From: a virus
IMG/VR virus record: IMGVR_UViG_3300012683_000008
Span: 15,798 to 79,797 of that record
Length of the DNA: 64,000 nucleotides
Strand: one strand, 5' to 3'
The notes below the pieces were generated by a model, which saw only the letters and a program-made list of their open reading frames with translations, was not told where the DNA came from and made no database searches. A program made the position numbers and the translations under genes. The first letter of the stretch is position 1. Each line of letters opens with the position of its first letter. Below, piece by piece: positions 1 through 64,000 of the stretch.

Positions 1-2828
1 ATGGTTTCACTTAGGGAGAAACCACCGACGGCACTGCCGTAGACAAGGACGCCGGTAAACCCATCGACCGGCACCGCATAGACAACAGCAGTAGCCCCGC
101 TTGTGCCCCCTGTGATGGTCTCCCCTGGGGTGAAAGTTCCGAACTTGAAGCTGAAGGCGATGTTCTGGCCTGAGACAGCTTCTCCGTTGAGAATGTTGAG
201 GACAGAGCCCTCATCGGTTCCAAAAGTCAGAACGCCTGTAGTGGTCAAGATCGGATGAGGGTTGTCATCCTCCAGTCTTCCCCAAGAGAACGTCGTACCA
301 CTGGCGATGTAGACCCCAGAGTTCATGGGACTGCCGCCACCAGTTGCTCCTGTGTACGGAAGGAGAATCCCAGGGATGCGACGCCAGATGTCGAAGTCCT
401 TGTCGTAGGCCTCCATGGTCCTGACGTTCAGACCGTTGTCGTCAACTCCGCCGGCCACCAAGACCATGTCCGAACCAGCGATATGAGCCTCGACGACGCT
501 GTGGTCTCTTCGCTTGTAGAGCATCGGAGAGACGAAGGCCCACTCCTGGAGGTAGTAGGGGCCATTGGAGAAGAAAGCTGCGAAAGCGTCTCCTCCTGAG
601 CTGTCGGTGATCTCTTCCGACTGAACCCAAAAGCCACCGACTACGTCAGAGACGATGAGCTCAGGGCCCCCAAAGAACCCGAACGGATTGATCTGCCGAA
701 TGATGCCCGTAGTCCCGCTCGTGAGACCGGTGAGAGTTGCCCCGACAGTGAATGGCGAAGTCTGGGCGGTGACTGGAACACGCTGGCAGGTGCGGTAGAA
801 GAGGCGCTCTGCGGTATTGGTGACGCCCGAAACCGTCTCACCACCTGCTCTCAGAAGGTCATTGACCTCGATACCTCCCACAACGTGTCCCTCGACAGCC
901 TCCTGCATAGAGGGCGTGGAGCTGTGGCTGTTGCTGAAGAAGCCATCGATGCTGCCGAAGCCCGGTGAGTAGGGGTTGTATCTCGCGACGGAGTCTGTCC
1001 TGAAGGTGCCGCCCTGAAGGCCGCCGACGATGGCTCCGTAACGATTCTCCGCATCGTTGATGGTGACATCACTGTGAACGACGGCTGCACCTTGAAGGCT
1101 GGTCGTGATGTTCGTGATTCGCTCTACTTCTTGTCCATCGATGCTGTAGATGTCCCCATCAATCGGATCGACACCAGCATTGGTGCCGCCGAAGACCATG
1201 TAGCGACTGACGTCAGAAGCCGGGTTGATGGGGCCCCATCCAATCTTGTAGCCCTGCAAGTCTTTGCGGGGCTGGCTCATCGAGGCAGCGGCGGTCCAGT
1301 TCCAAGTCGGAGCCGCAGGTGTCGCCGGTGTGTGGAAGTGAACCTCGACGAGATTGGTATCGAGGTTGAATGCTATGGGCGTCTCGCCCTGAAACGTCTC
1401 GAAGACATCCATGTCTCTTGCACGAACCACGAAGTAGTAGTCCGTGTCAGGAGTGAGGCCGAAGAGTTCGATCCCTTTGCTGCCAGCCCATGCCTGCGTA
1501 GTGACGTTCGGAGAATTGAAGTCCTGCCCGCCTGAGCTATTGGCGTAGTAGACGTAGTAGTTGAGGTCGTTGACGAAGGTCTTCGCATCCGATCCTGGAG
1601 CCCAGCTCAGGTAGACCCGTCCATCTTGGCTGCCGGCTCTGACTGAGACGAGACCTGCGAAGGTCGGCTTCCCACCGTCATCCTTCTTGAAGGTGCTCAG
1701 CAGAGAGTAGTGGCCAACATGATGAGGGACGAGGAATCCGCCGGTCTGACCACCCAACATCAAGAAGGTGTTCTTCGTGATGTGGAAGAGGCAGTCTCCA
1801 ACTGGAAGAGGCTCAGGGTAATTGAACTGCTTCTCGAACCAGGTGTTGGTCTTGATGTCGTAGTACGAATCTCTCGGAAAGAAGTTCTTCAACACCATCA
1901 CGAGAAAGCCGCCGCCAATGTCAAAGAGGAGCTGAGATCCGGGGCTCGAAGAGATGCTCTGGAATGACCCACTCATGGTCGCCAGAGGAACGAACGAATT
2001 CGTGATCAGATTGAAGCGGTCGATGTAGAGAATGAAGGAGCTGTTCGAATCGGCTGCATACGTCTCACCAGCATCGGTGGTGAGAAGCATGAAGCCCCTG
2101 TTACCGGCCTGGGGCTGATTCGCCGTAGGAGCCCACGAGTTGCCGACCGGATCATAGATCTCAGCCGTTGCGACACCTCCGGCAGTCACGAGCACACGGC
2201 CATCGGCCAGCAGAACTGCGACGCACCCAACTCGTGCGTGCGCCATAGAAGCCTTGGCGGACCATGTATTGGAGCCCTGGTTGAACATCTCAACGGTGGC
2301 GACAGGGGCAGCGAGATTGTCGACTCCGCCGATGCGAAGGACGTGGCCGCTTGCGAGAGTGACGAGCGTGTAGCCGCTGACTGCATTGCCGCCCATGTCA
2401 GGCTGGCTCGTCCAGAGAAGCGTTCCTGGGTGAAGAGTCCGAGTCTTGATTCCTGTGGATCCTCCGCAGAAGAGGATCCGTCCATCTCCGAGAGTCGCAC
2501 TGAGGATCAGGAATCCACCGTTGTTGGGGAACGCCGGAAGAGCCGTAACAGTCTCCCCGCTGGCGGAGAACACCCAAGCATCGTCAGTGGGCGCCGTAGT
2601 GTCGTCAACGACCTTGTTGCCTCCGACAACCACGGCCCTCTTGTCGAGGAACTGGCCCTGGCCCATTCCGGAGTACGAGTCGTTGAAGACGTGAGAGATG
2701 CCCCACTCCAGCTCAGGAGCCTGGCGAATCCTGGCGAATGATTTGTTCGTCTCTCGAAGAAAGTTGGAGACGCCCCTCGTCAGAGGGCGAAACGCCTTGT
2801 TCCTGAGAAGAGTCTGAGCACGACGCAT
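1..2828 (-). CDS. Kelch-repeat + fibronectin type III protein, putative tail fibre/receptor-binding protein (3' end beyond window, at least 942 aa; absent from ORF track)
   Basis: Manual translation from ATG 2828 (just after the TAA of the 512-aa gene) is open to base 1. Kelch blades (LLADGRVLVTAGG..TAEIYDPVGNSW; GHVLRIGG..TVEMFNQGSNTWS; MVLVAGGVDD..TMEAYDKDFDIW), an FN3 unit (VYLSWAPG..YYVYY..GLTPDTDYYFVVRARD) and repeats FTVGATLTGLTSGTTG / FTPGETITGGTSGATA. Confidence 0.8.
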   Translation of the reverse strand, partial: MRRAQTLLRNKAFRPLTRGVSNFLRETNKSFARIRQAPELEWGISHVFNDSYSGMGQGQFLDKRAVVVGGNKVVDDTTAPTDDAWVFSASGETVTALPAFPNNGGFLILSATLGDGRILFCGGSTGIKTRTLHPGTLLWTSQPDMGGNAVSGYTLVTLASGHVLRIGGVDNLAAPVATVEMFNQGSNTWSAKASMAHARVGCVAVLLADGRVLVTAGGVATAEIYDPVGNSWAPTANQPQAGNRGFMLLTTDAGETYAADSNSSFILYIDRFNLITNSFVPLATMSGSFQSISSSPGSQLLFDIGGGFLVMVLKNFFPRDSYYDIKTNTWFEKQFNYPEPLPVGDCLFHITKNTFLMLGGQTGGFLVPHHVGHYSLLSTFKKDDGGKPTFAGLVSVRAGSQDGRVYLSWAPGSDAKTFVNDLNYYVYYANSSGGQDFNSPNVTTQAWAGSKGIELFGLTPDTDYYFVVRARDMDVFETFQGETPIAFNLDTNLVEVHFHTPATPAAPTWNWTAAASMSQPRKDLQGYKIGWGPINPASDVSRYMVFGGTNAGVDPIDGDIYSIDGQEVERITNITTSLQGAAVVHSDVTINDAENRYGAIVGGLQGGTFRTDSVARYNPYSPGFGSIDGFFSNSHSSTPSMQEAVEGHVVGGIEVNDLLRAGGETVSGVTNTAERLFYRTCQRVPVTAQTSPFTVGATLTGLTSGTTGIIRQINPFGFFGGPELIVSDVVGGFWVQSEEITDSSGGDAFAAFFSNGPYYLQEWAFVSPMLYKRRDHSVVEAHIAGSDMVLVAGGVDDNGLNVRTMEAYDKDFDIWRRIPGILLPYTGATGGGSPMNSGVYIASGTTFSWGRLEDDNPHPILTTTGVLTFGTDEGSVLNILNGEAVSGQNIAFSFKFGTFTPGETITGGTSGATAVVYAVPVDGFTGVLVYGSAVGGFSLSET

Positions 2829-2837
2829 CCGATCACC

Positions 2838-4376
2838 TTAGCGCCGTTGCGGAATTGGCTGAGTAACACCGCTCTTGAATCCAGGGGTGATGGCGGTGTG
2901 CTCTTGGGCTGCGAAGTTCGCACCCGTTCGAGCAGGGGCATGCAGTCCAGGAGTGGCGGACTTGTAGGCTTTCTGCATCGAAGGGAGGGCGGCCTTGGCT
3001 CCAGCTCCAAGAGCTCCACCCACCATCGCTCCACCGGCAGCTCCACGTGCCATTGCTCCGATGCGGCTCTTCGGCTGTCCGGTTGCTGGGTCACGCCCAG
3101 GAGCCACGAGTCCCTTCGCAGCTCCGAGAGCAGCGCCACCAGCGGCTCCCATGCCTGCGGCCTGACCCATCGTCTTGCCACCCAGAGCCTTGGTGGCCAT
3201 GGGAGCGGCCTTCGCCATGGCGTTCTGCATCATCGGCTTGGCAGCTCCCATTGCCTTCTGAGCGATCGGCTTCATCTGTCCGACGAAGTTCTTCGCCATC
3301 GAGCCGATGCCGGCCATACCGGTACCGAGAGCAGCCCTCTTCTCCATCGCTGCTGCGAGCTTCTGGACGCTCACTGAAGAGGTCTTGCCGATCGAGCCGA
3401 AGAGAGCACCAGTTGCTGCACCACCAGCAGCTCCTGAGAGCCCACGGCGCATCATCGTCTTCATGCGCTGCTTCTCTCCAGTGACTGGATCTTCTTTCGG
3501 ATCGAGGAAGCCAGAGACGGCACCACCGGCACCACCGGTCGCAGCACCGATCGCAGTGCCTCTGAGGATGGGGTCCTGAATCTTGCTGATGCCGGAGCCG
3601 ACTGCCTTCACAGCTCCATGAGCCTTCGAGCCGACAGCCTTGGCTGCGGCCCCGATCGGTCCCTTGACTCGATCGTAGGCACGCATGACCCGACCTGGGA
3701 TCTTCGAGGCCTCGTTCACCTGGTGGAAGCTGGTCGCTTCCTTCTTCTTCTCGATCTTGCCGTACGTGCCGAGGAAACCAGGCTTCGCTCCCTTCTCCTC
3801 TGAAAGAGGCGTGAGCTCTCCGCCCATCGGGTTCCAGGCGTTCTTGCCCTCACGGTGCTTCTTCTCGACGTAAGAGTAGTGACGAGCTGCTCCTCGTGGG
3901 TCTCCCTCACCGAACATGAAGCGAAGAACCCTGAGAATCTTTGCTGGATTCTTTCCGGTCTTGGAATCGATGTGGCCGAGGGCGTTGTGCTCTTGAAGGT
4001 GAGCCGCACGGTTGGTGAAATACTCCTTCCGATGCTTGGCTCTCTCAGCATCGAAGGCATGTCCTTCTGGAGTCACTGCAAGAGCCTGCTTCTCCATCCG
4101 AGCGATCTCACGGCCCCAGGCTTCTGCCTTCTTCAGCAGCTCCTGCGGAGACGGCTTCTCGTTCTTCTCCATGTCCCTCTTGATGAGAGACGAAGCAGCC
4201 TCGTTGGTCTCCAGCTCTGAGGAGGATCTCTTGTGCAGTTTCTGGGCAGCGTTGTCATCGGGGAAGGACCAAGCCTGCTTCAAGAGCCCTTCGAGCTCCT
4301 CGACGGACATTGAGCGGAGAGGAGTGATCTCCTCATCCTCACTCAGGGTCCACGCCAGCTTCATCTCGGGCTTCAT
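2838..4376 (-). CDS. Putative virion protein, Gly/Ala-rich with two glycine-zipper modules
   Basis: 512-aa ORF with GGAG RBS; duplicated GAxxGGAxGA...DPxTG..K.R.....RGxxGAxxGA modules; many K-x-A motifs. Confidence 0.7.
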   Translation of the reverse strand: MKPEMKLAWTLSEDEEITPLRSMSVEELEGLLKQAWSFPDDNAAQKLHKRSSSELETNEAASSLIKRDMEKNEKPSPQELLKKAEAWGREIARMEKQALAVTPEGHAFDAERAKHRKEYFTNRAAHLQEHNALGHIDSKTGKNPAKILRVLRFMFGEGDPRGAARHYSYVEKKHREGKNAWNPMGGELTPLSEEKGAKPGFLGTYGKIEKKKEATSFHQVNEASKIPGRVMRAYDRVKGPIGAAAKAVGSKAHGAVKAVGSGISKIQDPILRGTAIGAATGGAGGAVSGFLDPKEDPVTGEKQRMKTMMRRGLSGAAGGAATGALFGSIGKTSSVSVQKLAAAMEKRAALGTGMAGIGSMAKNFVGQMKPIAQKAMGAAKPMMQNAMAKAAPMATKALGGKTMGQAAGMGAAGGAALGAAKGLVAPGRDPATGQPKSRIGAMARGAAGGAMVGGALGAGAKAALPSMQKAYKSATPGLHAPARTGANFAAQEHTAITPGFKSGVTQPIPQRR

Positions 4377-4385
4377 GAACTCTCC

Positions 4386-4859
4386 TTAACCAACGAACCT
4401 GCGAGCCAGGGCACCAGCGGCGTAGCCTGCGGCGCCTCCAAGGGGAGCAGCCAGCAGAGCTCCACGAACCGGGTGCTTCTCTGAGATGCGAGCGATGTCG
4501 ACTGAGGACTTCGCACGAGCATGGCCCATCTGCTGATCGAACGATGGGGTCTGAGTCTCTCCCATCTCCTTCTCTCGACCGGCCAGGCTCTTCTCGGCCA
4601 CCTCACGCTGCTTCGAAGGCTTGCCGTCCTTGGACTTGTTCGCCAGGTACTGAAGACCCGTGGCAGTGGCCATGCCGATGGCGGCTCCGAGAAGAGGAGC
4701 CTTCCTGCCGGCGACGAACTCTCCGACCTCTCGGACTCCCTTGGCTGCGAGGTCCTTCACGCCGGCGGCGGACTTCCTGAGCTCAGAGAAGTACTCTGAG
4801 GCCTCCTTGGCGAAGGTCCCATCTGTCTTCAGAGCTGACAGGAAGTCTCTCTCGTCCAT
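4386..4859 (-). CDS. Small putative virion protein with hydrophobic glycine-zipper helices
   Basis: 157 aa; LLGAAIGMATATGL and GALLAAPLGGAAGYAAGALA; KEAS/KSAA motifs. Confidence 0.7.
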   Translation of the reverse strand: MDERDFLSALKTDGTFAKEASEYFSELRKSAAGVKDLAAKGVREVGEFVAGRKAPLLGAAIGMATATGLQYLANKSKDGKPSKQREVAEKSLAGREKEMGETQTPSFDQQMGHARAKSSVDIARISEKHPVRGALLAAPLGGAAGYAAGALARRFVG

Positions 4860-4898
4860 GGCACCAGGGTACGACGGTCGAACGGGTGTGGGAACTGC

Positions 4899-5042
4899 TC
4901 AGGTGTAGAACAGGACGTACTTGCCGCTGGACGTGTCGAAGACGATCGAGACGACGGTGGTGACGTTGTTCGGGGCTGAGGCAGCGTACGCTGCGGCCTC
5001 TGAAGCGTTGGCAAATGCTTTCTGCTTGAGTGCGACGGCCAT
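4899..5042 (-). CDS. Small hypothetical protein (47 aa, MAVALKQKAF...SGKYVLFYT)
   Basis: Below the ORF-track cutoff; AAGGAG RBS upstream; fills the gap between co-oriented genes. Confidence 0.65.
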   Translation of the reverse strand: MAVALKQKAFANASEAAAYAASAPNNVTTVVSIVFDTSSGKYVLFYT

Positions 5043-5051
5043 GATCTCTCC

Positions 5052-5663
5052 TTACGCAGGGGTTCTCTTGAACAGCTTCATCGGATTCGCTTTGGAGAGA
5101 GCGGACCCTACACTCTTTCCGACACTCTTCGCAGCGTTCCCGACTCCCTGAGCTGCCCTTCCTGCCACGCCCTTCAGGTCTTTGCCAACCTGGCTGACTG
5201 GAGTGAACCCGTAGTCGACCACCTTGCGCAGGCCCTTGGACTCCAGAGGAATGCCCTTGGCGAACTCGGCAGCGTGGGCCAGCTCGGGGATGTGCTTCGC
5301 CGCAGAGAGGTGTTGTCCAAGCTGCTGAAGACCTCCCATGCCCTTCGCCGCCCCAGCGGCTCTGTGCGCCGTCTCGTAGAGGTTGGTCAGCTTGGGATCA
5401 ACGCCGATGGCCATTGCATGACGCAGAGGAGCTGAGAGCATCGGCTTCCCCTGCATGGCTGTACGAGCTCCGACGCCGGCCACCTCTTGAGCGAGCCGAC
5501 GAAGCGGAGGAAGGTGGTGACCGAACCTGTTGAGAGCGTTCGTTGCCATGATCTTCCCGCCTGCGACCATGCCGGCCATGGCCATGGGATCGATCGCCGC
5601 CTGCTTCTTGTGAGCGATCTTCTCGACCTCGTCGAGGAATGCCTTGTACGTGGCGGGATGCAT
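5052..5663 (-). CDS. Putative internal head protein with FLDEVEKIA leader
   Basis: ATG overlaps upstream stop (TAATG); AFLDEVEKIA then Gly/Ala/Lys-rich amphipathic sequence. Confidence 0.7.
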   Translation of the reverse strand: MHPATYKAFLDEVEKIAHKKQAAIDPMAMAGMVAGGKIMATNALNRFGHHLPPLRRLAQEVAGVGARTAMQGKPMLSAPLRHAMAIGVDPKLTNLYETAHRAAGAAKGMGGLQQLGQHLSAAKHIPELAHAAEFAKGIPLESKGLRKVVDYGFTPVSQVGKDLKGVAGRAAQGVGNAAKSVGKSVGSALSKANPMKLFKRTPA

Positions 5664-6151
5664 TACCACTCACCGTAGAAGTTGTTCACGAAACGGTACT
5701 CCGAGAAGATGCCTCCACCCCAGGCGTTCTCGATGTTGATGGCGACCTTGATGCGCTGCTTCTTCTCTTCGTACGAGTTCTTGAAGAGCTGGATCCAGGA
5801 CTGAATGAAAGGCGTCTTGTCGCTGACGCCGACCTGGATGCCACCGTCGCTGAACTGGAGATGGTTCCGAGTCTGGAGGATGCCCACGGACTCGTAGAGC
5901 GAGATGACGGTCCCTCGAAGCAGGAGACTCGCCGAGGGGAAGTTGACGATACCGTAGTTCGTGAAGTGCGGAGTCGTGTTGAAGTCGTCGATGGCGTCGG
6001 CGATGGCCCAGACGATCTGCCGGTTGGAGCTCTCGAAGCCGGCGATAAGCCGGTTGAGCTCAGGGTAATCCCGAGTGAAAGTCCGCACCGTCTGGATGAA
6101 CCTGTTCAGTTCCAGACTTGCATTCGGGATTCCTGGGCCAAACTCGTCCAC
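5663..6151 (-). CDS. Putative head-tail connector/neck protein
   Basis: 162 aa, helical (AIADAIDDFNTTP...LLRGTV...RNHLQFSDGGIQV), downstream of capsid gene; inferred from position and pattern. Confidence 0.5.
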   Translation of the reverse strand: MDEFGPGIPNASLELNRFIQTVRTFTRDYPELNRLIAGFESSNRQIVWAIADAIDDFNTTPHFTNYGIVNFPSASLLLRGTVISLYESVGILQTRNHLQFSDGGIQVGVSDKTPFIQSWIQLFKNSYEEKKQRIKVAINIENAWGGGIFSEYRFVNNFYGEW

Positions 6152-6163
6152 GCCGCACCCCTG

Positions 6164-6496
6164 TTACTTCTTCTTCTTGGAATCGTCCTTCGACTCGGGC
6201 CTGGCCTCGGCCGGAATCTTGACCTCGACCTTCACCGTCTCTTCGAGCTTGACGACGTCGGAGGCCTTCTTGGCCGGCACTTCCTTCATCGCCAGCTCGT
6301 CGGGCGTCGGCTCGGGAACAGGCTCAGGCTTCGACCACCCCTTCGGGAGAGATCCGAAGGCGAGAATGCCTGCGTCCTGTAGGGCGAGGTCACGATCCGG
6401 AACGTGCTTCAGGTCGGCGTGCTCGCTCATCCCGTACCCCGGCATCGTCCGGCCACGGTAGTCCACGTGCTTGTCGGTCAGGTTGAAGACTTTCAC
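6164..6496 (-). CDS. Hypothetical protein
   Basis: 110-aa ORF coupled to neighbour (GTGA overlap). Confidence 0.65.
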   Translation of the reverse strand: MKVFNLTDKHVDYRGRTMPGYGMSEHADLKHVPDRDLALQDAGILAFGSLPKGWSKPEPVPEPTPDELAMKEVPAKKASDVVKLEETVKVEVKIPAEARPESKDDSKKKK

Positions 6497-7086
6497 TTGG
6501 AGGCTCCCTTCTTCTTCGAGCTGGACTTGGACTCGGCCTTCGGCGCCGAGGGAGGAGGTGCAGGAATCTCCTCTTCCTTCTTCTCTTCGACGACCGGAGT
6601 CGGCTCAGGAGCTGGAGGAGGTGGCTCTTCCGCCGGTGGGGTTGGAGCAGGAGGCTCCGACGGTGGGTGAGGCGGGATGATGACTTCAGGCGGCGCAGGA
6701 GGAGCGGCGACTACTTCTGGAGCCACCACCTCCCCCTGCGTCGCTGGAGCGTCCCCGGCTCCTGGATCGTGGACCATTGGCAGACCACAGACTGGGCACT
6801 TGTACTCGCCGCCCTGCCCACGTGGAACCTGCCCACACTTCGAACACGGAACTGGTGCTGCCATGGCTTCCTCCTTCGGTCGATCGATCTTGATTGCGCC
6901 TGCCTTCTCCAGTTCGAGCAGTTGGCGTTCGTTCGCTTTGTAGTCCACATCTGCGAGCCGCATCGGCTTGCTACCACGACGTAGCACTCGCCCGAGAACA
7001 ACGGGCTCCTCTGCGAAGCGAGCAGAGGTCTTCTGCGCAGTAGAAAGCTGCTTCCCCTCTTGAAACCCCCTGGTGATGACGTACAT
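6493..7086 (-). CDS. Hypothetical protein with zinc ribbon and Pro/Glu-rich tail
   Basis: CSKC...CPVC; AAAGGA RBS. Confidence 0.7.
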   Translation of the reverse strand: MYVITRGFQEGKQLSTAQKTSARFAEEPVVLGRVLRRGSKPMRLADVDYKANERQLLELEKAGAIKIDRPKEEAMAAPVPCSKCGQVPRGQGGEYKCPVCGLPMVHDPGAGDAPATQGEVVAPEVVAAPPAPPEVIIPPHPPSEPPAPTPPAEEPPPPAPEPTPVVEEKKEEEIPAPPPSAPKAESKSSSKKKGASK

Positions 7087-7153
7087 CGACAGGTCCTTTC
7101 AGTTATTGCTGCTTGAAGGTCCAAGCTACTCCATCTTGGGCCCACAAACAGCA

Positions 7154-7185
7154 AGAGGAAGGAAGGAACATCCCTTCCTTCCTCT
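7154..7185 (-). terminator. Intrinsic terminator after major capsid gene
   Basis: 13-bp perfect stem AGAGGAAGGAAGG/CCTTCCTTCCTCT, 6-nt loop, then TGCTGTTTGT on minus strand. Confidence 0.7.
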
Positions 7186-7224
7186 CGGACTCAGCCAGTT
7201 ACGGCCAAGAGTCGATGGACTCGC

Positions 7225-8346
7225 TTAGAACTGGTCGACCTGGGGGTAGGTCAGGCCAGCGTCGGCACGGTTGTTCACCGTGGACAGGTTCTCCTCGGAG
7301 ACCGGCAGGGCGGCTGCGAAGCCGGTGTCGGTTGCGCCGGGGGTGACCGAGCCCGAGTAGAGCTCCAGCTTGACGACGGCGGCGATGTTGCCGAAGCCCA
7401 TGCCGATGTCTTCCCAGCTCATCCAGGTGATCAGGTTCGCGATCTTGTCGATGTAGAACTTGGTCTGGTTGAGGATGTAGAACCGGCCGAAGAACTCCGG
7501 CGCCGTGAAGCAGTAGATGTTGCCTTCACGGAGGAGGTCCGTCTTGATGGTCCGGATGATCTTCAGTCCGGTCACCGTGTTGGACTTCCAGCCCTCGGTT
7601 GCCGTCTCGCCGGCGATCGTCATGCCGACGTCCTGGATGGTCCAGGCCGAGATGTCGTCGTAGTCCGGCTCCGTGATGAGAACCCGCTCCGCACGCAGCT
7701 TCTTGCGGTGGAGCAGCTTCTTCAGCTTGATGAAGTCCGGCTTCAGCACCGGGTTGATCGTGAAGTTGTCCGTCGCCTGCGACAGAGCACCCTCACCCTT
7801 CACCACCGCCGAGCCGATGACCGTGGCGGCGAGCACCGCCGAGGTCCGGAAGCCCGTGGCCGAGCCGTTCACGTCGAGCTGCACCGCCTGGATGCAGGCT
7901 TCGACGTACAGCAGGAACTGCCGGTCTTCGATCTCCTGGATGTCCTTCACCGAGTTCTCTTCGATGATCTTGGTGATGGGCATCTCGTACGCCAGGAGCT
8001 CCTGCTCGTACTTCTCGAACTTCTCGCTCGCGATCGTGAAGAACGGGATCTCGTAGCGGGCCGCCCTGATGAGGCGAGCCGTGGGCTGGCCACGGAAGGT
8101 CAGCGCCATCGCCCGTGAGTTGGGCTCGATGTCGACGATCTTCACCAGCGTGTCGTGGTTGACCGACCGCTGGAGTTCGGTGCGCTGCACGTTCGTGGGA
8201 GGAACGATCTTTCTGGCGAAGCTGACTTCACGCAGACGGTCGCGGATGTACGACCCGCCGAACTCTGCGATCTTGTCCTTGCCCGCTGAGGATCCGATCT
8301 TCTCGAAGAACATCTCGTTGAGGACCTTTGCTGGGACTGCGCTCAT
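7225..8346 (-). CDS. Major capsid protein (HK97 fold)
   Basis: 373 aa, strongly biased codons, AGGAG RBS, own terminator; IRDRLRE.SFARKIVP and IEENSVKDIQEIEDRQFL spine-helix-like segment; downstream of protease and scaffold-like genes. Confidence 0.8.
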   Translation of the reverse strand: MSAVPAKVLNEMFFEKIGSSAGKDKIAEFGGSYIRDRLREVSFARKIVPPTNVQRTELQRSVNHDTLVKIVDIEPNSRAMALTFRGQPTARLIRAARYEIPFFTIASEKFEKYEQELLAYEMPITKIIEENSVKDIQEIEDRQFLLYVEACIQAVQLDVNGSATGFRTSAVLAATVIGSAVVKGEGALSQATDNFTINPVLKPDFIKLKKLLHRKKLRAERVLITEPDYDDISAWTIQDVGMTIAGETATEGWKSNTVTGLKIIRTIKTDLLREGNIYCFTAPEFFGRFYILNQTKFYIDKIANLITWMSWEDIGMGFGNIAAVVKLELYSGSVTPGATDTGFAAALPVSEENLSTVNNRADAGLTYPQVDQF

Positions 8347-8421
8347 GGTCTGTCTCCTGTTTCTTTCTTTGGGTGGACGAGGGTATCTACGTCCAAGTTG
8401 GTGTTTGTTGGACTTCCTCGC

Positions 8422-8889
8422 TCACATCTTCTGGTTGCCGAAGTGCACGAAGCGGACGAATCCGCCGTCGAGCAGCTTGCTCACGTACCCGACCCGAACA
8501 CGGCCGGCGCCGGCGGCGTCCTTCTTCACGCCACGGCGGGTCAGCGACTGGTAGGTGACGTCCTGAACCGTCAGGGAGTCGCCCAGGGCCAGAGCGGTGG
8601 TGTCGATCACCTTCGTCTGGGCCTCGTACATGCCCAGCATCAGCGTGCTGACCTTGCCGATGGCCTGCGTGTCGTAGCGACCACGCTCGGTGAAGACCGG
8701 GAACACGTTCGGATCGGTGCCCTCACCCGTGCCACGAGCGAGGTTGTAGTTGGTGTCGATGACGAGCCACTCGCCGTCGATCACTGGGTTGGCGTTGAAC
8801 GGGTTCACCAGAGTCTGGTCCGCCAGGTAGAAGTCCCGGCGAGTCAGGGTCTGAATCTCGGTGACCAGTTGAAAGTTTGGTCCAGGCAT
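8422..8889 (-). CDS. Putative capsid decoration/cement protein
   Basis: 155 aa, beta-rich, immediately upstream of MCP, AAGGAG RBS, similar codon bias. Confidence 0.55.
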   Translation of the reverse strand: MPGPNFQLVTEIQTLTRRDFYLADQTLVNPFNANPVIDGEWLVIDTNYNLARGTGEGTDPNVFPVFTERGRYDTQAIGKVSTLMLGMYEAQTKVIDTTALALGDSLTVQDVTYQSLTRRGVKKDAAGAGRVRVGYVSKLLDGGFVRFVHFGNQKM

Positions 8890-8943
8890 CTTGTTACTCC
8901 TTCAAAGTGTGTTGGTGTGAAGTTCAAACAGCGGTGGGAGGCC

Positions 8944-9339
8944 TCACTCGATCGTGGAGAGATTGGCGGCGAAAGCATCGGCAGCGTTGTCTCCATCGCT
9001 GTCGCTTCCTTCGACCGTCACGTGGCCGCCTTCAGCCACCGAGGCGAGCTTCATCTGGGGGGCGGAGAGGTTGACTGCCTCTTCGAGGACCTCCAGCTTC
9101 TCGTGCTGACGAAGGCTGGCGACCTTTTCCTCCAGGCTGAGCTCGGGGTTCAGACCCTTGGACTCCATCGCCTTGGCGACCTTCTCGATGCGCTTGTCAC
9201 GCTCGAAGCCGGCGACCTTGGTCTGGAGCTCCTCGTTCTTCGCCTTGACCGTCTTGTTCTCCTCCGAGAGCGCCCGGAGGTTCTCGGCGGCCACTTTCAT
9301 CATCTGGCCCGCCTGTGCTGCACTGACTTTGTTCATCAT
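8944..9339 (-). CDS. Putative scaffolding protein
   Basis: 131-aa coiled coil with acidic C-terminus ending ADAFAANL; position before decoration/MCP genes. Confidence 0.5.
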   Translation of the reverse strand: MMNKVSAAQAGQMMKVAAENLRALSEENKTVKAKNEELQTKVAGFERDKRIEKVAKAMESKGLNPELSLEEKVASLRQHEKLEVLEEAVNLSAPQMKLASVAEGGHVTVEGSDSDGDNAADAFAANLSTIE

Positions 9340-9366
9340 GGGCGTTTCTCCTTGGACTTTGGCCTC

Positions 9367-10584
9367 TTACATCGAGGGAGCGGGCGTCGAAGTCGTGGAG
9401 GAGCCGGTCATGGGCATGCCCATGCTCTTCTTCTCCATCGCCTTCTTCATCTTGCAGTGCTTGCACTCGCCCTTCCCGTCGCACGTGCAGCCCTCTTCAG
9501 CGATCTTCTTGAGGAGCTCCCGTGCCGCTGCGATCTTCACGCCGCCTTTGGCGGCATTCCGCAGGTTCTCTTGGACCTTGGCGTCGTGAGCCTTGGACAT
9601 CATCGGCTCGGTGAGCACCTCGGCCATCAGCTTCTTCTGCGGCGCCTTCGCCTGAACCTTCTTGGCGTTGGTCGCGGCAGCGTTGGAATCGATCATCGAA
9701 CGAGCGCTGTTGGTGCCGCCCGACGGAGGCTTGGGGCCGTCACCCGACTTGGAGTCGAGCGTCTCGCCGCCCATCTTCTTCTCGACGTTGGCGATCTTGC
9801 CGAGGATGAAGTCGACGGCGGAAGCCTTCTTCTCGCCATCCTTCTTGTCGAAGGTGACGACCTCGGCCGGCTTGGTCTCTTCCTTGGACTCTTCGTCCTT
9901 GGGAGCCAGAGCAGCCTGGAGGCGGGCGACGGAAGCCGACTTCGGCTTCTCGGTCTTGGCCTGCTCCTCGACCTCGGCGGTGTCGTCTTCGTGACCGACG
10001 TCCTCGTTCAGGGTCGTCGGCTTCGGGGCAGCAGCGGAGCGGATCTTGTCCAGCACCGACTCGGCCGCCGTCTTCATGACGCCCTTCTTGGGGTACGGAG
10101 TCCCACCGGGACGCTTGGCGTGATCGTTCTTGACCTGGGTGGGGGCTGGTCCGCCGGCATCACCCTTCTGGCTCTCGGTCGACATCGGCACGTTGTGCGC
10201 CTTCGACTTGTCCTTGCCGTAGTTCTGCTTGCCGGAAACGGGCTTCATGACGGCGAGGGTCTGACCGCCACCCTTGTACTCGGCCCCGTGGTCCTGCTCG
10301 TCGGCCGACGTCTTCATGAGCTGATCGCCGACCGTCTCCAGCGCCGAGGCGAGCTTCTCGACCTCTTCTGGATCAGCGAAGTCGATCGCCGAGGCTTCCT
10401 TGTCCTTCTCCTCTTTCTCTTCCTTCACGGAGGGGACGTGGCCGTGTTCCTTCTTCTCGTAGTCGACGAGCTTCTTGACCTTCTCGTCCTTGCCTTCTGC
10501 GGCAGCGATCTTCACGCGGGAGTCGTCGATGATCCGAGCGACCATATCGGCGAGCGGAAGGTTGCCTGCGAGCTTTGAGATCAT
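9367..10584 (-). CDS. Putative prohead core/scaffold-like protein
   Basis: 405 aa, charged/low complexity, about ten K-x-A motifs, C-terminal CxC..CxxC. Confidence 0.6.
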   Translation of the reverse strand: MISKLAGNLPLADMVARIIDDSRVKIAAAEGKDEKVKKLVDYEKKEHGHVPSVKEEKEEKDKEASAIDFADPEEVEKLASALETVGDQLMKTSADEQDHGAEYKGGGQTLAVMKPVSGKQNYGKDKSKAHNVPMSTESQKGDAGGPAPTQVKNDHAKRPGGTPYPKKGVMKTAAESVLDKIRSAAAPKPTTLNEDVGHEDDTAEVEEQAKTEKPKSASVARLQAALAPKDEESKEETKPAEVVTFDKKDGEKKASAVDFILGKIANVEKKMGGETLDSKSGDGPKPPSGGTNSARSMIDSNAAATNAKKVQAKAPQKKLMAEVLTEPMMSKAHDAKVQENLRNAAKGGVKIAAARELLKKIAEEGCTCDGKGECKHCKMKKAMEKKSMGMPMTGSSTTSTPAPSM

Positions 10585-10596
10585 TTCGGCGTCTCC

Positions 10597-10857
10597 TTAC
10601 TGCGTCACGGGAGGAGGTGGGTTTGCCTTCATACTGCTAAGGTGGTCTTGAACGGGAGAAGTTTCTGGTGGTGTCTGTGGCTTTGAGACCAACTTGGGCA
10701 GCTTTGGCTTGTTGGCCATCACCGGCTTCGTTACCTGCGCAACCGATGATGCCGTGTTTTGAGTGGTGGTGGCAATCTTCTTGAGTTCGTCTGAGAACCC
10801 CAAGAACATCTCCAAGCTGATTCTTCTGTTGGACATGTTCGTCGTTTCCTCAGACAA
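10597..10857 (-). CDS. Small protein with FSDELKKIA leader
   Basis: 86 aa; GFSDELKKIA followed by Thr/Pro-rich peptide; start uncertain. Confidence 0.6.
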   Translation of the reverse strand: MSEETTNMSNRRISLEMFLGFSDELKKIATTTQNTASSVAQVTKPVMANKPKLPKLVSKPQTPPETSPVQDHLSSMKANPPPPVTQ

Positions 10858-10867
10858 GCTCCTGGGG

Positions 10868-10905
10868 CCTGCAAAGATACATCTGCCCCAGGAGCCCGTA
10901 CGCCT
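10868..10905 (-). terminator. Hairpin after the 289-aa gene (3' part; whole element about 10858-10905)
   Basis: GCTCCTGGGGC...GCCCCAGGAGC inverted repeat just downstream of the stop; large loop and no clear U-tract. Confidence 0.3.
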
Positions 10906-10911
10906 GATGTC

Positions 10912-11781
10912 TTACTTCGCAGCTTCCTCGGCCGGAGCCTCTTCTTCCTTGGCCGGGAGCTCGTAGCCGGCGTTGGCGATCATCGCCAGGGCCCGCTCGT
11001 CGACCTTCTGAGCGAGCAGAGCTGCCTGCTCCTCGTTGATCGAGCTCTTCTTCTCGCTCTCTTCCGTCTCCTGCTGGGCGTTCGGGTCGATCCCGTGCTC
11101 CTTCAGGATCTCGTGAGCCCGAACGACGGCGAGCTGATCGAGAGCGGAGAGCTGCTGCTCTTCCTCTGCCGGCTGCTCAGCCGATGCCTTCTTCGACTTG
11201 CGGCCGGCTGCGAAGCCAGCTCCTGCCGAGGCGGCGGCACCTGCTGCCATCGCCTTGCCCTTGTTCTTGGCCATGAAGTCACCGACCTTGCCTGCGCCCG
11301 ACTTCAGCGCCGCCTTGGCAGTGTCCTTGTGCTTCGAAGCCGCAGCGCCAGTCATGGCCACTGCGCCCTTCAGGTTGTCGAGCTTGTTGGCCGTCTTCGT
11401 CTTGGCAGCGGCCTCCTTCTCGATCTCCTTGCGCTCCGCCACGTAGGCGTGCGCCATCACGCGACCCAGGTAGTCGGCCTCGGCGATCTTCTCCTGCTCG
11501 GGCGTGAGCTGCTCGCCCTCTTCGCCGGCCGTCTTCTCTTCGCCCTCTTCACCTTCGTCGCCTTCTGCTTCGGTCTGCTCTTCTGCCGGAGTCTCCTCGG
11601 CAGCCGAGTCGCCATCGAGGATCGAAGCGGCCAGCGTCTCTGCCTCTTCGTCGCTCAGGCCACTGACGTCGACTGATTCGTCAGACGCCAGCTTCTCGGC
11701 GAGAGCTGCCGTGGCGATGGCTTCGAGGTCGGTCTCGTCGGCCTGGTTGGTCTTGTACACCTCTGCGAGCTTGGGATCCAT
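10912..11781 (-). CDS. Acidic prohead core/scaffold-like protein
   Basis: 289 aa; KIAEADYLGRVMAHAY helix; KLAS, KTAG, KEAA, KKAS motifs; AAGGAG RBS. Confidence 0.6.
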   Translation of the reverse strand: MDPKLAEVYKTNQADETDLEAIATAALAEKLASDESVDVSGLSDEEAETLAASILDGDSAAEETPAEEQTEAEGDEGEEGEEKTAGEEGEQLTPEQEKIAEADYLGRVMAHAYVAERKEIEKEAAAKTKTANKLDNLKGAVAMTGAAASKHKDTAKAALKSGAGKVGDFMAKNKGKAMAAGAAASAGAGFAAGRKSKKASAEQPAEEEQQLSALDQLAVVRAHEILKEHGIDPNAQQETEESEKKSSINEEQAALLAQKVDERALAMIANAGYELPAKEEEAPAEEAAK

Positions 11782-11840
11782 CTTGTGTCTCCTTCAACGA
11801 ATGAACTTCTGGAAGATGGCCGTCTTCAAGGTCGAGACCT

Positions 11841-13502
11841 CTAGGCCTGGGGGTACTGCGGAATCACTCCGACATCGATCGGAGTGTCGAGAAGCAGGTC
11901 CCGGTTCTGAAGATGAACGCCCGAGAAGTACGAAAGCGAGTCGAGAGAGATCATCGGGGCGCTGGCGGTCTTCGTGAACATGTCTACCAGTTGGCTCCCA
12001 ACTACTGCGTCTCTCAACTTCGGGTCGTTCTGAATCACTTCTTCGGCCTGCGACAGCTTCTGCATGAGCGAACGACGGTAGCCGTTGTAGGCAGCGCCGA
12101 TCTTACTCAACAAAGGATGGTCTACCTGAGTCTCAGTGGGAAGAGGCTTTTTGCTTGTCACCGTGATGCGAATCACTCTTCCCTGTAGAGGACTTCCAAG
12201 ACCGCTTCTTTGACCGATCAGACCTTCCAAGAGCTTCTTCAGTTCTTCATTGAAACGGCTCTTGTCGACGGCCACTGATTCGTCGAAGTCTCCCGTCTGC
12301 TTGAAGACCTCATTCTTGTCGTCGAGCTTGTCTGCGAGCCCACCCTCGCCCATGCGCATCAGCACCAGCCTCTGGAACTCACGAGGCTTGAGGACGATGC
12401 CCATCATCCCAGCCGTCGAGCAGCAGGAGCCGAGGTCGTGCTCAGCCATCTCATCCAGGGCGCTCCTTGAGATGGTGATCTCGTCCTTCTCCAACTTCGG
12501 AAGAGACGACATCGAAAAGGCACCAGCCGGGACGGTCTTGACGATCTCACTGAGCTTGAGCTGAGCGGCCGTCTTCGTCGGCTTCTTGCCAGTCATGGCG
12601 AAACCGAGCTTGTCGATCTCCGAACACTCGTCTGGGCATCCGCACTCGCAGTGCGCTGAAGCGGTCTTCTCGACCCCGTAGGTGCTGGGCACCTGGATCA
12701 TGAAAGCGACCTCAGACGAGAGACGAGGCATCGAGCATACGTCGCCGAGACACACATACTGGCCTCTCGACGCCAGCTTCGCCATCACCTTGGCCGTCTT
12801 GTCCGCACCGATGAAGACGAACGAGATGTCGAAGAAGCGAGGGTGGGTGTTCTCGACGCAGCACCTCAGCCCGTTCGGGAGAATCTTGTTCGGGCCGTAC
12901 AGATGCCGCAGGTGCTCTGGCGGCAGCATGTGCTCGCAGTAGTCGTCCTTGGTCTTGGACGAGTGGCGGCACACCATGCAGATGTCGTAGGGGACCTTGC
13001 AGCCCATCGAGACGTCGGGGAACTCCCCGGCGTCGATGCGAGCGATGATGCCGTCTGCACCTTCGAGCTTCGCCTTCTCCCTGTTGAGCTGAACGATGAG
13101 CTCGACCCGCTTCATGTACGGGTTGAGCAGAGAGAGGACCGGCTTGCCGAAAGCCCGGCTCGGGTCCTTGTTCACGTGGTGCTGAAAGGCGTGGGCCTTG
13201 AGGAACGTCAGGTAGCCGTAGTCGTCACCCTGGTGAGCGAGAGCGTTCCAGGGAAAGTAGTCGGCGTTGATGTTGGAGCCGAAGTACTCACCAGCTCCGA
13301 GCGCATTGACGAGAACGTAGGCGTTCTCTTGGCGGTTCTTCTTGGAGATCTGCGAGAGGAAGTGGCGAAGTCTGTCGCCGTTGGCCCAGTCGGCAAAGGC
13401 TGGCGCACCGGCTGTCTTCTCGAAAGCCCCGGCTGAGCCGAAAAGGGACTGACAGAAGATGCCGGAAGCGGTCTTGCCGAAGAATTGGACCTGCTTGTCC
13501 AT
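11841..13502 (-). CDS. Prohead maturation protease (HK97/assemblin-like) with Cys/His insert
   Basis: Motif order N.N.D.F, FQHH, VSMG (candidate nucleophile Ser), FFDISFVFIGAD matches phage prohead proteases; CMVC..YCEH insert; upstream of scaffold and MCP. Confidence 0.65.
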   Translation of the reverse strand: MDKQVQFFGKTASGIFCQSLFGSAGAFEKTAGAPAFADWANGDRLRHFLSQISKKNRQENAYVLVNALGAGEYFGSNINADYFPWNALAHQGDDYGYLTFLKAHAFQHHVNKDPSRAFGKPVLSLLNPYMKRVELIVQLNREKAKLEGADGIIARIDAGEFPDVSMGCKVPYDICMVCRHSSKTKDDYCEHMLPPEHLRHLYGPNKILPNGLRCCVENTHPRFFDISFVFIGADKTAKVMAKLASRGQYVCLGDVCSMPRLSSEVAFMIQVPSTYGVEKTASAHCECGCPDECSEIDKLGFAMTGKKPTKTAAQLKLSEIVKTVPAGAFSMSSLPKLEKDEITISRSALDEMAEHDLGSCCSTAGMMGIVLKPREFQRLVLMRMGEGGLADKLDDKNEVFKQTGDFDESVAVDKSRFNEELKKLLEGLIGQRSGLGSPLQGRVIRITVTSKKPLPTETQVDHPLLSKIGAAYNGYRRSLMQKLSQAEEVIQNDPKLRDAVVGSQLVDMFTKTASAPMISLDSLSYFSGVHLQNRDLLLDTPIDVGVIPQYPQA

Positions 13503-13508
13503 CAGTCG

Positions 13509-14234
13509 TCAGTCGTTCGTGGGCGTGGAGCCAGGGGTGTTGTCCGGTCTTGGCCCCTTCTTGAAGCCGAAGACCTTGCGGCCTTTTCCTTCTTCCTGAT
13601 GCAGGTGGTAGTGGAGTGGGCCTTCCTTCTTCTCCTGCTTCTTGCCCATCTCCCTGAGGTCGAGACGGAACTGGTTGTTCCGGATGTCGACCAGGTTCTT
13701 GCGAGAACCGATGAGGTCCCGGATCAGCACGTGCTCGTTGCCCGGTGCCTGATTCGCCAGAGACTTGAGAAGCGAGCCTCCGACCAGCGGATCCTTCATG
13801 AGGTCCGGGGCGTAGTGGTGAAGGGCGTTGAACGCCGGCTTCAGGCGTTCCGGATCGTTCACTTCCTCACGTAGCTTCGGGTTGCTCGCCATGATGCGGC
13901 GAAGGTCCCGAGCCTTGGTGAGGCCTCTCTTGGCCGTGTCGAAGAGGTCCGCAGCGATGGCAGACCCCAGAGAAGCTGCGACTCCCACGCCGATGGAGGC
14001 TGCGACTCCGATGGCAGCTTGGCCCACGGGAGAAGAGAACACCCGACTTGAAGCAGCGCTCGGGGCCGCTGCCAGCTTCTCGGTGGTGACACTGGCGATC
14101 GTCTCGAACTCCTGGAGGACGTCGGGCAGGAACTCGGGTGCCAGCTTCTCGATGAGAGACAGGGCCTGCGCCGTCTTCTGCATCAGCTCTGGCTCCGCCT
14201 GGTTGGCTGCTTCGAGGTATCTCTTGTCCATCAT
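13509..14234 (-). CDS. Putative virion protein with hydrophobic Gly/Ala helix
   Basis: 241 aa; AAIGVAASIGVGVAASLGSAIAA after KLAA. Confidence 0.6.
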   Translation of the reverse strand: MMDKRYLEAANQAEPELMQKTAQALSLIEKLAPEFLPDVLQEFETIASVTTEKLAAAPSAASSRVFSSPVGQAAIGVAASIGVGVAASLGSAIAADLFDTAKRGLTKARDLRRIMASNPKLREEVNDPERLKPAFNALHHYAPDLMKDPLVGGSLLKSLANQAPGNEHVLIRDLIGSRKNLVDIRNNQFRLDLREMGKKQEKKEGPLHYHLHQEEGKGRKVFGFKKGPRPDNTPGSTPTND

Positions 14235-14476
14235 CCAACTCCTGGCGGTAGGGGCTGCCCCTGGGCTTCTTGGAACTTCTTCTTGTTCTTGTCGTACTCG
14301 CCCTTGGCACCTGGGATCACCGTCGCAGCGGTGAGAGTAGCGACTGGATGCTTTGCTGCGGTGATGGCAGCTTTCCCGGCAAGCGTGCCGAGGACCCCGA
14401 GGATGGCCATCTTCTCCATTGGCGCTCTCCGAAGAGCGATGGAGATCGAGGCCAGCTTAGCGAGCCGAGCGAGCAA
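14231..14476 (-). CDS. Small hydrophobic hypothetical protein
   Basis: 81 aa, overlaps both neighbours; KLAS/KMA motifs. Confidence 0.55.
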   Translation of the reverse strand: MLARLAKLASISIALRRAPMEKMAILGVLGTLAGKAAITAAKHPVATLTAATVIPGAKGEYDKNKKKFQEAQGQPLPPGVG

Positions 14477-15404
14477 GGAATTGCTCCTTGATGAAGCCGT
14501 CCACCCGACCGAGTTGAGCGTTGACGTCTTCGAGAGACATCGCCACCTTGTCGATCTCCGCCTCCAGAGCGAGCATGGAGCGGAAGGTCGAAACGAACGG
14601 GTGCTTCTCGTTCACGACCCTGTGCGCCAGCTTCTCCAACTGCTCGGTCATGATCTTGAGCTGGAGAGGTGAGGCGACCTTCTCGGTGAGGAGACGCTCG
14701 ACGATGGGTCGGAACGCCTCGGCGATCTTCTGCTTGTCGGACCCGGAGCTCTGGGCTGCGACAAGGACGTCGCTGAAGCTGTTGCCCTCCAGGAGGTGGT
14801 TCTTCACCATGGCGTAGTACTCCGCCTGGGCTTCCTTGAGGGCCATCTCGTGCCGCTCACCGTCGTACGACAGCGTGTCCTTGAAAGCCTTGAGCTCGGC
14901 CTTCGTGTCCATCACCTGCTTCACGGCCTGGTCACGAGTGACCTCCTGAGAGGAGGCCTTCTTGATGCCGAACATCGTCTCGATGACCGAGTCCTTCATC
15001 GAGGAGACGTGAGCTGACGCCGTCTTCGACTTCTGCGGCATCTTCGAGTACTCGATGTCGACGGGAGTCGTGACCGTGGGCCGGGCACCGTCCGACATCT
15101 CCTGGATGATGCGGCCAGCGTCTGCGAGCTGGAACTGGGGGTAGCTGCTTTCTGCCCCTGCCGTCTTGCTCTGGTCGTGCTTCGCCAGGTAGACAGCGGT
15201 GTTCGCGAACTCCACGATGCGCTTGATCTGGTCGCCGTTGATGTCCTTGTGCTCGCCGGCGAGCTTGCAGATCGACTCGTTGAGAGCCAGACCTTCGTTC
15301 AGGAACCGGTTGGCTGCCTGCTTGCCCATCAGCTCCAGAGCCTCGGCCGAGACAGAGGCATGCCGAGAGCCGGTCATCAGGTAGTTCGTGAGCTCGTCTG
15401 ACAT
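14457..15404 (-). CDS. Putative head-module protein (first gene of head operon)
   Basis: Start reassigned to MSDELT (15404) to avoid overlap with the divergent gene; LNESICKLA..INGDQIKRIVEFANTAVYL; many K-x-A motifs. Confidence 0.65.
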   Translation of the reverse strand: MSDELTNYLMTGSRHASVSAEALELMGKQAANRFLNEGLALNESICKLAGEHKDINGDQIKRIVEFANTAVYLAKHDQSKTAGAESSYPQFQLADAGRIIQEMSDGARPTVTTPVDIEYSKMPQKSKTASAHVSSMKDSVIETMFGIKKASSQEVTRDQAVKQVMDTKAELKAFKDTLSYDGERHEMALKEAQAEYYAMVKNHLLEGNSFSDVLVAAQSSGSDKQKIAEAFRPIVERLLTEKVASPLQLKIMTEQLEKLAHRVVNEKHPFVSTFRSMLALEAEIDKVAMSLEDVNAQLGRVDGFIKEQFLARSAR

Positions 15405-15467
15405 GTGATTTAGACTCCGAATCTGAAGAGAGTCAGTCTGTTGGAGGGTAGTTGTTGGGAGGACAAG

Positions 15468-16151
15468 ATGGGAAGAACTTTCGTGACCTTCGAAGACGCC
15501 GCAAAGCTGCTGAAGTGTAGCAAACGCACAGTCCACAACTACGTCAAGAAGGGGCGGCTCCGAAAGGACGTCGAGGATGGAGAAGTAGTACTTCGGCGGG
15601 AAGATGTCGAGCAGCTCGCTGAAGGACTGGGCTCAGACCTGCCCGCTCTGAACAACCGCACGCTGTTGGAGCTGCTGGGCAGGATCAAGACTCTGGAGAT
15701 GAAGGTCTCCGTATTCCAGAAGATACACGGCATCGAGGAGCACCCACCCCTCCGTCCAGGCACGGACGAGGCCCTGAAGCTGGTGAGCAACGCAGAGTGG
15801 TACCTCCAGAAGAAGGACATCACCTCACCGGAGATCGGTCTCTGGGTCTCGCTCTTCCAGCGCATGGATGAGCTCACCTTCCAGATGATTCACCGGGCAG
15901 GGGCCAAACCAGAGTTCTGGAAGACCCTCTTCGACCTCTGTCTCTACCTCATGGACTTCGTCTCGAACCCCAGGCGGTGCAAAGAGACCCGTACGTGGCT
16001 TGCCCACCACCTGGAGCTCAACGAGTGCAGGAAGTCCCTTCGATCGATCATCCTCCTGTGGGTGGAGCTGACCAGGGAGAGCCATACCAAGGGCCTGCAC
16101 AAGTACCTGGGTGGGGGCAAAGAGGACCTTGCCCGTCGGCTGGGCAATTAG
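15468..16151 (+). CDS. MerR/excisionase-like helix-turn-helix DNA-binding protein
   Basis: VTFEDAAKLLKCSKRTVHNYVKKGRL..REDVEQL HTH, then coiled coil; GGAGG RBS. Confidence 0.75.
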   Translation: MGRTFVTFEDAAKLLKCSKRTVHNYVKKGRLRKDVEDGEVVLRREDVEQLAEGLGSDLPALNNRTLLELLGRIKTLEMKVSVFQKIHGIEEHPPLRPGTDEALKLVSNAEWYLQKKDITSPEIGLWVSLFQRMDELTFQMIHRAGAKPEFWKTLFDLCLYLMDFVSNPRRCKETRTWLAHHLELNECRKSLRSIILLWVELTRESHTKGLHKYLGGGKEDLARRLGN

Positions 16152-16163
16152 ACCCCCTCCTCC

Positions 16164-16171
16164 GGGATAAG
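16164..16171 (+). promoter_or_regulatory. GGGATAAG motif, putative phage-RNAP promoter element
   Basis: Intergenic, upstream of 16228; one of seven GG-N-ATAAG sites seen on the plus strand. Confidence 0.55.
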
Positions 16172-16227
16172 GACTTGGGCCGGATAAACCTGCCCATGTT
16201 CAATCCCCATTGGGAGGAGAGTCGAAG

Positions 16228-16746
16228 ATGGAAATCGAGAAGACGGAGACGGTGCATCAGTTGCCTCGGCCGGGTGTCAGTCTGAAGCCGGCAACTGGGG
16301 AGGCACACGTGCCGACCCCCGAAGGTGATGTTCGGGTCGAGGTGAAGGCGGGCGGTTCGACGCACTTCCTGTTCAACGACACGCCGGCCTCCAGGGACTT
16401 CCTGAAGAAGCTCGTCGAGAAGAACGATCTGAAGGCCGAGGCGTCTGCGGCTCAGGGCGAGAGCTACAACCTCACGCTCTGGGGTCGGATCAAGGGCGTG
16501 AGCACTTCGAACGTGACGCCGGCCAGGCTGGTCATCGGTGGCGTCGTCATGTTCGTGGCGTACCAGGGTGCCAAGTGGCTCGGCAAGCGCATCGCCGAGT
16601 ACTTCGGCTGGAACCTCTTCGGCAACATCGTCAGCGAGGAAGAGATGTACGCTGGGGGCAACAAGGACTTCGACGAGCGGAAGGCTCCTCGTCGGCAGGC
16701 TCCTCGTCGGCCCAACGAGCCGACGATGCCGTCTGCTGCGGCCTAG
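16228..16746 (+). CDS. Hypothetical membrane-anchored protein
   Basis: GGAGG RBS; LVIGGVVMFVAYQGAKWLG hydrophobic segment. Confidence 0.7.
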   Translation: MEIEKTETVHQLPRPGVSLKPATGEAHVPTPEGDVRVEVKAGGSTHFLFNDTPASRDFLKKLVEKNDLKAEASAAQGESYNLTLWGRIKGVSTSNVTPARLVIGGVVMFVAYQGAKWLGKRIAEYFGWNLFGNIVSEEEMYAGGNKDFDERKAPRRQAPRRPNEPTMPSAAA

Positions 16747-16753
16747 TGCGGCC

Positions 16754-16797
16754 AGAGAGTACCGGGAGGATGAGCTCGCTCCCGGTATTTCTCTTAG
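16754..16797 (+). terminator. Hairpin terminator followed by TTAG, between convergent genes
   Basis: AGAGAGTACCGGGAG / CTCCCGGTATTTCT stem. Confidence 0.65.
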
Positions 16798-18614
16798 TCC
16801 TCAGACTGGACGCCCGTCTTGGCAGTGGGGTTCAGGATGTCGAAGCGGGGGATCTTCAGCATCGATGCCAGCGTGCAGAGAAGGATGGAGTGGAACGAGT
16901 CGTCCGTCGCATCGGGGGTCTTCTTGTACTGAATCTGCCGCTGCTGCTCGTTGTACTCCGAGAAGATGTTCAGCATGTCCTTCGAGAACGGCTCTTCGAA
17001 GTGGACCCAGTTCGGGAACCGGAAGACGTTGCGACGCTTGATGGCGTTGAAGACGTCGGACATCACTTCGGTGCGGTGAACCAAGAACCGAGAGAGCTCG
17101 GGGTGCCACTGCACCTTCTGCCCAGGCTGAGAGTACTGGTACTTCCGAATGCGTTCGGGACCGAACTTGCGAGTCAGGTGATCGTTGCGGTCGAAGCCAC
17201 CGCCGTAGTCGACGCCGACCACCATGCAGTTCCAGGCCTTGATGATCTGGTCGATCTTGTCGAGCTGCACCTGCGGCTCGGTGTCCTGGTGCTCGAACCG
17301 GTGGATGTAGAAGATGCAGAAGAACCCATTCAGCATGTATGCGCCGAGTGAGAGAACCGTGTACGAACCTTCGCCAGTACCCCAGTCGATGCCAGCGAAG
17401 ACCGGGCTGCTTCCGCCAAGGTTGTGGCGGATCATGTCCAAGGTCGCCTGGTCCATCAGCAACTCGTTGGCACAGTTGTCCATGATGTCCTGGCGAGTGA
17501 GCGGACGAGTGCCAGAGTCGTACGAAAGACCGAGAACTTCGTTGTGGAACTGAGAGGGCGGGTAGGTCGTGTACTTGACCAGAATCTCGTTCCACTCCAG
17601 CCACGGCACCATCACCTGGGGAACTCGGAAGCCTTCGTAGGCCTTGTCTCCGAGACCACCTTCCTGAGGCGGCCGACGAACGGTGGGGTTCATCGACGCC
17701 CAGCAGGACTCTGCACTCATGGCGTGGATACGCTGCTTGCACTTGTCGCAGACGAGACCGTCTGAACCGATGTTGTTCTCGCCGAGGACGTTCCAGTGCC
17801 ACGAGGACGGATCCTTCGGAGTCCCATGGCGCTGACAAGGAACGACCCACTCGTTCTGTGTCGAGAACGCCGACCAATAATGCTCGATGGCGTTGTCGTA
17901 GGACTTCGGCGTCCCCGAGTACATGAAGAGCTTGAATGGAGAGTGAGAGGCGCACTCTTCGATGACGGGGATGTTGTCCGTGATGACGTCTTGGAGCTCG
18001 TCGATCAGGATGAGGTCGGCGGGGATACCACGGGTTCGGTCGGCGTTGTGGTAGGCGTAGCGGAGGGTGATCTGGCTCCGGTTGATGAACTTCTTGAGGA
18101 AGACGTTGTCCGAGAGCTTCGTCGTCGTCCAAGCTCGCAGCGAGTCCGAGGTCTCGATGGGCTCCTTCAGACGGTCCTGCGAGAACACCTTCGTCTGCTG
18201 GTTGGTCGGCGAGACGTAGAGGATGTTGAAGGCGTTGTTGATGCAGGCGTACGCCAGGCTCTTGTTGCCGAGGAAGGTCGACTTCTCGACCTGCCGGCCG
18301 CACTTGAAGAGAGTCCGCTTCGCCGAGGTGTCATACGGGAGCTTCAGGTACTCACGGCCTTCGAAGGAGAAGGGCACGTGCTTCTGGGCCTTCTTGTCTG
18401 GCACCTTGATGGCGAACTGCACGAACTCGGAAGGCATGACGCCCATGAGGCGTGCGTTGCGTCGTAGGATGTCCTCATCCAAGAGGGCTTCATCGAGGTC
18501 CGGCTCGAAGTCCCATTCCTCTTTGAGCTCAAGCCTGCCGCTCTCGGACAAGACGACGTTGGAGCCGAACTTCCGTCGATACTCGTCGCTGGATAGAACG
18601 TTGTCTTCGTACAT
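16794..18614 (-). CDS. Terminase large subunit (lambda GpA-like)
   Basis: Walker A-like CGRQVEKST, Walker B LILIDELQD, coupling motif SGTP, C..H/CDKC zinc segment, nuclease GIDWG ... VDYG ... DDSFHS. Confidence 0.88.
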   Translation of the reverse strand: MYEDNVLSSDEYRRKFGSNVVLSESGRLELKEEWDFEPDLDEALLDEDILRRNARLMGVMPSEFVQFAIKVPDKKAQKHVPFSFEGREYLKLPYDTSAKRTLFKCGRQVEKSTFLGNKSLAYACINNAFNILYVSPTNQQTKVFSQDRLKEPIETSDSLRAWTTTKLSDNVFLKKFINRSQITLRYAYHNADRTRGIPADLILIDELQDVITDNIPVIEECASHSPFKLFMYSGTPKSYDNAIEHYWSAFSTQNEWVVPCQRHGTPKDPSSWHWNVLGENNIGSDGLVCDKCKQRIHAMSAESCWASMNPTVRRPPQEGGLGDKAYEGFRVPQVMVPWLEWNEILVKYTTYPPSQFHNEVLGLSYDSGTRPLTRQDIMDNCANELLMDQATLDMIRHNLGGSSPVFAGIDWGTGEGSYTVLSLGAYMLNGFFCIFYIHRFEHQDTEPQVQLDKIDQIIKAWNCMVVGVDYGGGFDRNDHLTRKFGPERIRKYQYSQPGQKVQWHPELSRFLVHRTEVMSDVFNAIKRRNVFRFPNWVHFEEPFSKDMLNIFSEYNEQQRQIQYKKTPDATDDSFHSILLCTLASMLKIPRFDILNPTAKTGVQSED

Positions 18615-18624
18615 GAATCCCCAT

Positions 18625-18652
18625 ACCGTACTGAAGCGAGAAGGGATTGCAA
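18625..18652 (-). promoter_or_regulatory. sigma70-like promoter for terminase (TTGCAA-16-TACGGT)
   Basis: Hexamers read directly; would give a nearly leaderless mRNA. Confidence 0.35.
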
Positions 18653-18653
18653 G

Positions 18654-18959
18654 ATGCTACCGCCACCGTTGGCCTGGGTAGATGGCTTCATCCACTCCAT
18701 TCAAGGAGCTCTTGGCCAGCAGGTCCGGCACGAGGTCAAAAGCACCGTCAACCCACTCGTCTACAGGATTCGAGTCGACTTCCCGGAGAAGATCTCGGGC
18801 AAGAACTTGATGCTGGTGTGGAACCTCTTTCAGATGTACGCCGCAAAGAATGACGGCGTTCCGCAAGGAAAAGCAGCCGACACAGAACGCTGCCTCGTAG
18901 CCGACGTCATCATCAAAAGACGGCTCGGCCTGCCCCGGAAGAAGCACCCACTGGAGTGA
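18654..18959 (+). CDS. Hypothetical protein
   Basis: 101-aa ORF overlapping the rnhB start (GTGA). Confidence 0.65.
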   Translation: MLPPPLAWVDGFIHSIQGALGQQVRHEVKSTVNPLVYRIRVDFPEKISGKNLMLVWNLFQMYAAKNDGVPQGKAADTERCLVADVIIKRRLGLPRKKHPLE

Positions 18960-19603
18960 ACATGTCACCAGTCAGAGCTGGCCTCGATGAGGTCGGCATC
19001 GGTGCTCTCTCGGGCCCGTACATCGCCGCCGTTGCCGTCTTCCGAGAACGAGATCTTCTTCTCCTGCCACATGGAGTGAAGGACTCGAAGAAGACGACTG
19101 AAGAACAGAGAGGCAACCTCTACCTCCCCATCTGTGCAGCAGCCTGGGACGTTGGGCTTGGCTGGGCCTGGCCATGGGAGATCGATCGATACGGCCCCTC
19201 TGAAGCCCTTCAGATGACGTACCGCAGAGCACTTGGAGAACTGAGGGTCCAGTACGACGTCCTGGTGGTCGACGGCAACATCGGGGTCCAGAGTTTCAAG
19301 GACCTATACCGCCCTGGGCGCATCATCGTTGAGCCGAAAGCCGACGTGAACCACCGAGAAGTCTCGGCCGCATCGATCATCGCCAAGTGGGCCCGAGACG
19401 AGATGATGATTTCGTACTCGAAGAGGTTCCCTCAGTACGCCTGGAACGAGAACAAGGGCTACGGCACGAAGTCTCATGAAGACGGTATAAGGAAGTACGG
19501 ACTACTCGTAGACCCTCAAGACACGAGTAGGTACCTTCACCGGAGACACTACTGCAAGAAGTTCATGTATGAGACAAACAACGGTACCACCAGGGTTCGA
19601 TAG
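18956..19603 (+). CDS. rnhB: Ribonuclease HII
   Basis: GLDEVGIGALSGP, GVKDSKK, VVDGN, AASIIAKWARD, NKGYGT. Confidence 0.93.
   Translation: MNMSPVRAGLDEVGIGALSGPYIAAVAVFRERDLLLLPHGVKDSKKTTEEQRGNLYLPICAAAWDVGLGWAWPWEIDRYGPSEALQMTYRRALGELRVQYDVLVVDGNIGVQSFKDLYRPGRIIVEPKADVNHREVSAASIIAKWARDEMMISYSKRFPQYAWNENKGYGTKSHEDGIRKYGLLVDPQDTSRYLHRRHYCKKFMYETNNGTTRVR
19484..19491 (+). promoter_or_regulatory. GGTATAAG motif inside rnhB
   Basis: About 80 nt upstream of ORF 19569; uses an ATA codon that looks uncommon here. Confidence 0.45.
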
Positions 19604-19847
19604 CCAGGTCCCCTGTCTCTGCTGCAACCAGATGGTGCTGATCAGATCCAACGACTGGACCAATTCATCGGCCGGTCTTTGCGTTGGCTGCTACGGCTTC
19701 TTGCCGCTTCAGCTCATCCAGGTGCTGTACATCCTGAGATGCCAGATCGGTGCGATCCACATCCAAGTCGGAGAGGTGCAGGGGAACATGCAGAAGCTCT
19801 TCAACACTGTCAGGGACCTCGAAGAACTGGTCCTCAACACGCCCTGA
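19569..19847 (+). CDS. Small zinc-finger/coiled-coil protein
   Basis: CLCC...CVGC; followed by terminator. Confidence 0.6.
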   Translation: MRQTTVPPGFDSQVPCLCCNQMVLIRSNDWTNSSAGLCVGCYGFLPLQLIQVLYILRCQIGAIHIQVGEVQGNMQKLFNTVRDLEELVLNTP

Positions 19848-19852
19848 AAGGG

Positions 19853-19884
19853 AAACAGAGAGGACGAACCTCTCTGTTTTTAGC
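19853..19884 (+). terminator. Hairpin terminator followed by TTAGC
   Basis: AAACAGAGAGG-acgaa-CCTCTCTGTTT then TTAGC. Confidence 0.75.
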
Positions 19885-19886
19885 TC

Positions 19887-20363
19887 TCAGTCCTTGCCGC
19901 CCATCGCCTTGTGCAGCTCCATCGCTGCCTCGATGCAGATGTTCCGGAAGAACTGGTTCGTGCCGAAGCCGTTCACCTTCACGAACCACGCACCGATGTC
20001 GGCATCGAAGCTGAGATCGCAGCGGCCCTGACCGAAGACCTTCGCCATCACCATGCTGAGGGTCTTCTCGAAGTCCTTCTTGAACGCCGGCAGGCGCTCG
20101 TCCTTCTTGCGGTCCGCATCGTGGTAGCCCCACGGCCAGACGTGGTAGATGACGTCGTCACCCTTCACGCCGAACTCGGCCTCGAAGGTGTGCACTCCCT
20201 TGATGGGCTGGAAGTCGACCTTCTCGAAGGGACGGGTCCCTCTGTCGGCTTCCTTCTGAACGACCGGCAGACTCTCCTTCCTGACTTCGGTCAGGAGACG
20301 AGCTCTTGCCTCATCGACCTGCAACTTCTCTCGGGTCTGGGTCTGCTGCTCAGTCCATTCCAT
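19887..20363 (-). CDS. Hypothetical protein
   Basis: 158-aa ORF, GAGG RBS, typical codon usage. Confidence 0.7.
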   Translation of the reverse strand: MEWTEQQTQTREKLQVDEARARLLTEVRKESLPVVQKEADRGTRPFEKVDFQPIKGVHTFEAEFGVKGDDVIYHVWPWGYHDADRKKDERLPAFKKDFEKTLSMVMAKVFGQGRCDLSFDADIGAWFVKVNGFGTNQFFRNICIEAAMELHKAMGGKD

Positions 20364-20605
20364 AGTGCCCTCGTGTGCTGAAAGAACTCCGTATCCCTCT
20401 ACCTACGGCGCTCTGTACCATAGCACTCGAATGAGTTCTTGCAGCCCCTCTTGTAGACGGGTTTCGAATCGAGTAGTCGGATGTCCGAGATGCAGCCCTT
20501 GCCACCAACGGAGTCAACGAAGGAAGTGACCTTCCTTCGAGCTCAGCCCTCTCTGGGTCTACGAGAAGCCGAGCTCTGTCTCCTGTACTCGGATCTTCGC
20601 CCGAT

Positions 20606-21304
20606 TCAGAAGCGCTGAGGCTGCTGCGGTTGCTGCTGTTGGTGATGGGGCATCATGTGCCCGGCCACCATGGCGCCACCCACGGCCCCACCGATGGCGA
20701 GGTTGCGACGCAGGTTCGACGCCTGCGCCGTTGGAGAGCCTTGAGGCCTGACGTGAGTCTTGGTCAACCCACCGCCACCCAGAGACTGCGGAAGCACTCC
20801 AGCGTTCGTTGCTCCATGCGCTGCACCGCCACCGATGTTGACGGGAGCCTTGGTGGAAGAGAAGCCACCGGCGACATGCATGCCTGCTGCACGAGGCTTG
20901 AGAGCCGGCATTGCTTGAGTGACACCTGTCTTGAGAGCCGGGGAGACAGCCTTCATCTCCGTCCGAGCAGTGCGAGCCAAGCCACCAAGCGCCCGACCAG
21001 CAACCGTCAGCTCGTTGGCCTCCTTGGCCATCCCGAGCTTCTCCAACTCGTCGAAGAACGCTGCGATGCTGACGCTGTCCATGCCCTTCTTCTCCCAGCC
21101 ACGAAGGCTCTTGTCGAAAGCGTCTGAAGCTACCGCGAGCTGAGCCATCACGGGAATGGAAGCCTTCTTCACGTGATACGGAAGCTTCTTCTTCACCTTC
21201 TTAGGAGTGGCGTGCTCCCACTCGTGAACCATCTTCTCGGACATCTCTCCACGACCTGCCTTCGCGTGGAACAGTCGCCGCTGGGCCTCTGACTTGAACG
21301 GCAT
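20606..21304 (-). CDS. Two-module putative virion protein (MPFKSEAQRR module + FFDELEKLG module)
   Basis: 232 aa; internal AFFDELEKLG; C-terminal AIGGAVGGAMVAG and poly-Q. Confidence 0.7.
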   Translation of the reverse strand: MPFKSEAQRRLFHAKAGRGEMSEKMVHEWEHATPKKVKKKLPYHVKKASIPVMAQLAVASDAFDKSLRGWEKKGMDSVSIAAFFDELEKLGMAKEANELTVAGRALGGLARTARTEMKAVSPALKTGVTQAMPALKPRAAGMHVAGGFSSTKAPVNIGGGAAHGATNAGVLPQSLGGGGLTKTHVRPQGSPTAQASNLRRNLAIGGAVGGAMVAGHMMPHHQQQQPQQPQRF

Positions 21305-22194
21305 CAGTGAACCTCTTCTTCCTTCTTCTTCTCGTCAGCCCCGCTGCTCGTGTAGTTCCCGCCCGGAGCGAGCTCGTGGATGGATGGAGGAGAGCCCATC
21401 GGGTGCTCCATGCGCCAGCGCTCGAACTGCTGGAGCACGTCCTTGAGAGCCATGTCGGAAGTCGACAGAGCGTTGTGGCACTCGACGACGACTTTGCTGA
21501 GAAGGGCGATGGACTTCACCTTGTCTGGCATCGTTCCGGGCTTGGTGTTGACCTCTTCGATGTTGTGGAAGGAGATCTCCTGCACCCGCTGAATCATCCT
21601 CTTCGACTCGATCGTCTGGTCGAGACGGAGATGGAAGTAGACGAGGGACGGAGGCCCATGAAGAAGGGCCATGTGGCGTTCGTACATCGCCGTGCGACCG
21701 TAGAGGAAGCGGCCCCACTCATCGAACGTCATCAGCTTCACGTTCCAGAAGAAGTGGTAGAACGCCTGGAGACCGTCTGCGGTGAGGAAGATGTTGTACT
21801 TCTTGTTCAGCTTCTGAGCGGTGGTCTTGAGCTCCAGCCGGCCCATCAGTGCCTGCTCTACGAGCAGACGTCGATTCGGGTCCGCCAAGATGTCCCAGGC
21901 CTCTTGAACAGCCTCAGTCGGGTAGAAGAGGTCGTAGACCTTCATGTCCCTCAGGTACCGCATCGAGGGAAGGTGGGTGCGGCTCGCTGGGTCGAACGCC
22001 GGTGGGAGCTCTGCCATCTTCTGGCGCAGGAAGCCCCAGAACGTCGGAGCCGGCTGGAGGAAGCCCCAGTCGTCCAGAGCCTTCGTCAGCATCGCATCCG
22101 TGATGCCTGGCTCACGGAGCAACAAGTACCGGAGGTAGTGCTCCGCCGGATGCTTGTTGAGGTTGACGATGTGGTTGGTGAAGACCTCGGGCAT
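21304..22194 (-). CDS. Hypothetical helical protein (terminase small subunit candidate, weak)
   Basis: 296 aa, coupled to both neighbours; function not recognised. Confidence 0.6.
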   Translation of the reverse strand: MPEVFTNHIVNLNKHPAEHYLRYLLLREPGITDAMLTKALDDWGFLQPAPTFWGFLRQKMAELPPAFDPASRTHLPSMRYLRDMKVYDLFYPTEAVQEAWDILADPNRRLLVEQALMGRLELKTTAQKLNKKYNIFLTADGLQAFYHFFWNVKLMTFDEWGRFLYGRTAMYERHMALLHGPPSLVYFHLRLDQTIESKRMIQRVQEISFHNIEEVNTKPGTMPDKVKSIALLSKVVVECHNALSTSDMALKDVLQQFERWRMEHPMGSPPSIHELAPGGNYTSSGADEKKKEEEVH

Positions 22195-24602
22195 TACGCC
22201 TCCGCGTGCTGAACGGCCTTGAGGGCGACCAGGACCTCTTCGAGGTTCTTCATACCTCTCTCGATGGCCCCTTCTGGAAGCTGCTTCATGCCGAGGTAGC
22301 TCGACAGAAGCATCTCAGCGAGCTTCTCCGAAGTTGCCTCCAGGTCCGGCATGTACGAGACGAAGATGCCCAGGTTCTCCGGGTTGATGAAGTTGAGGGC
22401 CAGGAGGCTGTCCACCGTGCTCTCATCGTCCAGAGCTGCGGCTTCCTTCGTCAGGTCACGGCGCAGGTTCGGCATCTTCGAGATGAGAGCCGACGCTGTC
22501 TTGGTCGCCTCTGCGTACCTCTCGGCGAGCAGGGTGATGGTCTTCAGACCAGCGAGCTTGACGGTCCCCTTCTTCCGGGCCTCGGCCATCTTCTGCTTGG
22601 CCTTTGGACCTTCGACGCCGAGAACACCGAGCATGAACTCGGTGGTGACGGGATCGAGATCCTGGCGGAAGTCACGGGCCAGCTTGTTGAGACCGCAGCC
22701 ACCTTCGAGGTTGAAGGAGCCGTTGAAGAAGAGCGTGACACCGCTCTTCGCAGCAGCGTGCTTCGTGGCCTGGTTCATCGCCACTGGGTCAGAGGCGAGC
22801 TGCGTCTGGCCGTTGAGCCGCATGAACTTCCAGCTCTTGGGCAAGGCGTACTCGACATCGGAAACCCGAGTCGGGCGAGCGATTCCCTCGGCGAGGTGGA
22901 CCTGAATCTGGTTGCCGAAGAGATCCTGACCCATGAGGATCTGGTTCCCGTCAGGGCCGGCTGCGGTCGAGCCGATGGTGATCGGGGCGGTGCAGACAGC
23001 ACCTCCGCCCTCGGACGAGTAGAAGACTCCGTCGCCACGAGGCTCATCGACCGGGAAGGTCGTGCCCTTGCCGACGAGACGACCGGCGATGGTGTCCTGA
23101 ACGGCGTAGGCCGACCCGTTCGTGAAGAGGGCGATGGGCTGCGGAGTGAACTCCCCGTCCCACGACAGCATCTGGGGGAAGACCCAGCCCATGATCTGAT
23201 TGCCCATGGCGTCTTGAACGAGCCACTCACCGAACTCGTCGACCGCCTTCTCGTTGGTCGTGTAGAGCGGCTGCTCTTCGGCTGGGTCCGCCACCGCAGT
23301 GGCGACCTGACCTGGCTGCATGGCCATGGCCTGCTCCTGGCCCATCGCCTCGGCAGCCTCGTCTCCAGGCAGAACTTCTCCCTGTGCTGTCTGAGGAGAG
23401 AACGCACCGGTGTTGGCGGTCTTGAAGAGGAAGTCTCCGCCCGGCAGCTTCTGGATGGTGACGGCCGTGGGCTGAATGCGGTCGGCCAGGTTCTTCATCA
23501 TCTCGTTGGTGGTGGCGTACTTCTCCTGGTCCATCACCTGGATGAGGGTCTTGCTGATGCCGCTGCGAGAGAAGCCGGCTCGGAGAGTCGGGTCCGAGGC
23601 CACCTTGTCGATGAACGATGAGCGATCCTTCTCTCTGATGGTCGGAGCGATGGCAACGAGCAGAGATGCCCTCTTCTCGGACATCGCCAGAACACTGGCA
23701 GTCTTCGCCTTCGCTGAGACGGGCTTCTTCTCTGTCGACTTGGCGATGTCCTTCGCTTTCTGCTCGATCGCCTTCATCTCAGGAGGCTTCGAGTACACCT
23801 TCGGGTGGAAGCCGTAGACCTTGGCGGCGGTCTCGTAGACCTTGTTGGTCACCTCGGGGTGCGAAACGGTGCCGTTCTTCTGGACCGCCTTCATGACGCC
23901 GTCGCTCTTGTAGATGGCGTCCCACTGCGGCTTCGAGATGTGGTTGAAGGCCTCTTTGACCATGGCCTCCTTCTTCTTGGGGTCCTTCATGCAGTCGAGC
24001 TCGGACATCCACGAGTCGACGATCTCCTGGAGGCCACCGTCGCCGTAGTACTTGGTGACCGTCTGCACCATCGCAGCCGTCTTCGTCTTCGCCGACGCCT
24101 GCTTGTACTCACCGCCCTGGCCGATGCCGGAGCGCTGCGGAGGGTTGGTCGCTTCGACGAGGCTCGGGTCCCGAGGAGTCGAGGTCGAGAGATCGAACGT
24201 GCCTGGGTTGAAGAGAATCTCCCGGATCCGCTCCTCCGTCATCGGCATCACCTTCTCGCCGTCGAGGAAGACAGAGAAAGGCTTCACGGCCCGGTCTTCG
24301 ATCACCAGCGGGATGCGGATGTGAGGGAGACCTGCTTCCTGGTGCTCGACCTCCGGCCGCTCGGTCTTGTTCGAGACGTCAGCGTAGCCAAAGGCGAACC
24401 CACGCTGCGGATCGACCTTCGCCAGGTTCACGTTCACCTCGTAGTCCGAGAGGAACGGGAGCTGCTTGTAGAGCTCGCTGGTGAGCTCCTGCGGCCACAT
24501 GTCGATGTTCTCCGACAGGCGGCTTGCGAAACCGGCTTCCTTCCTGAAGGACCGGTCGAGCTCTGGGAGCTGATCGAGGAACAGTGGTTCAGACATGTTC
24601 AT
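22194..24602 (-). CDS. Large putative virion structural protein
   Basis: 802 aa in the spike/RNAP operon; KEAG, KQAS, KTAA, KTAS, KRAS, KVAS, KEAA motifs. Confidence 0.7.
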   Translation of the reverse strand: MNMSEPLFLDQLPELDRSFRKEAGFASRLSENIDMWPQELTSELYKQLPFLSDYEVNVNLAKVDPQRGFAFGYADVSNKTERPEVEHQEAGLPHIRIPLVIEDRAVKPFSVFLDGEKVMPMTEERIREILFNPGTFDLSTSTPRDPSLVEATNPPQRSGIGQGGEYKQASAKTKTAAMVQTVTKYYGDGGLQEIVDSWMSELDCMKDPKKKEAMVKEAFNHISKPQWDAIYKSDGVMKAVQKNGTVSHPEVTNKVYETAAKVYGFHPKVYSKPPEMKAIEQKAKDIAKSTEKKPVSAKAKTASVLAMSEKRASLLVAIAPTIREKDRSSFIDKVASDPTLRAGFSRSGISKTLIQVMDQEKYATTNEMMKNLADRIQPTAVTIQKLPGGDFLFKTANTGAFSPQTAQGEVLPGDEAAEAMGQEQAMAMQPGQVATAVADPAEEQPLYTTNEKAVDEFGEWLVQDAMGNQIMGWVFPQMLSWDGEFTPQPIALFTNGSAYAVQDTIAGRLVGKGTTFPVDEPRGDGVFYSSEGGGAVCTAPITIGSTAAGPDGNQILMGQDLFGNQIQVHLAEGIARPTRVSDVEYALPKSWKFMRLNGQTQLASDPVAMNQATKHAAAKSGVTLFFNGSFNLEGGCGLNKLARDFRQDLDPVTTEFMLGVLGVEGPKAKQKMAEARKKGTVKLAGLKTITLLAERYAEATKTASALISKMPNLRRDLTKEAAALDDESTVDSLLALNFINPENLGIFVSYMPDLEATSEKLAEMLLSSYLGMKQLPEGAIERGMKNLEEVLVALKAVQHAEA

Positions 24603-24605
24603 CTC

Positions 24606-25673
24606 CTACTTGGCGAACAGGGACGACGAGGTGATGTCAGGGGTCGTTGGGGAAAGGGGAGGGCCGGTTGGAGCTCCAGGCGACGTTGTCGAGTGCATGT
24701 GGTTGTCGAGCCATGTCAGAAGAGGAGGGGCGAGAGCAACTCCCTTGGTCCCACCGCCGGCGTAGAGCTTTGGCTTGCAGTTCACCTGGCCCGAGCCTTC
24801 GATGTTGACGTCGCCTCCTGATGACTTGATGTCGACACCGTCGCTGCCCTTGATCTCCGCTTTCTTCTTTGAGTCGACGTTGAAGTTGTCTTCCGTCTTG
24901 ATGGTGATGGCCTTCTTTACCGTGAGCTTGAACTCCCCGTCGATCACCAGCTCAGCGTCCTTCTTCGTCGTCAGCTTGAGCTTGCCGTCTTTACCAAGAC
25001 TTAGCTCGATCTGTTTCTCGGCGCCGCTCTTGCCCTTGTCATTGATGAGAAGGGTGAGAATACGGTCGTCTCCATCACCGTGGGAACCGATAAGAAGCTT
25101 GGCAATTGGCTCCTCGTCGTCTGCGAACTCTCGGGCTGCGATCAAGAGAGAGGCTGGTCTCTTCCCGTCAGTCGTGCTCTCTTCTCGTTCCACTTTCCAT
25201 TCGAGGTCACCACCGAGAGTATGGAGACCGTAGTTCTCACAGAAGTCTTTGATGGTGTTGGCGATGGGCAGGAAGATCCTCTGGCACAGAGGCCCAGCCC
25301 CTATCTGTACGACTCCACCTCTCCGCAGAAACAGAAAGTTCTCGTCACGGGTGCCCATGTAAATGTCACCCGGATTGAGGTCTTTCTTCTTCGCCCTCGC
25401 ATCTCCGTCTTCGGACGCTGGCCCCCATGCGAGGATGAAGGGCCGGTTGTGATCTGAGGGCGAACAGATCCAACAGAGGCTGCCCACCTCCGGCATGAAG
25501 TAGATGCCCTCACCGTTCGAGTAGTGCTGGTACGGCGTGGCGAACTTGATGCCGGTCAGAGGCTTCTTCGAGAACTCGGTGGCAGCAGAGACCGTGTAGG
25601 TCGTGATGTCGACGTCCAGGATGATCCCGGACTCGATCCTGGCTGCAATTACCTCAGACTGAGTCGGAGTCAT
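24606..25673 (-). CDS. Baseplate central spike (P2 gpV/Mu gp45-like)
   Basis: N-terminal OB-fold motif FMPEVGSLCW, beta-helix repeats, C-terminal LDNHMH..PGAPTGPP (HxH apex). Confidence 0.75.
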   Translation of the reverse strand: MTPTQSEVIAARIESGIILDVDITTYTVSAATEFSKKPLTGIKFATPYQHYSNGEGIYFMPEVGSLCWICSPSDHNRPFILAWGPASEDGDARAKKKDLNPGDIYMGTRDENFLFLRRGGVVQIGAGPLCQRIFLPIANTIKDFCENYGLHTLGGDLEWKVEREESTTDGKRPASLLIAAREFADDEEPIAKLLIGSHGDGDDRILTLLINDKGKSGAEKQIELSLGKDGKLKLTTKKDAELVIDGEFKLTVKKAITIKTEDNFNVDSKKKAEIKGSDGVDIKSSGGDVNIEGSGQVNCKPKLYAGGGTKGVALAPPLLTWLDNHMHSTTSPGAPTGPPLSPTTPDITSSSLFAK

Positions 25674-28600
25674 CAGTACACGTACTTGGCTTTGCTCGGC
25701 GGAGCCTTACCGAACTCGGCCCCATACGCTACACCAGGAATCGGGTGAGTGCCGTGGAGGTCGGACTTCATGTTCGTTGCCACACCCTCCTGAAGGGTCG
25801 AACGAATCTGCTGGAAGTTGAGCCGGGCCATCCAGTCCTTCGACCGCATGGGCAACTGGTTGACCGACTGGAGCATCGGCCGGTGAACGACCTGCCTGGC
25901 ACCCTTTGCCATCTCCCGGTTTCTCTCTTCGACCTTCGAAAGGGCGATGATGTCTCCAGGCGTGTAGTCCGAGTCTCCTGGCTCTACGACCTTGGTGAGG
26001 TTCGTGAGGGCCCTGACCACCGTCTCGATGTTCCTCCGCCGCACGCCCTCTTTCTTGTAGAGGCCATTGTAGAGCTCGTTCGTGAGGTGGTTCTGCACGT
26101 TGGACATGTCGGTGTACTTCAGGAGGTGCAGAGGGTTGACGTGACCTTCTGAAATCGCATCACCCTTCTTCACCTCGGACCCGATCTGAACCATGAGCGG
26201 CAGCTTCACCGGCACGTAGTGACGCTCGTCACCGATGAAGATGTCGTGACCACCGGCCGCATCCTTCTTGATGTCCGTCACCTTGCCGGTCACCTTCGAG
26301 AGGGTCGCCTCGTTCTTCAACTTCTTTGGCACCTTGAGGAGGTTGTTCAGCTTCTCGAAACGGCTGACCGACATCGCTCCTCTCGTGCTGCCGGCGATGC
26401 CGCCGGAGTGGAATGCGTCCATCGCCATCTGCACAGCCGGTTCACCCATCGACTGGCCAGCGAGGATGCCGACGTTCGTGCCCTCTGAGTGGAGGGTTCC
26501 GTTCTCGTTGAGACCGAAGCACTTGGCGCAGATGCCTTCGCCCTTGTGGCACTTGAGCGGAGAACGAACGACGACCTTGTCGTGCTTCGAGTTCTTCAGC
26601 CGGCTCCAGATCTCTGGAGTGACGAGCGTTCCGGCCTTGATGACCTTGCCGTCTTTCGTCTCGTACGGCTTGGCCAAGAAGCGATCGTGGATGTCCTCGT
26701 GTTCGAGCGGCATCAGAACGCCGTGGGTAGTACCGCAGTCCTCAGACGTGATGAGGTAGTTCATCGTCGAGTTGAGGATCTCCTTCGACATCGCTCCAGG
26801 CTCGCTGGTGCCCTGAGCACGCTGGAGGGTTCCCTTGCGAGCGCCGTGCTGTGCCAGCCAGTAGTCGCCGATGTCCAGACCTTCGGAGTAGCTCCTGGTC
26901 ACAGGCGTTGGGATGGTCCGGTTGGTCGCATCCTGCATCAACATCGGAGCAGCGATCATCTGTCGGAGCTGCTCTGGCTTTCCACGAGCCCCGGAGTAGA
27001 CCATCGTGGCAAGACGGTTCGACGTACCAGCGAGCTGGTGCCGAGCTGAGGCATCGAGCTCTTCGGTCGCCTTCGAGTAGATACTGACGAGCTTCGCATC
27101 GAGCTCGTCCTTGCCCTTGACGGTCTTCTTGGCCTGATCCGCTTCCTTGTGGGCGACGGCCAGGATGCGGTCTCGACCTTCTAGGGGCTTCAGGTCCTTC
27201 AAGCCGATGGAGAACGCCGTCTGGTAGGAGTGCTCGTTGCCGAGATCCTTCAGGGCGTCGATGGCCTGAGCGAAGTGCTCTGAATGGTTCTTGGCGAGAT
27301 CCGTCGCCATGTGGCTCATCGTCTTCTTGTTGATCTCGTAGCTCGGATCGTGAAGAACACCCTCACGCATATGCATGGTCTTCGGCAGCCACGCAGCGAT
27401 GCGCATGCGGCCGAGAGTGGTGTCCTTGCCGTTGAGCTTGATGATGTCCGTGTGCTCGATCTCGTGCTTGTCAGCAGCACGGTCGACTCCGGCACCGTCA
27501 GTGAAGCTCTTGGTCGTCTTCTTGCCCCACTTCGACATCAGGTGGAGACCGAGCATTGCTTCCTGGCTCGGCGTGTACATGACGCTGCCCGTGGTCGGGG
27601 AGAAGAGGTTCCTCGACGGGAACATCTTCTTGGCCTCGTCCACTGCCTCACGAGACAGAGGCACAGTACCGGCCATAGTGTCACCGTCGAAGTCGGCGTT
27701 GAAACCACCGGTGACGAGCGGGTGAATCTGAATGGCCTTGCCTTCGATGAGCTTCGGCTGGAACGCCATCACCGAGAACTTGTGGAGTGCAGGGTCACGC
27801 TTCAGGAGGATGGGGCGGTCCTTCACCACCTCTTCGAGTGCCTTGAAGGCGAAGTCGGTCCCGTCCTTCATCTCCTTGCGAGCGACGAGAGGATCCATGC
27901 CCCAGCGTCCGAGCTGGGCGACCACGAAGGGCTTGTAGAGCTCCATCGCTGCGTTCTTCGGCAGGCCGACCTGATCGATGTGCAGGTTCGGCTCGGGGAT
28001 GATGGTGGAACGGATCGAGAGGTTCTGCCGCCTCTTGACGAGCTTCGACTGGAAGTAGGCGTCCTTTGGCTGGTCGCCTTCTCCAGAGCCACCGAGAGTC
28101 TCCAGGATGCCCTTGAGCTTCCTCCGACCGCTCGACTCGTCGTAGACGGGTCGGTAGTCGCCGACTGCCTGGAGTGCTTTGTAGGCGTCCCAGAGAGCTG
28201 ACTGGAGCGGCTTCCGATCGCTCTCCGTGAAGACCGCTGGGTCCCAGTCCTTGAGAGCCTGGTTGACGATGGCGAAGTTCTTGTAGTGCTGAACGATGGG
28301 CGGAGTGTTCACGTCCCCACGGTCTGTCGGCGTCATCGGCCGGAAGACCGGCGGGATGATCGGCAGGTAGTGGGTCATGTACGCCTCAGCGGGCGACATG
28401 CCGTTCTCTTTCAGAGCGGTGAGGAACTTCACCTTCTTGTGGAGACGATCGAGCTGAGCTCCCTTCACCGTCTTGAGCCGCTCCTTGGCCCCACGAAGTT
28501 CGGCATCGACGTCAAGCTTCTGCAATGCGGACTTGATGGCCGCACCACCGGTCTTGCCGTTGAGGTCCTGCTTGCCGGCCATGATGGCGTCGATGTCTTC

Positions 28601-31600
28601 GAGCTTCAGGTGCAGCAAGGTCGGAACCGGACCTGGTCGGTTGCCGGCGCCCACGAAGATGGGAGACGGCATCGGCTCCGCCATGCGGATGAAGGACCAC
28701 TTCTCGCCCTCGATCCCGCCCGTGGCGTGAGGGTCGTAGAGACCACCCTTCTCTTCCTTCAGGTCCTTCGCACGGAGGGTGTACTTGCCCTTGGTGATTT
28801 CGTTCTTGCCGTTGTTGGCGAGACGAAGAGTGTCCTTGTCCGTGAGAGGCAAGAGACGGATCTCCGTCCCCTCCTTCTGCACGTTGATGCCTGAGCCTTT
28901 GAGCAGCGCCTCGAACTTCTTGTACGAGAACGGGACCTGAGGAGGAGGCGGCTCGAACCCCTGCTGGATGCGGACCCAGAAAGAGTCGTCCTGCTTGTCG
29001 GACTTGTACGTCGCCATCTCTCGAACGTTGTGCCGAGCTCCGTGTCCCAGCATCGAGTAGAGCTCAAGCTGGCCGAAGCCCTGCCCACCGTGGGCACCGC
29101 CCTTCACCGGCTGACGATCGAGGCTGTAGGTCAACGGCTTGTTGTCGAGTGTCGTGCCACCGCCACGAACGCTGAGCTTCTTCTCGACCTGGTGACGCAG
29201 CTTCAACAGGTACTGCGGCCCGACCAGGACCGAGCCCATCACCCTCGACGGGTCCTTCGGGTCGAAGACGTGCTCTTCATCGTTGATGCCGTGGTGCTTG
29301 AGCTCATCAACAACCTGAGAACGGTAGTCGTGGTTCGGTCCTGAGAAGTTGTTGACGACATACGGCTTGCCCGTCTTCTCGGCGATCTTTCCGGCGGCGG
29401 TCTCCAGAAGTTGTCCGACGTTGATGCGTGTAGGAACTCCTGAAGGGTTGAGAAGAACTTCGAGGGGCTTGTGCTCACCTTTGGGATCCTTCGTGAACGG
29501 CATCTCGTGATCGGGAATGATCTGCGTGATGATGCCCTTGTTTCCGTGACGACCAGAGAGCTTGTCTCCGACCACCATCTGCTCTTCGGTCCTGACGTAG
29601 ACCTTCACGCCCTTGCCGTTCGGCTGATGAACGACTCGAACCACCTCGCCCATGTGGTCCTCGTCCCAGACGAGGCTCTTGTCCTTGTAGGCGAAGAACT
29701 TGTTGTAGCGAGAGCCGAGGGCCGCCAAGGCGCTGCCGCCCTTGGTGTTGGTGTTCTTGGACAGGGCAGTGATCAGCACTGAACCAGGCTTCACCTTCGT
29801 GCCGACCTTGATGACACCGTGCTCGTCGAGAGAGTCGAACTCCTCTTTCGTCATCTCCGTCGCCCGACGGGAGGCGAAGGCGTGCCAGGACTTCTTGTTG
29901 ACCGTATCGTTGTCCGGATCGATCTCCAGGTTCTTCCGGTACAGGTGCTCGGAGGTCAGCTTCTTGGCTGCCGTCTCTGAGATGACGATGCCGTCTTCGA
30001 AGTTGTAGCCCTTGTACGGCATGTACCCGACCCGGAGGTTCGTTCCGATCGCGAGCTGGCCGTCTCTGGTGAAGTTCGTATCGGCCAGGAGCTGGCCTTG
30101 CTTCACCGAGTCTCCGACCTTCACCTGGGGAGTCGAGTGCATCATCCCCTTGTCGTCGTTGAGCGGGAAGTGGTTGTAGAGGTGGACTTCGTGCTTGCTC
30201 TTCCCCTCGCCGATGACGATGAAGTTCGGGGTCACGCTGGTGACCTTGCCGGAGACTGGAGAGTTGATGGAGCTGAACGAGCCGATGACCTTCTCGAAGG
30301 TGCTGGCTCCTTCCGTCTTTGATTGCACCAGTGGCGCCTCACGATGCTTCAGTGAGATGGCCTGCTCCATCTGCTTGTCGGCCATCGACACACGGTTTCC
30401 TTGGTCGGTTGGTAGGAAGGGAATGAGGTTCGAGGTGTAGTCGAAGAGACCCTTGGCCGAGGGAAGGACGTACGTCGCCTCCTTGAACGGCCGGGTCTCG
30501 ATGGCCCCGCCTGGAAGCTTCATCTTAACGTTGGCGGAGATGGGTACTGGCTTGCCCTTCTCCCACTTCACCTGGTCAGGAAGCACAGCAGACGCCTGGT
30601 GAAACGCTGGCACCCCCACGTACTCGATCTTGCCGGAGGCGATGGAGAAGGCGGGTGTCTCCAGCTCCTTGCCGTTCTTCCGAACGTTGGCTGCCAGGTA
30701 GAGCGTGATGCCTGTGCGCTCTGACTCCGGGGTGTGCATCGGGTCGAGGAACCCGAAGTGGCTCGGGTTGATGACCTGCATCTGCTCGGTGATGGCGTTC
30801 TTGTTCTTGATACCGCCGAGGTCAGAGAAGAGCGTCGTCTTCCGGTGACCCGCCATCATCTGGAGCGGGTTGGTCTGGTCGTACCGCTCGATGATCTTGG
30901 TGCCGCCGCTGAGGAAGAAGGCGTTGATGGGCTTCTTGAACAGGTCAGGAGAGACGATCTCCGTGATGGTCTTCTTGTGGTCGACCGTCTGACGCAGCTT
31001 CACCTTGATGTTCTTGGCGTTCCTCGCCAGCATCTCGGGAACGAAGTCCTCGACAGAGACGACCTCCTTGAAGGCGAGGCTGTCACGGTCATCCGGCTCC
31101 TGGGTGCCACGAGAGACGCCCAGAATCTTGTTGGCTGCCAACTTGAGCACTTCGCCGTTCACCTGAGTGAAGGGCTTGCCCAGCGTCACCTTCGTGGTGT
31201 CAGGAAGCAGGGCCGTGCTGTCGAAGAAGTGGTGAACGTAGGCGTGGTGACCGGCGTCGTCCTTCGGTACCTCAGCGTCCTCTTCGTTCGTCCTCTTGAA
31301 GAAGTCCTGAAGAGCCTTCTCGTTCTTCTTGTCGAACTTGTTGGAGTGGAAGATCTCCGCTCCCCACTGGTGCTCCAGCTCGTCGTCCGAGACGCCCATC
31401 GACTTCATGATGGGGTAGAGCGGAATGTGAGCTGAGCCGTACTTGAACGAGAACTTCTTCGTGCGAGGGTTCAGGTGGATGGAGAAGTTGCTGCCCAGCT
31501 TGCGAGCCAAGTTGAACTCAGATTCGAGCTCGCCGTTCTCCTGCACTCGGGCGTAGACGCCTGACTTGAGGCGGAAGAGGTGGTCGACCTGGTACTCGTT

Positions 31601-31912
31601 GCCGCTGACGATGAAGCCGTAGCGGCTGGTGAGCTTCGGAATGGTGGCCAGTGTGGCCTTCTTCTTGTCGATGACCTGCCCTGTCGTCTTGTCGATGAGA
31701 GACAGGTTGGCGACGACCGGCACGCCCCAGGTGCGCTCGTTGTCCTTGGCGTCGGCCTGGGACTTGATGTCACCGATGTCGAGCTTGTCGTCGACTCCGA
31801 TGCTGTCGAGAACGATCTTCTGTCGCTTGCCCTCGAACGGGAAGTACGCACCGATGGAGCTGACGACGTTCTTCTTCAGCGTCTCGAAGCTTGCTTCTGG
31901 GGTGATGTCCAC
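25673..31912 (-). CDS. rpoBC: Single-chain DNA-directed RNA polymerase, fused beta-beta' subunits (2079 aa)
   Basis: beta motifs DQTNPL, HTPE, YNFEDGIVISE, GDKLSGRHGNKG, LLNPSGVPTRINVGQ, GGQGFGQLE; beta' motifs LPIIPPVFRP, KRDPALH, NADFDGD (27680-27700), SGARG, GARKG, DCGT, RSPLKC..ICAKC, GEPAVQMAMDAFHSGG. Confidence 0.95.
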   Translation of the reverse strand: MDITPEASFETLKKNVVSSIGAYFPFEGKRQKIVLDSIGVDDKLDIGDIKSQADAKDNERTWGVPVVANLSLIDKTTGQVIDKKKATLATIPKLTSRYGFIVSGNEYQVDHLFRLKSGVYARVQENGELESEFNLARKLGSNFSIHLNPRTKKFSFKYGSAHIPLYPIMKSMGVSDDELEHQWGAEIFHSNKFDKKNEKALQDFFKRTNEEDAEVPKDDAGHHAYVHHFFDSTALLPDTTKVTLGKPFTQVNGEVLKLAANKILGVSRGTQEPDDRDSLAFKEVVSVEDFVPEMLARNAKNIKVKLRQTVDHKKTITEIVSPDLFKKPINAFFLSGGTKIIERYDQTNPLQMMAGHRKTTLFSDLGGIKNKNAITEQMQVINPSHFGFLDPMHTPESERTGITLYLAANVRKNGKELETPAFSIASGKIEYVGVPAFHQASAVLPDQVKWEKGKPVPISANVKMKLPGGAIETRPFKEATYVLPSAKGLFDYTSNLIPFLPTDQGNRVSMADKQMEQAISLKHREAPLVQSKTEGASTFEKVIGSFSSINSPVSGKVTSVTPNFIVIGEGKSKHEVHLYNHFPLNDDKGMMHSTPQVKVGDSVKQGQLLADTNFTRDGQLAIGTNLRVGYMPYKGYNFEDGIVISETAAKKLTSEHLYRKNLEIDPDNDTVNKKSWHAFASRRATEMTKEEFDSLDEHGVIKVGTKVKPGSVLITALSKNTNTKGGSALAALGSRYNKFFAYKDKSLVWDEDHMGEVVRVVHQPNGKGVKVYVRTEEQMVVGDKLSGRHGNKGIITQIIPDHEMPFTKDPKGEHKPLEVLLNPSGVPTRINVGQLLETAAGKIAEKTGKPYVVNNFSGPNHDYRSQVVDELKHHGINDEEHVFDPKDPSRVMGSVLVGPQYLLKLRHQVEKKLSVRGGGTTLDNKPLTYSLDRQPVKGGAHGGQGFGQLELYSMLGHGARHNVREMATYKSDKQDDSFWVRIQQGFEPPPPQVPFSYKKFEALLKGSGINVQKEGTEIRLLPLTDKDTLRLANNGKNEITKGKYTLRAKDLKEEKGGLYDPHATGGIEGEKWSFIRMAEPMPSPIFVGAGNRPGPVPTLLHLKLEDIDAIMAGKQDLNGKTGGAAIKSALQKLDVDAELRGAKERLKTVKGAQLDRLHKKVKFLTALKENGMSPAEAYMTHYLPIIPPVFRPMTPTDRGDVNTPPIVQHYKNFAIVNQALKDWDPAVFTESDRKPLQSALWDAYKALQAVGDYRPVYDESSGRRKLKGILETLGGSGEGDQPKDAYFQSKLVKRRQNLSIRSTIIPEPNLHIDQVGLPKNAAMELYKPFVVAQLGRWGMDPLVARKEMKDGTDFAFKALEEVVKDRPILLKRDPALHKFSVMAFQPKLIEGKAIQIHPLVTGGFNADFDGDTMAGTVPLSREAVDEAKKMFPSRNLFSPTTGSVMYTPSQEAMLGLHLMSKWGKKTTKSFTDGAGVDRAADKHEIEHTDIIKLNGKDTTLGRMRIAAWLPKTMHMREGVLHDPSYEINKKTMSHMATDLAKNHSEHFAQAIDALKDLGNEHSYQTAFSIGLKDLKPLEGRDRILAVAHKEADQAKKTVKGKDELDAKLVSIYSKATEELDASARHQLAGTSNRLATMVYSGARGKPEQLRQMIAAPMLMQDATNRTIPTPVTRSYSEGLDIGDYWLAQHGARKGTLQRAQGTSEPGAMSKEILNSTMNYLITSEDCGTTHGVLMPLEHEDIHDRFLAKPYETKDGKVIKAGTLVTPEIWSRLKNSKHDKVVVRSPLKCHKGEGICAKCFGLNENGTLHSEGTNVGILAGQSMGEPAVQMAMDAFHSGGIAGSTRGAMSVSRFEKLNNLLKVPKKLKNEATLSKVTGKVTDIKKDAAGGHDIFIGDERHYVPVKLPLMVQIGSEVKKGDAISEGHVNPLHLLKYTDMSNVQNHLTNELYNGLYKKEGVRRRNIETVVRALTNLTKVVEPGDSDYTPGDIIALSKVEERNREMAKGARQVVHRPMLQSVNQLPMRSKDWMARLNFQQIRSTLQEGVATNMKSDLHGTHPIPGVAYGAEFGKAPPSKAKYVY

Positions 31913-31963
31913 GTTGTGCCCTTACCCTGCGCCAGGTGAGGAAGTCACGATCGACCAGACCCT

Positions 31964-31982
31964 ACCCTTGCGCAGCAAGGGT
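31964..31982. repeat. Perfect inverted repeat ACCCTTGC-gca-GCAAGGGT between divergent transcription units
   Basis: Seen directly; possible operator or hairpin. Confidence 0.5.
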
Positions 31983-32027
31983 CCTCAGGCCCGTCGGCAG
32001 GGTACATGAAAACAGACTCTTGCCCAA

Positions 32028-32035
32028 GGTATAAG
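32028..32035 (+). promoter_or_regulatory. GGTATAAG motif
   Basis: 40 nt upstream of the first gene of the 32-34.5 kb island. Confidence 0.55.
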
Positions 32036-32074
32036 GTCAGAGTCGTAGAGTAACAGCTCTGCGACGGAGGGATC

Positions 32075-32227
32075 ATGGGACCAGACGACAAAGATGAAGA
32101 GAAGCCGAAGTCGCAGTCCGAGATGTTCGAAAAGGAACGCAACGATGCGTTCTTCAGTCATCTCGATGGGGAGAAGAAAGAAGACGAAGAGGAAGAGGAG
32201 AAGAAGCCGGCAGAGGAACCGAAGTGA
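32075..32227 (+). CDS. Small acidic protein (50 aa)
   Basis: GGAGG RBS; MGPDDKDEEK...NDAFFSHLDG...EEPK; not in ORF track. Confidence 0.6.
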   Translation: MGPDDKDEEKPKSQSEMFEKERNDAFFSHLDGEKKEDEEEEEKKPAEEPK

Positions 32228-32325
32228 AGATCTTCCTGCTGGGAATACTGATCCGAGTCCTCCAGTACGTCGTGTGGACTCTCCACGTCGAGTACCAACG
32301 TCTCTCAGGGATGACCCTGAACTGA
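32224..32325 (+). CDS. Small hydrophobic peptide (33 aa)
   Basis: GTGA overlap with upstream gene; MKIFLLGILIRVLQYVVWTL. Confidence 0.4.
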   Translation: MKIFLLGILIRVLQYVVWTLHVEYQRLSGMTLN

Positions 32326-32332
32326 GGTCCGA

Positions 32333-32815
32333 ATGCTCGCCTCTTGTCCCATTCTCTTCTTGAGTACGGGTGGCCAGTTAGACAAACGAGGCAGGCCTCT
32401 TTTTACCTTCAACGGAACTGAGATGGTGCCTCTGGGAAATCCAGAGGCACGTCTCAACTGCGATCGAGCGTACGACTGCGGAGTCTGCACCCTGCTCCAC
32501 AGATGGCTCGAAGCCAGAACCGCTGAGGGGTACTCCTTTGGGTGGGAGTGCGACCGCTGCCTCAAGTACACCCTGGAGCTCGACAGGACGAACAACATCG
32601 AGCGCATCGTCACCGGCTACTACCAGGCCGGGAGAAAGTTCGACATCGATCCAGGGGATGAGGCCTTTGATCCCGACAGGCCTGGCCTCGATGGATGCAC
32701 CCACGTTCATGAGTTCGAAGACCCCGAAGTGAACAAACAAGCGGGCGAGAGATGCTGCTGGGAGACTTCCTTCCTGCAACTCGTCCTGCGCAGAAGGAGA
32801 GCGGATGGCCGATGA
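32333..32815 (+). CDS. Cys-rich hypothetical protein
   Basis: 160 aa; several CxxC. Confidence 0.65.
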   Translation: MLASCPILFLSTGGQLDKRGRPLFTFNGTEMVPLGNPEARLNCDRAYDCGVCTLLHRWLEARTAEGYSFGWECDRCLKYTLELDRTNNIERIVTGYYQAGRKFDIDPGDEAFDPDRPGLDGCTHVHEFEDPEVNKQAGERCCWETSFLQLVLRRRRADGR

Positions 32816-33218
32816 AATTCCCCCATACCCGTTCTTCCAACAACCCGACTACGTCCAAGCATTCGAACCGGCTCAGTACCAGCCGGTGCCAGTGCCTCAA
32901 GCTCATGTGGAGTCGCAGAAGAACCTGACCTGCGACTACTGCAAAGAGCCCATCGTCGAAGGCGATGAGGCTATCAATGGGCTCTACGGAACGGCCAGCA
33001 AGGGTAGGAAGAGCGGACGCCTGATGGTGATGCCCGACAAGAACATTCCAGCGGGCGAGTTCAACATTCACATCATCTGCGTCTCAGGGTTCGTCGAAGA
33101 GAACCTGCCCGAGGCTGCGGATGAGATTCGCCAGATGGAGTACGAGCCAGGAGACGAAGAAGCCGAGATCTTCTGCGCCAACTGTGACGCTAAGATCACC
33201 GATGACAACGTCGGCTGA
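32805..33218 (+). CDS. Zinc-finger hypothetical protein
   Basis: CDYC..HIIC..CANC. Confidence 0.65.
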   Translation: MADEIPPYPFFQQPDYVQAFEPAQYQPVPVPQAHVESQKNLTCDYCKEPIVEGDEAINGLYGTASKGRKSGRLMVMPDKNIPAGEFNIHIICVSGFVEENLPEAADEIRQMEYEPGDEEAEIFCANCDAKITDDNVG

Positions 33219-33432
33219 GCCGGTCTGGAAAGAAGACGTCGAGAAGGAAGTGGAGTACCTCGGAGAGGGATCTCGGACCCTCGCTGAGTTCTACCATCGA
33301 CTCAAAGCCCATCAGGCACCTGCCGCACTGCTCGATGAACTAGCAGCAGCGTGGCAGGGCCTTGACGGCTCTCGACGTCGTCTCGAAGCACTGCTGGCGT
33401 GCTTCCCACCAGAACCAAGGACCACAAGATGA
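33202..33432 (+). CDS. Hypothetical protein
   Basis: Start MTTSAEP within overlap chain. Confidence 0.55.
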   Translation: MTTSAEPVWKEDVEKEVEYLGEGSRTLAEFYHRLKAHQAPAALLDELAAAWQGLDGSRRRLEALLACFPPEPRTTR

Positions 33433-33632
33433 GACAGATGTCGGACAAGATGTTCACTGCGGTGGTGATCTCAGCGCTTCTCGCCTTTCTAGGGGCCCTG
33501 GGTTTTCTCATCTGGGCCACAAGGCCAACGGCAGCGAAGTACGAGGAGTGTCGACACTACTGCGCTCGCATGGATGCCCCTTCTTGGCAGTACGGAGCTC
33601 ACGGATGCTTATGCGGAGGACCTACAAATTGA
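33429..33632 (+). CDS. Small membrane protein with Cys-rich tail
   Basis: TM AVVISALLAFLGALGFLIWA; CRHYC..CLC. Confidence 0.6.
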   Translation: MRQMSDKMFTAVVISALLAFLGALGFLIWATRPTAAKYEECRHYCARMDAPSWQYGAHGCLCGGPTN

Positions 33633-33985
33633 GTCGACCAAGCTTACAGAGAGTCAAAGAGTTCTCCGACGGCCTACCTTCATTCGGGAAGGTTCTGCGT
33701 GAGAAACGTGAAGCGAAGAGGATGACCATTCGAGGAACCGGAGAAGCATCCGGCATGGGCGCCTCGGACTGGAGCTACATCGAACACGGCCGCCTCTGGC
33801 CCCAGGAGAAGTACTACGACTTCTTGGCCACGTTCCTCGACACTTCTCCAGCGATGCTGAGGCAGGACATCAAGCGCATTCAGCATGAGCAGGAGCTGTG
33901 GATGAAGAAGTACCAGGACGTCGCGGACTGGCTCAAGAAGATGGGCGAGAACAATGCGGCTATCCGAACGCTTGTCCTCCGCTAG
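33629..33985 (+). CDS. XRE-family HTH transcriptional regulator
   Basis: TTG start after GGAGGA; FGKVLREKREAKRMT...SYIEHGRLWP...LATFLD. Confidence 0.75.
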   Translation: MSRPSLQRVKEFSDGLPSFGKVLREKREAKRMTIRGTGEASGMGASDWSYIEHGRLWPQEKYYDFLATFLDTSPAMLRQDIKRIQHEQELWMKKYQDVADWLKKMGENNAAIRTLVLR

Positions 33986-34208
33986 GGAGAGGTACTGGAA
34001 GCTCAGCGGCTTCTCCCACCCTGAGGCCATTCGGCTCTACAAGCTCACCATCCAGCTTCGAGAGATGCCGGGTGGTGAGTGTCAGGTCATCCGGTTCATC
34101 GACAAAGAGGAACACGAGCGGGTGATCATGGCGCCAATCCACTGGCCGTACGAACACGGAGCTCTCGTGCTGGCACGGGCCAAGAGCTGGAAGGAGCTAG
34201 GACTGTGA
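33954..34208 (+). CDS. Hypothetical protein
   Basis: 84-aa ORF in overlap chain. Confidence 0.55.
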   Translation: MRLSERLSSARERYWKLSGFSHPEAIRLYKLTIQLREMPGGECQVIRFIDKEEHERVIMAPIHWPYEHGALVLARAKSWKELGL

Positions 34209-34450
34209 GGAACTTTCTACGCCGCCTGAGGATCTGGCTGCTCGATCTCAGGTGCCCTGTCTGCTCTCTTGAGCTGGTCGACGAAGCAGGGTCAGCGATT
34301 CACTGTGTCGAAAGGCACTACGTCCGCATCGAGATTCCGATGCAGGGCGGAGGTCTCTGCAAGATCGAACGCTACGACGAAGATGCGGAAGAGAATCTCT
34401 TCGTGTACGGCCACGAATCCTGTGATCATGGAATCGTGGGCTACGTGTAA
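34205..34450 (+). CDS. Hypothetical zinc-ribbon protein
   Basis: GTG start after AAGGAG; CPVC..C..H. Confidence 0.55.
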   Translation: MRNFLRRLRIWLLDLRCPVCSLELVDEAGSAIHCVERHYVRIEIPMQGGGLCKIERYDEDAEENLFVYGHESCDHGIVGYV

Positions 34451-34453
34451 GGG

Positions 34454-34488
34454 GAGAAACGACCGGGCCGGGTCGTTTCTCTTTAGCC
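34454..34488 (+). terminator. Hairpin terminator followed by TTTAGCC
   Basis: GAGAAACGACC-gggccg-GGTCGTTTCTC then TTTAGCC. Confidence 0.75.
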
Positions 34489-34571
34489 TTCGAACCGCAG
34501 CACAACAGGAGAGAGGAAGCTCAGCGTCTGTTCTAGGTCCCTCAACGGTTCCAAGACGCCTTGCTACAAGC

Positions 34572-34838
34572 CTACGTTGCGGAAGGTGCCACTACGGGGT
34601 TGGGCTCTTCATCCGCCCACTTCCAGTAGTTGCCGTGCACCGGAGTCGCACTCTTGTGCGAGACAGACGTGTACCTCTTGATCTGCCTGCCGTAGGGATC
34701 CGTCTCAGCCTCGTTGTCGCTCAGCACGACGACGTTGATGCATGTCGGTCCCCAGACTGCGGTGACCAAGGCGTTGGACGGCTTGCCCACTGGATCCATG
34801 TACTCGACGACACTTCCAACTTTCAGCTCTTTGCTCAT
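34572..34838 (-). CDS. Hypothetical protein
   Basis: MSKELKVGSVVEY..ALVTAVW..CINVVV; AGGAG/GAGG RBS. Confidence 0.65.
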   Translation of the reverse strand: MSKELKVGSVVEYMDPVGKPSNALVTAVWGPTCINVVVLSDNEAETDPYGRQIKRYTSVSHKSATPVHGNYWKWADEEPNPVVAPSAT

Positions 34839-34893
34839 TGCCTCTCTCCTGCGTGCTACTCCGCCCACTATGGGCGGGTAGTTCAGGAATCTC

Positions 34894-35160
34894 TCAGAGA
34901 ATCAGCCCGCGAATCGTGTCCTTGGCGAAGGTCCACAAGAACTGACCCTCGGTCGTCGGGTCAAGCTCCTTCTTGCCTTCGGGACCAGGAGTCGCCTCGT
35001 CCCACTTCTTCTGAACTCTCGCCTGCATCCTCTTGACGGCCTCGAAGACGACGACTGCGGCACGATCTGCCTGGCCGGCGTCAGGAGCGTGACCACGAGT
35101 CTTGATGAGGTCACGGATGTCAGCGAGCATCTTTTCATCTGTGGTGTTCTTGAGTGCCAT
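34894..35160 (-). CDS. Hypothetical protein downstream of portal
   Basis: 88-aa ORF. Confidence 0.6.
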   Translation of the reverse strand: MALKNTTDEKMLADIRDLIKTRGHAPDAGQADRAAVVVFEAVKRMQARVQKKWDEATPGPEGKKELDPTTEGQFLWTFAKDTIRGLIL

Positions 35161-35162
35161 GT

Positions 35163-37187
35163 TCAGCTCACCGGGGCGGGACGACGAGAAGGCTTCTGCT
35201 GCGGAATCGGACTCTGCGTCGGGTTCAACGGATCGGCCTGTGATCCCTGCTCGCTCTGGAGGAGACGGAAGACCACCATGTAGAGCTGGGGGTTCGACAT
35301 CTTCATCCGGTTGAGCTCTTGGTACTTCTGAGCCTCAGGCATGCCCTGGAGCTTCTCGGCTGCACGCTTGGCGAGGTACAGGATGTTCGCACCTCCACCC
35401 TGCATGCCCATCGTGAGTGGGCTCTGCATCTGCTGCGGAACACCTTCCTGAGGTGCCTGCTGGGCATTCTCCATCGAGACCGAAGAGCCCGGAGGCATCG
35501 CTGGGTCGACCGCCTGCCCGTCGAGCATCTCGCCTTCTTGCCCCGTCTGACCTCCGCCCTCTTGCCCTGGTGCCCCTCCTCCTGGAGGAGCCCCTTCCAT
35601 GCCTGGCGCTCCGCCCTGGGGCATGGCGGCCATCATGATCTGCTGGGCCTGAGCCTGGTAGCGGGCCGTGACGACCTGCACTTCGCCCTGCACACCAGCC
35701 TGAGCGAGCTGCATCTTCCTCTGGTACTCCAGCTCCTTGTCGAGCTCGCCCTTCCGGCGCTCGGCCTCGACGATCGGGTCGAAGTCGGCTTCTTGGAGCA
35801 TGGTCTGCTTCGAGATCATCATCGCCTGGTTCATCTGGAAGAAGAACGCAGTGCGCTGGAGATCGTCCGCCATCTTGAACCGGCGCATGTGGGCCTTCAC
35901 TACCGGCCAGCCCATGAACTCGGCGATGCGTTTGATGACGAACTTGTTGAGCATCAGGTGGTGGTCCGTGCGGTACCCGATGAACATGTTCTCCAGCATC
36001 CGCATCGAGACGTTGGAGCCGGAGTACTGCATGCCGCCGAAAACGAACTCTTCGGGCACGCCCATGCCAGCCACGATGTGCCGGCTCCAGACTTCCATCT
36101 CCTGGTAGAGGCCGAGGGCCTTACCGTCTCCGCCGATGGACTCGTTGCCGATCGGCAGCGGCATGATGGGGATGTAGTTCTGGTCGTACTTCCACTTGGC
36201 GATCTCCGACTCGATCCGACCCTTCCAGTTGTCGAGGTTGATCGTGGTGTACGGGTCGGCCGTGCCACCGTTGCCGGTCGGGAAGAGAACTCGCAGAGGA
36301 ACGATGTGCTCCTGAGCGATGGCTTCCTGAGCCTTGCGGAGGATCTGAAGGTAGAACGTATCCTTCAGCACCGGGAAGATGAGCGGCATGCCCCAGCCCA
36401 TGTCCTTCTGGCTGATGATGGGCCGCTTGAAGACGAAGATGTTGTCGTCGGAGAACCGGATGAACTTGTTCCGACGCATCGCCTCGATGAACGTGTCGGG
36501 CACGGTGTCGAGAACGTTCTTCTTCCCGAGGATGATGTCGTTCTTGAGCTGGATGGGGATCTCGAAGGTGTAGACCGGATCCGCTCCTGCGAAAGCTGGG
36601 TCGACGTTGATGTACTCGGGGTTCCACCGCATCAGGCGAATGCGGCGGACGTCTCGCTCGAAGTAGTCGAGCACCTTCGCCGGGCCGTAGTGGCTGCACT
36701 TGTCGCACTGGATGATGTAGTCGAAGTTCTTCCAGGTGTAGGCCAGCTTCGAGGCCTTCTCCTTGTGCTTGCAGCGCTCGCAGATGAGCCACTTCGTGTA
36801 CGGGAAGTGAACCGTGACGACGCACATCCCGTAGGTGTAGTAGTCGAGACCGACCTCGATCTGAAACGCTCGGTACCGCAGCATCTCTCCGAGAAGTGTC
36901 TCCCACTTCTCTTTGACTTCTTTCCTCTCCTCGTCGACGACGATCTCCGTCACCGGGTACTCGCTCATCTTGTGGACCACTGCGTTGATGAGCGGATTGA
37001 CGAGGTAGTAGTACCGGCACCACCTCATCAGCGCCTTCATCGAAGGCGGGAGGTACGTGTGGCCGATGTCGAAGAATGGAGAGGGGTATCGGACGCCGCT
37101 CCGGCTCATGCCGTCAGCGGTACGCCCACGCTGACCGGAGAACCGGGACGTTCCCGAGAAACCAAGACCAAGATTGTCGAAGCTCAA
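35163..37187 (-). CDS. Portal protein with zinc-ribbon insert and Q/P/G-rich C-terminus
   Basis: YYYLVNPLINAVVHKMSEYP, GLDYYTYG, WGMPLI, IVPLRV, IVAGMGVPEEFVFGG.YSGSNVSMR; CERC..CDKC. Confidence 0.78.
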   Translation of the reverse strand: MSFDNLGLGFSGTSRFSGQRGRTADGMSRSGVRYPSPFFDIGHTYLPPSMKALMRWCRYYYLVNPLINAVVHKMSEYPVTEIVVDEERKEVKEKWETLLGEMLRYRAFQIEVGLDYYTYGMCVVTVHFPYTKWLICERCKHKEKASKLAYTWKNFDYIIQCDKCSHYGPAKVLDYFERDVRRIRLMRWNPEYINVDPAFAGADPVYTFEIPIQLKNDIILGKKNVLDTVPDTFIEAMRRNKFIRFSDDNIFVFKRPIISQKDMGWGMPLIFPVLKDTFYLQILRKAQEAIAQEHIVPLRVLFPTGNGGTADPYTTINLDNWKGRIESEIAKWKYDQNYIPIMPLPIGNESIGGDGKALGLYQEMEVWSRHIVAGMGVPEEFVFGGMQYSGSNVSMRMLENMFIGYRTDHHLMLNKFVIKRIAEFMGWPVVKAHMRRFKMADDLQRTAFFFQMNQAMMISKQTMLQEADFDPIVEAERRKGELDKELEYQRKMQLAQAGVQGEVQVVTARYQAQAQQIMMAAMPQGGAPGMEGAPPGGGAPGQEGGGQTGQEGEMLDGQAVDPAMPPGSSVSMENAQQAPQEGVPQQMQSPLTMGMQGGGANILYLAKRAAEKLQGMPEAQKYQELNRMKMSNPQLYMVVFRLLQSEQGSQADPLNPTQSPIPQQKPSRRPAPVS

Positions 37188-37918
37188 GTAGTCCTCTCAG
37201 GAGGTGGATTGGCGGGTGCCGTGTGCTTCTTCTTGAGGTTTCGAGCGACCTCAACACCCTTGCCTACCAGTCCGCCAGCCTTTCTTCCAATCTGTCCGCC
37301 GACGATGCCGCCAGCCAGTCCGAAAGGAGAGCCGATGATGCCACCGACCTGGTCTCCGATTGCCGTTCCGACACGAACCGTCCGGCTACGTCCTTGCCGC
37401 ATCGGGTCTTCCTTCGACAGGGCCTCATGACCACCGGCGACGAGACCTGTGACAGCGAGAGCCTTCATGCCTGGGCCCATCTTGCCGAAGTCGGTGACGG
37501 AAGTCTGCCAGCCCTTCTTGAAAGACTGGACTGGGTTCGCGAACGCACTGACGGCGCTGCCTGCGTTCCGAATGCCACCCTGCACTGCACCGGGAGTGGC
37601 TTTGACGAGTCCCAATGCAGCAGAGGGAGCTGACCGAAGTCTGGAGCCGAGGTTCTGGATGAGGCCTGCATTCTTGAGGAGTCCAGGCAAGAACATGGCG
37701 CCGGTCGTCAGAGCCAGGCCTTTCCCTGCGCCCTTCAGAGCTCCGCCAAGGCGGCTCTTCTTCTCGCCTTTCTCATTGTGTCCTGGGCGCAAGGCGCCGT
37801 AGCCAGAACCAAGAAGGGCTCCCGCCATCATTATTTCGGAGACGGTGGTTGCCTTCTTCTCCATGGCGGCGATCTTCTCCAACTCATCCATGAAGGACAG
37901 GTAGGTTGCGGTTCTCAT
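37184..37918 (-). CDS. Glycine-zipper protein with FMDELEKIA leader
   Basis: SFMDELEKIA; GGIIGSPFGLAGGIVGGQIG; ATGA overlap. Confidence 0.7.
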   Translation of the reverse strand: MRTATYLSFMDELEKIAAMEKKATTVSEIMMAGALLGSGYGALRPGHNEKGEKKSRLGGALKGAGKGLALTTGAMFLPGLLKNAGLIQNLGSRLRSAPSAALGLVKATPGAVQGGIRNAGSAVSAFANPVQSFKKGWQTSVTDFGKMGPGMKALAVTGLVAGGHEALSKEDPMRQGRSRTVRVGTAIGDQVGGIIGSPFGLAGGIVGGQIGRKAGGLVGKGVEVARNLKKKHTAPANPPPERTT

Positions 37919-38850
37919 GAGGCACCCAGCCACGAACGCAGAGAGACGAGCTGCTCGGCGAGCTGCCGTCTCCGAACGTTCATGTAGTCACGAGAGACGA
38001 TGAGCTTGGCGACCTGAACGTCGACCTGGGTCTCTTGGAGTTCGATGTCCATCTCAGACTTCTTCCGAACTTCTTCCCAGCGGGTTTGGACTGGATCCGG
38101 GTCGTACTTCACGATCAGCGCCATCTTCTTCCCGAGTCCTGCCTCCAGAAGCTCTTGCTTGGGCCGCATCGAGAGGCCCTGCTCTGGGTCGAACTTCTCC
38201 GTGCAGTTGTCGCAGACGCCGTCGTGGAAGGCTGCCAGGAACGTCGAGTTGCAGTCTCCGCACTGGTAGAAGGGCCTGCTCACCTCGACTTGGATGAAGT
38301 CGAGAGGAGACGGGACGTAGAACACGTCTTCGTGCAGAACGGCGGCACCCATGTACTGCTTCACCTCGTCGGAGAACTCTTCACGACGAAGCGTGTCCAT
38401 GATGTCGATGCCGGCGTAGAGCTGTTCCAGGGACGGAGCCTGCATGATGTCGAAGTTGGGGACGTTGTTGTTCAACGCCTGAATGACCTTCTCGAAGACC
38501 TGCCACTGCATCCAAGGGGCATGGGAGACGTGCATCGTCTGCACGGCCATGATCTTGGCTCGATTGTGTTCCGAGACGTTGCTCTTGAACATGTCGAGAA
38601 TGGAGGCCCAGATGGTCTCCGGCTCCCAGAGAAGCCAATCGAGCTGGAACGCCTTGATGAGGGCGAAGTCCAGCACGATGGGGTGAGCATCGTGGTGAGT
38701 GAAGAGGTTCCTCAGGGTGAGAGGAACGCGGAAGTCGGAGTCGGTCTTGGCCAACTCCTTCTCGACAGCGCCTCCCATGACGGGTGCCGTCTCTTTCACC
38801 TTCTCGGCTTCTGACAGCCGAGAATAGAGGTCGTCTTCTGGAGTCCTCAA
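37915..38850 (-). CDS. Hypothetical (virion-module) protein with zinc ribbon
   Basis: Start reassigned to TTG 38850 after GGAG; WLLWEPETIW; CGDC..CDNC. Confidence 0.65.
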   Translation of the reverse strand: MRTPEDDLYSRLSEAEKVKETAPVMGGAVEKELAKTDSDFRVPLTLRNLFTHHDAHPIVLDFALIKAFQLDWLLWEPETIWASILDMFKSNVSEHNRAKIMAVQTMHVSHAPWMQWQVFEKVIQALNNNVPNFDIMQAPSLEQLYAGIDIMDTLRREEFSDEVKQYMGAAVLHEDVFYVPSPLDFIQVEVSRPFYQCGDCNSTFLAAFHDGVCDNCTEKFDPEQGLSMRPKQELLEAGLGKKMALIVKYDPDPVQTRWEEVRKKSEMDIELQETQVDVQVAKLIVSRDYMNVRRRQLAEQLVSLRSWLGAS

Positions 38851-38863
38851 AGCAACTCCGTTC

Positions 38864-39361
38864 TTACAACGAAATGGCTCTCTTCGCAGCAGCCGCAGGA
38901 TTCCAGGCGTGTCCACCGGTTGCCACATTGGCAGCGAGGTGGGAAGCCCGGCTCATGTTGTTCGGGCTGGTGAGGGCCTTGCCAGCTTGCGCCATCGGCT
39001 TCGCCACACCTTTGGCGGCCTTCGCAGCGTCGGCCAGACGGTGCATGTTCATCATGGCGCCCATCGAAGGGGCGGCATGCTTCGGCATCTTCGAGGCGAG
39101 GCCCCGAAGCTTGGAGAGACCGCTCTTGCCGGCCTTCAGGGCATCACCTGCGTGCTCTGCGGCGACGCTGGCTCCGAGAAGACCGAGACCGCCCGCTTCC
39201 CACTTGGCCTTGGTCTTTTCTTCTTTCGGAGCGGTCTTGCTCATCAACGTGTGAGCCACAGGCACGCCGAGAGCTCCGAGACCGGCCATGTCCAGCGCCG
39301 GCCCTAGAAGGGCGATCTTCTCCAGCTCATCCTGGAACGACAGCATCGTTGCGAGGTGCAT
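38864..39361 (-). CDS. Gly/Ala-rich protein with FQDELEKIA leader
   Basis: SFQDELEKIA then two hydrophobic helices (LDMAGLGALGVPV; EAGGLGLLGASV). Confidence 0.7.
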   Translation of the reverse strand: MHLATMLSFQDELEKIALLGPALDMAGLGALGVPVAHTLMSKTAPKEEKTKAKWEAGGLGLLGASVAAEHAGDALKAGKSGLSKLRGLASKMPKHAAPSMGAMMNMHRLADAAKAAKGVAKPMAQAGKALTSPNNMSRASHLAANVATGGHAWNPAAAAKRAISL

Positions 39362-39367
39362 GGTTCC

Positions 39368-40789
39368 TCAGTTGGTCGGGAGTCCGTCGAATTCCTGGCT
39401 GGCGAGACGAGCCAGGACCTTCTTCTGAAGGTCGGGCAGGGACTCGAAGATGGTGATGGGATCTTTCGAGAAGGCAGCGGCCAGCCCAGGTTCGAACTGC
39501 TTCGAGACCAGCGGCCGGCCGTTGAGGGCGAGCTTCTTGAGCTGGTCGCCGGAGACGTAGTCGCCCGTGTTGCTCATCCAGCTCCAGGCAGCACTCGCTT
39601 CCTTCACCTTGTTGCCGCCGAAGGTGGCGTAGAACGGGTCAGCGAGGTGGCCACCGTAGTACCAGTTCAGTCCGGCGACCTCGTCTGCCTCAGCGAGGAG
39701 CTTCACGAACTCGTCAGGCTCGATGCTGGCTCGCTTCTCCTGGAGAGTGTCCCAGAGCTCTGCGTGATCCGAAGCGAGGGAACGGCGGTTCGCCAGGTGC
39801 GCCTCGACATCAGGGGCGTACTCGACCGAGCCGTACCGCTCCAGCTCTTCGCTCACCGAGATGCCGAGCTCTTCAGCCCGTGAGGCTGTCTTCACGGCGA
39901 AGTCGTGACGGTCTTCTGGAGTGAGCTCCAGGTAGTTCTCGTTGAAGAACCGAACCGCCATCTGGACATCGCCGAAGCTGTCGAGCGGGTACTGGTTCAA
40001 GGCCATGTGCTGCGCTGAGGCCTTCTTCACTAGCAGAGGAGCTTCGAGGTTCGAGACGTCCACGACGTTGGCCATCTTCACCGGGCCGCAGCCGTCCTTC
40101 TCTTTCGGCTCGGCCTCGGGGTTCAGCTTGTGGAAGTCCTTGAGGTAGTCGACCTTGTCGCCCTTCTTGGGAGCCTTGGGCTTGAACCCGTCCCTCTTGT
40201 TGTCGGCCTTCTCCTGAGCATCGTCGATGTGATCCTGTGCCTCTTTCACCGAGGCGGTCTTCATCGAGCTCGCCGTGGGAATGACCCGACCAGCGTCGGC
40301 ACCGCCTCGAACGCTCACGAGGTTCGTCCTCTCGTTCCAGTCGGCTTCGTCTCCGACCAGAGGCTGCCGCATCGGGTCTCTCGACCGAGCAGACCCCTTC
40401 GTCGGAGCGGCAGTAGCCTGCTCCTTCCGACCAGCGATCTTCTCCAGGCTCTCGATGGGAAGACCGAAGAACGAGCACGCCTGCCCGATGTTGGCCGCAG
40501 CGACCTTCACTGCTTCCTCCGGGAGACGGTCTGCGTTCTCTGCGAGGTAGAGCGCCGAGAGAAGGGTGTTGCCGGGGTCGACGCAGGCGAACTTCCGAAT
40601 CATCTTGCCGTCGTTCTTCATGACGAGAGCGAAGGCATCGTCTCGGAGAATGTCTCTCTCTTCCGAAGACAGGATGTGGGCCACCTTGATGACCTCTGGA
40701 AGGGTCTCGGCCGTCGGGAAACTCCTCTTCAAGAGGGCGCCCTCCAGGTCGTCATAGAAGTCGAGAACCACGCCTGCGGTCTTCATCAA
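39368..40789 (-). CDS. Putative head protein (first gene of portal operon)
   Basis: 473 aa; AAGGAG RBS; about ten K-x-A motifs; YPLDS...A.RFF helical segment. Confidence 0.7.
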   Translation of the reverse strand: MMKTAGVVLDFYDDLEGALLKRSFPTAETLPEVIKVAHILSSEERDILRDDAFALVMKNDGKMIRKFACVDPGNTLLSALYLAENADRLPEEAVKVAAANIGQACSFFGLPIESLEKIAGRKEQATAAPTKGSARSRDPMRQPLVGDEADWNERTNLVSVRGGADAGRVIPTASSMKTASVKEAQDHIDDAQEKADNKRDGFKPKAPKKGDKVDYLKDFHKLNPEAEPKEKDGCGPVKMANVVDVSNLEAPLLVKKASAQHMALNQYPLDSFGDVQMAVRFFNENYLELTPEDRHDFAVKTASRAEELGISVSEELERYGSVEYAPDVEAHLANRRSLASDHAELWDTLQEKRASIEPDEFVKLLAEADEVAGLNWYYGGHLADPFYATFGGNKVKEASAAWSWMSNTGDYVSGDQLKKLALNGRPLVSKQFEPGLAAAFSKDPITIFESLPDLQKKVLARLASQEFDGLPTN

Positions 40790-40821
40790 CTGCTCCTTGG
40801 AGGGAGGGAATCGAGCATTTC

Positions 40822-40851
40822 AGTGTAGGTCCTTCCCCTCGGAACGGTCAA
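40822..40851 (-). promoter_or_regulatory. sigma70-like promoter of portal operon (TTGACC-18-TACACT)
   Basis: Near-consensus hexamers about 33 nt upstream of the first gene. Confidence 0.5.
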
Positions 40852-40884
40852 CGAATTCCCCCGGACAAGAACGAATGCTTTCAC

Positions 40885-40892
40885 GGGATAAG
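40885..40892 (+). promoter_or_regulatory. GGGATAAG motif
   Basis: 37 nt upstream of the first gene of the replication block. Confidence 0.55.
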
Positions 40893-40928
40893 AGGCAAGC
40901 GGGAATCATTAAACTTGAAGGAGGTGGA

Positions 40929-41519
40929 ATGCAGCCGCAACTTTACGGGAATCCGAGCGTCGGTAATCGCCCAAGCTGCTGGGGCAAGCCGGACATCTAC
41001 GACAGTCAAGACCGTGAGTGTCGAGGATGCGGATTCCAGAGTTCATGCCGTGATCAAGTCATCAAGTTAACCCCAGCCCAACAGAACCCGCCTGTGACGA
41101 CCACACCTGCGCCGTATTATCACTCGTACGCTCCATACGCTGCGCCGCAACCGACTGTCGCTCCAGCGCCAGTGCCGGCTCCGGTTCAGATCTCGCAGTA
41201 CAGACCGGCTCCAGTGGCACCTGCTCCAATCGCTCCGCCGACGTATACAGCGCCAGCGACGAGGGCACCAGTTCCACAACAGCCACCGCAAGCCGCTCAG
41301 TTCCAGCAAGACTGGTACGGGCGGATGCAAGATCCTCTCTTCTTCACGGTTCTCTCTCCTCCGCCTCTTCGTCAGCAAATGTACGGCGAGACGTTCGGAG
41401 AGCGCTTCTTCAAGAACCTTCTTCTGGATGTTGGTGCGATGGCTGCTGGCCATCTCATGCTCGCTCTGCGGCAGATGCTGCTTCCGCCGCTGCCTCCGGA
41501 TCCGACTCAGCGTCGGTGA
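40929..41519 (+). CDS. Zinc-finger + Pro/Tyr/Gln-rich protein
   Basis: AAGGAGG RBS; PSCWG..ECRGC...C then low-complexity region. Confidence 0.7.
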   Translation: MQPQLYGNPSVGNRPSCWGKPDIYDSQDRECRGCGFQSSCRDQVIKLTPAQQNPPVTTTPAPYYHSYAPYAAPQPTVAPAPVPAPVQISQYRPAPVAPAPIAPPTYTAPATRAPVPQQPPQAAQFQQDWYGRMQDPLFFTVLSPPPLRQQMYGETFGERFFKNLLLDVGAMAAGHLMLALRQMLLPPLPPDPTQRR

Positions 41520-41552
41520 TCGAATGTCAGAGCGGCAAGGTAAGGTGAAATC

Positions 41553-43025
41553 ATGAAGCTGACCCTGCCGTTCAAAGACCCAACGAGAGCGTACGTCTCG
41601 AACCAGCTCTGGCTCCCCAAGGAAGGAAACGTCCTTGGTGGGGTCAGAGTCGGTCCGATTCAAAAGGCTCTTGAGTTCACTGTGGGTCGAGCGGGGCAAC
41701 TCGATGTTCTGAAGATGTGGGAAGAGTCTAGGGGTCACGTCATCTGCCCCCGAGAGTTCCTTCCGACGTCGGAGTACGTGAAGTACAAGTTCCCCTTCGT
41801 CGATCTTAGGCCTCGGTTCCAGGACCGCTACTTCCAAGACCTCGTAGAGCCGAGGAACGAAGAGCAGGTCAAAGCTTGGGAGGCGCTGAGTCGCAACGAC
41901 AACGGCATCCTCAACTTGGGCTGCGGCAAGGGGAAGACGAAGCTCTCTCTGAAGAAGATTGCTCAGAAGGGAACGCCCACTCTGATCATCGTTCCGGATG
42001 GCGGGATGCTCGACCAATGGCGGCAGTCGATTCAAGGAAGCGACAGAACCCCACAGGGTCTGCGCTTCGACGGAGGCATCGGTCTCGTCCACGAGAGTCA
42101 CTTCGACTGGAGAGGCCGTCCTCTGGTGTTGGCGAACGTTTACAACTTAGCCCTCAAGATCCGAGATGGAAGAGTTCCTGAGGAGTTCTTCAGGTACTTC
42201 GGACTTGTCGTCTACGACGAGGTCCACCAGATGGGGGCGCCAGTCTTCAGTCAGTGCGCCTGGCCCTTCTATGGAGACCGCATCGGCCTCACCGCAACGG
42301 TGCAGAGAGAAGACGGGCTCGACCCCATCTACCGCTACCACATCGGAGAGCCCTTCTACTCCGACCTCGTGCAGCCCCTCATTCCTCTGATCTACTTCCA
42401 GAAGACACCAGTCAGGCTCGACATCGCTCCGACCATCAGGAACGGTTCCGTTCACCTCGGGCTGTTGCGAACGTCACTGGGCAGGGACCTGACCGGGAAC
42501 ACGTATCGCTACTACGCCATCAAGGAAGCGCTGGACCAGGGCAGGAAGATCCTCTGCCTCTCGCACTCGAAGGACCAGCTCTACCTGATGCACTCGCTCT
42601 TCCCAGGCTCCGGACTCCTCGTTCAGGAGACACCGACGAACCGGCGGCTGGAGATTCTACGGAACAGCCAGGTCTGCTTCGCCATCTCACGGCTCGGGGA
42701 CAAGGGCGTAGATGATGACCGCTTGGACACGTTGTTCTGGCTCACCCCGTTCAAGTCTCTCATCTCCTTGCAGCAATCCATCGGTCGAGTACAAAGGTCC
42801 CTCGAAGGCAAGAGGCATCCTGTGGTGGTCATCTTCGAGGACAACCTCGTCTCGACGCTGAAGAACCTGTGCCTGAGACTGAAGCAGACGTTCAGGCAGT
42901 GGCAGTTCAACTTCGATGTACTTCAACCGGGACGGTTCCAGAGGGAGCTGCCCCCAGAACTGAGAGCAATCTATGAGCAACGATTCCAGCAACTCCCCCA
43001 ACGCGGCGACGCAGACGACGACTGA
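41553..43025 (+). CDS. Superfamily II DNA helicase (UvsW/XPB-like)
   Basis: LGCGKGKT, YDEVH, GLTAT, GVD, QSIGRVQR. Confidence 0.88.
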   Translation: MKLTLPFKDPTRAYVSNQLWLPKEGNVLGGVRVGPIQKALEFTVGRAGQLDVLKMWEESRGHVICPREFLPTSEYVKYKFPFVDLRPRFQDRYFQDLVEPRNEEQVKAWEALSRNDNGILNLGCGKGKTKLSLKKIAQKGTPTLIIVPDGGMLDQWRQSIQGSDRTPQGLRFDGGIGLVHESHFDWRGRPLVLANVYNLALKIRDGRVPEEFFRYFGLVVYDEVHQMGAPVFSQCAWPFYGDRIGLTATVQREDGLDPIYRYHIGEPFYSDLVQPLIPLIYFQKTPVRLDIAPTIRNGSVHLGLLRTSLGRDLTGNTYRYYAIKEALDQGRKILCLSHSKDQLYLMHSLFPGSGLLVQETPTNRRLEILRNSQVCFAISRLGDKGVDDDRLDTLFWLTPFKSLISLQQSIGRVQRSLEGKRHPVVVIFEDNLVSTLKNLCLRLKQTFRQWQFNFDVLQPGRFQRELPPELRAIYEQRFQQLPQRGDADDD

Positions 43026-43473
43026 ACTCGATGAGCTCAAGAAAGAGCTCAAGGAGAAGGGCATCGACACGGAGAAGCTCGCCGTCCTCATGATCGGAGG
43101 GGAGCAGATTCTCGGCGAGGTCGTTCACGAGGATCGGGACATCATGACGGACGATCGCCTGGTCGGGAACCTCGTCAGGCTCAAGAACCCGAAGCGGTAC
43201 ATGCGGCTTCAGCGGATGACTCAGGACGGATCGGCAATGTCCGTCGACGTCTTCGTGGGCGGCCTCGATCTCATCGAAGACGATGGGTCCGAGATTCAGG
43301 TGCACGCACTCGGTGGCTACTGGCTCAGGAAGCTCGGCCTGAACTCGCAGCGGGAGCTGATGAAGACGCTGGTGATGTTCTTCAAGCACAGGACGATGGC
43401 TCGGGCCGCCAAGGCCGGTCTCATTACGCCCGACGGGCGTCTCAACATCGGAGGGATGGGTGGCAAAGGCTAA
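42973..43473 (+). CDS. Hypothetical protein
   Basis: 166-aa ORF, typical codon usage. Confidence 0.65.
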   Translation: MSNDSSNSPNAATQTTTELDELKKELKEKGIDTEKLAVLMIGGEQILGEVVHEDRDIMTDDRLVGNLVRLKNPKRYMRLQRMTQDGSAMSVDVFVGGLDLIEDDGSEIQVHALGGYWLRKLGLNSQRELMKTLVMFFKHRTMARAAKAGLITPDGRLNIGGMGGKG

Positions 43474-44260
43474 GAAGGAAGAAGCAGTTCCCCTCCCTTA
43501 CTTGGAGGGAGACGGTGATGAACAGCTCCAGGGCCTCTACGGTCAGTGGTACGCCTGTTCGAAGTGCCCGCTGCACGTAGAGAGACCGGGACCAGACGTT
43601 GTCTTCGGAGAGGGCAAGGCGAAGGCTCGCATCCTGTTGGTCGGAGAGGCCCCTGGTGAGGAAGAAGAACGCACGGGCATCCCGTTCCATGGACCCTCGG
43701 GTCAGCTCTTGAACCAGATGCTGGCTCTCGTGTCTGACGACCTGGAAGTCCAGGAGATCAGCAAATGGTACGACAAGGCGGCTCGGACGAAGGAGAACGT
43801 GCGGCGCTTCCACGAAGTCGTTGCCGAGTGGAGGAAGAAGGAGTTCTTCATCACCAACGTCGTCTGCTGTCGGCCACCGGAGAACAGGCAGCCGACCAAC
43901 CCAGAGATCAAGTCCTGCTCTGAGCGCCTCAGGGCGATCATCAACATCGTCGACCCGCTGGTCATCATCAGCATCGGCAAGACGGCTCTCGAAGCTCTGG
44001 TTCACAGAGTGACCGAGATCACCCAGAAGCGTGGTCAGCTCCATGAGATCGAAGTCATGGGGCGAGTCATGCCGGTGAAGTACCCGGTGATGCCCATCCT
44101 TCATCCCTCGTACCTCCTGCGAAAGGCGGACTGGAAGGTGAAGGATGGTGACTACGCCAAGACGGTGAAGGACCTCTACAAGGCGATGCGTCTGAAGGAC
44201 GAGCTCATGCTCCACAACTTCGGCACGCCCATTCCAGAAAGGGTGGATCCCACCAGATGA
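43460..44260 (+). CDS. Uracil-DNA glycosylase family 4 (Fe-S type)
   Basis: CSKC, LVGEAPGEEE, PFHGPSG, ITNVVCCRPPENRQP, HPSYLLR. Confidence 0.9.
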   Translation: MAKAKKEEAVPLPYLEGDGDEQLQGLYGQWYACSKCPLHVERPGPDVVFGEGKAKARILLVGEAPGEEEERTGIPFHGPSGQLLNQMLALVSDDLEVQEISKWYDKAARTKENVRRFHEVVAEWRKKEFFITNVVCCRPPENRQPTNPEIKSCSERLRAIINIVDPLVIISIGKTALEALVHRVTEITQKRGQLHEIEVMGRVMPVKYPVMPILHPSYLLRKADWKVKDGDYAKTVKDLYKAMRLKDELMLHNFGTPIPERVDPTR

Positions 44261-44568
44261 GTGAAGAAAACGAAGAGAAGACCTGGGCCTCGATCCTCGT
44301 TCCACTGACGCTGGCAGTACCTCTGATCATGTGGAGAGGTTTCGTGTTCTGCAAGTTGTGGGGATGGTTCTTCCTCCGACTCGGGGCTCCGCCGGTAACG
44401 CTGGTGGAAGGGCTCGGCGTCTGGCTGGTCGTGTCGTTTGCGACGGTCAGGTACGACGGAAAGAAGGATCAACGAGCAGACGAGAAGTGGTGGGCAGTGC
44501 AGTTCGTCAGGTTCCTCTTTCCTGCCTGCTTTCTTCTCTCAGGATGGATCTACCAGAAGTTCCTGTGA
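44257..44568 (+). CDS. Small integral membrane protein
   Basis: Three hydrophobic segments. Confidence 0.65.
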   Translation: MSEENEEKTWASILVPLTLAVPLIMWRGFVFCKLWGWFFLRLGAPPVTLVEGLGVWLVVSFATVRYDGKKDQRADEKWWAVQFVRFLFPACFLLSGWIYQKFL

Positions 44569-44576
44569 GGTAAGCC

Positions 44577-44813
44577 ATGAGTGGCGACATTCCGTTCTAC
44601 GTAACCGTCATGGGGAAGAGGTTCTACGAAGGGACCGTCCCCAAGCTCGTGAGAGAGCTCGAACGTCTCAACGACAACCTGGAGAAGTTCATCAAGGAGG
44701 GTAAGAAAGATGGAAAAGCAGGAGCACCAGCAGAGGATCGACGAGTACACGGAAGCGGTGAAGAAGTACAAGGAGATGGAGGAACACTTCCTCAGTGGCG
44801 GAGTGGCTGTTGA
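44577..44813 (+). CDS. Hypothetical protein
   Basis: GAGGT RBS; T.MGKRFYEGTVPKLVRELERLN; 3' end overlaps the next gene. Confidence 0.55.
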   Translation: MSGDIPFYVTVMGKRFYEGTVPKLVRELERLNDNLEKFIKEGKKDGKAGAPAEDRRVHGSGEEVQGDGGTLPQWRSGC

Positions 44814-45309
44814 GATCAACCGCTTCGCCGGTGGCGACGCAGCTCGGGTCAAGGAGCAGTTCCAGGCCTACGTGCAGCAGCTTCAGGCTGCTCTCGAAGA
44901 CTCGAATGCCAAGCTCCAAGCTGCCAAGAACTCCTTCCGGCAGCTCGTGCAGCTCACGCCCATGCAGCAGCGTGGGCCTGAGGGGAAGGCCACCAAGATC
45001 GACTACGGCCCTCTGAACGTCACCTCGGCGACCAAGAGGTGGCTCGACGCAACGTCCCTTCTGCAACTGGCCGCCAAGCACCAGATCCTGGACCGTCTTC
45101 TGGCCCTGACCACCTTCGACAAGGAAGGCAAAGAGTTCAAGCTCGTCGAGCAGCAGTGGATCATCAACTACGAGCACGTCTACAAGTGGCTCAAGGAGAA
45201 CAAGCTCGACAACATCATCGACGGCTCCTACGACGAGAAGGAAGAGACTCCTCGTGTCGGTGGTGCCAAGCCTCTCGCCTTCCTGGGAGAGAAGATCGAG
45301 AAGTCGTGA
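44710..45309 (+). CDS. Hypothetical coiled-coil protein
   Basis: 199 aa; GGAGG RBS. Confidence 0.7.
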   Translation: MEKQEHQQRIDEYTEAVKKYKEMEEHFLSGGVAVEINRFAGGDAARVKEQFQAYVQQLQAALEDSNAKLQAAKNSFRQLVQLTPMQQRGPEGKATKIDYGPLNVTSATKRWLDATSLLQLAAKHQILDRLLALTTFDKEGKEFKLVEQQWIINYEHVYKWLKENKLDNIIDGSYDEKEETPRVGGAKPLAFLGEKIEKS

Positions 45310-45518
45310 AGAACATCGACATCAGCTACACGCGGCGACAGTTCGATCTGATGATGACAGCCCTGGCCGCTCTGAGTGAGCACGACCTGGCAGTAGCCGA
45401 GCACGCCAAGGGTCGGAAGTCGGCTCGTCGTGCGGTCAGGTTCTTTCTCGCCAGGAAGAACAGGGCTGCGAGGCTTCAGGTGAAGATGCTCCTGACCAAG
45501 CAGAAGCAGAAGAGGTGA
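45306..45518 (+). CDS. Small basic hypothetical protein
   Basis: GTGA overlaps at both ends. Confidence 0.5.
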   Translation: MKNIDISYTRRQFDLMMTALAALSEHDLAVAEHAKGRKSARRAVRFFLARKNRAARLQVKMLLTKQKQKR

Positions 45519-45889
45519 CGATGCATACCTACGTCAAAGAGCCCAGGTTCCATGTCACCTGTCAGCTCGAAGCACCAGACATGAAGACCGAAACACTCAT
45601 CTTCGAAGGCGAAACCCCGAGGGAACTCATGGACCAGTACAAGCAGTTGATCGGTGACGGCAATGCGAGCGTGTCTGTGTCGACGGACATGAGCATCAAG
45701 AAGTTCGGCGCAGGTTCTTCGGCGATGGTGACGGTCTCACTGACCTGCAACCAGGATCAGCAGACCATCGCTGCGGCCATCGACCTGGCGGCGCAGACGG
45801 GCCGCTACTACGCCAAGGCGTACCAGCAGCAGGCCGAAGGAGAACTCCGTACTCTGCTCCAGTCGCAGGGTCGGCCAGTGGAGTTCTGA
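45515..45889 (+). CDS. Hypothetical protein
   Basis: 124-aa ORF in coupled chain. Confidence 0.65.
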   Translation: MTMHTYVKEPRFHVTCQLEAPDMKTETLIFEGETPRELMDQYKQLIGDGNASVSVSTDMSIKKFGAGSSAMVTVSLTCNQDQQTIAAAIDLAAQTGRYYAKAYQQQAEGELRTLLQSQGRPVEF

Positions 45890-46200
45890 TGACGAAGCTC
45901 GAACCCATCAGCAAGATCGACGCAGTCGACATCGGCGAGGTGACGATCAACCTCGCCATGCAGGGCAACTTCACCATGATGATCGCCACTGCTCACTACG
46001 CTCTCGTCGTCACTGAGACGGGAGTCAGAGTCGGCAAGGGCACTGTGTCTTCCTGGAGCCCTGCGACTCAGCAGAAGGTCAAGGACCTCCTCGCGGCGAT
46101 GGAAGGTGACATCTGCGTCGAGGTGTTCGGGAAGGGACCTCAACCTGTTGAGGGTGCGGTCCAAGACACCCCCAATTCAGACGGCATCCCAGGGCTCTGA
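45889..46200 (+). CDS. Hypothetical protein
   Basis: TGATG coupling. Confidence 0.65.
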   Translation: MTKLEPISKIDAVDIGEVTINLAMQGNFTMMIATAHYALVVTETGVRVGKGTVSSWSPATQQKVKDLLAAMEGDICVEVFGKGPQPVEGAVQDTPNSDGIPGL

Positions 46201-46230
46201 TTGACAGGGCCTTTCCGTCTGGTACTCAAG

Positions 46231-46334
46231 CGCCGCTCACCTCCTGCAAGAGGGGAGACTACTCGGCGACCAACTTGCTCCACTTGTCCGGGATAAGGGA
46301 CCCAGCGGTGGAACTTTAGGTCGCCGAGTCGGCG
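46231..46334 (+). ncRNA. Candidate structured RNA/DNA element upstream of DnaB, with GGGATAAG in the apical loop
   Basis: Nested stems CGCCG/CGGCG, ACTCGGCGACC/GGTCGCCGAGT, TCCAC/GTGGA, GTCC/GGAC; TTGACA at 46201. Confidence 0.4.
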
Positions 46335-46355
46335 GCTCTAACCGGGGACTACAAC

Positions 46356-47789
46356 TTGTCAGCCAATATCGAACTCGCTCTCCTCACACGTGCTGCGGAG
46401 ACGGGAGACTTCAACTCGCTTGTGAAAGCGGGAATCACCGAGGGCTACTTCTTCACGCCCGAGGCCAGAGAAGTCTTCCGTTTCCTCAATGAGATGTACC
46501 ACGCACCAGCAACCGCTGGGCAGGTACCGACGATTGACTTCGTCCGGTACCGGTTTCCCACGCTGCACCTTAGCTCTCCTCCGGACACTGTTCCGATTCT
46601 TGCCGAGCAACTCAGGCAGGAGAAGCTTCGCATCGAGCTCTTGCAGTTGGCTCAGATGATCAACGATCGAGCAGGTCTCGACACTGCGGCATGTATCGCC
46701 GAGCTTCGACAGAAGTCTGTCGAGATCGCCTCGATGCATGAGCCAGGAGAAGACCTCTCCATGTCGGCTGTCTACGACATGATCAAGAGTGAGTACGAGC
46801 TCGTGCAGAACACGCACGGAATGCTCGGCATCCCATACCCATGGGCCGTTCTGAACGATGAGCTCCAAGGCATGCAGGCGAGCCAGTTCATCGTCCTGTT
46901 CGGTCGTCCGAAGTCGATGAAGACGTGGATCGCCGTCTACATGGCGGCTCATGCGTACATCCACTCTCGGAGAAGGGTTCTCTTCTACACGAGAGAGATG
47001 CACCCGAAGCAGATCGCCAAGAGAGTCGCCTGCGCCATTGCTCGGGTCGACTACAAATCGTTCGTCAGCGGTCGTCTTCAGCCAGAGCTCAGGCAACGGG
47101 TCTTCACCATCCTCCAGGAACTCAGGGATGACGAGACTGCTTCCGGCACCTACGCAGGTCATCAGCCGTGCTTCCGCATCACCACGGACCGAGGTCGTTC
47201 TGGTCGTGGCAGCGGTGGCGTGGCGTGGCTCCAGGCGAAGATTCGTGAAGTCCAGCCGCACATCGTCTTCGTCGATGGCATGTACCTGATGAAGGACGAC
47301 CGTTCGAACCAGCGCTCGATCGACTGGAAACAGGTCGCTCACATCTCTCAGGACCTGAAACTCACCTGCCAGGAGTTCGAGATTCCGCTCATCGGCATCA
47401 CTCAAGCGAATCGTAGTTCGGACAAGTCCAAGGGCGAGGATCTCACCGAGCTCTCCTTCTCTGACTCACTGGGGCAGGACGCAGATGCAGTCTTCAGAGT
47501 GTCGAAGGTCAACAGAGTCGACGAAGCAGGTCAGAAGAGGACCGAACTCCTACTGACGGCGCCAGGTCTTCGAGAAGGAACCTTCGAGGGCATGGTGCTC
47601 AACGGGCAGCCGGCGACGAACTTCGACTACATCCGGACGATGACGTCTGGAGACTCGGAGAGCGACTACGGTGACCAGAGAAACCGTGGTCGTGGTGGTG
47701 GCCCGAGAGGCGGGCCTCCTCCGGGAGGAGCCAGTTCGTTCCGACGTCCTCCCAATGACCCTCGCATCAACAACGGCGCATTGAGGTAG
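46356..47789 (+). CDS. dnaB: Replicative DNA helicase, DnaB/SF4 family
   Basis: GIPYPW, FGRPKSMKT, FYTREM, FVDGMYLM, ITQANR, SDSLGQDADAVF. Confidence 0.88.
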   Translation: MSANIELALLTRAAETGDFNSLVKAGITEGYFFTPEAREVFRFLNEMYHAPATAGQVPTIDFVRYRFPTLHLSSPPDTVPILAEQLRQEKLRIELLQLAQMINDRAGLDTAACIAELRQKSVEIASMHEPGEDLSMSAVYDMIKSEYELVQNTHGMLGIPYPWAVLNDELQGMQASQFIVLFGRPKSMKTWIAVYMAAHAYIHSRRRVLFYTREMHPKQIAKRVACAIARVDYKSFVSGRLQPELRQRVFTILQELRDDETASGTYAGHQPCFRITTDRGRSGRGSGGVAWLQAKIREVQPHIVFVDGMYLMKDDRSNQRSIDWKQVAHISQDLKLTCQEFEIPLIGITQANRSSDKSKGEDLTELSFSDSLGQDADAVFRVSKVNRVDEAGQKRTELLLTAPGLREGTFEGMVLNGQPATNFDYIRTMTSGDSESDYGDQRNRGRGGGPRGGPPPGGASSFRRPPNDPRINNGALR

Positions 47790-47791
47790 CC

Positions 47792-48940
47792 ATGCAGGAT
47801 GAAGTCTTCGCCACGGTCCAGAAGTATCTGGCGGGTCCGTTCCGCCAACTAGGCGGAGGAAACGTCCTCACAAAGTGTCCGTTCCACAAGGGAGGAGAAG
47901 AAGCGAAACCGTCGTTCTCCATCAACATCCAGACAGGGCTGTTTCACTGCTTCACGGGTGGCTGCAACGTCGCAGGTGGCATTCAGTACCTGCTTCATCT
48001 CTTAGGTCTTCCACGGGACAGGATCGATGCCGAGCTAGCGGGCATTCGACCCATCCTGGAGAAGAACCGAGAGACATACCTCCTGGAGAAGCAGAACGTC
48101 TTCAAGAACAACAACCCCTTCAAGGCGGATGCGATTCTTCCGGAGTCCATCCTTGGGGTCTATGAGTGGGCGCCACAGAAGCTCATCAACGACGGCTTCG
48201 ACGTGAACCTGCTCCGAGACCTGGAGATCGGTTTCGACAAGAACCAAGAGCGCATCATGTACCCGCTGAGGGATCTCTACGGGAACCTGGCCGGCTTCTC
48301 AGGCGGCGCTCAGCACGCATGGCAACAGCCGAAGTACCACGTGTACCAAGGACGTCGGAAGGTCGACAACCGCTGGGTAGATGGGGACTTCGGCAAGTGG
48401 TTCGATGACGAGTTCCCCGAATACAAGTGTGAGAACCACGACTTCTTGTGGAACTTTCACCGGGTCTACCCTCGGGTCCTGGGGATGTCAGACCCCAATG
48501 CTACGGTGTTCATCGTCGAAGGCTTCAAGGCCTGCATGTGGATGTTGCAGGCCGGGTATGCGAACACGGTGGCGTTGATGGGCAGCTACATCTCGGAGCG
48601 TCAGCAGATGATGCTCCATCGGTTGAACACGAACGTGGTCCTCTTCTTGGACAACGACAGGGCAGGAAGGGAGGCATCAGTCTGGGTTGGAGAACATCTG
48701 TGGCTCCCGATGAGAGGTCGGGTCTCAGTGGTCCTCTACCCTCAAGAAGACGCAGGCGAAAACACCCAGCCTGATGACTACTACCCTGAGACGATTCACC
48801 AGTTGGTGCAGCAACGAGTTCCCCACTCGCAATTCGCGAGCTGGATGATGCAGCAAAACGCAGAGCTGAAAACGAAGATCGAAAGGAAAAGGAGAAAGCA
48901 TCATGGCAATCAGCGCATTCCGCCGTTCAGCGGCGACTGA
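47792..48940 (+). CDS. dnaG: DNA primase, DnaG type
   Basis: CPFH..KPSF..FHCFTGGC zinc domain, RIMYP..GFSG..PKY, TOPRIM IVEG..ALMG..LDNDRAG. Confidence 0.9.
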   Translation: MQDEVFATVQKYLAGPFRQLGGGNVLTKCPFHKGGEEAKPSFSINIQTGLFHCFTGGCNVAGGIQYLLHLLGLPRDRIDAELAGIRPILEKNRETYLLEKQNVFKNNNPFKADAILPESILGVYEWAPQKLINDGFDVNLLRDLEIGFDKNQERIMYPLRDLYGNLAGFSGGAQHAWQQPKYHVYQGRRKVDNRWVDGDFGKWFDDEFPEYKCENHDFLWNFHRVYPRVLGMSDPNATVFIVEGFKACMWMLQAGYANTVALMGSYISERQQMMLHRLNTNVVLFLDNDRAGREASVWVGEHLWLPMRGRVSVVLYPQEDAGENTQPDDYYPETIHQLVQQRVPHSQFASWMMQQNAELKTKIERKRRKHHGNQRIPPFSGD

Positions 48941-50354
48941 GGCGAAGCAGAAGGGCGGGAAGGGGAGCAAGGGAGCGTGGTACGAGAAGCTCCGGCTCCC
49001 TCAGGGAAGCCCAACGCCCGTGGCAATCCTGCACGGCAGCCACCTCGACAAGAGCCCTCCCCCGTCTCTCATCGAGGTTGATCCGGCTACCGGTCGGGCC
49101 AAGGAGGTCTACAACGACTACGCCAAGGTCAAGAAGCACGTCCGGAAGATGATGAACGGCAACAAGCAGGACTTCCGGGACGAGCCGTGCTCAGCGGGAC
49201 CGGATCCGCACAACCAGCAGCCCTGCGCCGGCTGCCGAGCGATGGACCTCGGAGACAAGAGCATCACGGTCAAAGATGCCTTCCTCTTCACGGTCGTTCA
49301 CCTGGCGCCGTACCACATCCACCCTCTGATCGATCGGCAGACGAAGCAGATCGTGATGAAGGACGGAGGGCAGGGCGGGCCGGTGATGGTCTTCTCCGAG
49401 TGCGAGGGCCGCACCTGCAACTTCTGCCGAGTGGCTCGTGGGGAGCCGCCGTTCGTACAGCAGGGTGAGAACTGGCCGGGCTGGCAGGCAAACCAGTTCA
49501 CGACCGAGTTCGGTCACCGTCGCTACCTGGAGGTCGGCAAGAGCCACCTCTCGGATCTCGACGGATTCGAGCAGAGCATCTCCAGCATCTGCGCCAACCC
49601 TCAGTGCGGCAACCAGCTCACGACGGACGGCTACCGCTGCCCGACGTGCAAGACCATGCTGATCGACATGGAGAGGGACCCCAGGTCGGACGCTCAGATT
49701 CTGGATGCCGTGCTGGCTCCGTACCCGTGCCACACCTGCCAGCGAGGAGTGCTGCTGGAGGAAGTCGTGAGCTGCGAGTTCTGCGCTGCTGCCGGTCGGC
49801 AGATGGCTCGGACCTCGCTGTTCGACAACGTGCTCTACCTGTTCCGTCAGGGCGAGGGCACGAAGTCGCACCTCATGATGCAGCGGCATCAGGGCATCGA
49901 CTCTTTCGGCGCTCAGCTCACTCAGATGGGCTGGCTGACGAACGGGAAGACGATCCAACAGCTCATCGCCGACCTCGGCAAGCCGTACGAGTTCGACAAG
50001 ATGTTCGAGCCTCGGAGCATCGAAGAGCAGGTGAAGAAGCTCCAGCTCCAGCCACAGCAGACCCAGCAGTCGGCGTACGGGGCCTACCCTGGCCAGCAGG
50101 CGCCGAACTACGGTCCTCAGCCTGGCTACCCGCCTCAGGGTCAGCCCGGCTACCCGGCACCTGGAGCAGCGTACCCTCAGCAGCAGATGGGGTACCTGCC
50201 TCCCGGTCCTGGGACGGCTCCGCAGCAGCAGTTCATGGGCCCAGGTGGGGCTGCACCGCAACAGCAGCCCCAGGGCTACGCTCCGTACCCTGCACAGCAG
50301 CAGTCGGGACCCGCTCCATTCCAGCCGGGTCCTCGCACGAACTTCGGTTCGTGA
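48903..50354 (+). CDS. Putative ssDNA-binding/replication protein with multiple zinc ribbons and Q/P/G/Y tail
   Basis: Between primase and polymerase, strong codon bias, own terminator, several CxxC pairs; SSB role inferred from position only. Confidence 0.5.
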   Translation: MAISAFRRSAATEAKQKGGKGSKGAWYEKLRLPQGSPTPVAILHGSHLDKSPPPSLIEVDPATGRAKEVYNDYAKVKKHVRKMMNGNKQDFRDEPCSAGPDPHNQQPCAGCRAMDLGDKSITVKDAFLFTVVHLAPYHIHPLIDRQTKQIVMKDGGQGGPVMVFSECEGRTCNFCRVARGEPPFVQQGENWPGWQANQFTTEFGHRRYLEVGKSHLSDLDGFEQSISSICANPQCGNQLTTDGYRCPTCKTMLIDMERDPRSDAQILDAVLAPYPCHTCQRGVLLEEVVSCEFCAAAGRQMARTSLFDNVLYLFRQGEGTKSHLMMQRHQGIDSFGAQLTQMGWLTNGKTIQQLIADLGKPYEFDKMFEPRSIEEQVKKLQLQPQQTQQSAYGAYPGQQAPNYGPQPGYPPQGQPGYPAPGAAYPQQQMGYLPPGPGTAPQQQFMGPGGAAPQQQPQGYAPYPAQQQSGPAPFQPGPRTNFGS

Positions 50355-50366
50355 TGCAGTAGAGAG

Positions 50367-50409
50367 AAGCCCTCCCTCGAAAGGGGGAGGGCTTTCTTCC
50401 CCTTTAGCC
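50367..50409 (+). terminator. Hairpin terminator (GAAA loop) followed by TTTAGCC
   Basis: AAGCCCTCCCTC-gaaa-GGGGGAGGGCTT, TCTTCCCC, TTTAGCC. Confidence 0.75.
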
Positions 50410-50420
50410 ACGAGGCACTC

Positions 50421-52427
50421 TTGTTCGCATTCGACATGTCGATTCCGGTCGGCCATCTGGTCGAGACGGAGCACGAAGCTCGGCAGTGGATGCAGTACTT
50501 TCTTCAGTCGCACAAACAGAACGGCGGGCTCGGTCTCGACTCTGAGACCACGGGCCTGAAGAGGCACCGAGACATCGTCATCCTCTTCTCGGTCTCTGAT
50601 GGGCAACATCGCATCTGTCTTCCTTCGCAGTTCATCGGGCTCTACAAGGAGCCTCTGTTGGAGAACCCGGAGATCAACTTCGACTTCACCAACGCCCCCT
50701 TCGACGCTCACATGTTCGCCAACTCCGGTGCGGACCTATCGAAAGCTGGCGACTGGCGAGACACCAGGATTCAGTCCTGGCTGCACAACGAGAACAACGT
50801 CGGACGTCACGGTCTGAAGGACAGCGTCAAGGCGCAGTTCAACCGAGAGACGCCCTCCTTCGAGTCCATCTTCGGGAAGGTTCCTCCGAAGCGGAAAGAC
50901 AAGGCCACGGGTCGAGACATCATCGTGACGGTGGGTGATCTCATCCGTGCGGCGATGAGCGATCCAGAGAAGAGGGTCCAGGCCTCCGACTACGCCAGCC
51001 TCGACGCCTACAACTCGACGATGCTGCGGCACCGATTCGACAAGCTGCTGGGCGAGCAAGAGCTCTACCCCAACATGTCGGCGAGGGACTTCTTCTACCA
51101 AGTCGAGGTCCCCTTCACGAAGCTGCTCTGGAAGTTGGAGCGTCGTGGCATCACTGTCGATGCCGGCTACCTCAAGAGCCTGCAAGGTCCAATGGAAGCG
51201 GAGATGATTCGCATCCAGAGAGAGTTCGCTCACGAACGTGGGCAGCTCGTGAACCTCGATTCCACCCTCGCCATTCGAGACTTCTTCTTCAATCACTTGA
51301 GGAAACAGCCCATCAAGATGACGAAGGGCGGGGCCTCAGGGAACAAACAGCCCTCCACTGACGCAGAGGTTCTCGAAGCCTGGGCAGGCGAAGGTGATCG
51401 CTGGGCGCAGCTTCTTCTGGCCCACCGCAGCATCTCCAAGATCTACGGCACCTACGTCACCAGCTTGCAGGAGTGGATCGACCAGTACTACCGCATCCAC
51501 ACCTCTCTGAACCAGACCGGCACCGTCACCGGCCGCCTGTCTTCCTCCGAGCCGAACCTCCAGAACATCCCACGCCCCGGCGAAGACAAGTTCAAGATCA
51601 GAGAAGCGTTCATCCCAGGAGCAGGGAAAGTCCTGGTGGTGGCCGACTACTCGCAGTTGGAGATGCGCCTCATGGCGCACTTCGCCGGCGACGAGAAGAT
51701 GATCGAGGCCATCTGGAAGGGCATCGATCTCCACTGCCTCACCGTCTCCGAGATGCACGGCATCCCCTACGACGAAGTGATGGCAGCGGTGAAGGCCGAG
51801 AAGGCGTTCAAGAAGGGCGAACGCAAAGAGCCACTGACCGAGCGTGAGGAAGAGCTTCTCTTCATGCGGCAGTCTGCCAAGGCAACCGGCTTCGGCATCA
51901 TCTACGGCATCGGTGGCCCTCGTCTCGCTGCGAACCTCACTGCGATGGGCAAGCGCATCGTCGAGGAAGAGGAAGGCTTCAGGCTCATCGACAGGTGGTT
52001 CGGCGTCTTCCCTGGCGTCAAGTCGTACATCGAGCTCACCAAGAACCTGCTGTGGCGCACTGGCTACGTGCAGACCATCATGGGTCGCTTCCGTCGGTTC
52101 GGCGACCTGCGTGGCATGAACAAGAGGGACTCTGCTCAGGCAGAGCGGCAGGGCGGCAACGCCATCATTCAGGGCTCCGCCGCAGACATCGCCAAGATGG
52201 CGATGCTCAACGCCGAGTCGGATCCGGAACTGGCTCGGCTCGGTGCGAGCCTGCTGCTCCAGATTCACGACGAGCTCATCTTCGAGTGCCCCGACGACAA
52301 GGAGACCATCGCGGCGGTGAAGAAGCGGGTGAAGGACATCATGGAGAACCCGTTCGGCGCCAACGCCCTCAAGGTTCCGCTGCCGGTCGAAATCGGCCAC
52401 GGCTACTCCTGGGCGACCGCCAAGTAA
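50421..52427 (+). CDS. polA: DNA polymerase family A with 3'-5' exonuclease
   Basis: Exo GLDSETTG, NAPFD, YASLDA; TGRLSSSEPNLQNIP, ADYSQLEMR, RQSAKATGFGIIYG, IQGSAADI, QIHDEL. Confidence 0.95.
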   Translation: MFAFDMSIPVGHLVETEHEARQWMQYFLQSHKQNGGLGLDSETTGLKRHRDIVILFSVSDGQHRICLPSQFIGLYKEPLLENPEINFDFTNAPFDAHMFANSGADLSKAGDWRDTRIQSWLHNENNVGRHGLKDSVKAQFNRETPSFESIFGKVPPKRKDKATGRDIIVTVGDLIRAAMSDPEKRVQASDYASLDAYNSTMLRHRFDKLLGEQELYPNMSARDFFYQVEVPFTKLLWKLERRGITVDAGYLKSLQGPMEAEMIRIQREFAHERGQLVNLDSTLAIRDFFFNHLRKQPIKMTKGGASGNKQPSTDAEVLEAWAGEGDRWAQLLLAHRSISKIYGTYVTSLQEWIDQYYRIHTSLNQTGTVTGRLSSSEPNLQNIPRPGEDKFKIREAFIPGAGKVLVVADYSQLEMRLMAHFAGDEKMIEAIWKGIDLHCLTVSEMHGIPYDEVMAAVKAEKAFKKGERKEPLTEREEELLFMRQSAKATGFGIIYGIGGPRLAANLTAMGKRIVEEEEGFRLIDRWFGVFPGVKSYIELTKNLLWRTGYVQTIMGRFRRFGDLRGMNKRDSAQAERQGGNAIIQGSAADIAKMAMLNAESDPELARLGASLLLQIHDELIFECPDDKETIAAVKKRVKDIMENPFGANALKVPLPVEIGHGYSWATAK

Positions 52428-52435
52428 GGCACGTC

Positions 52436-52711
52436 ATGACGGAAGTAGAGATCATCGAGGAGATCGCCGCTGCTCAGAGCCTGTCGAAGGCTACGGTGGC
52501 GGCGGTCTTCCATCAGGCGAAAGACGTGATGAGGAAGGCCCTGGAGTCCGGAGAGAGCGTCACGCTCATCGGCTTCGGGGCTCTCCGAGTCGAGAAGCAC
52601 AAGAAGAAGCAGCTCTTCGGCAAGCCCAGAGGAGAAGGGTTCTGGGTTAAGGTGAAGTTCCACCCAAGCCGGAGGAAGCCTCTTGGAAAAGTACGCCGTA
52701 GTTCTGGATGA
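52436..52711 (+). CDS. HU/IHF-like DNA-binding protein
   Basis: IIEEIAAAQSLSKA..ALESGESVTLIGFGAL..KVKFHPS; DNA-binding arm looks shortened. Confidence 0.8.
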   Translation: MTEVEIIEEIAAAQSLSKATVAAVFHQAKDVMRKALESGESVTLIGFGALRVEKHKKKQLFGKPRGEGFWVKVKFHPSRRKPLGKVRRSSG

Positions 52712-52892
52712 CGAGAAGACGAAGACTGCAAACGCAGGGCGACTGTGCCCAGGGTGCGGACACAACATCAGCACCCCTGGACACTGCTCGAACTGCGGCA
52801 CCAAGCCATTCGAGAAGCAACCAACTGGAGGCACACTTGGCGGGCAAGAAGGCGAAGAGGGAAGCTCCGGCGGCACCACCACCGACTCGTAA
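52683..52892 (+). CDS. Small zinc-ribbon protein
   Basis: GGAGG RBS + TTG; CPGC..CSNCGTKPFE. Confidence 0.55.
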   Translation: MEKYAVVLDDEKTKTANAGRLCPGCGHNISTPGHCSNCGTKPFEKQPTGGTLGGQEGEEGSSGGTTTDS

Positions 52893-54156
52893 GGGCAAGG
52901 AAGAAGCAACACCTCCCTCTCGAAGTGAGAGGGCTGCGGCTCTGATGGAGAGCATCAACACCAAGTCCAAGGGGCATGCGCAGCTCTTTGCCGCCTCTGA
53001 GTACATCCTCCCCTACCTCACGAAGAGAGTTCCGACGGGTCTTCTGACCCTCGACATCGTTCTTCGTGGAGGGATTCCGTGCGGCGGCATCAGCCAGATC
53101 ATCGGGAAGAGGAACGCCGGCAAGGACTGGCTGATGTGGCAGTGCATCAAGCAGCTTCAGTACATGCTGGGCGACAACATGCACGTCATGTTGGCGATGA
53201 ACGAGCACCACGCCGACAGATCCCAAGCACGTCTCGGTGGGGTCAAGGTCTCGATGGGCAAGGACTTCGTCGACCAGTCCAACAAGGCCCGTGAGCAGAT
53301 GGGGCAGCCTCGCTTCACGAAAGAGGAAGAAGAGAATCTGCTCAGTGAGATCGGGACCATCCACGAGCTCCACGCCTCGACCGCTGAAGACTTCTACGAC
53401 TCGATTCTTCAGGCAGTCGAAGAGGGCATCTACCACCTCATCGTCATCAACAGCATCGGCAACATCATGTCGGCGGCGGCAGCAGAGACTGACTCCGTTC
53501 ACGACAAGACCTACGCTGGCGCCGCTGGACCGAACACGGTCTTCCTCCAGAAGCTGACCAGCCTTCTGACGATGAAGGACAAGTACGGCAAGGTTCGAGA
53601 TACCTGCGTCCTTGCCATCAACCAGGTCCGAGACAACATCGCTGACCCGAACAAGCCTTACAAGGCCCCAGGCGGGAAGGCCCTCGAACACGCCAAGCTC
53701 CTCGACATCTACGTCGAGAGCGGCTCTCAGCTTGGTCAGGAGGAACAGGTCCTCAAGATGACCAACGAGGGTCTGAAGGCCTCGAAGCAGTTCACTGCAT
53801 GGGGCAAGCAGGTGAACTGGAAGATCGAGAAGGGCAAGGCCGGCATGCACGAGGGGCAGCGTGGGACGTACGTCTACGACTTCCGCCTGGGCAACGCCGA
53901 CTTCTACACCGACACGATCATCGCTGGCCTCACCTACGGAGTCATCGAAGGTTCGGGCTGGTACAACATTCCAGACCCGGCCAACACGTCTCAGAACCTC
54001 CTCCGAGTGCAGGGCCGAGACAACCTCATCAAGGCTCTGGCCGAGGACGCCAAGCTGAAGGCCGAGGCAGGCGACTCGAACACACTGATGAACTTCATCC
54101 GTGACGAGTGCTTCCGGAGAGCGGGCATCAACATCAACTACGAATGGGAGGACTGA
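52837..54156 (+). CDS. RecA/UvsX-like recombinase with atypical Walker motifs
   Basis: PTGLLTLDIVLRGGIPCG..IIGKRNAGKD, NEH, LIVINSIG, AINQVRD, PGGKALEH, KIEKGK; TTG start after GGAGG. Confidence 0.85.
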   Translation: MAGKKAKREAPAAPPPTRKGKEEATPPSRSERAAALMESINTKSKGHAQLFAASEYILPYLTKRVPTGLLTLDIVLRGGIPCGGISQIIGKRNAGKDWLMWQCIKQLQYMLGDNMHVMLAMNEHHADRSQARLGGVKVSMGKDFVDQSNKAREQMGQPRFTKEEEENLLSEIGTIHELHASTAEDFYDSILQAVEEGIYHLIVINSIGNIMSAAAAETDSVHDKTYAGAAGPNTVFLQKLTSLLTMKDKYGKVRDTCVLAINQVRDNIADPNKPYKAPGGKALEHAKLLDIYVESGSQLGQEEQVLKMTNEGLKASKQFTAWGKQVNWKIEKGKAGMHEGQRGTYVYDFRLGNADFYTDTIIAGLTYGVIEGSGWYNIPDPANTSQNLLRVQGRDNLIKALAEDAKLKAEAGDSNTLMNFIRDECFRRAGININYEWED

Positions 54157-54602
54157 TGCGCCCAGGACGAAGAAAGAGCGTTCTCCAGGAACGCAGAATC
54201 GCTGAAGACATCGGGGGCCGAGTCCAGCCCGGATCCGGTGCCCCAGCGTTCTACAAGAGCGACGCAGTAGCAGGCCTCGACCTGAGAGTCGAGGCAAAGA
54301 CCACCTCGAAGGAGAGCTACACCCTGACCACGGCCGTCATCGACAAGATCCGCAACGAAGCGCTCAGTGGCGGTCAAGAAGACTGGGCGATGCAGATCGA
54401 GTTCCAGGGGCGGTTCTCTCACAAGAGAGTCGCCGTCATCGACTGGGACAGGTTCCTCGACTTGAAGACTCGCAGCGTGGAGCTCCAGGGCGTGAAGGAT
54501 GAGCTCAGTCTTCTCTTCAAGACCATGAAGGCGGCCGAGAAGCTGAAGAAAGAGGCCGGAGAGAAACCGGACGAAGCTCTCAGCAAGGAAGACTGCGGAT
54601 GA
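54156..54602 (+). CDS. PD-(D/E)XK endonuclease, Hjc-like resolvase candidate
   Basis: QERRIA..GGRVQPGSGA..KSD..VEAKTT. Confidence 0.7.
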   Translation: MRPGRRKSVLQERRIAEDIGGRVQPGSGAPAFYKSDAVAGLDLRVEAKTTSKESYTLTTAVIDKIRNEALSGGQEDWAMQIEFQGRFSHKRVAVIDWDRFLDLKTRSVELQGVKDELSLLFKTMKAAEKLKKEAGEKPDEALSKEDCG

Positions 54603-54829
54603 CTGCATCAGGCGTCTACAAGCACAACAAGACCGGGAAGACGTACTTCGTGAAGGGCACGGGCATCATCGCCACCAACGGTGAGAACAACGGCAAGAAG
54701 GTGGTTCTCTACCAGCCCCTCGACGACCCCAAGTGGGACCCCAACGAGTACTACGTCCGGGACGAACCGGAGTTCAACAGCCCTGGACGTTTCACCTACC
54801 TACAGGGCCCAAGGAAGGAAGACCGGTGA
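54599..54829 (+). CDS. DUF1653-like protein
   Basis: GVYKH.KTGKTY.V..VVLYQPL..YYVR...EF..RF. Confidence 0.65.
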   Translation: MTASGVYKHNKTGKTYFVKGTGIIATNGENNGKKVVLYQPLDDPKWDPNEYYVRDEPEFNSPGRFTYLQGPRKEDR

Positions 54830-55695
54830 GTGACAAGCCCATCATCCAGCTTCACACCCTCGAACAGTGGTTCCAACAGGACCCAACGATTCGAGGGATG
54901 ATCCTTCAGAACATCAAGGTGAAGGATCGCCTCTGGCAGTACCTGGAGGGAGAGAAGAGGAAGCCGGACATCGTGGAGCCGTACTGGGCTCCGTGCAAGA
55001 AGTGCGAACAGCGTGGGTGGCTCGCAGTGCATCCCCGCTACGCCGGCTTCCATCCGTCGCAGATCAACAGCGCTTGCATGCTGAAGCTCTACAACGAGAT
55101 CGTCGGCATTCCAGAGTCGAAGAGAACGGAGCCTCGGCTACAGCTCATCTTCGACGTCGGGCACGCCGTACACTACATGTTCCAGAAGTACGGCGAGAGA
55201 GGGGCCTGGGGCAAGCACTACACCCCTGAGGCTCCGGTCAATGCCGAGACGACAGAGCTCGCAGAAGAGCTGATGATCGAGGGACATGCTGACGCCGACA
55301 CACTGATGATGGTCGATCGGCCGGAGTGGCCGGTGGCCTACGAGGTCGGAGTCGTCCACGAGTACAAGACGGCCAACAGCAAGAACTTCTCGAAGCTGAC
55401 TCGCCCGAAACCAGAGCACCAGATGCAGGCGCTCATCTACTCGGCTTGCCTCAACAGGCCAGTGGTGGCGTACCTGTACATGAACAAGGACGATCAGAAC
55501 CTGGCCGACTTCCCAGTCGAGTTCAAGCCCGACGTCTGGGCCAACGTCCACGGCAAGATCAAGATGATGGTGGACATGTACCGGGAGGGAGTCTCTCCGA
55601 AGGGCGAGACCGGTTACCACTGCCAGGAGTGCCCGTACGTTCACTCCTGCTTCGACTACCGCAACGAGATGATCAAGAAAACCCCTGGAGGGTAG
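54826..55695 (+). CDS. Cas4/RecB-like PD-(D/E)XK exonuclease
   Basis: HPSQINSAC, GHAVH, GHAD, EYKT, QALIY, CQECPY...C. Confidence 0.8.
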   Translation: MSDKPIIQLHTLEQWFQQDPTIRGMILQNIKVKDRLWQYLEGEKRKPDIVEPYWAPCKKCEQRGWLAVHPRYAGFHPSQINSACMLKLYNEIVGIPESKRTEPRLQLIFDVGHAVHYMFQKYGERGAWGKHYTPEAPVNAETTELAEELMIEGHADADTLMMVDRPEWPVAYEVGVVHEYKTANSKNFSKLTRPKPEHQMQALIYSACLNRPVVAYLYMNKDDQNLADFPVEFKPDVWANVHGKIKMMVDMYREGVSPKGETGYHCQECPYVHSCFDYRNEMIKKTPGG

Positions 55696-56289
55696 ATGCC
55701 TGGAGCACTAGAAGTTCAACTCGATCAGATCGTTCCGGTGGCGAATGCGAACGTGCTTCTCCATCGGCAGCAGGAGGTTCTCAACTACGTCCACACCACG
55801 TTGGGCATTCCGCAACTGACGAAGCCAGGGCTGGCCATCTCTGCTCTTCCGAACGACCTGACGACTCTTTCGGACAACGACCTCGGCAACCTCCTCAGCA
55901 CTCTCGGCCAGTGGGTCGGCTACATCGACCAGCAGTTGGCCAACACCGACAGCGAGAGGAAGAGTGCTGATGCGTACCTCACGTTCATTCAGGCGAGAGT
56001 GCGCATCGAGATCAAGCAGCACTCGACCGAGAAGCGGCTGACCACGCAGGACAAGAACGACATGATGGAGACCAACCCGACGGTCGTTGACGCCAAGGAC
56101 AAGTCGATGTTCTGGGAGTCGACCTACCGTCTCACGAAGTCTCTTCGAGACAGTGTGCAGCTCGCATGGGAGACTGTCTCCAGACGCATCACGCAGAGAG
56201 GGCAAGAAGTCGACCGCATGCGTAGAGAGACCAACGTGGCCGGCATGCCCTCTGCCGCAAGAACCTTTCACAGGCCAGGAGGAAGCTGA
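55696..56289 (+). CDS. Helical protein, possible UvsY-like recombination mediator
   Basis: 197-aa coiled coil in the recombination cluster; function inferred. Confidence 0.45.
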   Translation: MPGALEVQLDQIVPVANANVLLHRQQEVLNYVHTTLGIPQLTKPGLAISALPNDLTTLSDNDLGNLLSTLGQWVGYIDQQLANTDSERKSADAYLTFIQARVRIEIKQHSTEKRLTTQDKNDMMETNPTVVDAKDKSMFWESTYRLTKSLRDSVQLAWETVSRRITQRGQEVDRMRRETNVAGMPSAARTFHRPGGS

Positions 56290-56960
56290 TGGTGGACTAC
56301 AGGGGCATCATTCTCGGTGTCATGGGGCATTCCGGAGTCGGCAAGGACACGATGGCCGACAGGCTCATCGACAAGCACGGCTTCGTGAAGATGGGGCTGG
56401 CGGACGAGATCAAGAGGACCTGCAAGAAGATCTACGACTTCTCCGACTTGCAGCTCTGGGGGCCGTCGGAAGAACGCAACAAGCCCGACCTTCGCTACCC
56501 CATCCCCGGTAAGGGTCACCTGAGCCCTCGGGTTGCCCTCCAGACCTTCGGGACTGAGGGAGGAAGGGCTTGCTACCCGAACACGTGGATCGATCTCACC
56601 CTGCGGAACTGCGATCGAATCCTCACCGACGGCACCGACTACGACCAGAAACAGGGAGTCTTCGAGAGCTCCTTCTGGAAGCGGGGCCGCTACCAAGGCG
56701 TGGCCATCCCGGACGTTCGCTTCAAGAACGAGCTCGATGCCATCCACTCCAAGGGCGGATACATCATTCGGCTCCGCCGAAAGGGTGTCGACGGAAACGT
56801 CGGTCTCAAAGGCCACGCTTCCGAGGAAGAGCAGAAGTCGATCATGGACCACGAGTGCGACTTCGTTCTCGATGTCCCTGAGGGCTTCGCCAACTTCTAC
56901 GCCGAGATCGACGCCCTCATGATGAAGATCCCGAAGGTCAGCCTTCGGTCAGTCAAGTAG
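56289..56960 (+). CDS. Deoxynucleoside monophosphate kinase
   Basis: GHSGVGKDT, LADEIK, PRVALQTFGTE, IPDVRFKNE, HASE. Confidence 0.9.
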   Translation: MVDYRGIILGVMGHSGVGKDTMADRLIDKHGFVKMGLADEIKRTCKKIYDFSDLQLWGPSEERNKPDLRYPIPGKGHLSPRVALQTFGTEGGRACYPNTWIDLTLRNCDRILTDGTDYDQKQGVFESSFWKRGRYQGVAIPDVRFKNELDAIHSKGGYIIRLRRKGVDGNVGLKGHASEEEQKSIMDHECDFVLDVPEGFANFYAEIDALMMKIPKVSLRSVK

Positions 56961-56968
56961 GAGGCACC

Positions 56969-57229
56969 ATGGCCACACCGAGATGGTTGGAGAACTACTA
57001 CGGGAAGGACTTCGACTTCCTGAACCCTGAAGTCGTGTTCGACGGGAAGAAGAAGGCAGTGGTGAAGCTGGTGAGGACCGGCAGCAGGGTCCACAGCAGC
57101 ATCGGCTACGTGCTTCTCGACAAGAACGGAAGTCACCTCGCCAGCACCCCCAAGTCCCTCCACGAGGGAGTTCCATCGCAGGCGGATCTCGATCGTATGA
57201 GGGAGGCACTGAAGAAAGCAGACACATGA
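56969..57229 (+). CDS. Hypothetical protein
   Basis: AGGAGG RBS. Confidence 0.65.
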   Translation: MATPRWLENYYGKDFDFLNPEVVFDGKKKAVVKLVRTGSRVHSSIGYVLLDKNGSHLASTPKSLHEGVPSQADLDRMREALKKADT

Positions 57230-57600
57230 GCGACCCGGCATTCTACCTCTGGGTGCAGGAGACGATGCCCAGAGAGCGGTACAACAGCTACTCAGACCGT
57301 TACGACAACAAGCCGTCGTCCTTTACTTGGATGGCGCCTCTCGATGCGAAGAGCGTGGAAGAGGCCCGAGGAAAGGCGATCATCATGCTCGATCAACATG
57401 ACCTGACTCGGACGGAGGACAACCTCGACTACCAGGTCAAGCACGCCATCATCTACGAGTTCAAGGAGAACATGATCGGCGTGTACAAGAAGAACAAGGA
57501 AGAGCGGCAGTCAGAGATCGAGAAGAAGAGGAAGCAGGAAGAACTCAAGAGGGCTGAAGCAGAAGTTGAACGGCTGAAGAAGGAACTGGGAGAGGGCTGA
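57226..57600 (+). CDS. Hypothetical protein with C-terminal coiled coil
   Basis: ATGA overlap. Confidence 0.65.
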   Translation: MSDPAFYLWVQETMPRERYNSYSDRYDNKPSSFTWMAPLDAKSVEEARGKAIIMLDQHDLTRTEDNLDYQVKHAIIYEFKENMIGVYKKNKEERQSEIEKKRKQEELKRAEAEVERLKKELGEG

Positions 57601-58628
57601 TGCCACAACCGATCGTTGAACGAGGCACCTTGATGAAGGTGTTGGACCACGGCTACGTCCGCATCATCAACTTCATGGGCAACGACGAGGAGATCGTCGA
57701 AGCCGCACGGATGAGCAACGACAAGGGTTTCATCTCCTGGAACCACTACGTCCGCTGCAAGAACTGCACGAAAGTGCTCTACGCACCACCGGATGGGCAT
57801 GTCGTCGTGCCGAGCGACGACTGCGTGACTCCAGTCACCAGGCGTTCGACAGGAGAGGTGGTCGGCAGTGCGACCGGCAAGCATGACTGGGAGCACTTCC
57901 CACACGGCGACCTCGGCCTCCTCGACAACCTGTGGAGGAAGAAGCACGCCACCCCGTTCGAGATGGGGGAACTCGTCATCGAAGTGCAGGCGCCCATCAT
58001 GGTGTTCCGTGAGTGGCACCGGCACAGGACTCAGTCGTACAACGAGTTCTCGGCCCGCTACTCGGTGATGCCGAACATCCACTACATCCCGGAGAGGGAG
58101 CGCATCCAGAAGCAGAGCACGGCCAACAAGCAGGGCAGTGCCGAGCAGATGGATGACGACACCTCGTCTCAGGTTCGTGCCGAGCTTGAGAGGCAGCAGC
58201 AAGAGATCTACGACTACTACGAAGGTTGGTGCGAGTCGGGAGTCGCAAGAGAAGTGGCTCGCATCAACACTCCAGTCTCTCGCTACTCGAAGATGAGGGC
58301 GAAGGGGAACATCAGGAACTGGTTCCAGTTCTTGAACCTCCGCATGCGGCCCGATGCTCAGTACGAGATCCGCCAGTACGCCAACGAGGTCGGCAAGATT
58401 CTCTCCTGGCTCTGGCCGAAAGCGTACAGCTTCTTCGAAGAGTACGACCTCTACGGAGCTCACTTCAGCAGGACAGAGCTCAAAGCTCTTCGCACCATCC
58501 TCATGAAGGCCAACGTCGTTGAGCAAGTTGAGCTCATGAAAGTCTTCGAAGAACATGGTTTGAAGGGAACCAAGCTCAAAGAGTTCCAGGAAAAGCTGCG
58601 AGAGGGCGGCGACAAGATCCTGAGCTGA
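57600..58628 (+). CDS. thyX: FAD-dependent thymidylate synthase
   Basis: VLDHGYV, AARMS, HATPFE, REWHRHRTQSYNEFSARYS, REVAR, FLNLR, AQYEIR. Confidence 0.93.
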   Translation: MPQPIVERGTLMKVLDHGYVRIINFMGNDEEIVEAARMSNDKGFISWNHYVRCKNCTKVLYAPPDGHVVVPSDDCVTPVTRRSTGEVVGSATGKHDWEHFPHGDLGLLDNLWRKKHATPFEMGELVIEVQAPIMVFREWHRHRTQSYNEFSARYSVMPNIHYIPERERIQKQSTANKQGSAEQMDDDTSSQVRAELERQQQEIYDYYEGWCESGVAREVARINTPVSRYSKMRAKGNIRNWFQFLNLRMRPDAQYEIRQYANEVGKILSWLWPKAYSFFEEYDLYGAHFSRTELKALRTILMKANVVEQVELMKVFEEHGLKGTKLKEFQEKLREGGDKILS

Positions 58629-58631
58629 CTC

Positions 58632-58639
58632 GGCATAAG
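58632..58639 (+). promoter_or_regulatory. GGCATAAG motif
   Basis: In the 30-nt gap before ORF 58659. Confidence 0.5.
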
Positions 58640-58658
58640 AGGGAGGAGGAGCACAAAC

Positions 58659-59348
58659 ATGCCTTTGGTCACTGATGAGCTGAAGAGATTGTTCACCCAG
58701 TTCGACGCCGTCATTCAAGAGGCGGCAAAGGTCATGAAGACCACCTGCAAGGCGGGGTGCAACAACTGCTGCAAGCTGTTCGCTACTTGCACACTGCCCG
58801 AAGGCATCCTCATTGCCGAAGAGCTGTTCAAGAAGCCTGATTGGCAGGCGCTGGTACCTGATCTGGTGAAGGCCTCCAAGGAGTTCTGCTTCGAAGGCGT
58901 CAACTCCATGACCTACCTCAGCAAGAAGCTTCCGTGCGTCTTCTTGAAGGAAGGGCTGTGCAGCATCTACGAGGTGCGGCCTTCGGTCTGCCGGTACTAC
59001 TACTCGGTGCAGGATCCGAAGCTCTGCGATCCCGACAACCACGATCGAAAGGTAGCGACCGTGGATGCCACGCAGATCATAGACGACCTGAACATGTTCG
59101 CGATCCACGTCTCAGTGGGGCTCCAGAACCAGAACATCTGCGCACCCATTCCCCTGATGGTCCTCTACGCGATGTTCCTCGTCGCCGGCAGCAAAGGGGC
59201 GAAGAGGTTCATTCGAGAGGCGACACGCGGACTTCCTATGCCGGAGGACTACCTCAGAGCTTTCCCCTCCGTCATCGAAGAGCCGAGAGAGCAGCGGCTC
59301 AAGCTCACGGAAGAAGAGCTCAAGAAGCTCCAGGAGCAGCAGGGATGA
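58659..59348 (+). CDS. YkgJ/UPF0153-family cysteine-cluster protein
   Basis: CKAGCNNCC...CVFL..GLCSIYEVRPSVCRYY. Confidence 0.85.
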   Translation: MPLVTDELKRLFTQFDAVIQEAAKVMKTTCKAGCNNCCKLFATCTLPEGILIAEELFKKPDWQALVPDLVKASKEFCFEGVNSMTYLSKKLPCVFLKEGLCSIYEVRPSVCRYYYSVQDPKLCDPDNHDRKVATVDATQIIDDLNMFAIHVSVGLQNQNICAPIPLMVLYAMFLVAGSKGAKRFIREATRGLPMPEDYLRAFPSVIEEPREQRLKLTEEELKKLQEQQG

Positions 59349-59794
59349 GGAACATCCTTCAAGTCACGTACCCTGAGCTGCCGCCGACCAGCAACCGTCT
59401 CTACTTTCGAGGGACGATGCTGACGGCGGTGGCCAAGAGGTACGGGGAGTCATTCGCCATGTTCATGGCGCAGAAGCATGGTGCAGACATCCTGGAGATG
59501 GATCGAGAGTCCATCTACGCCCTGCACCTTCGCTTCTTCTTCAAGAAACTGGAGAACGCAGGCTGGAACGACCCCAAATGTCCCCCTTCAAGACGACCCA
59601 AATCTCGGTATAAGAAGATAGACCTCAGTAACAGAATTAAGTTGCTGGAGGACTGCGTCCGAGATGCTCTCGACATCGACGACTCACAGACGTTCGCTGC
59701 CTCCCAAGAGAAGCACCAGTGCGAAGAGGGGGAGAGCGAGCGGGTAGAGATCATCATCCAACGAGTCGAACCGGGCCTCTTTGGCCTCGGTTGA
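59345..59794 (+). CDS. rusA: RusA-like Holliday junction resolvase
   Basis: PPTSN, DLSNRIKLLEDCV...IDDSQ. Confidence 0.8.
   Translation: MRNILQVTYPELPPTSNRLYFRGTMLTAVAKRYGESFAMFMAQKHGADILEMDRESIYALHLRFFFKKLENAGWNDPKCPPSRRPKSRYKKIDLSNRIKLLEDCVRDALDIDDSQTFAASQEKHQCEEGESERVEIIIQRVEPGLFGLG
59607..59614 (+). promoter_or_regulatory. GGTATAAG motif inside rusA
   Basis: Sits in a locally AT-rich patch with atypical codons (AAA TCT CGG TAT AAG AAG ATA). Confidence 0.45.
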
Positions 59795-60275
59795 CGAGGG
59801 AACCTTGACAAACCTTAGCCCGGAGACGCTTCAGGAAGAGGGGCCAGAAGAGCGTCACCAGAGGGAACGTCAGACCGGTGTGCTAGGCAACGGGCACAAC
59901 GTGATCTGCCACCCAACAGGAGACCCGGAAGTCTACGAGACGAAGAACCGGGTGCAGTGCCTCCTCAAGCCATTCCCGGCTTGTGGTAGCTGCGCTCACG
60001 GGAAGTTCAGGATGGTGTTCAACGCAGACCCGAACGCCAAGCTGAAGCAGGTACAGTGTCCTCGCTGGAGAAGTGATGCAGCGAGGATGGTAGGAGAGCA
60101 GCCGGTCGACTACGTGAAGACCGAGCTCGCCACCTGCGCCGACAAGCCGTTCCCGTACTGCGTTTCCTGCCCGTCTCTAGAGAACCTGTCGAAGATGTTC
60201 ATCGACAAGCAGAAGGACGGTTGGTACGCCAGGTACCGCCGCTTCAGCAAAGACGAAGAGGCTGACGATGACTGA
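59781..60275 (+). CDS. Cys-rich hypothetical protein
   Basis: Internal repeat KPFPACGSC / KPFPYCVSC; start uncertain. Confidence 0.6.
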   Translation: MASVDEGTLTNLSPETLQEEGPEERHQRERQTGVLGNGHNVICHPTGDPEVYETKNRVQCLLKPFPACGSCAHGKFRMVFNADPNAKLKQVQCPRWRSDAARMVGEQPVDYVKTELATCADKPFPYCVSCPSLENLSKMFIDKQKDGWYARYRRFSKDEEADDD

Positions 60276-60597
60276 GGACATTCAGCAAGACGGTGTCCTG
60301 ATGTGGTGCTCCGAGACTGAACTCTTAGCTCTGGCTCGGAAGCAAGGTCTCGGGCGGCTTCGACGTGGCATTCCCAAGTCGGAGCTGGTCGATCTCGTGA
60401 AGGGCGCCATCCCTCTTCGGCGAGAGCACCACTCAGAAACGATGGAGACCAGAAGGGTTCTCGAAGCGTTCATCGCCAAGAACTGGGGTCAGCTCAGAAG
60501 TCAGCTCCCTGGGTGCGATGGGAAGTGCACCACCTTTGGGTGCACTGAGGGCAAGCACGCTCTCTGCTTCTACCCGAACAAGAAGCTACTCCAATGA
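60268..60597 (+). CDS. Hypothetical protein, Rho-N/HeH-like helices + Cys cluster
   Basis: SETELLALARKQGL..KSELVDLV; CDGKC..C..C. Confidence 0.55.
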   Translation: MTEDIQQDGVLMWCSETELLALARKQGLGRLRRGIPKSELVDLVKGAIPLRREHHSETMETRRVLEAFIAKNWGQLRSQLPGCDGKCTTFGCTEGKHALCFYPNKKLLQ

Positions 60598-60812
60598 GGG
60601 GAGACTGCCTGTCGTGCTCCAAGATCGACGTCTGCTCCAAGACTTCAGTCGAGAAGGTGCTCAACAGCTTCACGTGCATTCTCTTCGAGTCGATTCCTGA
60701 GCCGGTGTACAGAGCTCGGGTGCAGTTGATGGGGCAGTATGGAGAAGTAGCTGCGGTGGTGGCGATGTTGAAGCGACCACCGCAGATCACAACGCAGGAA
60801 GGAGAGGAGTAG
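60594..60812 (+). CDS. Small Cys-rich protein
   Basis: CLSC..C..C; ATGA overlap. Confidence 0.55.
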   Translation: MRGDCLSCSKIDVCSKTSVEKVLNSFTCILFESIPEPVYRARVQLMGQYGEVAAVVAMLKRPPQITTQEGEE

Positions 60813-61916
60813 ATGCCACCTCCGCCGCTACAAGACGGCAGACCGACGCTGACGACCAGTCAACGACGCCAGTACTTCGAGGAAGTTCGCTTCATCGAAG
60901 TTCGCCACCTGGCGTATCTCTTCTACAAGAAGCCGGACGGCGAACCGCTTCTGAAGTACGAAGACACCCTGGACAACCGAGACATGGTCAAGAACAACGT
61001 CTTGGCCTACGAAGTCGCCCAGGGCTGGCTCATCCCGGACGGGACGGAGGGCCAGACTCAAGTTCCCGCTCAACCGCAACAGCAGCCCACCCAACCCGTT
61101 GTCCAGCAAGGAGCACCCCAGATGCAGCCGTTCAATCCTCCCCCCAACGGAGTGCCTGCCCCTCAGCCGCAGATGGCTCCGGCGCCGATGCCCCAGCAGC
61201 CGCAGTACGCCATGCCTCCGCAGCAGCAGATGCAACCCCAGCAGATGCAGGCACCCGTCCCTCAGCAGCAGCCGATCCCCCAGCCTCAGTACGCTGCTCC
61301 GGCTCCGCAGATGGCCCCTCCGCCCGTGGCAACCCCACAGCAGGCGGCTGGGGTGCCCCCCCAGCAGGAAGCTCCGGCTGGAGCTCCCACCGGTCGTCGG
61401 CGCAAGGGTCAGGGCACGGCAGTAGCCCCGCCTCCCGCTGCTCCTCCGCCTCCGCCGCAGGGTGCTCCGGTCCAGCAGTTCGCACCGCCTCAGCAGCAGG
61501 CGATGCAGTTCGGAGCTCCGCCTCCGGGCATGCCGGTACCGCAGCAGATGGCACCTCCGCAGCAGATGCAGCAGATGCCTCCGGCTCCGTTCGGAGCACC
61601 GGTTCCGATGCAGTCCGGGCCGGCGGCGTATCAGCCGCAGCCGCAGGCTCAGCAGGGTGCCCCTCAGCCCCAGCAGGCTGCGGCGGTGGACCTGAACCCC
61701 GTGCTGGCTCGGGTGGACGCTCTCGCCAAGATCGTCGAGGCGCAGAACGGGCAGATCAAGGAGCTCCGGCTCACGGCTGAGATCTCTCTCGGTCTGCTGC
61801 ACCACCTGTACCTCGTGAACCCCCAGCTCCAGCCTCAGCAGGGCCAGCCCCAGCTCCCCCGGACGCTGCCGGACTTCAAGAAGTACTTCCAGCAGTTCGT
61901 CGGAACCCCTCAGTAG
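60813..61916 (+). CDS. Protein with long P/Q-rich disordered linker and C-terminal coiled coil
   Basis: 367 aa; GAGGAG RBS; about 200 aa of P/Q/A/M low complexity. Confidence 0.75.
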   Translation: MPPPPLQDGRPTLTTSQRRQYFEEVRFIEVRHLAYLFYKKPDGEPLLKYEDTLDNRDMVKNNVLAYEVAQGWLIPDGTEGQTQVPAQPQQQPTQPVVQQGAPQMQPFNPPPNGVPAPQPQMAPAPMPQQPQYAMPPQQQMQPQQMQAPVPQQQPIPQPQYAAPAPQMAPPPVATPQQAAGVPPQQEAPAGAPTGRRRKGQGTAVAPPPAAPPPPPQGAPVQQFAPPQQQAMQFGAPPPGMPVPQQMAPPQQMQQMPPAPFGAPVPMQSGPAAYQPQPQAQQGAPQPQQAAAVDLNPVLARVDALAKIVEAQNGQIKELRLTAEISLGLLHHLYLVNPQLQPQQGQPQLPRTLPDFKKYFQQFVGTPQ

Positions 61917-61951
61917 GGACGCTGTCTCAAGGGGAGCCGCCTTCGGCGGAG

Positions 61952-62152
61952 GTGGCTCCCCTTCGGCGTCCGCACACCATCGTCCCAGAGCAGGTACTGA
62001 CGGTGGAGAGTGACGACCTCAACCTGATGAGTGATCAACAGCTCATCGAATTCGCCGCTCACCACCTCAGTCTCGTCTTCGCACCAGGTTCTCCGAGAAC
62101 TCTTGTCCTAAGCAAGATCGTCTCGTCGTCCCTGGTGATAGCCGACGCCTGA
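61952..62152 (+). CDS. Small Rho-N/HeH-like protein (possibly a frameshift extension of the upstream gene)
   Basis: DLNLMSDQQLIEFA..LSL..RTLVLSKIV; start buried in a 14-bp hairpin. Confidence 0.5.
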   Translation: MAPLRRPHTIVPEQVLTVESDDLNLMSDQQLIEFAAHHLSLVFAPGSPRTLVLSKIVSSSLVIADA

Positions 62153-62186
62153 GTGGTACAACTGGGACTTCGCCAAGGAACAAGTC

Positions 62187-62375
62187 ATGGAAGAGAAGAA
62201 CGACCTCACCCGGTACCAGAAGTACGCCTTTGCAGAGTACCGAAAGTGGGCTCACAAGAACACGCCGAACCACGAGCACCGGTACAACAGCAAAGGTGAG
62301 TGCGTTTGCGGCAAGGTTCTCGCCGACATCAGGCCCTACCCGCTGAGCGGAGGAGCAACTCCGTGGACAGGCTGA
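62187..62375 (+). CDS. Small hypothetical protein
   Basis: AAGGA RBS; HEH..CVCG. Confidence 0.55.
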   Translation: MEEKNDLTRYQKYAFAEYRKWAHKNTPNHEHRYNSKGECVCGKVLADIRPYPLSGGATPWTG

Positions 62376-62530
62376 AGCAGCACAAGCAGATCATCACGCA
62401 GAGCCTGAGAGACGACTTCGAGAAGGAGCTCCGAAAGGAGCATACGATCGCCAGGATGCACTTCGATGTTGCCGATGCGATGGCAGCCTTCGACCGCATC
62501 TTCGAAGTGGCAAAGGCCCCAAAGGCCTGA
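62363..62530 (+). CDS. Small hypothetical protein
   Basis: GTG after GGAGGAG; ends before the terminator. Confidence 0.55.
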   Translation: MDRLKQHKQIITQSLRDDFEKELRKEHTIARMHFDVADAMAAFDRIFEVAKAPKA

Positions 62531-62533
62531 GCC

Positions 62534-62565
62534 AGGAAGGACGCTACCGCGTCCTTTCTTTAGCC
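62534..62565 (+). terminator. Hairpin terminator followed by TTAGCC
   Basis: AGGAAGGACGC-tacc-GCGTCCTTTCT then TTAGCC; between convergent genes. Confidence 0.7.
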
Positions 62566-64000
62566 CTGCTCTTGGGCTGCCTGTCGACGGAGAAGATCTC
62601 GGAACTGGTTGTTGAGCCGTTCCTTCTCGTTCGACATCCGCACCAGGTACTGGTCGACACCGAGGCCTGGATCCTTGAGGTGGGTCTTCTCCAGCACCCC
62701 AGACCGACGCCGAGTGGCCAAGAACCTCTGCACCAGGATCTTCCGCTCTTCTGGCGGCAGTGCTTCGTGGCTCTTGTAGCGGATGCCTCGGCCCTCGACC
62801 TGCTTGAGCTTCTCGTGGTTCCAGTGGGGCTCCAGCATCTGGAGCAGACGAGTTCCCTTCAGGTCGAGACCCTCTCCACCGGCTGAGCTCAGAAGAAGAG
62901 CACGCAGCTTGCCCTCGTTGTACTGCTTCACGAGATCGTTGCGCTCGTCCTTGTTCATCTGCCCACTGAACTCTCCGAACGGAATCTTGGCCTCGTTCAG
63001 CCGCTTCTTGTACGGTTCGAGACCGGCACCAAGGTAGTTCGAGTAGACGACAGCCTTGGCCCTCGGGTTCGAGCCCAGTGTCTTCTGGAGCTCCTCGAAG
63101 GCTCTCTGAATCTTCGGGTCAGCCGGCTTGCCCTTGGTGACGTAGGGAGCAGTGGTGTTCGAGGTCTGCCGTGCAGCACCGAGGAAGGCGTTGAGCTGTC
63201 CGGACTCCTGCTTGGTCGGTGGCAGGCCCTTGAGCACCTTGTAGCGGACCCACAGAGGGGCCTTGCCCATGACCGTGTCGTAGACCTCTTGCTGGGAGCG
63301 TTCCATCGGCACTTCGATGTCCTGGCGCTCGACCGAGGGGAAGTTCTCTGGGGAGCCTTCGTAGTAGTCGACCCACTTCTTCAGGATGCCGCCGAGCTCC
63401 TTCGACGACTTCTGGTTCAGCACAGGGAAGCTGCCAGGTTTCACCCCACGCAGGCGCCCGATGATGCCAGGGCTGACCTTCTGCTCGGCGATGAACTTGT
63501 CCTCGAAGGTCTTCTGGTTCGACGGCAAGACGTCCTCGCCGGCAGCCAGGTTGACGAGAGGAGCGATGTCATAGGGCCGGTTGTAGAGCGGCGTGCCGGT
63601 GAGGAGGAGCCTCTTCTCGGACTTGTTCTTCTTCAGCGTCGAGTATGTCTTCGAGGATGGGTCACGAGCTCTGTGAGCCTCATCCACGACCATCATCTTC
63701 TGCTTCGGCGCCTCGCCTTTGACGGCGATGTTCTGCATCGACTGGATGTTGGTCTGGAGCTTCTTCCCTGAGATGTGCTTCTTGAGCTCCTTGGCGTAGT
63801 TCCCACGGAGCGAAGCAGGCACCACGACATCCGCCGGCATGCCGAGAGCGTCTTGGGCGGCGATGGCAGTGAGCGTCTTGCCGGAGCCAAGACCGTGGGC
63901 AACCAGAAGACCGGGCTGATCGGCCTTCTGGATGCGCTCGACAACCCGCTTCTGGTGGGGCTGGAGCTCGGTCCTGACCTTGGCGAGCTTCTCAGCGAAC
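62560..64000 (-). CDS. SNF2-family helicase/ATPase (5' end beyond window)
   Basis: Frame is open past the ORF-track start to the window edge: LQPHQ, AHGLGSGKT, VVDEAH, LLTGTP, KAVVYS, AGGEGLDL, EPHWN, QVEGRGIR. Confidence 0.9.
   Translation of the reverse strand, partial: FAEKLAKVRTELQPHQKRVVERIQKADQPGLLVAHGLGSGKTLTAIAAQDALGMPADVVVPASLRGNYAKELKKHISGKKLQTNIQSMQNIAVKGEAPKQKMMVVDEAHRARDPSSKTYSTLKKNKSEKRLLLTGTPLYNRPYDIAPLVNLAAGEDVLPSNQKTFEDKFIAEQKVSPGIIGRLRGVKPGSFPVLNQKSSKELGGILKKWVDYYEGSPENFPSVERQDIEVPMERSQQEVYDTVMGKAPLWVRYKVLKGLPPTKQESGQLNAFLGAARQTSNTTAPYVTKGKPADPKIQRAFEELQKTLGSNPRAKAVVYSNYLGAGLEPYKKRLNEAKIPFGEFSGQMNKDERNDLVKQYNEGKLRALLLSSAGGEGLDLKGTRLLQMLEPHWNHEKLKQVEGRGIRYKSHEALPPEERKILVQRFLATRRRSGVLEKTHLKDPGLGVDQYLVRMSNEKERLNNQFRDLLRRQAAQEQG

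Follow-up and report, generated by a model that had tools for sequence, protein, structure and literature searches.

A single-chain, bacterial-type β-β′ RNA polymerase in the virion gene arm of an uncultured phage

Organisation of the locus and the polymerase reading frame

The window, a stretch of 64,000 nucleotides, is part of a 79.8-kb metagenomic contig of an uncultured soil phage and represents approximately one third of a genome of ~200 kb, of which the contig makes up ~43%. The contig is viral, with portal, terminase, head and spike genes. On the minus strand are the genes for the major head protein (7225..8346; phrog_2522, 3.9e-10), the large terminase (16794..18614; phrog_675, 1.5e-58, and Pfam GpA_ATPase), a 355-aa central baseplate spike (24606..25673), the RNA polymerase (RNAP; 25673..31912) and the portal (35163..37187; phrog_16240 and phrog_2833). 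No tRNA genes were found in the window. Searches of PHROGs and Pfam returned nothing for most of the neighbouring genes, and 50,697 phage records gave zero matches either to the RNAP gene (megablast) or to the neighbouring 473-aa and 802-aa proteins (tblastn). For the 473-aa protein, the protein atlas pointed, weakly, to DUF6582 clusters (scaffold or protease-associated).

The spike was assigned by Phage_base_V and phrog_9992 (weak) and by its AF2 model (pLDDT 67.5), for which the best Foldseek matches are all central spikes, namely those of eCIS, VgrG, phi92 gp138, P2 gpV and the R2 pyocin (E 4e-7 to 1e-3). The RNAP stop codon overlaps the spike ATG as TGATG (25673-25675). The preliminary description had placed the polymerase in a virion operon coupled to the spike gene, and the surrounding virion-gene arm, the overlap and the predicted spike fold bear this out. 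The overlap is not conserved: in relatives the two genes are separated by 13-46 nt or by an insert of 0.7-1 kb. The order portal, RNAP-spike, TerL is preserved in 17 loci, and the RNAP gene follows the portal gene in all related loci that reach that far and in Salmonella phage Arash and Vibrio phage D69. The RNAP gene would be the head of a leftward operon that continues into the central-spike and baseplate-like genes.

The RNAP gene starts with GTG and its frame is uninterrupted over 2,079 codons. In Pfam, Rpb2 domains 3, 6 and 7 fall within aa 345-974 (Rpb2_6, 2.5e-63) and are followed by Rpb1 domains 1-5 over aa 1134-1981 (Rpb1_2, 9e-28), and the top matches in a sequence search of solved structures were bacterial β′ (6e-116) and β (2e-81). 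The translation, these profile searches of both halves and the positions of the motifs confirm the earlier observation that one 2,079-aa frame holds the catalytic motifs of both subunits. The near full-length β module (aa 1-1011; 28880..31912, minus strand) was delimited by motifs and by alignment with the cyanobacterial β subunit 8gzg_C, where aa 7-1006 align end to end with residues 20-1051 of 1104. It contains GYNFEDG (aa 635-641), GDKLSGRHGNKG (aa 782-793) and LNPSGVPTRINVGQ; both GYNFED and the GDKxxxRHGNKG lysines of the β double-psi barrel are thus present.

The β′ module (aa 1018-2079; 25676..28861, minus strand) was defined by its motifs, its zinc site and Foldseek, in which the RNAP model matched bacterial β′/cyanobacterial γ with an E value of 1.7e-31 and an rmsd of 3.3 Å. 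NADFDGD is found at aa 1405-1411 (nt 27680-27700), with D1407-D1411 invariant family-wide in the homologues, and the bridge-helix motif GARKG at aa 1690-1694, while the trigger loop retains its His and has Asp in place of Arg. The whole protein has four Cys residues (C1726, C1788, C1795 and C1798), all of which belong to the second zinc site; the four-Cys N-terminal zinc-ribbon domain of β′ is absent. The segment from GLYD to WSF is ~14 residues long, and this short loop is conserved among the homologues. Based on sequence comparisons, the catalytic core is a compact, recognisably bacterial-type β-β′ fusion. One polypeptide would provide the entire catalytic core of a bacterial-type two-barrel RNAP, in which the clamp-helix region of β′, the catalytic aspartates, the bridge helix, the trigger-loop His and the second zinc site are retained and the N-terminal zinc ribbon is lost.

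The fusion junction and the phylogeny of the enzyme

The junction (28838..28933, minus strand), defined by homologue alignment, AF2 and an independent contig, consists of the β C-terminal helix (aa 994-1011), a six-residue turn, QKEGTE (aa 1012-1017; nt 28862-28879), and the start of β′, IRLLPLTD (aa 1018-1025). The nearly linker-free passage from β to β′ noted previously near 28860-28890 is located at this turn. AF2 models the junction with confidence, as a helix followed by a β-hairpin (pLDDT 89-95), and the model superposes on bacterial β′; the chain would run from the last β-subunit strand through the six-residue turn into the first β′ strand. The junction is conserved and near-constant in length in 64 homologues, including those of Arash and D69, and in 62 of the 64 the β C-terminal helix and the GLFD motif are separated by 39-46 residues. 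With the halves joined by so short a turn, no assembly platform would be needed, in agreement with the lack of alpha and omega matches in the four near-complete relatives searched.

The source metagenome was assembled at ~8x depth, so that a sequencing error at the junction could in principle have merged two adjacent genes; sequencing runs X3 and X4 cover the stretch only in parts. Such an assembly or gene-calling artefact is, however, exceedingly improbable. An independent 2025 soil metagenome contig that covers 28300-29500 differs by 65 substitutions, many at the three-base spacing typical of silent changes, and keeps the same open frame, so that the stop or frameshift raised in the preliminary description as a concern was not encountered. 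Hundreds of separately assembled homologues are also unbroken at the junction: protein clusters at 50% identity number at least 150, almost all aligned in a single stretch spanning the junction, and the 120 closer RNAP clusters come from contigs of up to 220 kb.

In a tree of the phage clade (including Arash and D69) and 20 bacteria from 12 phyla, the branches separating phages from bacteria have SH-aLRT support of 100. The window protein clusters with those of Arash and D69, apart from the bacteria (SH-aLRT 100 on either side), and the phage clade is internally more diverse than the 20 sampled bacteria. On this evidence the enzyme is outside all sampled bacterial clades and does not nest within one, which had been a further concern. 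Recent capture of a cellular rpoB-rpoC fusion, carried as a host-derived passenger gene with no phage-specific adaptation, is very unlikely. Cellular β-β′ fusions from which it might derive do exist, such as a 2,284-aa protein of a Paceibacterota MAG, which groups with CPR bacteria in the tree; yet in a search of 185,579 species genomes identity to bacterial proteins reaches no more than 27-31%, and the SH-aLRT 100 separation from all 20 bacteria, the diversity within the clade, the loss of the zinc ribbon and the conserved phage gene order all argue against capture.

The enzyme is not unique but, judged by its homologues, a member of a very large uncultured clade, and hundreds of uncultured phages have the same single-chain design. 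Literature searches found no description of a bacterial-type β-β′ fusion in phages. Members of the clade, from soil and other metagenomes, are filed as "beta'" or "hypothetical".

Probable sigma partner, control of expression and possible packaging

No above-cut-off match to sigma-70 r2/r4, alpha or omega was obtained in the whole 79.8-kb contig. A weak Sigma70_r2 match at the very start of the contig was rejected; it is unrelated to the sigma-like protein of the relatives. Five near-complete relatives have one RNAP gene each. In the four of these relatives that were searched for partners, alpha and omega (RNA_pol_L and Rpb6) gave no match, whereas 14 of 14 control genomes were positive. All four encode a homologue of the sigma-like Arash Gp10 (E 1e-10 to 1e-22), with Sigma70_r3 above cut-off in one, and in each this sigma-70-like gene is 50-70 kb away from the RNAP gene. 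The preliminary description had recognised no alpha, omega or sigma gene; this stands for the contig, but the relatives do have a sigma-like factor. As more than half of the genome is missing and the relatives' sigma gene is far from the RNAP gene, the absence of sigma from the contig probably reflects the missing part. The presence of a sigma-70-like factor in all four relatives searched suggests that the enzyme is probably sigma-dependent rather than sigma-less. Initiation would most likely involve a divergent phage-encoded factor of the sigma-70 family, the gene for which lies, in the relatives, outside the region covered by this partial contig.

A promoter-like site, TTGGGC-N17-TACCCT (31999..32027, minus strand), was identified upstream of the RNAP operon by alignment of upstream regions and motif scans. 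Its consensus in aligned relatives is TCGTTGMC-N17/18-TAYNCT, and the -35 element is degenerate in the window. A consensus sigma-70 scanner found no site at 20-40 kb and the promoter emerged only from the aligned relatives; k-mer enrichment across the whole window was swamped by coding bias. Motif scans revealed a second site of the same type (40822..40854, minus strand) before the 473-aa gene that heads the block leading to the portal, in the same position in L008, L012, L013, L018 and L019. The type is rare: three ~200-kb genomes have 1-3 sites apiece and a fourth has none. Such a -35/-10-type promoter, which otherwise precedes the head/portal block, would drive the RNAP operon, and we infer that RNAP is co-expressed with the virion genes.

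The RNAP promoter resembles an ordinary sigma-70 promoter, so that host RNAP could read the RNAP gene early. This would suit a T7-like, non-virion polymerase, in which the host enzyme and its primary sigma use the promoter early in infection and the phage enzyme then accumulates, transcribes middle and late genes with its sigma-like factor and is not packaged. The conserved TTGACC-N17-TAYNCT with sigma-70 geometry before the RNAP gene, and the rarity of the motif (0-3 sites per whole genome), are in keeping with such a scheme, as is the single RNAP gene per genome. The head/portal block is, however, headed by the same promoter type, and the RNAP gene is co-transcribed with the spike gene, or at least adjoins it. 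In known tailed phages morphogenesis genes are late.

A conserved, structured 5′ leader (31923..31993, minus strand), recognised by covariation and by covariance model R1, separates the promoter-like site from the RNAP gene. Its predicted fold consists of two stacked stems and a loop able to pair with GCGCA just 5′ of the ribosome-binding site. Cells of the alignment are paired in 80% of cases vs about 40% with slid partners, and covariation is 0.333 vs 0.185, with 0 of 500 shuffles equal or higher. The single-sequence fold is no better than shuffles (z = -0.5), and RNAalifold recovered only the inner hairpin from the raw alignment. R1 finds a single copy per locus that covers the RNAP upstream region, always directly before the RNAP gene, and does not detect the leader in Arash/D69-type phages; no Rfam family matches it. 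A leader conserved in this way and confined to the front of the RNAP gene is, on the alignments, new here. It probably tunes translation of the RNAP gene, making it a testable case of phage polymerase autoregulation, and it points to control of enzyme dosage within the cell, as expected of a non-virion polymerase.

Virion preparations of Arash contained Gp206, Gp216 and Gp10, with Gp206 the most-detected protein (PMC10585845). The prominence of the polymerase protein Gp206 and the presence of the sigma-like Gp10 argue against a purely intracellular enzyme, for which the Arash signal would have to be carry-over. Carry-over is made easier by the crudeness of that proteome: a sucrose gradient was the sole purification, and the 116 "structural" proteins include ribonucleotide reductase and a helicase (PMC10585845). 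Transfer of the Arash data to the window phage is also weighed against by the ~31% identity of the two enzymes and the split β′ of Arash. A virion/non-virion pair of the phiKZ kind is lacking, as each genome has one RNAP gene. Taken together, the T7-like, non-virion polymerase is a real but doubtful possibility.

The best explanation overall, which we somewhat favour, combines a single-chain core, a phage sigma, an operon shared with virion genes, a structured leader and possible loading into the particle. The preliminary description had the enzyme made late and packaged for injection; support for this is indirect, coming from the promoter class common to the RNAP operon and the head/portal block, from the gene context and from the Arash proteome. 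For the loading itself, with the enzyme entering the particle, being injected and transcribing early, the case is about evenly balanced. Tentatively, a more specific version can be proposed: a two-component machine of a 230-kDa core and a small phage sigma may be made with the virion parts at a level set by a leader RNA switch, loaded next to or through the spike-tail apparatus and injected, for a start independent of host polymerase.

Comparison with known RNA polymerases

Bacterial cores have separate β and β′ subunits on an alpha dimer with omega, in contrast to the one chain of the window RNAP. Fusions of rpoB and rpoC exist in Helicobacter and Wolbachia. These cellular fusions have the same order and join as the window protein, β C-terminus to β′ N-terminus, but are full-size, operate alongside alpha, omega and sigma and cluster within their own phyla, whereas the window RNAP is viral and outside the sampled bacteria.

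The most similar described phages are Arash (Gp206 and Gp216, with the sigma-like Gp10; PMC10585845) and Vibrio phages D69, D181 and D148. Like the window phage they have the same β-β′ junction, lack the zinc ribbon and carry the RNAP gene after the portal; a sigma-like partner is present. Identity to the window protein is, however, only ~31%, and their β′ is cut after the catalytic domain, giving proteins of 1,525 aa and ~606 aa from genes 0.6-5 kb apart, unlike the β′ of the window phage and of 18 IMG/VR loci, which is continuous. Their annotation is plain "beta" and "beta'", with the fusion unmentioned.

The mReC, or multisubunit-RNAP-encoding Caudovirales (Weinheimer & Aylward 2020; PMC7481178), are uncultured tailed phages, often of 100-300 kb, whose β and β′ are found by cellular HMMs and branch outside Bacteria, traits shared by the window phage. 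The mReC entries considered, from Supplementary Data 2, all have separate β (~900-1,560 aa) and β′ (~900-1,400 aa), sometimes as two sets per genome, and the group is defined there by β and β′ as separate genes each of at least 800 aa; the window, by contrast, has a single ORF. Six loci related to the window had IMG sample numbers that did not occur among the supplementary entries considered.

The virion RNAP of phiKZ and AR9 is made late and injected (PMC7598289, PMC13282480). Like the members of the window clade, these are phage two-barrel enzymes without alpha or omega, but they comprise four or five polypeptides, with two sets per genome, rather than one chain from one gene. They are also far more divergent from the cellular enzymes, and phiKZ and AR9 have no sigma-70 homologue, unlike the relatives of the window phage with their sigma-like factor.

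The RNAPs of crAss-like phages, Thermus phage P23-45 and YonO resemble the window RNAP in having both barrels on one polypeptide, and some are virion-borne; that of P23-45 is fused to the tape measure (10.1101/2022.12.01.518664). According to the mReC study, they are too divergent for cellular β/β′ HMMs (PMC7481178), in contrast to the window RNAP with its strong Pfam Rpb2 and Rpb1 matches and nearly all of the bacterial domains kept. The clade would offer a natural minimal system in which to study why polymerases need a zinc ribbon, alpha and omega, how a fused core initiates with sigma and whether a 230-kDa bacterial-type enzyme can traverse a phage tail. The cellular-type RNAPs so far known from phages are either heavily split, as in phiKZ and AR9, or barely recognisable, as in crAss-like phages and P23-45, and the enzyme described here is the opposite case: compact, single-chain and plainly bacterial in type, without alpha or omega and with a sigma partner apparently kept.

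The fused reading frame and its junction

The RNA polymerase (RNAP) gene is a frame of 2,079 codons without interruption, located on the minus strand at 25673-31912, with a GTG start. Pfam identified Rpb2 domains 3, 6 and 7 at residues 345-974 of the protein, followed by Rpb1 domains 1-5 at 1134-1981. The beta motifs GYNFEDG (residues 635-641), GDKLSGRHGNKG (782-793) and LNPSGVPTRINVGQ (821-834) and the beta' motif NADFDGD (1405-1411) were found, as were the bridge-helix GARKG and the trigger-loop histidine in the beta' part, in agreement with the preliminary description of one ORF carrying the motifs of both subunits. A cyanobacterial beta subunit (1,104 residues) aligns end to end with residues 7-1006 (E = 2e-81), and the beta half is thus nearly complete rather than a stump. 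For the second half, the top matches among solved structures are bacterial beta' chains (E = 6e-116). The compactness of the enzyme comes mostly from missing lineage-specific inserts and a missing beta' N-terminal zinc ribbon. Where bacterial beta' places a ribbon with four cysteines, from GLF up to the following conserved strand, the single-chain family has a short loop of ~14 residues, and the four cysteines of the entire protein are all in the second zinc site.

At the junction, the beta C-terminal helix (residues 994-1011) is followed only by QKEGTE and then by IRLLPLTD, the counterpart (matched by eye) of the first conserved bacterial beta' strand; the earlier wording 'almost without linker' is accurate. 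The junction stretch is conserved in an alignment of 62 intein-free homologues with Gp206 of the Salmonella phage Arash and the protein of the Vibrio phage D69, and in 62 of these 64 sequences 39-46 residues separate the helix from the GLFD motif. The structure prediction proposed earlier was run with AlphaFold2 on residues 760-1480 (36-row alignment; mean pLDDT 87.8, pTM 0.81). The junction is modelled confidently, as a helix then a beta-hairpin (score 89-95), and the predicted structure can be superposed with Foldseek on bacterial beta' as well as on the gamma chain of cyanobacteria (E = 1.7e-31, rmsd 3.3 Å, 530 columns), the latter being the closest structural match for the N-terminal half of beta' as modelled.

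A search of 5.8 billion proteins with the RNAP returned 120 clusters at 48-93% identity, most of them of 2,080-2,130 residues and from contigs of up to 220 kb. A junction-spanning query (residues 600-1500) was compared with 1.84 billion representatives at 50% identity; the top 150 matches all had E values of 1e-174 or better and most aligned as a single stretch over the junction. Those aligned in several stretches were mainly longer proteins, of the kind with intein domains in the 5.8 billion-protein search, where the longer versions contain intein or homing-endonuclease domains. Many homologues (P0007, P0008, P0071, P0092, P0202 and others) are 2,450-4,739 aa long, and the long ones with precomputed Pfam results carry the intein/homing-endonuclease domains PF14528, PF14890 and PF05204, which the window's copy lacks.

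A contig identical to the window was found in the probable source run. An independent 2025 soil metagenome contains a contig across 28300-29500 with 65 substitutions relative to the window, many of them three bases apart, and with a one-base deletion and an insertion two bases apart that compensate each other, such that the frame is kept through the junction. This open frame, together with the many fused homologues, rules out an assembly artefact as the source of the fusion.

Genomic setting and upstream elements

The source contig of the window (IMG/VR, 79,797 bp) is 43% complete according to CheckV; its relatives include contigs of 196-209 kb with terminal repeats, for which completeness is put at 100%. 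In the window, the minus-strand arm contains genes for the major head protein, large terminase, portal and spike, and the plus-strand arm (41.5-62 kb) encodes a helicase, DnaB, primase, family-A DNA polymerase, RecA-like protein and ThyX. The order 473-aa gene, 337-aa gene, portal, short divergent genes, RNAP, 355-aa gene, 802-aa gene, 296-aa gene, terminase is common to 17 related loci. The 355-aa product has a predicted structure of moderate confidence (pLDDT 67.5), whose best Foldseek matches are all central spikes (E = 4e-7 to 1e-3), namely eCIS/PVC spikes, VgrG, phi92 gp138, P2 gpV and the R2 pyocin spike. As described earlier, the RNAP stop overlaps the spike start (TGATG). In relatives the two genes are separated by 13-46 nt or by an insert of 0.7-1 kb, so the adjacency is conserved and the overlap is not. 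The extra 0.7-1 kb is present in the related loci L010 (17332-18019) and L013 (16255-17231), and the tight coupling in the window is therefore not universal. The initial observation as a whole (intact fused ORF, junction and spike overlap) is confirmed.

When the regions upstream of the RNAP gene were aligned for 15 genomes, a promoter-like site and a leader stood out as conserved. The former has the -35/-10-type consensus TCGTTGMC-N17/18-TAYNCT and reads TTGGGC-N17-TACCCT in the window (31999-32027, minus strand). A second copy (40822-40854, minus strand) precedes the 473-aa gene (39368-40789, minus strand), the first of the block running to the portal, and the motif is at the equivalent place in five relatives. 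The strict pattern gave one to three sites in the genomes of three of four ~200-kb relatives and none in the fourth; where it was found, the RNAP site was always among the sites, and the reversed control gave two matches in total. Copies are at 30072, 38010 and 61107 in the relative G002 and at 119205 and 128095 in G004.

With this rare motif at both places, the RNAP operon and the head-morphogenesis block have one promoter class in common. This is indirect support for co-regulation of the RNAP with virion genes, and so for the earlier proposal that it is made late. A T7-like scheme, in which the gene is transcribed early by the host RNAP, is also possible because the site has the geometry of a host sigma-70 promoter.

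In 50,697 phage records no sequence related to the 473-aa protein was found. Its predicted structure is of low confidence; the one lead is a weak resemblance to viral clusters associated with DUF6582 or prohead protease, by which it may be scaffold-like. The sequence GGGATAAG is present three times on the plus strand of the window (16164, 40885 and 46290), each copy being intergenic and upstream of a plus-strand gene, dnaB among them; it may be a separate class of promoter or operator that serves the replication arm.

The leader (31923-31993, minus strand) lies between the promoter-like site and the RNAP start codon. Two stems, the outer one GGCYC/GRGCC and the inner one ACCTC/GAGGT, are separated by a short bulge and enclose a loop with UGCGC; this loop is able to pair with a GCGCA located 15-20 nt before the start codon, beside the ribosome-binding site. 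Across the 15 aligned sequences, pairing is present in 80% of cells, and sliding the partners lowers this to 36-45%; covariation scores 0.333 vs 0.185 for shuffles (0 of 500 as high), and pair changes on both sides are present in each helix. The fold of a single sequence is no better than shuffles. A covariance model built on the nested part was run on 18 sources, namely the window and 17 related loci, and found exactly one leader in each, without exception immediately ahead of the RNAP gene (as in the loci L006-L023); two of the loci matched outside the training set are not near-copies of any training row. No further copy was found by the model in the window or within the 10-kb flanks, the loci of Arash and D69 gave no hit, and the leader has no match in Rfam. 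The leader probably serves the translational control of the polymerase mRNA specifically; since TGCGCA is a palindrome, it could alternatively be read as an operator at the DNA level.

Polymerase partners and packaging

The preliminary description had recognised no alpha, omega or sigma gene. No match to sigma-70 region 2/4, alpha or omega was above the cut-off in the 79,797-bp contig, but as this is a 43% fragment their absence means little. A weak sigma match at the contig start is unrelated to the sigma-like protein of the relatives. Five of five near-complete relatives have exactly one RNAP gene. In the four of them that were searched neither alpha nor omega was found (14 of 14 control genomes scored). 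On sigma the earlier interpretation was incomplete, since all four carry a homologue of the sigma-like Arash Gp10 (E = 1e-10 to 1e-22), 50-70 kb from the RNAP gene. Arash Gp10 matches Sigma70_r3 at 9e-9, and the homologue of one relative passes the Pfam cut-off. The most economical reading is a single-chain core working with a phage sigma; on architecture and context the earlier interpretation stands.

The evidence on packaging comes from the Arash virion proteome, in which Gp206 has the most spectra of all proteins and Gp216 and Gp10 were also detected. The particles were purified by sucrose gradient only, 116 proteins were classed as structural, and carry-over is raised as an explanation by the authors of that study. 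Whether the RNAP is packaged in the particle we judge to be about evenly balanced.

Relationship to cellular and phage polymerases

The closest cultured phages, at ~31% identity, are the Vibrio phages D69, D181 and D148 and Arash. In these, a 1,525-residue protein encoded right after the portal contains beta together with the N-terminal part of beta', while the remainder of beta' is a separate protein of ~606 residues. The best cellular matches, among 185,579 bacterial and archaeal species (one genome each), are ordinary rpoB-rpoC operons (27-31% identity).

A maximum-likelihood tree (LG+G4, 2,002 columns) was constructed from 18 single-chain proteins, Arash, D69, a Rhizobium phage beta' and the concatenated beta and beta' of 20 bacteria from 12 phyla; it is without archaeal sequences, phiKZ-type sequences and those of the multisubunit-RNAP-encoding Caudovirales. 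The bacteria are on one side and the single-chain and Arash-type proteins on the other (SH-aLRT 100 each). The RNAP is thus not nested among these bacteria, a placement that the preliminary description had named as refuting it, and the phage clade is more divergent internally than the 20 bacteria. Arash and D69 group within the single-chain clade, and therefore the beta-beta' join is common to the entire clade; subject to the position of the root, the Arash-type beta' split looks secondary. The Arash-type cut after the catalytic domain (loci L002 and L003) broadly recalls the cyanobacterial/plastid gamma/beta' split.

The cultured Rhizobium phage RHph_TM30 (207 kb) has a beta'-like gene (1,127 aa, L118:6410-9793) whose branch in the tree lies between the bacteria and the single-chain phage clade; its record has no beta match. 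A Candidatus Paceibacterota MAG contig (L074:163-7014) has one stop-free frame of 2,284 aa over rpoB and rpoC. This protein groups with other CPR bacteria and is thus an independent cellular beta-beta' fusion.

Weinheimer & Aylward (PMC7481178) described phages with deep-branching beta and beta'; each examined row of their supplementary table gives separate beta and beta' proteins, and their text mentions fusion for crAssphage only. In the Arash paper, Gp206 carries the annotation 'beta' and Gp216 the annotation 'beta'', and neither a 2021 comparative survey nor a 2026 jumbo-phage review mentions a fused bacterial-type enzyme. The single-chain bacterial-type architecture of phage RNAPs hence appears to be undescribed in the literature searched. 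The RNAP belongs to a large, uncharacterised clade and unites two known kinds, the phage-encoded cellular-type RNAP and the natural beta-beta' fusion.
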